A stretch of DNA of 64,000 nt from Magallana gigas (GCF_963853765.1 NC_088860.1:9796001-9860000); one strand, 5' to 3'. Shown: positions 1-64,000, numbered from the stretch's first letter. The notes: generated by a model not told the origin, from the sequence alone. A program made the numbers and translations.

Positions 1-14788: not shown

Positions 14789-16774
14789 TTATGTTCTAAG
14801 ACTCGCAAATCAAATACATATAAAACATCGATACATGGTTACTAAAGAGCACTAATGAATCATTATGCATTGTATAATGCGTCTATGCTTATTGATTTAG
14901 ACGTTTCTACAAAGTGTGGTTCCTGTAATGATAAAGAAAGAAATATATGTATTTATATATTCTCTATTTATCTGTTAAACATAATATATTTCTAGGTATT
15001 AAGTGGCATGTTAAAAAATCAGTCTGGAGAGAAAAGGTGTTAGACTGATGAAAAAATTTTCATCGAGTAAATCGAAGTCTTTTCTTCTCATGTCACATTC
15101 AATCTATCTTGGTTTATGTAATTTTGTTGTGTCATTGGTGTAACATTGATAACTCGCATGTCTATGTACTATATATATAAGTCTTCTTGTATGGTAGATG
15201 TCACATATGGGCGAGAATCGACCGCCCAAAAGATTTTTACTATATTTTTTTTTCACATGAAAAGATTTGACTTCCGGGTCAATAAACTAAGTTATATTTT
15301 GCATGAAGTTGATATTGTTATGTTGCATGCTGACGTTTACATATTGTATATTAGTATAAGATCGTAAAATGTAACTTGTATCAAGCATGCAAAATTGCAC
15401 CACCATATATTTTGTTCTCAACGAGGAGAACCAAAGTCTATCCGCAAAGAGTTTTGCGACTTTTAATTTATTAATTACATGCATGTAGTTCTTAGTCAAG
15501 ACAATCCAGTTGTGAAATTTCTATTATAATAATCAATACATTTTCCTTAGAAAAATGTAATGGTTTTTTTCTTGTATTTTCCCCCTTTCTTTTGTAGTCT
15601 TTCTTCATATATCTTACACATGCCTCCGTAACGCTACTGCCATGCGAGGACGACAGACGGTTTCCACGTGTTTCACCACATTCAGTCACGATTCTTTAAA
15701 TGAAGAAAGGCTTTACTGTAACATGTGTTTGTATATGTTTTCCAATTATATCTACTTTTTAAAGAAATATACTTTATTTGTAATGTTCAAATACAGCTTT
15801 TATTATTATTGTGCATCTAGTTTTGCATGTCATAAATGAAGATACTTTTTATCTGTTTATAGATATATAATATTATTAATTTGTACAAGATATGTGTCTA
15901 CGACCTCAATGGAAACATCCTAACTTAACTTTGAAATTCCATATCGTCTGTTTCGCCCTTTCACAAGCGACAAATAGATATATAAAGAGTGAGATGAAAC
16001 GTCTAATTGTAATTACATTGTTAGGGAAGTTAAATGAACATATATATTGAGTGAACACGACGTTTAGACTATTGCTGAAAATCCCCATGGTGACATTTTA
16101 TATTGGTGTCCCCAAAGGATGTAATTGATATATTTGTATTCCTTGTTGGCATGCAAATGAAAAAAAAATTATCAGGGAAAATTGCAACACTGTGCTAAAT
16201 GATATCTTTGAAATTATAGTGCAGCTTATAACAGTTGAACGTTTAAAATTCAGTGTGCTTATATTTTACCCTCTCAATTCATAATATTATCTTTTGATCT
16301 TTGATATACTTCATTTAATTTTCGAATTAGAGTTTATATAACCCCGTTATCTTTCAGAGAGAACAAAATCTGATCAACTTATTAACAATCGGCTTGATCG
16401 AGATTTAAAAAAAAGTTCTAGAGAACTAAACAGGACATGAAGTACGAAGTGTTGCAACCTTCAACTTCAAACCATTCACTAATGGATTAACCCGTCCCTG
16501 ATAAGCATTATCCCAAAGTAAAACAACGTTATTTTTCTTTTGAAGTGATCTATTGTGATATTGGTAAACCTTTACTGTTCAAAAACATATACATACACTT
16601 AGTATGATACCCTACTGTTATCAATTGAAGCGAATAAATCCTGTTTATATTGGGGAAGTCGAACACCTCAAGAATGTCATGTAAAACGGGTCAATCAAAA
16701 TCTGAAAATAACAACTGAAAGGAGAGACCCCAAAAGGTCATTTATTGAACATTTCATCTGTAAAGCAACACCGA

Positions 16775-16776
<2 letters not shown>

Positions 16777-16836
<60 letters not shown>
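16777..16836. repeat. (TA)n microsatellite
   Basis: TA run. Confidence 0.98.
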
Positions 16837-16840
<4 letters not shown>

Positions 16841-18285
16841 TTAGGCATTTAAAACAGGTCTATATTTGTTGAAACTGTTTCCCGTAATTATTTTATATAT
16901 TTCTATTATTTGTATGGAGAATTTTATTTTCCCGTACTTAATGTATATCTTTATATTATGACGTCATAATCAATTCGGCTACATAACGTAACATAATACT
17001 AGCGTTTTATGACGTCACAATAAGAAATATGTATTCGTATGTACATGTATGTGTATTTGTGTAACTTAGCAACATGTTTTCAAACTCCTGAGATGTGTTC
17101 AGCAGAGAGAGTGCTCGCGAGCGATCGCCAAAATTTGTGTTTCGGAATTTTGGTGAGCGCTCGCTCTGTTGAACACGCCTCTGATGATTTAACGTAGCTC
17201 GCGGGTTTGCTGACGTCACAATAGGAATCGACGTAAAGAGTTGACCGTCATAGTAAACTCATAATTTTTTTTAAAAATGACAAATGAGATATTTAGAAGT
17301 TTAAAAGAAAATATTTTAGAAAGCTTATATGCGGTTTATGACTGTTTATACAAAGATTTATAATATCAAGTGCTGAAATTTTACAGATGTCACATACATT
17401 GTCATATTTTGTTCTATAAAGATAAAGAATGAGTGTCCGTTAGAACTCTTCCATTTAAAGTCATGTTTTAAAATAGAATGTATGCATTAACTTCGCTTTT
17501 TTTTTTACAATTATAACTTCCGTAATCTGTACTACCGATTAAATTCTTAAATTTCTTTTGGCTTGAGATAACTGTTTTATTCGATTACTTACTTATAATG
17601 TCAGTAGTTGCCTGGCATTTTATTTTTGCATTGATTGACTCAGAGTTTCATAAAAACAAAAATAGCAATTTTCTGTATCTTTACAGCCTTACATTAATTG
17701 CATTTGATAACATTCACAATAATGTCTAATAAGCATTTACATGTTCTAAAATGTGTTAAACAGCTAGTCTTGTCAATAAATGCATTTCAATTTTGGTGTT
17801 CTAAGAGGTAAGGAAATGATGACGTCAGGCTAACGTCGTAATGAAAATATAAGGTTTTGAGAAATCTTTTAAATCTTTAAAGTTTTTTTGCCAAAAATTG
17901 GCCGAGAACACATACTGATATTTTTTTATGAATTGATTCATAATTATCTCCTCGGTTTTTGTGTTGAGTATGATTAATTTCGTCTGAATCGTTTAAAAGT
18001 TTGGAGCATAGTTTTGTAATGCGTTTCTCGGTTAAAATGTGCATTTTACTATATATTTCATTGAAATGGCGTTGCTTGATTTTATTAATGACACTGTATT
18101 TGAAACACAATAACATAATTACCGCGCAGACGAATCTTAAATTTTAGAATTAAAACTATAAAACCTATGGATCACGTGGACAAATTTTCAAGGTAGGTTT
18201 TCTCGCAAGCAGGTAAACCCGCGAGCTACCTTAAAATGAAACTAGTTGAGTTTATTTCGGTGTTGTGATTTTTTTCATATAATAC

Positions 18286-18497
18286 NNNNNNNNNNNNNNN
18301 NNNNNNNNNNNNNNNNNNNNNNNNNNNNNNNNNNNNNNNNNNNNNNNNNNNNNNNNNNNNNNNNNNNNNNNNNNNNNNNNNNNNNNNNNNNNNNNNNNNN
18401 NNNNNNNNNNNNNNNNNNNNNNNNNNNNNNNNNNNNNNNNNNNNNNNNNNNNNNNNNNNNNNNNNNNNNNNNNNNNNNNNNNNNNNNNNNNNNNNNN
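18286..18497. other. Assembly gap (N run)
   Basis: 212 N. Confidence 1.
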
Positions 18498-18578
18498 AAT
18501 CATATTTAAATATTATCACAACCTCCAGATCATGGGACATGATATTCACAATCAAAAGGATTGCGTATTCCGATAGAT

Positions 18579-19248
18579 CAGTGGCGTAGCTACCATGTAT
18601 GCTTATATGCCTGAGCATGCACATCATTTGGGGGGGGGGGGGGGGAGGAAGAAACTCAGTAAAAAAATAAATAAAGAAAAAAAAAGAATTCAAGTATTAA
18701 GGTCCATACTTAGTTATCTCTTCAACGGTTTCCGTCACCCGGTCATACTTTATCCGGAATCAATGCTAAACAAAGACGTCTTAAGTACCAAATATAGACA
18801 CGCAATGTGGTCTTACAGTATCATAATTATTGAATAACAGTACACGATGCATGTACCTAATAAGCACATCATTTTAAATCCCCCCCCCCCCCAAATAGAA
18901 TATCACAGCTTTATTGAGATATTCATTAGCATAAACTAGGTGAAAATGAACTTAAGAATAAAAGCTTTGAGTGGGTCAAAAACAAGCGTCAAAAGTTTTT
19001 TCATCTTTTAATAAGCTTTTAAAAGTTTTGTGATTTTATGCCTAAACTATAACCAAAACAATTTTAAGTGCCTAAAAATGCTTAAATAGTGAGCATTCCT
19101 TTCAATTTCTGCGATGATTGTTAGTGTTAAAAATCGTCAGAATTCATGAGCTTTCGGGACCTTCGCCCCCTGGGCCCCCACCAGGCTTCGTCCTGGACCC
19201 ACTGGCAGATTAAGCATGCACTTCGATTCTGGTCTAGCTACGCCACTG
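18579..19248. mobile_element. Non-autonomous TIR element with CAGTGGCGTAGCTA ends
   Basis: A perfect 14-bp TIR (CAGTGGCGTAGCTA / TAGCTACGCCACTG) flanked by a TAGAT direct repeat. Internal poly-G and poly-C tracts; no ORF. Confidence 0.85.
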
Positions 19249-19910
19249 TAGATATATAGTAAAGACCTTAAAAATATCTGTTTTGTTTTTAATGTCAAGT
19301 TTTACAAATGAGTTGTCAAAAAACTGTTTCAATGAATGTCAGAAGAGCAAAATGAATGTACTTTAATCAATACAAATTTCTACAAAATCTGACCCAAAAA
19401 AACCCAACAGAAAACGGTTTTAAAAGAAGTCTTGTTTTCAATGAAATAGATGAGGGGGATGACATATTTTTGGCACGTGAGTGTAAATGAGAAATAAGCG
19501 ATATTTTTGGGGAACAAGGCATGGCTATAATATCCCAGCTAAAAGCAATATTTATGAAAATCGTAAAAAAAAAAAGACGCCAAGCATCTATATAGTATCA
19601 GGTCTTTCCAACAATCTGTATAATAAGCCATCCAAAACATTTCCAAATGATGGGTCTTGTATTAGGACTACTTTATAACAAATATCGTCTGACCGCGTCA
19701 TTTCATTAAACGGTGATTATAACAAATAGTTATTATTGAAACATTGCACCGTGGTTTCCCTCCATCATTAATCTCTAATGCAATATTATTAGTACTATGA
19801 CCTGACAGTGGATCTAGCGCGACTTTTAATTGGTATAATATCTAACATGTCACGACCCGATACAATGATTGAATTCACATACAGGAAACAAATGTCTAAT
19901 GGGATAAATG

Positions 19911-19912
<2 letters not shown>

Positions 19913-19997
<85 letters not shown>
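19913..19997. repeat. Compound (TC)n(AC)n microsatellite
   Basis: A TC run followed directly by an AC run. Confidence 0.98.
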
Positions 19998-19998
<1 letters not shown>

Positions 19999-20887
19999 CG
20001 CAAAAGTAAAAACATGTACACAAGCAATAATTTTTAAAGTTTAGATTAAAATGAATGATTTCTCAATATTGGTTTTATAAGAATGTTATTTATTGTGAAT
20101 TTCATTCCTTTACATGTCTCGTGTCAGGCTCCAATCGGGACCGATTTTAAATGCGATGTCCGACGTAGATAAACATTTCCCCATGCTGTGCGAGGTCCCA
20201 GTGGTCCCATCCCCTATCAAGGCAGGAGACCCTCTAGTGTTAACAATTTTTCTGTAAGAAAATTCCGTATGTATCCCGAGGGAAACTTTACTTATGCGAT
20301 CAATTAAATCGAACAAAAGATTTACCTACTTAAATATTGTGATCTTGGTGAATGAAAATTACAGATGCGGAATTGTATGAAGCTATAACAAAAGCATCAT
20401 TCGGATTACATTTACGGTAAAATTTGCATAATTGTCTTTTAAAATTACGATTGTATCACAATTTGACACTAATCAGTCACTCATAAAAACCTGAGACTAA
20501 ACAAAGATTCATATTCGTGAAGCAATAGCGATACAGAGGCCGGCAGGGGACAAATAAGACAACATCAGTAAACCTACTGTCGTCTTGATTAGTGTTCACT
20601 GTTTAGCCATCATTCTAGAAATTGCAAATCAAGGTAATATACCCAGAAATTGGGTGGAGACCACATCAGATTTTATTTGTTTACATTCATTACGATAACG
20701 TCTGACTCATTAAAATATATTTTAAACTGCGGTGTAAATGTCATTTCGATAAAACTGAAGTAGTTTCTGAGTTTTTTTATTTATATTTTTCATGTTACTT
20801 GCATTTTACAATGTTTTGATGTATATCATGTTTCGGGGAACGATTTCAATCATCAATCCGTGCCAATATGTATAAAACCAAAACAGT

Positions 20888-21333
20888 GGGTGCGTTCATA
20901 GTTTTACCATTGGTGTCAACTTTTAATACACCGTTTGTGCAATTAGATGACAATGGTACCAATTGTACATGTAGCAATAAACCCTGAACAGTTTTGGCAT
21001 ACAAATGCTATTGATTTTACCAATGTTACCAATGGGAGTCCAATGGAAACGTTGGTCATATTGATTGCAGTTTTGTAAACATGTCACACAACAAACATCT
21101 TTTTACAGCCTTAATAAAACAACAACATGTTTATCATAAATTGCACCCAGATCATCATAGTTAAAGGGAAAACCGCTTTCTGAAAACCGGGATCCAATGT
21201 CTTCTTTTTTGCCGCCATGTCGTACCAATACTTTCCACAATCAAGTCTAGATTGTCTGCGGAAAAAAATGTCATGTAAATTTTGAATTTACTGGATGGGT
21301 GTAAATACAAAATTTCCAACATGACAACTTGTA

Positions 21334-21371
<38 letters not shown>

Positions 21372-21495
21372 ACAACATAACAAAAATATACCGTTAGTAA
21401 AAAACATTGCTACCAATGACATGCCAATGGTACATTGTAGTTAATTTTACCAGCAGCAACTTTTGACTACCAACGGCAGAACTATGAACGCGTCC
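20888..21495. mobile_element. Degenerate TIR element with subterminal CCATTGG/CCAATGG repeats (possibly PIF/Harbinger-like MITE)
   Basis: GGGTGCGTTCATAGTTTTACCATTGGT at the left versus ACCAACGGCAGAACTATGAACGCGTCC at the right (imperfect inverted). Multiple ACCAATG motifs inside; TSD not clean. Confidence 0.6.
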
Positions 21496-22901
21496 AATGA
21501 TTTACCTTCTAGACGAAAATAGCTATAGGTGTTTGAGGTAGTTCATTGCACAGTGCAACATGCAAAAAATACAAACAATCTTGTCACCACTTAAGAATGC
21601 ATGAACTACCAATCAATTTGTAAACTATCTTTAAGATCTTTTTTTACCACTCAGAATATTGATCGTGCATAAAAGTGTATAGATAAAGTATTCCTATTTG
21701 TGGAAACAAATATTTGCATGTTGTAATAATTTTTACTGATAAACAGCAATGTCTGTCTTAATGTTATCCCATTACATACTGTTGCCCTTTCATGTCTTTT
21801 TTTAAAATGTGTTACACATAGTCACAAATTATTTCGATACTTTTAGATGATTCTTCTTACGATTAAAGGCTACTTATTATGATATTGAGAAAAAATTGTA
21901 TATGAAAAAACCCGAAATACATATCATTAATACGCTAAAGTGTTAAGGCTATTTAAAGTTTATGAAAAGATGTATGTGGAAAAAAACCGCAATACATCAT
22001 AAAAATTTCTTCACATATTTGAAAAATTGAATTTGTTATATATGAGTGGGGCGTGATTTAATTAGAACTTTCGTTCCCCTAAATTGAATGTGAAAGCAGT
22101 GTCACACGATGGCAGCAGAGTATATTATGGGTAAATATAGCATAAATTACTTACATCGATGAAAGAGGTTTGCTTGTATATAAGATTTTTATTTTTTACG
22201 CTATCAATAAATAGCGATGAAGGCCGCTTGCTATTTTGTATTCATCACTTATCTTTATAACGTGTATTTGCAAGTTAAGATGACAATATACTAGTAGGTC
22301 TATTTGTTCTTTTTTAAATTTTGAATCTGCATTACATTATTTGATCGACTTTGAGAAACTAATGAATAAAAGGTGAAATGCGCGTTTTCTTCGCTATTTA
22401 CCGCGACCATCTCTAATTTGTAATCATTATGTAAACAAAACAAAAAACCGCTTTATATATACTCATATCTATTACTTTCTAGACAAAATAAGTTTGTTAA
22501 ACATGATGATGCTTGTTTCTATAAATTTATCATTAGACATTTTATAAAAAGAGGCCACTTACACTACCTTGAAACGTGACATTGAAGAAGTTTAATATGT
22601 GGACCGAGTGTTATATAGTGAAACCCAATAAAGTACACAAGATTTCCAAAGATATCAACGAAGAAATCGATAATCAAATATTTGATTTTAAAACGAAGCT
22701 TGAAAGAGAAAACAGTCTCATAGTGAATTCAAACAGATTATTGAGGACTGGTTTCATACCTTTTATGTGACATCTCTGCACTTACATGCACATGCATGTA
22801 GACATCGCGTTCATTGTACATACGTATGTGTACTAAGAGATCTATTTTTTGATTGATTGACGTTTCGCAAAGAAAAATTATTACAGACACGAACGGCTTT
22901 A

Positions 22902-23796
22902 TATGGTGGCATATTTCTGCCCCTACAAGCGAGATAAATTATGTCCACATGCAAGATAATTATGTATATATGCAAGAAATTTATGTCTAGATCAACATGC
23001 AAGTTATACATTTTTTTAAAGAGAATCTGATTTTTCATATAGGTAAAATTATTTACTTACGCCCGTATCTGATATCACAGATGCTAGATGCAGCCTGATT
23101 ATGACAAAATAGACTTATTTATGTTGACATGCGACTTAACTTTGTGAGCATGCATGTTAATTATGTTATCATACAAGAAATTTTGGTCAACCTGCGAGAG
23201 AAATATGTTAGCATGGAAGAAATTTATGTCAACATGCTAGATAATTATGTTGACATGCAACGTATTTATGTCAACATGCGAGTTGATTATGTTAACGTGC
23301 AAGATATATGATATTGTCAACATTAGAGATAATTCTGGTTACATTCAAGTTATTTATAGCAAAGTGCGAGTTAACTTGCATGTTGACATAGTATCTTGCA
23401 TGTTAACATAATTAACTCGCGTGTTGACATAAATAAGTCGTATGTCGACATAAAAAAATCACATATCAACATAATTAACTCGCATATCCATATAAATATC
23501 TTGAATGTTGACATGCTAAGTCGAATGTTGACATAATATTCTAGTATGTCAACATACATGTAAATGATAAGTCGCATGTTTTGATAATTATGTTGCATCT
23601 TGCATCGTTGGTGTCAGATATCGGCTTTAGTAAGTGATTCATCCATATAAAAATCACAATCTCTAAAAAGATTTGAAACTTGCATGTTGACATAATTTTC
23701 GTGCATGTAGAAATAATTATCTTGCAGATTGACATCATTTTTTTGCATGCTGACATAATTTATCTTGCATGTAGGGGGCAAAAATATACCACCATA
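22902..23796. mobile_element. TIR element (TATGG...CCATA) filled with about 21-bp ATGTTGACATGCAAGATAA-type repeats
   Basis: About 38-bp imperfect TIR: TATGGTGGCATATTTCTGCCCCTACAAGCGAGATAAATT versus AATTTATCTTGCATGTAGGGGGCAAAAATATACCACCATA. Flanks are GCTTTA and GCTTCT. Confidence 0.85.
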
Positions 23797-23895
23797 GCTT
23801 CTTAATCCGTCATCTTTGCAAACTTAAAGTCATCATATTGCATTTCGTCCTTTGGGGGTACCATTCCAAAAAGAAATCCGTTTTAAGTTATTATC

Positions 23896-24400
23896 TATGG
23901 TGCCATACCTCTGCCCCCTGTGTGCAAGTTATTTTTCTATTAATTATGTCGACACGCAAGATAAATATGTTGACATGCAAGATAGGAATGTCAACATGCA
24001 ACATAACTTTGTTGACATGCAAGAAAACTGCAATCAAATAAGAATTACAAAAAAATCTTTAAAAAATATCAAATATCGCCTATATATGACATCAAAGATG
24101 CTAGAAGCTACCTACATGTATCTATGTCGACATGCAACTTATTTATGTTAACATGCGAAATAAATGTTGATATGCAACATATTTATGTCGATATGCAACT
24201 TAGTTTTGTTTACATGCAAGATAAATATGTTGATATGCAAAATATTTATGTCGACACGCAACTTAGTTATGTCGACATACAACTTATAAGTTCATGTCAA
24301 CATATCTATCTCGCATGTAAACATAGCTAAGTTGCATGTCAACATATTTATCTCGCGTGTCAACATAAGTAAGTTGCATGTTGACATAAATATGTTGCAT
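23896..24400. mobile_element. Second, right-truncated copy of the TATGG/ATGTTGACATGCA-array family
   Basis: Starts TATGGTGCCATACCTCTGCCCCC and has the same repeat units. No right TIR seen before the gap. Confidence 0.75.
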
Positions 24401-24503
24401 GTACAGTACTAGGTACCCATGTTTCCCATACCCATTTCTTAGTAGAAGCCTCTCTATTCAGCGAATTCATGCCCGACAGCGCATCATCCCCCTGAAAGAA
24501 AGC

Positions 24504-24672
24504 NNNNNNNNNNNNNNNNNNNNNNNNNNNNNNNNNNNNNNNNNNNNNNNNNNNNNNNNNNNNNNNNNNNNNNNNNNNNNNNNNNNNNNNNNNNNNNNNN
24601 NNNNNNNNNNNNNNNNNNNNNNNNNNNNNNNNNNNNNNNNNNNNNNNNNNNNNNNNNNNNNNNNNNNNNNNN
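24504..24672. other. Assembly gap (N run)
   Basis: 169 N. Confidence 1.
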
Positions 24673-25729
24673 CTTTAAATAAAAAAAACCACATAACAAG
24701 TGAGCATTTTTGTCATGATCATATCCAACAAGAGGTTTGCATTTGGTGAGGTATATTTCGTGTTTGGCTCAACTATACAATTTTTTATCCAGTCTGTTCA
24801 TCCCTTTATGAATATTTTATTGTATTGCCTATGTTTCCAGATTTTAATATATTTTTGACATAAGGAATACGATTACAAAATAAATAGCGTACTTTAATTG
24901 CAGGGATTAACTAAAATCAATCAATCTCCTCGCTTGCTATTATCGGCCTGCTGGTTCTGTGCCTTAATTTGCATTTTAAATATTATTCTTTGCATTTTGT
25001 ATATTCCATTTAGGGTGTTTTTTAAAAGCTGTATGGATAGCATACAATGTAAATTTATAACACAATAGTGCAACATGTGTTAATGCCGGGACCGATATCT
25101 ATTTGCTGTGTATTGACAAATATTGGATAGCAAAATCTGGTTAACCCGTGAAGGAAAAGCCTTGCAAGAAGAAGTACACATCCTTCAAAAATATTTAATG
25201 ACACCATTTGGGAATTCTTAAGCAAGGCCGTGTCGGATCTTTATGAATTTTTTTCACTTCTGTCATAAATTTATCATGTCAAGGTTATCAAAAGCAATGA
25301 ATATTTTACCCATTAGAATGGATGGGTAATTGAATCGGACTATCCATCAACAGAAGGAGATAAATGGTCTGTTAAAATGGGAAAAGTCACGCTCAATATC
25401 AGAGCTTTTCAGTGTTTCAGAAAGTATTAAGAATAAAGATATTTCACCTAGAAATGCATCCACAAAACATTTTCTATTAATCCACCCTGAAATGTTTGAG
25501 CAATTACAGAGAACAAAGTGAATTCAGTTATGGTTTTCATGGTGGATAAATTCTATCCCAGAGTCATGTTCCTTAAAGACTTTTGAACTTTTCTAATAAT
25601 GTATTTTTTTTTTCAATTTCGTTTCGTCCTTTCTGGGGAATCCTACGCTGTGTGACTTTAATTTCCAATTAAGTGTATTTCCATAGATCCAGTTTTGTAG
25701 TCTTATTAAATCTTTTGTCATCTCTAATC

Positions 25730-27595
25730 TACGGAAGCTCATTGAGGCCAGCTTAGCAGAAAGAATAATTTCTTTTGCGTTTAAACGCAATAATTATTGC
25801 GTTTAATCGCAATCTTTTGCGTTAAATCGCAATATGTTTTGCGTTTAAACGCAAAAGATTGCGATTAAACGCAATAGCTATTGCGTATATACGCAAAGAA
25901 CATTGCGTTTTAACGCAAAGATTTGCGTTTAAAAGCAAAAGTATTGCGTTTAAACGCAAAAAATTATTGCGTTTAAACGCAAAGGTAATATTGCGTTTAA
26001 ACGCAATAATTTTTTGCAAATAAACGCAAACGTTTTTGCGATTAAACGCAATGATTTTGCGATTAAACGCAATAATCGTTGCGTTTAATCAAAAAAGGTA
26101 TTGGGTTTAAACGCAATAGTTATTGCGTTTTATTGCAAAACTGTTTTTTTTTAACATGACTTTTTCTATTCAGACCAAACGAAGAGGTTTATGACATACT
26201 TATGTTATGCTACAACCATCCGTCAATCTGTTTATTAAACGTAATGTTTAATTTCTCGCTTTTCTCGTCGTGCTGTCTCCTCTATTTCTAATTTGTTTTT
26301 CATATTGTTTCTCATAAATCGAATCTAAATTATTCAATAAAATCAAATAGTCCACACATACACTGTATAACTGCCATCCATAATGCTTTATTTTATCATT
26401 GTCAAATGAAAGTGATAATGTTTATTCAATATGACGGACTGATTTGGCATTTATTGTAATTGTTATATCACTGATTTGAATTGGTGATATCACATATTCA
26501 AAAAGTGATAGCATTTATTAGAATAGGTATTATCACCCATCAATCACCTATTTATCTTGTGATTTGAAGAAGGGGTATCACATATTTGAAAAAAGGTACA
26601 TGTATCACTGTTGAGTTTGAATAGATGGAATCACCTATTCAGATAGATGATTTTACTTTTTGAAAAGGTTTTATCACCTATTCAATTCGGTAATATCTTT
26701 GAGACAATAACTAATCATAGTATAGCCATCAATGCAACTGTTTGTGCAAGTTCCATTGTTTTAATTTGTCACACGAATCGACATGCCTCTATTAATAAGG
26801 CCCCTTGGCATAATGCTCTTTGCGAAGGAGTCTTTTCCGTTTTTTCAATTCAACTGTTTCTCACAGTCTAGATACCAAGTATCCGGCAAACAAACATCAC
26901 TGGTGCATCCATCAATTGCCATTTCGCATGTCATCTCTAAGGAAGAATTTGGAAACAAATATAAGCAAAGACTTATTCTCTCTCTTGTATTTATTTATAG
27001 CGCGATCCTTTTTTTGCTTAGAAGTGCCTGATGCTTTAACTTACTATTTCATTATAAGTTATTCCAAGTGAAAACCAGAAACTGAGTCTTTGTGATGTGT
27101 CAAGTGTTGTCATCAAATTACGCACTTGGTACATATACTGAAGTGTATATATAAGCAAATGAATAAACTGCGATTTAACGCAAAAATCATTGCGTTTAAT
27201 CGCAAAATCATTGCAATTAATCGCAAAATTATTGCGTTTAATCGCAAAAATTATTGCGTTTAATCGCAAAAACTTTTGCATTTATTCGCAAAATATATTG
27301 CGTTTAAACGCAATAATAGCTTTGCGTTTAAACGCAATATTTGTTTTGCGTTTAAATGCAATACTTTTGCGATTAAACGCAATACATTGCGTTTAAACGC
27401 AAAACTTTGCGTTTAAACGCAATCCACTTTGCGTTTAATCGCAATACTTTTTGCGTTTTATCGCAATCTTTTGCGTTTAAACGCAAAATACATTGCGAAT
27501 AAACGCAAAAGATTGCATTTAAACGCAATAACTATTGCGATTTAACGCAATATAAACTAATTTATTTACTGAACTGGCCTCAATAAGCTTCCGTA
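25730..27595. mobile_element. 1.87-kb TIR element (TACGG...CCGTA) with subterminal TTGCGTTTAAACGCAA palindrome arrays and 6-bp TSD
   Basis: TACGGAAGCTCATTGAGGCCAG versus CTGGCCTCAATAAGCTTCCGTA (22 bp, 1 mismatch). CTAATC lies directly on both sides. Arrays at about 25776-26140 and 27170-27552. Confidence 0.92.
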
Positions 27596-30500
27596 CTAAT
27601 CCTCTCTTCTCCAAAGGAATAATCAATCACAACCTCTGATCTAAATGAAATTTTTGATTTTTTTTCTCTCAAATTATACATATTTTTACTTTACTTATGG
27701 TAATCAGTTTTCAAAAGAAGGATTTTTTCGCTGGCCTTTTGTTAAAAAAAATCATTTAGCTGTAAATTTTCCGCCGCCCGGGTGAACACCATTCTGATCG
27801 TGGTATCAGGACCGACTGTTGAATTCCTCCTCTCTCATGTATTGCGATTTAATAACATGTTACCATGAAATGAAAAATCATCTGATATTCGGCGATGAAA
27901 AGAATAAATTATAGATCTTTCTAAACATAAAAATACATGTACACCTCGCTTATGTGCCTAGCTTTATTTGAACTTTATACTGACAATTAACAAACCTTGT
28001 GTATGTCGGCATAGAAAGTACGCCCCATATTTTAAAGCCGTACTTACATGTACGTACACTTATACACGCGCAATACACACTGTATTCACTATAGATGTTT
28101 CAATGGAAAATCAAAACTGGTTGATTTTATGTTAAGTGGATAAAACTATTTTAAAATGTTCAGAAATAGTTGGTATGATACGTAATCTTGTTTCCCCTGT
28201 ACTTGTTTTATTATTTTCGTTATAAACAGGAAGGGAACAGATGTATTCGTGATACTGCTTGATATAGAAAATATTACACTTCCCTATGTGTGGGTTACTG
28301 TTAAACCACCATATCTATTTCGCCATTAACTTCTGGCAAACTGGTTCGCGGCGTCTAGTACGACCAAACCAGTGTTTACCATCTGTAATAAATTTTAACA
28401 CAAAATACAATGAGAATAAATATTGATCTCGCTAACTTCACGAATTTATATCGTATGCGAATTAAAGCTGCAGTTTTTCGAGACTCCTCTTATATTTTTT
28501 GAAATTTTTAAATGGTGTTGCACAAGTTCAAACTATCTGAGTCTGGAAAAAATTGAAATTAGTAGAGATTTTGTAGTTTAAACACATCATCATTTAAAAT
28601 GAAGCGAGAAAACGACTCAAATTGTCCGGCTAAATAAAACAAAATTCAATTACTATGTTATAACTATGATAGAACACAAACTTTATTACCATGCAAGAAA
28701 ATTAGGTACAAAAATCCTACGAATGGTTAACGGGTATCATTTGGTTAAGATCTGACATTGTTTGAAATTAGCACACATTTTATCTAAAACTCTGGAAGTG
28801 TTAAATTATTTAGGAATCTGTAATTACAAGTCTCTTTCATGTAGAACTATTGTTTTAGGCATTATACAAAAATGTAAATGCCAGACTTAATCTTTTTTTA
28901 AATACAGAATTGAATCTTGTCACACAACAGAAAGACACTATGCTCTGCTTTCGATACAATCTTTTATTATCTCTGTTCTTCTAGGCATTGTTGAATGAAC
29001 AAGGGACAAGTTGCTCACGACAAAGTACTTAAGTTTGATTTTAAAGTATCTTTAGAATTTTTTTTTCTAACATGTATGTTTGGGGTTGCGGATAGAGTTA
29101 AGAGTATATTATTGTATTAACTAAAAATTGATAATCCAAGATATGCCCCCCCCCCCCCCCCCCAAATAAAAAACCCATTAGGCTATATATAAAAATTCTT
29201 CATAAAGAACCCTGCCTCAATTCTAACATGAAATATCCTTTATGGTTCATGTAGATTTTTGTATATTAAATTAACATTAATATAAGGACCACGCTGAAAA
29301 TAAGCTTTCAAGAATTTGTGGCTACATGTATATTCTTTTGTATTTAATATCTATCATCATCTTTGTATCTTGAAAATATCAAAGTTAATTGCATATAGTG
29401 ATGAAATGCAGTCTGTTTCCTGTTATGGTTTTATTATTAAATAACACGATTCTAAACATGACATTCTATGATATTTTGCCAAAATAAAATATGCTATTCA
29501 GCATTCACACTCTCAATCTCCGCAGTACGATGGGAAATTTTCCGAACAGAAGAAGCTCATATTAAAATCGACTGACAACACAAGTTTTGTATGAATATAT
29601 AGGGTTCGCATTACCTCTGTCCACCTTTGTTTTTAAGCACTAACATTTATTGACGAGGACGACGAGAATGATGATGATGGAGAAGGAGGAAGAACGATGC
29701 ATCTAACTTTGGTCAAAAGAGAGATAACTCATACTGAAAAGCATACTTAAGGAAGGAGTCTTTTTATTATCAAACATACTTCTTATAATAAGAAATGCAT
29801 GAAATTTTGACACAGTCAAACGGATCATATTACTTAATGATTCTATCAGTTTAATTAAATTTTACCTTTTTGTTTTCGGATAAAGGTCAGGTCAAGGTCA
29901 CTACCTTTTTCCTCAACGTAAAGAGTGATAAAAATAAGTGTAGCTCTTTATAGTTCTGTAGACATTTGTTTAAGATTTGAAGATTCAAATCTTCAATGAA
30001 ATCATAGACCATGAGAGTGTCTATCAGCTTATACTACTAAATTGGAATAAATATTTATACTAAAATTGATATTGCTTAGCCCGCATTTCCTCTAATTTTC
30101 TTAAATTTTGAAGAAATTTTGATTATTTTTTTATGCTTCCAATAATAAAATATTTCTAATTTTTATGTATTATGAAGACTTTATATAAAGATATAAATTG
30201 ACAAAAAAGCTAATATATTGACCGTTTCATAAGAGAGAAAAACTGATTTTAGTGATTTTTTCACAAAAATCAATGTATAGAATGGGCGCTTTAAAAAGCT
30301 TATAAAAATGTTATTTGATAGGCAAATCATATTTTAAAAACATATTCTGAAACCCAAGTATCATATTATTAGTTCACATTAGTAAAAAAAAATCCAACAT
30401 TATTGTTATTGTTTTTAAAATGATAAAACAGACTCATAATATATATATAATCTGCTGCAATTCTGAATTGCGCAGCATGTGATATTTTCCTACGCCAAAA

Positions 30501-30750
30501 ATATAGTCCTTGTTCCATTCTAAACATTGGTTACATGTTTCTATGCCAAGTTGTATGATAGTAAAAAAGAAAGAAAAATATACTATTTTGATTTCCCTTC
30601 ATCTTGATTTAATGGACAATTAATCAAATTTACGTTTGACAAGTCGAAAACCAGAAAAGACTCCTTCCTTAAGAAATAAACAACGTTATTTAGTGAACAT
30701 GGCGTTATGAAAAGCAATTGCTCTGTTGGCATATTCCATGATGCGCGCTA

Positions 30751-31443
30751 GCCTTGTCTGCAAATGCGATTCATACCTTAAAATTCCTATCTTATCCTAA
30801 GGGTAAGTTAATATTAATGGAAGAGCCACAGTAACAGCCACAAGCGTGAACTTTGATTTTCGCTTGTGACGTTGCAGTTTACAGCGTTTAACGTTTGTGA
30901 CGTCATAACAAAAACTCGTCAATTTGACCTTTGACTACTTGTTGCATTTAGAGGCATTTGAAGATCACAGAATTTAATGGAAAAACACAGTAGAATGTAA
31001 ATATTATAGCATTGAATCATGATTTTTTGAAGTATACACTCTCATAACTGCAGCGGTGTGTGCATACAAATTGAGGAACGCGCGTTAGCGCGTTATTAAA
31101 ATTTGTATGAACGCACCGCTGCAGTTATGAGAGTGTATACTTCAAAAAAATCATGATTCAATGCTTATATTTACATTTTTTAACGTCTTGCCTTGTCTGC
31201 AAATGTGATTCATACCTTAAAATTCCGATCTTATCCTAAGGGTAAGTTAATATTAATGGAAGAGCCACAGTAACAGCCACGAGCGTGCACTTTGATTTTC
31301 GCTTGTGACGTTGCAGTTTACAGCGTTCAACGTTTGTGACGTCATAATAAAACTCGTCAATTTGACCTTTGACTACTTGTTGCATTTAGAGGCATTTGAA
31401 GATCACAGAATTTAATGGAAAAACACAGTAGACTGTAAATATA
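30751..31443. repeat. Two about 254-bp direct repeats (30751-31004, 31190-31443) separated by a about 185-bp foldback hairpin (30994-31177)
   Basis: Both copies begin GCCTTGTCTGCAAATG and end AAAACACAGTAGAxTGTAAATAT. Hairpin arms are GCATTGAATCATGATTTTTTGAAGTATACACTCTCATAACTGCAGCGGTG and its reverse complement. Confidence 0.9.
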
Positions 31444-32511
31444 ATATATTATAACGTCATGGAAAAGTATGACGTCACACCTTTATGACGTCATAGTATA
31501 CAGACAGAGCAATTGCAATTATAGAAAAATAATTGCAGTTCCTCCGTATGGACTTACAGTGGGAAAGAACAATGGAGTTGCAAATATACGCTTATGGTAC
31601 CATAAAACTTTGCGGATGTTACGTAAAAGTGAGTACCTTGCGTGAACATCGATGACTAAGTGAGAATTCTCTAGAACTATGTATGAATGTACATGACCTC
31701 GGATCTTTAAACAATTTTTTTGTTTATGTTGTAATACATATTCCATATCGAACGATTCGTGTTCGTATGAATCACAGTTGCAAATATCTTTGCCGACGTT
31801 GTCTCTTACAAAGGCATTAAATGCCATCAGATTTATTTCAATTGCGCGCAAGAATTGTCAAAAGATTTACCAACACCAGACAAAAAAAAAGTGATGACAT
31901 GATTAAACAACACAAAGGGAGAGTTTATATGTAACTCAAAAAATGATGTGCACTTTAAAATAAAAAGTCCGGTAATTGATTTATTCAGACATCTACTATC
32001 AGTCACATACATGTGTAGAGCACGTGAAAATATGAACAAGGTAATGCAATGCAACGACGTTTGGTATATTGAAACAAACTTTCCAGTTCATTATCAGCTA
32101 GATGTGATATGTTGCGATCCATGTCAATGTCGACATGAATTGTCTTTTATCATTAACTAAGGAAGTCTGTAGTCAAAAAGTGATATTTTAGTTGATCTTC
32201 CAAAGTTGTGTAATGGAAAATTGTTTTCACCATATTTGGTAATCTAATGCAGATATTTTTACTAACCCCATTTTACATGTATTTTCTCTTTACCCAATGT
32301 AGTTTATGACCAAAACTATCATGTTTCAAATTTTAAGGCTGATCTGGTGGTTATTTTGTTGACCATGGCATCCAACCTCCTTAAACATTGTATGAATCAT
32401 GTACCAGATATTAAAATTTTGCATTTGAGTGATGTTTTATCCCGTTTTGAGCCTCGATGTTGTCTGTATTACTAGTATCCTGCAAGTAGCCCCATTGATC
32501 CGGGCATACTG

Positions 32512-32878
32512 CAGGCACGTAGCATCGTTTCTGAAAGGGGGGGCAGACTCATCCAAAAAATCTTGACAAGCAAAAAAAAGAAAAAGAAAAAAAGGGAAAT
32601 AAGACGTTTCCAAGTTTCCAAAATCTTCAAAATCCTAATCCGGGGGGGGGGGGGGGGCGGCGGGGGGCGGGGGGGGGGGGGGGCGGGCTGGCGTAGTTTA
32701 TAACTTCAATTTCAATCCTAATTTCCTTATTTTCATATCAATTTTTTACATCCTCCAAAATAAGTTGGGGGGGGGGGCCAACTCCATGATAATTCAATTT
32801 TTTAAATGTAAATTTAAAAAAATTAGTTACTGCGAGAAAAAGTGGGGGGGGGGGGGGGGGCCTAATGCTACGTGCCTG
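32512..32878. mobile_element. Non-autonomous TIR element with CAGGCACGTAGCAT ends and long G tracts
   Basis: A perfect 14-bp TIR (CAGGCACGTAGCAT / ATGCTACGTGCCTG). Flanks are TACTG and TACTA. Confidence 0.8.
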
Positions 32879-33889
32879 TACTAGTTGCTATATAAAGGGT
32901 GTAAATTACCTCTGGGGTACCGCACTTTTTCCAGGTACCAAGTGTGGCTCAGTCTGACAGGCTCATTGAGGAGTAGATTTTGAGTTCCTGGTAACTGAAT
33001 CTCTAATCAGTTTCCCACCGGGGGTTTCTCAGTTTAGCAATATGTGGCGATAGAGTTTTATCGACGGTCGTGGAGGACTTCCCGAGGCCTAGCCAGTCGA
33101 CGTGACGTCTGAAGCTTGGTGCTTTGAGGACTGGAAGTCCATAGATGTTGCGACATTGGGGGCAGTACAATGGTCGGGGCAACAGCGTACATTACGAATG
33201 ATGACGCACCCAGTGGGCATTAGGGATGTCGAGGATTACCGTGGACCTGAGGGCGGATTCCACCGGGGATACCGATTCCCGGGAAACATTAGCTCTCTTT
33301 CATTTCAATTTATTTGGTATATATGTACATATTTTTCTTATATAAAATTTTGAAATAAAAATTTTTTTTTTTTACTATCAATCAAAAGGGTGACTGGCAG
33401 TTGCATGTGCTCGCTGGCTATAGGCTGTGATAAAAGGATTACACACCTAGTCGGAAATATCACACATTTTCCTGACTTTTTTTAACGATTCTGATATTTC
33501 ACTTCCCAGGTACCCTAGTCGTTTTGGGCAAGTAAAATATTAAACTTGTTTAAAAAGCAAGAAAATAACTGATATTTCCCACTAATAAATTCCCAACAAG
33601 AAAAAAATCTGTTTCAATATCTGCTTGCTTAATAGATTTAATGATGAGTTATGAACAACATATTTTAAAAATAACCACATATGCGTGTCCAAAACAGATG
33701 TTTCTTTTTTCCAAGTCAAAAAGATTATTGTAAACAACACAAAACTTCAATACATCTATTGTTGTAAAAAATATTGTAAACAAATATGAAAAATGAAAGA
33801 AACTAAAACTGTATCCAGAGGGCATACATGCAAATGATATGAACAGATTACACAGGCAGAAAAAAGCTAAAGAGCAAATTCACAGAAAT

Positions 33890-36828
33890 TCACGTTGCAA
33901 GGGAGGTAATAAAGTCTCCTTTTGTGTCCACAGTCTCGGCACCATTTGAGTTATTGATATTGTTCACATTGAGAATGCCGGAGGGTGTAGAGATGGTGAT
34001 TTGGCCTGAGGAAAGCTGCTGTGCAATATTACTTGGCAGGCCACTCAGAGAAACGCTGGGGATATTGCCGGCAGCGAGCTGCGACATATTAAAGTTTGAA
34101 CTTTGGGGCTGAGCTGAACTGGGGGCAATGGCTATTGGTACGTGAGTGGTGTGAATGGGGGCTGGGGAGGAGGTGTTGTCCCTCCCGTTTTTCTTGTCTG
34201 CCCCTCCTTCTCCACCCCCAGCACTGTCCTTGGGTCCCTTTACAAACACTCCACCTGACCCCCTCTGTCTGTTCAAGGCATGTCTGTGTCGAGACTCATA
34301 CAAATATTTCTAAAAAATAAAATCAATATAAAACTATACTATTTTGTAAATAAAGCATAATCTACATTTATACCTTATACTGTATTTCATTTATAAAAAT
34401 TTTATCTCAATATTGAATTTTCATCAATTACTCTGCTTTTTCACATGAACCACAAAAATCTACGTTTTCCATCATCATATATTTTATCAACTTGAATATT
34501 TCACTGTGGTTCCAGTGATTTCATTTTTAAGCCCGAACCTGTCTTTCTTTGGGTATTCTTCCTAGGGCTTCTAATTTTGCCCGGGCTTGCCTCCGTTTGA
34601 GAATCCGGTGGTACTGTTTTGCATTCACATACAGTGGCTCCTCTCCAGTATCGTTATTCTGCAAGGAAAAATTGCCGATGTATGAACAAGTACCTCACAT
34701 GTCAACAATAACACACTAATTATATTTCCACTGATCATCCAACAGATTCTTTTGATGAAAAACAGTAAAAAAATATACATTATTTGTACTTACTACAGGT
34801 ACTTGTTGATTTGCAGGTTGTGTTGGTAAGTTTATAACTTGGATACCTAAAAGAGTAAACAAATGTATTATCAACTATTGACAAATTCAACGATACAACT
34901 AATTTCATTGATTAATTAATCATCACCTTGTCAAAATACAATGTTTAATTGTTACAATTAATTTCATTGATTTATGAAACAACACATTGGCCTTCATTCA
35001 CATCATATTTAACACATTTCATCAAATCATTGTACACAAATCAGATCCCATTCCTTCTCAATTATGTATGTACTTTTGACAATATTAGCCTCAATCACTC
35101 TTTTTGTTTATATATATATTTACCACGGTGTAATTCAAGTATATTTACAAAGTATAACATTAGTATATCCAGCAACTTTACCTTGAGGAAGCTGCACCGG
35201 TTTGTTGTTGGCGTCCACAAGCACGAATGAAGTCTGTCCATTCACAGTCACTTGGTTCAGGAACAACATTTGCGGGACACCAACGGCTGGGGTCATCTGG
35301 GCACTGGTGCTGACCTGAGGCGAGCCCTGCACCATCAGGCTGTTGGGCTGCTGTACTATGTTTGAAGTCTGTACGATCTGACCTGCCCCTGATGCAATGG
35401 GTGTTGCTTGTGAGACACTCGTGAAGTTTTGTAAATTAGATAGAGTTCCATCTGCAACCTAAAAAATAGAATTGAAAATTAATTTTCAACTGTCAATTTT
35501 TGATGGATTCACTAATTTTCAATAACTTTTATTTGTGACAACTTTACTCTGCAATTAACTTGCAAGCTTATTCATTGGGTATAATTTTCATGATACAACT
35601 ATGTTACCTTCTTATACAAAAGACTTTGAAAGGTTTGGTTGACCTTTTACTACAACAAATACTCGGACGCCTGATGATGACGGTAACTAAAACCTCACAG
35701 ATAATCCCATGTAAATTAAGTCAGATTACAGTAAACCGAAAACATTTTCAGAAAAAATACGATGTTCAAACCTCATGCATTTGATCCATAAATGAAATAC
35801 AATTTTATCAGCATTTTACCATTTACATTACACATTGTTACATGCACGATAGATTAGGTTAGATATGAAATAAAGTTTTTTAACAGGTTGTACGCATTGT
35901 CAAAGTGATATCAAGAAAATGAAAAATCTATTCAGAATTTTACCAACACAAACATTTTTTGTTGAAGAAAAAGTGTTTAAAGAGGTATTTCCCCTCAGCC
36001 CATTTTATCTGGAGGGAAACATAAGGATCGACAAGCAAAGGACTACCAGTCAACAAAGGGCTACCAGTCAACCAATGAAAATGAAGGTTTAATTAGTTTG
36101 AATTTATTTGAAGTTTTGAACATTCCCTATCATCCAATGGGCAAAATAATCTCATTCATACCTGTGGCTCTTCCTGTGAAATGAAAAGAGCAAAGTAAGG
36201 GGATAAACAACTCAAAAATTCAAAGGGTGTTTTACAAAGGTTTTATTTTCTGTTATTCAGCAATAAATACCCTTGTAGGGGGAGGAAGGGTGTGATTTGT
36301 ACTTGTTGTGTTGACACCATTTTAAAATATAAATCTTATTTACAGATTTCTTATGTGTATTTGTGACCACGTGAAGAATGTTCCAAATCTCTACTTTATA
36401 AAAGATAAATGGTAATAATCAAAATAAGTTCACATGCTATAATCGTGATAATAAGAATGTTTTACTATCTCTAAGTATGCAGGGTATCTTTAAAAAGCTT
36501 CAAAAACTAAGCAACCAAACAAAAGTTTTTCTTCAAATAAACTAGATTCAACAAAACCATGATAAGATGACCACTTTACATATATGCAATATTCAAATCA
36601 AACTAAGGGATAATGATTTATCAGAAAACCATGCAAAACATTTAGTGTAATTTTTTTTACCTGTACTATTTCTCCACCTGGCTGGGTGATCTGCTGTATT
36701 TGGACACCGTCCTGTGTGATGTACTGTATCGTACCATGTGTCTCATCCCCGCCTCCGGGCGCCACGGTCACTGTTAGGGGTTGTTGTGTCTCCGAGTCAA
36801 ATACAGTGTAGGTATCATTCTCCGACAT
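33890..36828 (-). CDS. NFYA: Nuclear transcription factor Y subunit alpha (CCAAT-binding, CBF-B/HAP2 family), 345 aa; coding exons 36828-36661, 35458-35182, 34846-34794, 34658-34539, 34309-33890
   Basis: All introns are GT-AG and phases are compatible (168+277+53+120+420=1038 nt). Gln/Val-rich N-terminus, then EEPLYVNAKQYHRILKRRQARAKLE...KYLYESRHRHALNRQRGSGGVF, the NF-YA conserved domain. A probable 5'UTR exon ends at 39405 (donor GTGAGT). Confidence 0.95.
36162..36173 (-). CDS. NFYA: Candidate 12-nt in-frame microexon of NF-YA (EEPQ)
   Basis: Minus strand reads ...CCCCTTACTTTGCTCTTTTCATTTCACAG|GAAGAGCCACAG|GTATGA. Phase 0-0, inside a phase-0 intron. Confidence 0.6.
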
Positions 36829-37759
36829 TTCCGACCTAATATATACAGTATATACATATAATTTATCTGTATTTATTAATACATTCTAAATAAGCATTTA
36901 GTTAAGTGTAAGACTAAATAAGACATTTCAATTACAACTAGGTCTTACTTCATCTCTGTTGAGAATTACCAGTTTTTGAACTTTATTCTAGGACTGAATC
37001 CTTCCTTTATAAACATACTACCCACAATCTTTGACTCCTTCATAACTTGTCTTGGTTAAAATGGGGATACATGTACTGAGATGTCTCATCATTCATCAAA
37101 TATAATTTCACAGCCTTAACATACCGTACTGAGCCTAAATGGATGCAGAATCAAAATGAATACAGTTACTAGCAAGATAGGTATAGGAGTATCATTTAGA
37201 AAATTGTTATATATTTGAAATAACGATAATATTCGAGCTGCCATAAGGGATTTTAATATGTATACCCTTTTTAATAGACACATTACTTAAGTTGACTTAA
37301 TTTTAAGATATGTCCGATTAAGGAGAGTGCTTCAAGATTCAATAAAGGTGACAATCAAAATATTGAGCCAATTTTTAAGGTAAACCTCAGCCAAGATAAA
37401 TCAAAGACTGTATACCCATTTGTATATGTTATAGTAAATGTTAATGATGAATATAATTCTCTATCTGTATAATCATGCATATATTTCTTTCTAACAAAAT
37501 GTTAAGTCAACCAGTTTAACAAAGTCAATGTTGACCTGTCTGCCAGTTCAACTTTAGACTGCTAGGTCAGAGCTATATTTATTTGATCTCATCAGAACGG
37601 AAATAGCTAAAGAGTTGTGCAACATGAAGGGCTGGTTGGTACTTAAACACGTTAAAGTACATTGTACTTGCATGAAGTTGCACCTATAGTGAAAGGTATA
37701 GGAGGGTGTAACAAAACAGTTGTTGATTGGTATTCAGGCAACATTTGATTTAATGGATA

Positions 37760-37933
37760 CAGTTGAACTTCGATATCTTGAACACTGATATCTCGAATAC
37801 AGTGGATATGTCGAAGTGATTATAAGTCCCAACCACTTATTTTTAAAGTATTTTACCCTCAATTTCTTGATTACTCTGATATCATGAAGTTTTTAAAAAG
37901 TCCCATCGAGTTCCAGATAATGAAGTTTGACTG
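37760..37933. mobile_element. Tc1/mariner (Tigger/pogo-like) MITE in NF-YA 5'UTR intron
   Basis: TA|CAGTTGAACTTCGATATCTTGAAC ... GTTCCAGATAATGAAGTTTGACTG|TA: imperfect TIRs and a TA TSD. Confidence 0.85.
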
Positions 37934-39404
37934 TATAAGTACAGTCGTTTGACCAGTTCCAAATAGGGTACAGATTTGGCGGTGTTGAAAATTTTCCTGG
38001 GTGTTCTTTTCAGATCTGATTTATTGGCCTATATACACCATATCCCTGCTGATATTAATGCAATATTACTGCATTTAATTTTTTTTAATTAAAATTTTAT
38101 TGTAATTAATTCCGCAGGAAGCCATTTTACCAGTTGCGAATAAGCCGATGAGTTCCGAATAGCATAACTGTTTCTATACATATGGAAAATAGATAAAAAA
38201 GTTTCGGCCCTAAAACCATTTATTGAACCAGTTGAATAACAAATTAAGTGCAAACATCTCAGTTATTGGTATTTTCTTAACAATATAGTTTGATTTGCAC
38301 TGAAATGACAGACAAAATCCCCGTAACAATAATTTCGCCTGGTTTCTAACATCTTGTCGCAATACACTCGCAGCACCTCCACTTATCATTATTATGATAC
38401 AATATGATTTATTCAAGACTGAGAAAGACATTTAATGAATTCCAGAAGTATTTGTTTTAATCCACCCCTTCATTCAATTCTAAAACAGAGGGAAACAAAT
38501 TAGGTATTCGGAACTCGTAAAATGATGACTCAATAAAATTCTGCATCCACTTGCGTATGTATTTTATTTTTTATCCTGTATGCTTTTGGGTATGTTAAAA
38601 TACATATTAAACCTACGTTTGATAAAAAAAAAATTGTTACAAGTGAAATTTCAGGCACCAACAGACGATTTTATGCACAAATTAGCGTTGCAATGACCTG
38701 GATTTAATACAAAGTCAACTAATCTAAGACCGATATCAAATACATATATGACCGTAAAAAATGAAACAACTGCAGAATTCAATCAAGCATTAACACCTGT
38801 TTTATATATTAAAGGTATTGATTTTTTTCTCCATTTTTTATTTAATAATTTTTTGCTTTATAACTTCTGAACTATTCCGAACTGGGCAAAATTCGGAACT
38901 GGTCAAACGACTGTACATGTTGCTGTGTCCTTACTCCTATATATTGAGCCTTGGACAAAATTTGTGTCTTCAGGTCCTGACTCCAAAAAGCATTTGTTGC
39001 CTTCATAAGCATTCAATACATGTATAATGTGACTCTTTCATATTGAAATTATTATTAAATACAATGTGCATAAAAGATGGTAAACTATTACTTAAAAAAA
39101 CCCCTCAAAAACATGTATTATTGTAAAACTATAATATCTAAAAGCACTCTATAAAACTCGATTGGGGACCATGTACAGATCGAGCATATTTTTTCCTTAC
39201 AAAGATTGTATTCAGGTAATTATGAATTCAGTCATAATAAAATTTTGTCACTACTGTTTCAAAAAAAAAGGAACATAAATCAAACTGACAGTTTTAAACA
39301 TAAAACTATGCAACGTTTAAGTAGGTATAAACCGAAACATAATACACGCTAATGAAACCATAATAAGATTCTAGAGGATATAACACATTTGTTTAGGTAC
39401 TCAC

Positions 39405-39815
39405 TTCATCAATAGGAACTTAATGAAAGAATCCGAGCACAGTTAAATGAAAAACCGTTCTCTATAAAAATGATTATATTTATCAAATATGGCGCTAAAT
39501 ACTGTGCACAGAAAACAGTGACGTATTATTTAAACATTTTATTGATGTGGATATTTTTACTAGATAGGTCGTTCGTTTGGCTGTATTGTATTTTAAGGAT
39601 ATTAGGGTGAATTTGGAACAAATATTACTTTCTTTATTACTTTGATAATAGTTTATATTAGTTTATCAATCACTGAGTTCAATACTGACCTTTACAGACT
39701 AATTCTTTATAATTTATTATAAGCATTCAAATGACACAGACGAAACGTAAACAAAGCGATTTGCCGGCATTTTCAGAAAAGAGAAAATAGGACCGACAAT
39801 CTGTAGAATATCACA
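39405..39815. promoter_or_regulatory. Probable bidirectional promoter/5'UTR region between NFYA (-) and SNRPG (+)
   Basis: A minus-strand splice donor at 39404-39403 and the SNRPG ATG at 39816 are only about 410 bp apart. YY1-like AAATATGGCG near 39485. Confidence 0.6.
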
Positions 39816-41411
39816 ATGAGTAAAGCCCATCCACCAGAGTTGAAAAAGTAATTAGTATTTTTGAATATTCAGCTGTCATAGATTTTATTATATTTAAGTT
39901 ATTCTGAAGTATAATGCATTTATTCACGTACGTAAGGTGGACGCTTGAAGCGTTTTTGGGAAACAATATCAATAGCTATCCCCCTTTGGATACCTGTCTT
40001 TATCTTGTTATATAACCATGTCATATATCGAAACTAGCCTGTCATATCGTTAATTCTAAATTATTATTTGAGAGACAAAACAGCTTAGAAACAGTGTCAA
40101 ATGTCTATTTTCACAAGAAATGTTGAATTCTTTACAGGCTCTATGTTTAGAACAGAGACATAGGTAACATAACAATATTTATGTCTCTGTTTAGAAGTAG
40201 GAATTAATTTGAGTGAATAAATACACTTGATCAACTTAATAAAAGAACGTTATATACTTTTAAAAACGCTTCCAGCTAATTATTGGCACATTGTTTTATT
40301 TAGTAGACAATGCTGAAATATATCCTTTTCTTTGCTATGGTTTTATCCAATTAGAAAATTGTTATTACACTAATCATTATTTCAAGAATATTTGAAGTTT
40401 AAGGATGAATCCCTAAACACTTGTCACTGGTCCCCATTAATTCAGTGATTTTAAAAAAAAAAATCTACCATGATTTTGATATTTTTCAATTGAGGGTGAA
40501 AAAAGCGTTACATCTTGTTTAGTGTAAATAACTTTGATTGCTTTATTTGAGGAATAAGAAATCACTTTTTAAGTATTATGAGGTGATATCGATAATTTCA
40601 GTCAAGTTGCATATAATGTTTAAAGATTGTATAACTTTTGTGTGAAATATTTAGAATATATAATATGGACTAGTATATTATACTACATTGTTTCAATAGT
40701 AATTTTTTTTCTTTACAGGTACATGGAAAAGAAAATAAACTGTAAGTGTGCATCAACATGTTGTCAATTAACAAATATAATTGCCTGAGAACCTATATAT
40801 ATAATATTCACCCTTTGATCATACTATTTATGATATAAGAAAAATCTTGTACCCTATAATTGTCAATAAATGATGTTAATTTTAGTACTGGTATATATTG
40901 TAAATCATTTTTTCAAATCAAAATGTGTCATTTCTCATGTACACGTTGATTTCTCTGACATTAATATCTTTTATTTAGTGAAACTAAATGGAGGCAGACA
41001 AATCCAAGGAATTCTACGAGGTTTTGACCCCTTCATGAACTTGGTTGTTGATGAATGTATAGAAGAAACAAAACTTGGAGAGAGAAATCAAATAGGAATG
41101 GTGGTAGGTTTTTAACACTCATGGGAAACACAGGCATTGGCATTAAATATTTCTTTTTTATAAATTTTTGGGCTAGATTTTTATTATGTATTTAAAAACA
41201 ACAAGCTATCAATGCATGTTACCGGTAAATACATTCAAGCAGTTGGAAAACAAAACCAAAGACTGATGTTGTGTCAATTAACTATGAACTTTCACATTCA
41301 GGTTATACATTTTCATCCATTTGAACTAGCTATCACATTCTACCTTTTCTTATATAGGTGGTCCGTGGTAACAGCATCATACTACTGGAAGCTCTAGATC
41401 GGATTGGGTGA
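39816..41411 (+). CDS. SNRPG: Small nuclear ribonucleoprotein G (SmG), 77 aa; exons 39816-39847, 40719-40741, 40979-41103, 41358-41411
   Basis: Spliced product is [77 protein letters not shown] with Sm1/Sm2 motifs. All introns GT-AG. Confidence 0.97.
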
Positions 41412-41699
41412 AGCGTAAAAGTCAGTGGAGTAAATGGGCAGCAATGAAGAATGGACTTCAATTTTATTGATGAGGATGTTTGAGAGAGAATTTGTGTGTG
41501 ATATTGTGTTCATGTTTGCAGGACGCAGTCTGATGGAGAAATAATTATGTTGTTATATACATGTAGACTGAAACCATTTAACTCATTTTGATTATATGTC
41601 ACTTTTTCTTTTTCATATTAAAAAAATGATGAATAATAGAGCTTCTTTTTCATACACCTGCCTGGTATTGATGTATATTATTATGATCTTTCTGTCTCA

Positions 41700-42340
41700 T
41701 GCCCAGAAGACAATATGAAGAATGTCAGTATGCAGTACAAAGAATATTGCAAGAAGAACTCTTTAATTTAAAGGTCAATGACCAAGGTCAAAACGAATTT
41801 GTCAAAAACGTTTGATGACCCTACATGCATTTCCTTCCCTTCTTTCTTTCTCCTTTCAGGATAGACTTCAAGTGTTCATAAAATGAATTGCTTCTTCAAA
41901 AACCTTAAATACTACTGGACAGTTACATGTACATGTACGTTGATGAAGGAGGTCTCTTGGCAGATTTCGGAAGTTCTTGACCCTAGGGTCAGAGGTCATG
42001 TCGGGATGGTGAGGGGGCTTGACTGGTCATATTGCCAATTTGCAGTTATCTTGTTTAATGCCCTCTTTGGTACTGGGATTCTTGCAAAGGTTAGGATGAG
42101 CATTGAGGGTTTAAAGAAGCTATTTATATATTGTAATATACATTTAAATGTTTAAATTTTTTTTTAAATTGCATAATAATTTGATCATTTGAGTCCATTC
42201 CTAACACTAGTACCCCTTACCATGGATATATAAATTGCACAATGTTGAAAGTGGCTCATCATAACCATGTATGTGTACTTAAATTACAAGGAGAGAGAAA
42301 AACAATTATAATGAAATTGGCAAGAAACAGATGACGTCCC
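41700..42340. mobile_element. Possible degenerate interspersed repeat fragments (AGGTCA/TGACC-rich)
   Basis: Repeated GGTCAAxGTCA/TGACCC motifs resembling abundant bivalve non-autonomous repeats. No termini identified. Confidence 0.3.
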
Positions 42341-42806
42341 ATTTTATTCATCTATTTTATCACTATCTTAATCTTTTATACAATTCTTTTTATTCATCTT
42401 AAACTAGACAGAGTACCCCTCTTGTTCTATAAATAACTTTAAGCGTGTACAGAGGTACACGAATTGCTAATTTAACAGCACAAAGTTCGACCTCTCGTGT
42501 CGAATTCTTCATGCATAAAGTATTTTGACACAATAGTCTATATTGTAACAATTATACTGTCGTACGGTCACCTTGAGAATGATTTCAAATTGTATGTTCG
42601 TGTAGGTATATCTCTGGATCCTGCATATTAAAAGGTACATAGTAAGTAATAGCTTTTATTATGAAACATTCATGGCACTCTGTCTCCTAATGTTTGTGAC
42701 TATTTCTGATCAGTTTCATCTCTTCTAACTCCCTAGGTATACTATGTCTATGCTTATTCATTTACAAAATTAATAGCACAAAAAATCCCCAACAATACAA
42801 ATAAGA

Positions 42807-42945
42807 AATATCTCGTTATAAGGGGTTAGTATCTCGTTAAAACGAGATACCAACTCGTTATTACGAGATACTATAGTAATCATATCGTTATTACGAATTA
42901 GATATTTTTAAACATTTTTAAAAATAAGCCTATTAGGCTTTCGTA
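42807..42945. mobile_element. Truncated remnant of a palindrome-array element (TCTCGTTAWAACGAGA units, end ...ATTAGGCTTTCGTA)
   Basis: Four to five TCGTTA/ACGAGA units, then a terminus resembling the ...CTTCCGTA ends at 27595 and 57663. Confidence 0.6.
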
Positions 42946-43235
42946 GTTACAATCGTGCACGTTGGTTGAATTTCTTAACGCAAAAATATCGTTTAGGTAC
43001 TGATGGAAAAATTTCCTCTTAATATGTTTCAACGTAACCAAATACTCATGGACGATCCATGCTTTTTTGACAGGACTGTTCCTTTATACATGTATATTCA
43101 TGGTCGAAATCTTCTTTGTTCAGTGTGAGTTTTGTGGTTATATGCAATTGATTTTTCACTTGAACTGTAATCATGAACACATGAGATACAGTCATATGAA
43201 CTGTTCATTAACGCATCGATAAAATTCTTTGTTCA

Positions 43236-44795
43236 TTATGAATGATCACCTGGTAAAAGGTACAAAAATGTCATTTGAAAGAAAACCACAAGAACGTTGA
43301 TTTCTAGTACCACGTGAGCGGCTGCGCTGGACCCATCCTGTACACCAGTCATATTTCCCGTGAATGTTTTCGGTGTAGATGTCTTGGGAGAAAGGCATCC
43401 CTCTCGAGGACACGGTGGACAGTCACGGGGACGGTTTGGGTTTTCTGGGGCACACTCTGGGCGTGGCCTGCCTCCACCTCCTCCCCCGGACCCCGTTCCG
43501 GAGTTTACACAATGACAGAGGTAATAACTGTATCCATAGTTCTCCAGATTCCAATCTGTAAACGAACGTGAAGGAAATTTAAAATCAAATTGTAATAAAC
43601 TGGTTAGAACTGAGTCATGTAGATATTAACCTTGTCATTATCCATAGTGATATGAATCACAATCGGTTTGCTTAAGAAACAAAGGAGAAAATACTCATGA
43701 TCAGAGGATGTAAAAAATTTTAATACTAAAGAATGCTTTCTGCTGGAGAGCTGAGTTTTGCAAAAGAATGCATTGATGCGTATTTGAACTTACGTGTATT
43801 GTTCGAGGAACAGTTATACTGTGTCATTGTGTTTGGATTCACCACGCGTCCTTTGAAACATCCTAGATAATACGGAAATTTATCCGTCACATAATACCTG
43901 TAGCTCCCATTGACAACCTTCCCGTGACATTTTTCCAGCTCTGATTCCGTCACATTCTGCGACTCGCTCACCCTTGGTCCATAAATAGGAAACCCATCTA
44001 AAGCCACACCAATGAACTCTTCAACATCTCCCTTGTACATACAGCTCTCGGGAATCTTGTGATAGTGATAAGCCCCATCTGGACTCGCATGTCCATCACA
44101 TTTATCAAACACTTCGGGAGACGCCCCCTCTACGGCGTTAGACAAATCTCCCGCCAGAGGATTGTAGATGGCGACACCTGTTCTTGTGATCCCAATCATC
44201 CCTAATCCCACACAGCCCGGAACGGGCACTATTTCGGGAGTTTTGGGAATGGACAGGTTATAGTTCTTGGCTGTAGCGGTATTGGGGTTCACTTTCTCCG
44301 TTTCGTGATCAGGTAGACCACTGGCGGATATGTACAATCTAGGAATTAAACGGTAATTAATACACTGTATCATTATGCATTACATTTATCAAGTCTTTAT
44401 CAATATATTATTTGGAAACACCGTATTGCCCATTGTTAAGGATCTGGGTGATCAACAAATTATATAACTAATCGTAAGATCTGACTTAAACTGTGCTATA
44501 TAATAATTTTGGCCAATAAACTAACAAGAAAAAATCTTTAAATTTAGACATTTAACTTTCCTTTATCTTTAAACAGGGTACTTCTTCATAAGGATCGAGG
44601 TAATTATAGCCTTCAAAAGAAATCATGAAACCCTTACACAGCACTGTCACTCTCGTACACGGCGACCGAGGCACCATACTTCCCTGTGGCCTTGAACTGC
44701 ACGATCTCTTCCCTCGTTAGTCCAGCTGAGGAGAGGACCATAAGACTTGGACCTAAAGCCATTAGGACAAATATCCAAATGGTTGCGCTCCTCAT
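43236..44795 (-). CDS. YHYH-domain secreted, probably GPI-anchored protein, copy 1 (340 aa); exons 44795-44638, 44338-43794, 43555-43236
   Basis: GT-AG introns, phases 2 and 1, 1023 nt open. N-terminal MRSATIWIFVLMALGPSLMVLSSA signal; DKCDGHASPDGAYHYH and IGVALDGFPIYGP motifs of the YHYH family; Gly run, CAPENPNRPRDCPPCPREGC, Thr-rich stalk and a hydrophobic C-terminus. Confidence 0.88.
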
Positions 44796-47700
44796 ATCTT
44801 ATATTTCCCTACAAAAAGCGAACACAACTCAACTGTAGTACGAAATACAGAAAACATCTTTAACTTGATCTTCCACGTGTACAGTCGACTAAATATACAT
44901 TGTGTAAAGCAATTTACTTGGTGTACAATTTTATGGTATCTCTACAGATATGGCAAAATGAAAGACTTATTTTATTTTAATCTTCTCGGTGATTCTTTTT
45001 CATTAATTTCTTATATATGACATAGAAAGTAAATGAAACATCAGGTATTAACAAGCAGGCTGACGGACATAAATAGTTTGAAATATTACTGTATTTGCGC
45101 TTTACAAAACCTTCCGTTACTATAGTCGTTTTTTTTTTCAAATAGATTTTGTTGATTAAATAATATAACATTTAAATCTAAGAAAGTACATATTAGAATA
45201 GCTATAACGTTTATGAAAATGTTAAATTTAGAGAATTACACTGGTATTCAAATTGTTTTGCTTCTTACAAAATCACCGCCAAAAAACTGAAACAACCCTA
45301 ACGTGCTCTATTTTTACACCATGACGTTATATTGTCAGCTCCAAACAAACAAACAAACAAAACGATCGGTTAATATTTTGATGTATACAACATACTCATT
45401 AAATAAAGTAAGTCCAAATATGCCTTTCACAGATTACAATGTAGTTCCAGTGACTCCAAGAATATATAGTCCCCAGACTATCGAGACAGAGGTTATGCAA
45501 CCAGTCACAACAGATGCACGACTCTAGGACGTGCCCTGGGACCGTAGGAGGGATGTCCGTCTTTATTTTAACAAATATCCGCCACCATGTGCACAAAATG
45601 TTTCAGGAAATTCGAGATTCTATCAGTTATTACGTATATATATATTATGTCAGGTTGGTTTTCAGTTGTCAACTTATTTTGATACAAAGAAACTCAATAC
45701 TAGTATAGTATTAAGGAATGTTTTTATCCAGATTGAAAAGTACTTCCCAAAAAATTCTTTAATGTGCATGGATTGTAACAGCGGCAGGTTTTTATTTTCT
45801 CGCTACCTAGATCTACATGATTGTATTTGATACTCCAAGCCTTAAAGATTTTCAAAAACGTCACGACACAGATATGATCCGTATTTAAATGTATACGAGG
45901 GGATTTTGCCATTCATCAAAAACGTACCTAAAGATACGTGATGTAAAAATAAAATCATATACAAACTAAATACACAGAACAAGAAAAACGTCCTTAGTTA
46001 ATATATACTCACTGAAATAAATTGTAGCCATAAGTTGAGTTATTTACAAGAAATTGTCCATATGTTTAAAATCTTGTTTCAATTCAAAGAAAATTGACTT
46101 ACCAAGAGAAAATACGTATTGGGACTGACTTCTGATCGGTCAAAACATTAATTTCATTACGTATACCCGTCGAAATGTTAAATTTGGAATTAACTTGTGC
46201 AAGGTTATACATCGGTATGCATAACTATCATTTTTTTTTACTAGCATGTTTATTCCTGTGTTGACCTATCGCTAACCAGTGATTGAGAAAACATGCGAGG
46301 TCCGATTTGATTGCGTTATATACTATAGTGCTTTGAAAAAAGAAGGGCACACACGATTTCAATAAACAAAAACCAATATATCTCATCACAAACCAATTTT
46401 TTTAAGATATCTCTTAAAATCAAGATATTAGTACACTAACCTTCTTGGTGGAATCTCTGAATTCATTGTTTATAATAATATATAAGATCGACAAACTGCT
46501 AAACTTAGAACTAGAAAAGAACACCTTAATTCGACGAACAATGGGGTGAGGGGAAGGGTGCAGCACAATATATTAAGATACTGGTGAAGCATCATAAGAT
46601 ATGGGCAAAAAACAAAGCAGTAAAGACAAGATAGTGCCTAGATCATGGATAATGGTCGACCCATGATGATATGCCTAAAGGAATGAAAATAACACTCACC
46701 GAAAAGAATAAGAATACAGTAATAGGAGGAGATGAAAAAGACTCCAAGCCATGTATAATAGAGTATAGTAAATATACATACACAGAAACAATAGCAAAAT
46801 AGGAAGTAAGCAGTGGAACACTAATTAACCGTACAACAAATGTAACGGTTGACAGGCATAGCTCATCACCGAGTCTACCCTTTAAGATTAATAATAAATA
46901 TATACAACGATTTGGGCAGTAAAACCTAAGGTCAAATAACAAGCGAACAGTTAGAGCACACCCCAGATGTTTGCCAGTGCAAAAATGGATGGAATGTCAT
47001 AAAAAACAAACAAACAAACCAACAAAACAAAAAAAATAAAGAAAAAAACAACCAAAAAAAAACTCCAACAAAAACACCAAGAAACATAACGTATGTAAAG
47101 AGCTGTGTATTTATTTTCTTTGATACATATTCTTTATAATATCAAAATAATAGTGCCTTTTTTTCCTAAACATATTCATAAAAAAACCCAGCTTCCAACC
47201 AGTTTTAAGGTTTTAGAGAACTCAACAACACATGGAAACAATATATACCTTCTTTCCTTTGTAAAATTATTTGTAAATCAATTAATTGGGTGTGAAATAT
47301 AATCTGTTTTACGGTATCTTTTCCTAATTAGCTATAGAGTTTAGAAGTTACATATAAGTCCTGTTAGTTATTGTCAAGAGGAATTAAAATAATTTACGAG
47401 CCAACATTGAAAACTTTGTCATGAATTGTATAGTAATTTAGGCTTCCTTAGTTACCTCACGTTATGTTCAAATAAACCAATCTAGAGGTATCGTAATGTC
47501 CCTGTTCCGAAGAATCTTAATAAAATGTTAGTTACATGTACATTGATGTTGTCAGGAATTTTTTTTTTTTATCAAATTAAGGATTTCAAGCCCATATTTT
47601 AAACTAAAATTCCTTTGATTTGAATTTGAAATTGAAGGGTTAAATTTTATTTTCACGATTAATATTGTCCTATCTTGTTTGATTATCTAAGGAAGTCTTT

Positions 47701-50700
47701 TACAGTTTTGATATGATGTACACTTTCATACGCGTACAATTCTATTGCTGTGTTGTAACATCTTATGATTCTGTATCCACTAATAATGTAAAGAATCCTG
47801 ACCATTCATGATGTGGTTTTGCCATTAACGAACTACCTAGCCGTTCATTAACTATTCATAATGTGAATATGAAGAGAAATGAGGAACAACATACAATTTG
47901 TATCAAGCTACACGTTTACACACGGTTACATCTGCTGTCCCACTGATCCATTCTAAATGTCACAAGACCAAAGTCAATAAAATGTATGAATAAAAAATGA
48001 CCATTGGTTCATAGACCTTATATGATTTTTGCAAAAATAAATCATGACATTATGCTTTTGTGTTCATTTCATGAACATTTAAAAACACAAAGAAAAAAAC
48101 ATGCATGTTGGTTGATTTATTACGCTTATTTTCCGTTTAGGTACTGATTGAAAATACATGTAAAATAAACTCATGCTATAAAGAAAAGATACATTAATGA
48201 ACAAACCGAGCATTTTGATAGGACTGTTCCGTTACATATTCAGCTTGATCGAATTTCTGTTTTTTACTTCTAAATGATTTGAGATAACATCCTATTGATT
48301 TTGCACTTGAACAGTTATCACAATCATACAGTCACGTATATATTAAGTATACAACATGTTATATCAACTGTTCCTGAACACACCGACAAAACTCTTAATT
48401 CATTTTGGACTGATTAATCATCTGGTAAAAAGTACCAAAAATGCCACTTGAAAGAAGAACACGATGACTCCGATCTCTTGTACCACGTGACCGGCTGCGT
48501 TGGACCCATCCTCAACGCCAGTGATATTCCTCAATGGTGTTGTTGGTGTGGGCGTCGTGGAAGGGGGACATCCCTCTCGAGGGCACGGTGGACAGTCTCG
48601 GGGACGGTTTGGATTTTCTGGGGCACATTCTGGGCGTGGTCCACCCCCGCCTCCCCCTCCCCCGGGCCCCATTCCGGAGTTTTCACAATGACAGAGGTAA
48701 TAACTGTATCCATAATTCTCCAGATTCCAATCTGTAAACGATTTTGAAGTGAACCGTCATCAAATGTTTTGAAACTTTAATAATAAGTGCAGACTTAGTA
48801 ATAACTTAAAGGTTCTTTTATTTTAGATTACAAAGAAACACACGTGCATGTACATGTTGTAAAAACAAGTTAATGCAGTTTACAATAATGTGTCAATACA
48901 CTGTCAGATTTTTTTCATTATTTTTACAAAAAGTTTTTTTTCAGACCAATTTAATTAAAACCAATGTATTCAATAGATTGAAAACTGATTACTGCTGGAA
49001 AACTTCGCTTTGCTAATCAAATGAACTTACGTGTATTGTTCGAGGAACAGTTATACTGTGTCATTGTGTTTGGATTCACCACGCGTCCTTTGAAACATCC
49101 TAGATAATACGGAAATTTACCCGTCACATAATACCTATAGCTCCCATTGACAACCTTCCCGTGACATTTGTCCAGCTCTGATTCCGTCACATTCTGCGAC
49201 TCGCTTACCCTCGGTCCATAAATAGGAAACCCATCTAAAGCCACGACAATGAACTCTTCAACTTCTCCCTTGTACATACAGCTCTCGGGAATCTTGTGAT
49301 AGTGATAAGCTCCACCTGGACTCGCATGTCCATCACATTTATCAAATACTTCGGGAGACGCCCCCTCTACGGCGTTAGACAAATCTCCCGCCAGAGGATT
49401 GTAGATGGCAACACCGGTTCTTGTGATCCCAATCATCCCTAATCCTACACAGCCAGGGACGGACACTATTTCGGGAACTTTTGGAATAGACACATTATAG
49501 TTTTGGGCTGTAGCGGTATTGGGGTTCACTTTCTCCGTTTCGTGATCAGGTAGACCACTGGCGGATATGTACAATCTAGGAATTAAACGGTAATTAATAC
49601 ACTGTATCATTATGCATTACATTTATCAAGTCTTTATCAATATATTATTTGGAAACACCGTATTGCCCATTGTTAAGGATCTGGGTGATCAACAAATTAT
49701 ATAACTAATCGTAAGATCTGACTTAAACTGTGCTATATAATAATTTTGGCCAATAAACTAACAAGAAAAAATCTTTAAATTTAGACATTTAACTTTCCTT
49801 TATCTTTAAACAGGGTACTTCTTCATAAGGATCGAGGTAATTATAGCCTTCAAAAGAAATCATGAAACCCTTACACAGCACTGTCACTCTCGTACACGGC
49901 GACCGAGGCACCATACTTCCCTGTGGCCTTGAACTGCACGATCTCTTCCCTCGTTAGTCCAGCTGAGGAGAGGACCATAAGACTTGGACCTAAAGCCATT
50001 AGGACAAATATCCAAATGGTTGCGCTCCTCATATCTTATATTTCCCTACAAAAAGCGAACACAACTCAACTGTAGTACGAAATACAGAAAACATCTTTAA
50101 CTTGATCTTCCACGTGTACAGTCGACTAAATATACATTGTGTAAAGCAATTTACTTGGTGTACAATTTTATGGTATCTCTACAGATATGGCAAAATGAAA
50201 GACTTATTTTATTTTAATCTTCTCGGTGATTCTTTTTCATTAATTTCTTATATATGACATAGAAAGTAAATGAAACATCAGGTATTAACAAGCAGGCTGA
50301 CGGACATAAATAGTTTGAAATATTACTGTATTTGCGCTTTACAAAACCTTCCGTTACTATAGTCGTTTTTTTTTTCAAATAGATTTTGTTGATTAAATAA
50401 TATAACATTTAAATCTAAGAAAGTACATATTAGAATAGCTATAACGTTTATGAAAATGTTAAATTTAGAGAATTACACTGGTATTCAAATTGTTTTGCTT
50501 CTTACAAAATCACCGCCAAAAAACTGAAACAACCCTAACGTGCTCTATTTTTACACCATGACGTTATATTGTCAGCTCCAAACAAACAAACAAACAAAAC
50601 GATCGGTTAATATTTTGATGTATACAACATACTCATTAAATAAAGTAAGTCCAAATATGCCTTTCACAGATTACAATGTAGTTCCAGTGACTCCAAGAAT

Positions 50701-53700
50701 ATATAGTCCCCAGACTATCGAGACAGAGGTTATGCAACCAGTCACAACAGATGCACGACTCTAGGACGTGCCCTGGGACCGTAGGAGGGATGTCCGTCTT
50801 TATTTTAACAAATATCCGCCACCATGTGCACAAAATGTTTCAGGAAATTCGAGATTCTATCAGTTATTACGTATATATATATTATGTCAGGTTGGTTTTC
50901 AGTTGTCAACTTATTTTGATACAAAGAAACTCAATACTAGTATAGTATTAAGGAATGTTTTTATCCAGATTGAAAAGTACTTCCCAAAAAATTCTTTAAT
51001 GTGCATGGATTGTAACAGCGGCAGGTTTTTATTTTCTCGCTACCTAGATCTACATGATTGTATTTGATACTCCAAGCCTTAAAGATTTTCAAAAACGTCA
51101 CGACACAGATATGATCCGTATTTAAATGTATACGAGGGGATTTTGCCATTCATCAAAAACGTACCTAAAGATACGTGATGTAAAAATAAAATCATATACA
51201 AACTAAATACACAGAACAAGAAAAACGTCCTTAGTTAATATATACTCACTGAAATAAATTGTAGCCATAAGTTGAGTTATTTACAAGAAATTGTCCATAT
51301 GTTTAAAATCTTGTTTCAATTCAAAGAAAATTGACTTACCAAGAGAAAATACGTATTGGGACTGACTTCTGATCGGTCAAAACATTAATTTCATTACGTA
51401 TACCCGTCGAAATGTTAAATTTGGAATTAACTTGTGCAAGGTTATACATCGGTATGCATAACTATCATTTTTTTTTACTAGCATGTTTATTCCTGTGTTG
51501 ACCTATCGCTAACCAGTGATTGAGAAAACATGCGAGGTCCGATTTGATTGCGTTATATACTATAGTGCTTTGAAAAAAGAAGGGCACACACGATTTCAAT
51601 AAACAAAAACCAATATATCTCATCACAAACCAATTTTTTTAAGATATCTCTTAAAATCAAGATATTAGTACACTAACCTTCTTGGTGGAATCTCTGAATT
51701 CATTGTTTATAATAATATATAAGATCGACAAACTGCTAAACTTAGAACTAGAAAAGAACACCTTAATTCGACGAACAATGGGGTGAGGGGAAGGGTGCAG
51801 CACAATATATTAAGATACTGGTGAAGCATCATAAGATATGGGCAAAAAACAAAGCAGTAAAGACAAGATAGTGCCTAGATCATGGATAATGGTCGACCCA
51901 TGATGATATGCCTAAAGGAATGAAAATAACACTCACCGAAAAGAATAAGAATACAGTAATAGGAGGAGATGAAAAAGACTCCAAGCCATGTATAATAGAG
52001 TATAGTAAATATACATACACAGAAACAATAGCAAAATAGGAAGTAAGCAGTGGAACACTAATTAACCGTACAACAAATGTAACGGTTGACAGGCATAGCT
52101 CATCACCGAGTCTACCCTTTAAGATTAATAATAAATATATACAACGATTTGGGCAGTAAAACCTAAGGTCAAATAACAAGCGAACAGTTAGAGCACACCC
52201 CAGATGTTTGCCAGTGCAAAAATGGATGGAATGTCATAAAAAACAAACAAACAAACCAACAAAACAAAAAAAATAAAGAAAAAAACAACCAAAAAAAAAC
52301 TCCAACAAAAACACCAAGAAACATAACGTATGTAAAGAGCTGTGTATTTATTTTCTTTGATACATATTCTTTATAATATCAAAATAATAGTGCCTTTTTT
52401 TCCTAAACATATTCATAAAAAAACCCAGCTTCCAACCAGTTTTAAGGTTTTAGAGAACTCAACAACACATGGAAACAATATATACCTTCTTTCCTTTGTA
52501 AAATTATTTGTAAATCAATTAATTGGGTGTGAAATATAATCTGTTTTACGGTATCTTTTCCTAATTAGCTATAGAGTTTAGAAGTTACATATAAGTCCTG
52601 TTAGTTATTGTCAAGAGGAATTAAAATAATTTACGAGCCAACATTGAAAACTTTGTCATGAATTGTATAGTAATTTAGGCTTCCTTAGTTACCTCACGTT
52701 ATGTTCAAATAAACCAATCTAGAGGTATCGTAATGTCCCTGTTCCGAAGAATCTTAATAAAATGTTAGTTACATGTACATTGATGTTGTCAGGAATTTTT
52801 TTTTTTTATCAAATTAAGGATTTCAAGCCCATATTTTAAACTAAAATTCCTTTGATTTGAATTTGAAATTGAAGGGTTAAATTTTATTTTCACGATTAAT
52901 ATTGTCCTATCTTGTTTGATTATCTAAGGAAGTCTTTTACAGTTTTGATATGATGTACACTTTCATACGCGTACAATTCTATTGCTGTGTTGTAACATCT
53001 TATGATTCTGTATCCACTAATAATGTAAAGAATCCTGACCATTCATGATGTGGTTTTGCCATTAACGAACTACCTAGCCGTTCATTAACTATTCATAATG
53101 TGAATATGAAGAGAAATGAGGAACAACATACAATTTGTATCAAGCTACACGTTTACACACGGTTACATCTGCTGTCCCACTGATCCATTCTAAATGTCAC
53201 AAGACCAAAGTCAATAAAATGTATGAATAAAAAATGACCATTGGTTCATAGACCTTATATGATTTTTGCAAAAATAAATCATGACATTATGCTTTTGTGT
53301 TCATTTCATGAACATTTAAAAACACAAAGAAAAAAACATGCATGTTGGTTGATTTATTACGCTTATTTTCCGTTTAGGTACTGATTGAAAATACATGTAA
53401 AATAAACTCATGCTATAAAGAAAAGATACATTAATGAACAAACCGAGCATTTTGATAGGACTGTTCCGTTACATATTCAGCTTGATCGAATTTCTGTTTT
53501 TTACTTCTAAATGATTTGAGATAACATCCTATTGATTTTGCACTTGAACAGTTATCACAATCATACAGTCACGTATATATTAAGTATACAACATGTTATA
53601 TCAACTGTTCCTGAACACACCGACAAAACTCTTAATTCATTTTGGACTGATTAATCATCTGGTAAAAAGTACCAAAAATGCCACTTGAAAGAAGAACACG

Positions 53701-64000: not shown

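What the first reader, a model, noticed from the sequence alone, without database searches (positions are those of the whole stretch)
49506..49526. Chimeric YHYH gene formed at a 21-bp crossover window (unequal crossing-over signature)
Seen: on the + strand to the right of 49506, copy 2 matches copy 1 (exon 1, intron 1, promoter). To the left of 49526 it matches copy 3 (rest of exon 2, exon 3). The switch lies inside the shared GGCTGTAGCGGTATTGGGGTT (44269-44289 = 49506-49526 = 54743-54763). Diagnostic bases: 44266 C and 44268 T (copy 1) versus 49503 T and 49505 G; 49527 C versus 54764 T (copy 3). Inference: non-allelic homologous recombination between two older paralogs created a third, hybrid gene with the copy-1 promoter and signal peptide and the copy-3 catalytic and anchor part. 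Near-100% identity means a very recent event or a copy-number polymorphism. A haplotype-stitching assembly artefact would look the same.
Basis: partly seen in the sequence, partly recalled or inferred. Interest (0 to 1): 0.7.

Follow-up and report, generated by a model that had tools for sequence, protein, structure and literature searches.

The report
Recent unequal-crossover hybrid oyster YHYH gene
In the Pacific oyster reference genome, two old neighbouring genes for a secreted, probably metal-binding protein recombined out of register very recently. This made a perfect 5.2-kb tandem duplication with a hybrid third gene in the middle; the event is real in the sequenced animal but is an ordinary, textbook kind of event.

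Summary
Window 44269-49526 equals 49506-54763 at an offset of 5,237 bp, with a single mismatch.

The genome is Magallana (Crassostrea) gigas xbMagGiga1.1. All three genes are intact three-exon YHYH-domain (PF14240) genes on the minus strand.

The sister species C. angulata has only two such genes about 5 kb apart. Both window units map to the same angulata interval, so the three-gene state is derived.

Contigs built from raw reads of the best-matching public run (X1) break exactly at 49526 and 49506. Depth arithmetic reveals a perfect 39-bp contig (49497-49535) across the chimeric junction, at half the depth of its two-copy flanks. The junction is therefore in reads and was not invented by the assembler.

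Two other studies' contigs run through the copy-1 junction unbroken, and no other public protein model is chimeric. The duplication is probably rare or private.

The only difference between the units is G163V in the hybrid gene, at a glycine conserved in 111 of 111 homologues.

Verdict: this is a real, very recent homology-mediated duplication of the "anti-Lepore" type. It is a new instance of a known kind and of modest interest. "Catalytic" is only a prediction for this uncharacterised domain.

The parts
49506..49526 (.). Crossover window in the hybrid gene c2: a 21-bp tract identical in all three copies. It encodes NPNTATA, at nt 50-70 of exon 2.
44269..44289 (.). The same 21-mer in parental copy 1 (junction type 1L-1R).
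54743..54763 (.). The same 21-mer in parental copy 3 (junction type 3L-3R).
44290..49526 (.). Duplication unit 1 (5,237 bp). It holds the c1 5' part (49 nt of exon 2, intron 1, exon 1), a 3.6-kb intergenic spacer, and c2 exon 3, intron 2 and most of exon 2.
49527..54763 (.). Duplication unit 2, identical to unit 1 except at 49246/54483.
43236..44795 (-). Copy 1 (c1), a parental YHYH gene of 340 aa. Exons are 44638-44795, 43794-44338 and 43236-43555, with GT-AG introns of 299 and 238 nt.
   Evidence: 4 mismatches to XP_011453859.1 (LOC105346835)
48418..50032 (-). Copy 2 (c2), the hybrid YHYH gene of 338 aa. Exons are 49875-50032, 49031-49575 and 48418-48731, with introns of 299 and 299 nt. It is identical to RefSeq XP_065924359.1.
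53655..58587 (-). Copy 3 (c3), a parental YHYH gene of 338 aa. Exons are 58430-58587, 54268-54812 and 53655-53968. Intron 1 is 3,617 nt. It is identical to XP_065924361.1 / XP_034329218.2 (LOC105346834).
49022..49505 (.). Exon-2 homology block left of the crossover. It is 97% identical to copy 1 (43785-44268) and, apart from 49246, identical to copy 3 (54259-54742). This block is the recombination substrate.
49246..49246 (-). The only difference between the two units: GGC to GTC, giving G163V in c2. The glycine is invariant in 111/111 homologues and lies in the G-x-A-x-D-G-F-P-I-Y-G motif.
49497..49535 (.). Chimera-specific 39-bp contig (nine 31-mers) in run X1 at depth 18.5. It is inferred exactly from the depth tables; it covers 49503 T, 49505 G, 49527 C and 49531 T, and no variant letter is listed at any of them.
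   Evidence: tables 2, 3, 8

Best explanation
The ancestral locus held two diverged YHYH paralogues in tandem on the minus strand, about 5.2 kb apart: c1 and c3, with overall dS of about 0.29. In the lineage of the sequenced Pacific oyster, the 545-bp exon 2 of c3 paired out of register with exon 2 of c1. The partner was most likely a sister chromatid or a nearly identical chromosome. The exchange resolved inside a 21-bp identity tract 50-70 nt into the exon. The duplication product carries c1, spacer, hybrid c2, spacer, c3. The hybrid has c1's upstream region, exon 1 (signal peptide), intron 1 and the first 16 codons of exon 2. These are joined in frame to c3's YHYH core, Pro/Gly-rich stalk and C-terminal hydrophobic anchor. 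The event is very recent: there is 1 difference in 5,237 bp, whereas other individuals differ at roughly 0.5-1.3% here. It is probably rare or private to this haplotype. Shown: the sequence pattern, the derived state relative to C. angulata, intact reading frames, and junction k-mers in reads. Inferred: the exact recombination pathway, the promoter swap, expression, and any functional effect of G163V.
For: 1) Perfect 5,237-bp periodicity with one mismatch, and a switch point bracketed by diagnostic bases. 2) All three genes are intact with GT-AG introns, and the chimera is in frame. 3) The C. angulata orthologous locus L011 has only two YHYH genes, c3-like at 10664-12387 and c1-like at 15824-17354. 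Window units 45140-49581 and 50377-55013 both align to the same angulata interval. 4) In run X1, full-length contigs end at 49526 and begin at 49506. Total depth is 55.8 at 49503/49505 but 37.3 at 49494. The bin depths 48.3 and 47.4 are reproduced exactly by adding a contig of depth 18.5 at 49497-49535. No variant letters are reported at 49503-49531. At the 98% threshold a 39-mer must match perfectly, so 3L-1R 31-mers exist in the reads, at half the depth of 3L (37.3) and 1R (35.2), as the assembled structure predicts. 5) The assembly was made from 48x HiFi reads with hifiasm (PMC11267148). HiFi reads are generally longer than a 5.2-kb unit (my knowledge; read lengths were not retrieved). No N run lies near the duplication, and no other high-identity copy exists elsewhere in the assembly. 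6) Only this assembly's own model (P0121) combines a c1-type N side with a c3-type C side among about 40 public proteins. The older annotations seen list two loci.
Against: The DNA runs were available only as contigs, so there is no true read depth and no long read spanning the 10.5 kb. The junction contig was not in the printed list; it was deduced from depth arithmetic and branch positions. X1 matches the window perfectly over 1.9 kb apart from two positions that carry copy-1-type letters. It is therefore probably the assembly's own individual, which makes it independent of the assembler but not of the animal. Runs X5 and X9 show no junction-2 branch, so the population status is unknown. No expression data were obtained (RNA run X21 laid 0 reads). 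A meiotic crossover cannot be told apart from a replication-based template switch.
Confidence: 0.8

Rival explanations
1. Assembly artefact: the true genome has only c1 and c3, and the assembler falsely expanded the locus by joining c3 exon 2 to c1 exon 2 through their 97% similarity.
For: The two units are identical except at one site, as a false expansion would give. The older annotations seen and C. angulata show two genes. Contigs of X5 and X9 show no chimeric branch. The assembly needed heavy curation, with 68 haplotypic duplications removed.
Against: A perfect junction-spanning 39-mer is present in read-derived contigs of X1 at depth 18.5, half of each two-copy flank. The contigs break exactly at 49526 and 49506, which happens only if 3L continues into both 1R and 3R. 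Haplotype stitching in an oyster would give about 1% divergence between units, not 1 in 5,237. No gap lies near the region.
Confidence: 0.1
2. A real duplication, but made by a replication-based template switch (BIR or MMBIR from a broken fork using the paralogue as template) rather than a classical reciprocal crossover.
For: The switch lies at the far edge of the homology block. To its right there is about 81% identity for only about 70 bp, and then the introns are unalignable. The 21-bp tract is far from the longest identity tract available (98, 62 and 47 bp tracts exist). The near-identity of the units suggests a sister-chromatid or intra-chromosomal event.
Against: The sequence outcome is identical to NAHR. 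There are no inserted bases or template-switch scars at the junction. The 480 bp of 97% identity on one side is an adequate substrate for homologous recombination.
Confidence: 0.08
3. There is no third copy. The junction k-mers come from a gene-converted allele of c1 (c3-type exon 2 tract) on the other haplotype, and the assembler merged the alleles into a tandem array.
For: Paralogue gene conversion seems active at this locus. Exon-2 core dS is 0.16 versus 0.29-0.49 in exons 1 and 3, and shared states are mosaic among gigas and angulata copies.
Against: This model predicts a 3L:junction-2 depth ratio of 3:1, but the observed ratio is 2.0 (37.3 to 18.5). It also does not explain the 4.7 kb of identical intron and intergenic sequence to the left of c2.
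Confidence: 0.02

Closest known systems
Anti-Lepore haemoglobin chromosomes (delta, beta-delta hybrid, beta) and other unequal-crossover duplication products (established knowledge, not tested here)
   Same: Two tandem paralogues misalign and exchange within coding homology. The duplication product keeps both parents and adds an in-frame hybrid between them, with unit length equal to the paralogue spacing.
   Different: This is an oyster YHYH gene pair. The crossover lies in a 21-bp tract at the edge of a single-exon homology block. The reciprocal (Lepore-type) deletion allele has not been seen.
CYP11B1/CYP11B2 chimeric gene of glucocorticoid-remediable aldosteronism (established knowledge)
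   Same: The hybrid joins one paralogue's 5' regulatory region and first exon(s) to the other's coding body, so a promoter swap is the expected consequence.
   Different: No expression or phenotype data exist here. The hybrid also carries a probably damaging G163V.
Pfam PF14240 YHYH domain family
   Same: All three proteins match the family (E = 8e-21 for c2). They keep the conserved D131, H136, Y-H-Y-H 143-146, D167-G168 and D188.
   Different: The family is mostly bacterial and phage-encoded and has not been characterised. The oyster proteins add a signal peptide, a Gly/Pro/Thr-rich stalk and a C-terminal hydrophobic anchor. c2 has lost the invariant G163.
Gene presence-absence and copy-number variation in bivalves (e.g. 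Mytilus pan-genome, PMC7653742)
   Same: A gene copy is present in one individual's genome and not evident in others.
   Different: Here the mechanism and the exact breakpoint can be read to within 21 bp. Population frequency was not measured.

Membership tests
NAHR / unequal-crossover tandem duplication with a hybrid gene | The ancestral state has two direct paralogous repeats at the unit spacing | tested here: met
   C. angulata locus L011 has two YHYH genes about 5.0 kb apart, and both window units map to that one interval.
NAHR / unequal-crossover tandem duplication with a hybrid gene | The junction is in register within the homologous sequence, with no inserted or deleted bases | tested here: met
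   The switch lies inside a shared 21-mer, the frame is preserved and the 338-aa ORF is intact.
NAHR / unequal-crossover tandem duplication with a hybrid gene | The hybrid carries one parent's sequence on one side and the other parent's on the other, across all diagnostic sites | tested here: met
   25 of 25 left-side sites are c3-type and all right-side sites are c1-type. At protein level, 12 of 12 N-side and 35 of 35 C-side diagnostic residues agree.
NAHR / unequal-crossover tandem duplication with a hybrid gene | The junction is present in raw sequencing data at copy-equivalent depth | tested here: met
   An inferred 39-bp junction contig of depth 18.5 sits between flanks of 37.3 and 35.2 in run X1. 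The data are contigs only, and probably come from the same individual.
NAHR / unequal-crossover tandem duplication with a hybrid gene | Single molecules span the whole array, or there is 2x depth over the unit | not testable with these tools
NAHR / unequal-crossover tandem duplication with a hybrid gene | A reciprocal deletion allele (1L-3R hybrid) exists in the population | not tested
   A degenerate junction pattern found nothing in JGI metagenome contigs. No oyster population data could be searched.
Pfam PF14240 (YHYH) | The HMM match is above the gathering threshold | tested here: met
   75.3 bits against a cut-off of 25 for the c2 exon 2 ORF. All three copies are over the cut-off in the six-frame genome search.
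Pfam PF14240 (YHYH) | The conserved His triad, Asp and YHYH motif are present | tested here: met
   D131, H136, H144 and H146 lie in columns conserved in at least 99% of 111 homologues, and all three copies keep them.
Pfam PF14240 (YHYH) | Zn binding or hydrolase activity (predicted in PMC7824862 and in bioRxiv 10.64898/2026.10.18.759936) | not testable with these tools
   No member has been characterised experimentally. There is no PDB relative by sequence or fold.
GPI-anchored or type I surface protein | An N-terminal signal peptide and a C-terminal hydrophobic tail preceded by small residues | tested here: inconclusive
   Read by eye from the translations: MRSATIWIFVLMALGPSLMVLSSA at the N terminus, and GSNAAG...GVIVFFFQVAFLVLFTR at the C terminus. 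No predictor was available.

The most novel reading that the evidence does not exclude
The hybrid may be a segregating, transcribed allele in Pacific oysters that puts the c3-type YHYH ectodomain under c1's regulatory region. Its only post-duplication change removes a universally conserved glycine. That would be a caught-in-the-act case of gene birth followed at once by functional decay or dosage compensation, in a metazoan branch of an enigmatic, structurally unsolved, predicted Zn-hydrolase family that is otherwise bacterial and phage-encoded.
Probability: 0.2. Interest if true: 0.4.

Novelty: new member of a known kind. Interest (0 to 1): 0.27.

Why it matters
This is a clean example of how tandem gene families grow by unequal exchange in a highly polymorphic bivalve genome, with the breakpoint resolved to 21 bp and an outgroup confirming the ancestral state. 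It provides a specific 39-bp marker (window 49497-49535) for genotyping a copy-number variant in oyster resequencing data. It also shows that a suspicious perfect duplication in the reference assembly is supported by reads. The biology of the gene itself is unknown: it has a secreted or anchored YHYH domain with no solved fold and only a predicted metal site. The functional consequences are therefore speculative and the general significance is modest.

Tried and rejected
- Raw-read RNA run X21 laid 0 reads on 48300-50200, so it is no test of expression.
- True depth or copy number could not be measured, because every DNA run was available only as contigs. Mean word depths were used only for ratios within X1.
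- X5 and X9 show copy-1-type contigs running through the junction. This suggests absence of the chimera, but contigs prove presence only.
- An exact look-up of the c2 exon-2 ORF in public assemblies found nothing on record.
- A degenerate junction pattern scanned against JGI metagenome contigs gave 0 hits.
- The PDB was searched by sequence, by Foldseek (best E = 4.9) and by VIA-align wide (no Z of 2 or more). No relative of the YHYH model was found, although the model has pLDDT 91.5.
- A search of earlier scan findings by words returned nothing relevant.
- An older three-gene array homogenised by gene conversion was considered and rejected. It would need a 5.2-kb conversion tract that includes the intergenic DNA, and C. 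angulata has two genes.

Full report
**Observation**

A direct-repeat scan and an offset comparison show a tandem structure with a period of 5,237 bp. Window 44269-49526 is identical to 49506-54763 except at one position: 49246 is A and 54483 is C.

To the left of 44269, copy 1 differs from copies 2 and 3 at 25 sites within 43785-44268, which is 97% identity. These sites include 44266 C and 44268 T against 49503 T and 49505 G. To the right of 49526, copy 2 is identical to copy 1. It differs from copy 3 at 49527, 49531, 49536, 49539, 49542 and onward, and similarity is lost after about 70 bp.

A degenerate 48-nt pattern across the site matches exactly three places in the window. They are the three junction types 1L-1R, 3L-1R and 3L-3R, and none is expected by chance.

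**What the genes are**

The genome is the Pacific oyster Magallana (Crassostrea) gigas, assembly xbMagGiga1.1.
- It has 563,985,803 bases in 29 scaffolds, and the window lies on C8.
- The genome note reports 564.0 Mb in 29 scaffolds, 48x HiFi coverage, hifiasm, purge_dups and manual curation (PMC11267148).

Each copy is a three-exon gene on the minus strand with canonical GT-AG introns and an intact frame:

| Copy | Span | Protein | Note |
|---|---|---|---|
| c1 | 43236-44795 | 340 aa | parental |
| c2 | 48418-50032 | 338 aa | hybrid |
| c3 | 53655-58587 | 338 aa | parental; intron 1 is 3,617 nt against 299 nt in c1 and c2 |

- Exon 2 carries a Pfam YHYH domain (PF14240, E = 8e-21).
- Exon 1 encodes a signal-peptide-like N terminus.
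- Exon 3 encodes a Gly/Pro/Thr-rich stretch and a terminal hydrophobic tail. This looks like a GPI or TM anchor by eye and was not tested.
- c2 is identical to RefSeq XP_065924359.1. c3 is identical to XP_065924361.1 and XP_034329218.2 (LOC105346834). c1 is closest to LOC105346835.
- The genome has only one other PF14240 match, on C4.
- c1 and c3 are old paralogues, with dN 0.076 and dS 0.29 overall. The exon-2 core is less diverged (dS 0.16) than exons 1 and 3 (dS 0.29 and 0.49). This fits purifying selection plus some past gene conversion.

**Direction of the event**

The orthologous locus of the sister species C. angulata was fetched as L011 (GCA_025612915.2). It holds only two YHYH genes: a c3-like gene at 10664-12387 and a c1-like gene at 15824-17354, about 5.0 kb apart. 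Window units 45140-49581 and 50377-55013 both align to the same angulata interval.

The older M. gigas protein records seen here name two loci, LOC105346834 and LOC105346835. Among about 40 public protein models and Logan-derived proteins in the relevant clusters, only this assembly's own model combines a c1-type N side (12 of 12 diagnostic residues) with a c3-type C side (35 of 35). The three-gene state is therefore derived, and c2 is the new gene.

**Real or artefact**

The look-up of sequencing runs returned oyster runs. Four of them were laid on 48300-50200 at 98% likeness.

Run X1 is the best holder. Its contigs match the window perfectly except at 49120 and 49347, which carry copy-1-type letters.
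- Two full-length contigs end at 49526 and begin at 49506. In a k=31 graph these are exactly the positions where the 3L path must branch (C or T at 49527) and where the 1R path must branch (G or T at 49505), provided all three junction types are present. With only c1 and c3, both paths would run through unbroken.
- Table 3 gives a total depth of 55.8 at 49503 and 49505 but 37.3 at 49494.
- The bin depths 48.3 (49452-49515) and 47.4 (49516-79) are reproduced exactly by adding one unlisted contig of depth 18.5 covering 49497-49535. The sums are 37.3 + 35.2 x 10/64 + 18.5 x 19/64 = 48.3, and 35.2 + 37.3 x 11/64 + 18.5 x 20/64 = 47.4.
- That span is the predicted junction-2-specific unitig of nine 31-mers. 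At a 98% threshold a 39-mer must match perfectly, and no variant letters are listed at 49503-49531.

So 31-mers that join c3-type left bases to c1-type right bases are present in reads. Their depth is half that of the 3L (37.3) and 1R (35.2) contigs, as the assembled c1-c2-c3 structure predicts. A gene-converted c1 allele without a third copy would give a 3L-to-junction ratio of 3:1, not 2:1.

X1 is probably the assembly's own animal. This evidence is therefore independent of the assembler but not of the individual.

In runs X5 and X9, from other studies, copy-1-type contigs (49494 G, 49503 C, 49505 T) run through the junction without a break. This suggests that those animals lack the chimera, although contigs cannot prove absence.

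Other points also weigh against stitching:
- No N run lies near the region; the only runs are at 18286-18497 and 24504-24672.
- No other high-identity copy of the region exists elsewhere in the assembly.
- HiFi reads are generally longer than a 5.2-kb unit (my knowledge; read lengths were not retrieved).
- The two units differ at 1 of 5,237 sites, whereas other individuals' contigs differ from the window at roughly 0.5-1.3% here. Two stitched haplotypes would be expected to differ far more.

I put the duplication as real in the sequenced animal at about 0.8-0.85.

**Mechanism**

The only in-register homology between c1 and c3 is exon 2 plus a few flanking bases, about 560 bp. The neighbouring introns are unalignable or differ in length.

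The switch lies in a 21-bp identity tract 50-70 nt into exon 2, near the 5' edge of the homology. Longer tracts of 98, 62 and 47 bp exist further 3'.

The product is the duplication ("anti-Lepore") outcome of an unequal exchange. The near-identity of the units points to a sister-chromatid or intra-chromosomal partner and a very recent date. A replication-based template switch (BIR-like) would leave the same sequence and cannot be excluded. Finding the reciprocal 1L-3R deletion allele would favour a crossover.

**Consequences**

By position, c2 inherits c1's 3.6-kb upstream region, exon 1, intron 1 and 16 codons of exon 2, and c3's remainder. At protein level it differs from c3 at 12 N-terminal residues and at G163V.

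G163V is the sole difference between the units. It changes a glycine that is invariant in 111 of 111 homologues from bacteria to animals, four residues before the invariant D-G of the G-x-A-x-D-G-F-P-I-Y-G motif, in a core strand of a confident model (pLDDT 91.5). A random single change in the unit would hit one of the 16 residues conserved at 99% or more non-synonymously only about 0.7% of the time. With a sample of one this is only suggestive of relaxed constraint or inactivation of the new copy.

**Function of the family**

The YHYH domain has not been characterised. A comparative study predicts a Zn-binding His triad plus Asp and a hydrolase role (PMC7824862). A 2026 preprint also predicts a three-histidine Zn site in a YHYH family member and notes the family lacks metal-binding and enzymatic characterisation (10.64898/2026.10.18.759936). 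The model made here finds no PDB relative by sequence or fold.

**Verdict**

The artefact alternative is disfavoured but not excluded without long reads. This is a new, well-resolved instance of a textbook mechanism, in a genome where earlier notes of this scan record another perfect recent tandem duplication. Interest is modest.

Noticed in passing
window 55013-58253 (within c3 intron 1); minisatellite 56756-57613: c3 intron 1 is 3,617 nt, against about 400 nt in the C. angulata orthologue. The extra ~3.2 kb has no counterpart in L011 and contains a 41-copy, 21-bp minisatellite (consensus ATTTTACAGATTAAAGTGTGA). It is possibly a repeat-bearing mobile element insertion.
   Followed up: partly
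c2 model residues 1-181 (window 49032-49574, minus strand): The YHYH domain folds with high confidence (pLDDT 91.5, pTM 0.87) into a mostly beta structure. It has no detectable relative among solved structures (Foldseek best E 4.9; VIA-align no Z of 2 or more).
   Followed up: partly
protein hits: Animal YHYH proteins appear patchily: bivalves (Crassostrea, Saccostrea, Mytilus, Ylistrum), a nemertean (Lineus) and an ascidian (Styela). The next hits are bacterial, at about 36-44% identity. This could reflect ancient horizontal acquisition or widespread loss.
   Followed up: no
L011 10001-30959 (C. angulata) and UniProt K1RS98: Public gene models XP_052704694.1 (926 aa) and K1RS98 (864 aa) fuse YHYH and NF-YA (CBFB_NFYA) sequence. 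They are probably annotation merges of neighbouring genes.
   Followed up: no
exon 2 coding positions 82-166 (window about 54647-54731 in c3, 49410-49494 in c2): The c3/c2 exon 2 of this individual carries a cluster of about 12 substitutions within 85 nt. They are absent from c1 and from both C. angulata genes, which share the other state. The cause could be a converted tract from an unsampled donor or a fast-evolving patch.
   Followed up: partly
window 18286-18497 and 24504-24672: There are two N runs of 212 and 169 bases. They are gaps or masked stretches, are unrelated to the duplication, and were left untouched.
   Followed up: no
window 49120 and 49347 in run X1 contigs: X1 contigs carry copy-1-type letters (T and C) at two sites inside otherwise c2/c3-type exon-2 contigs. 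These are either graph-simplification mosaics among the three near-identical copies or real conversion variants.
   Followed up: no
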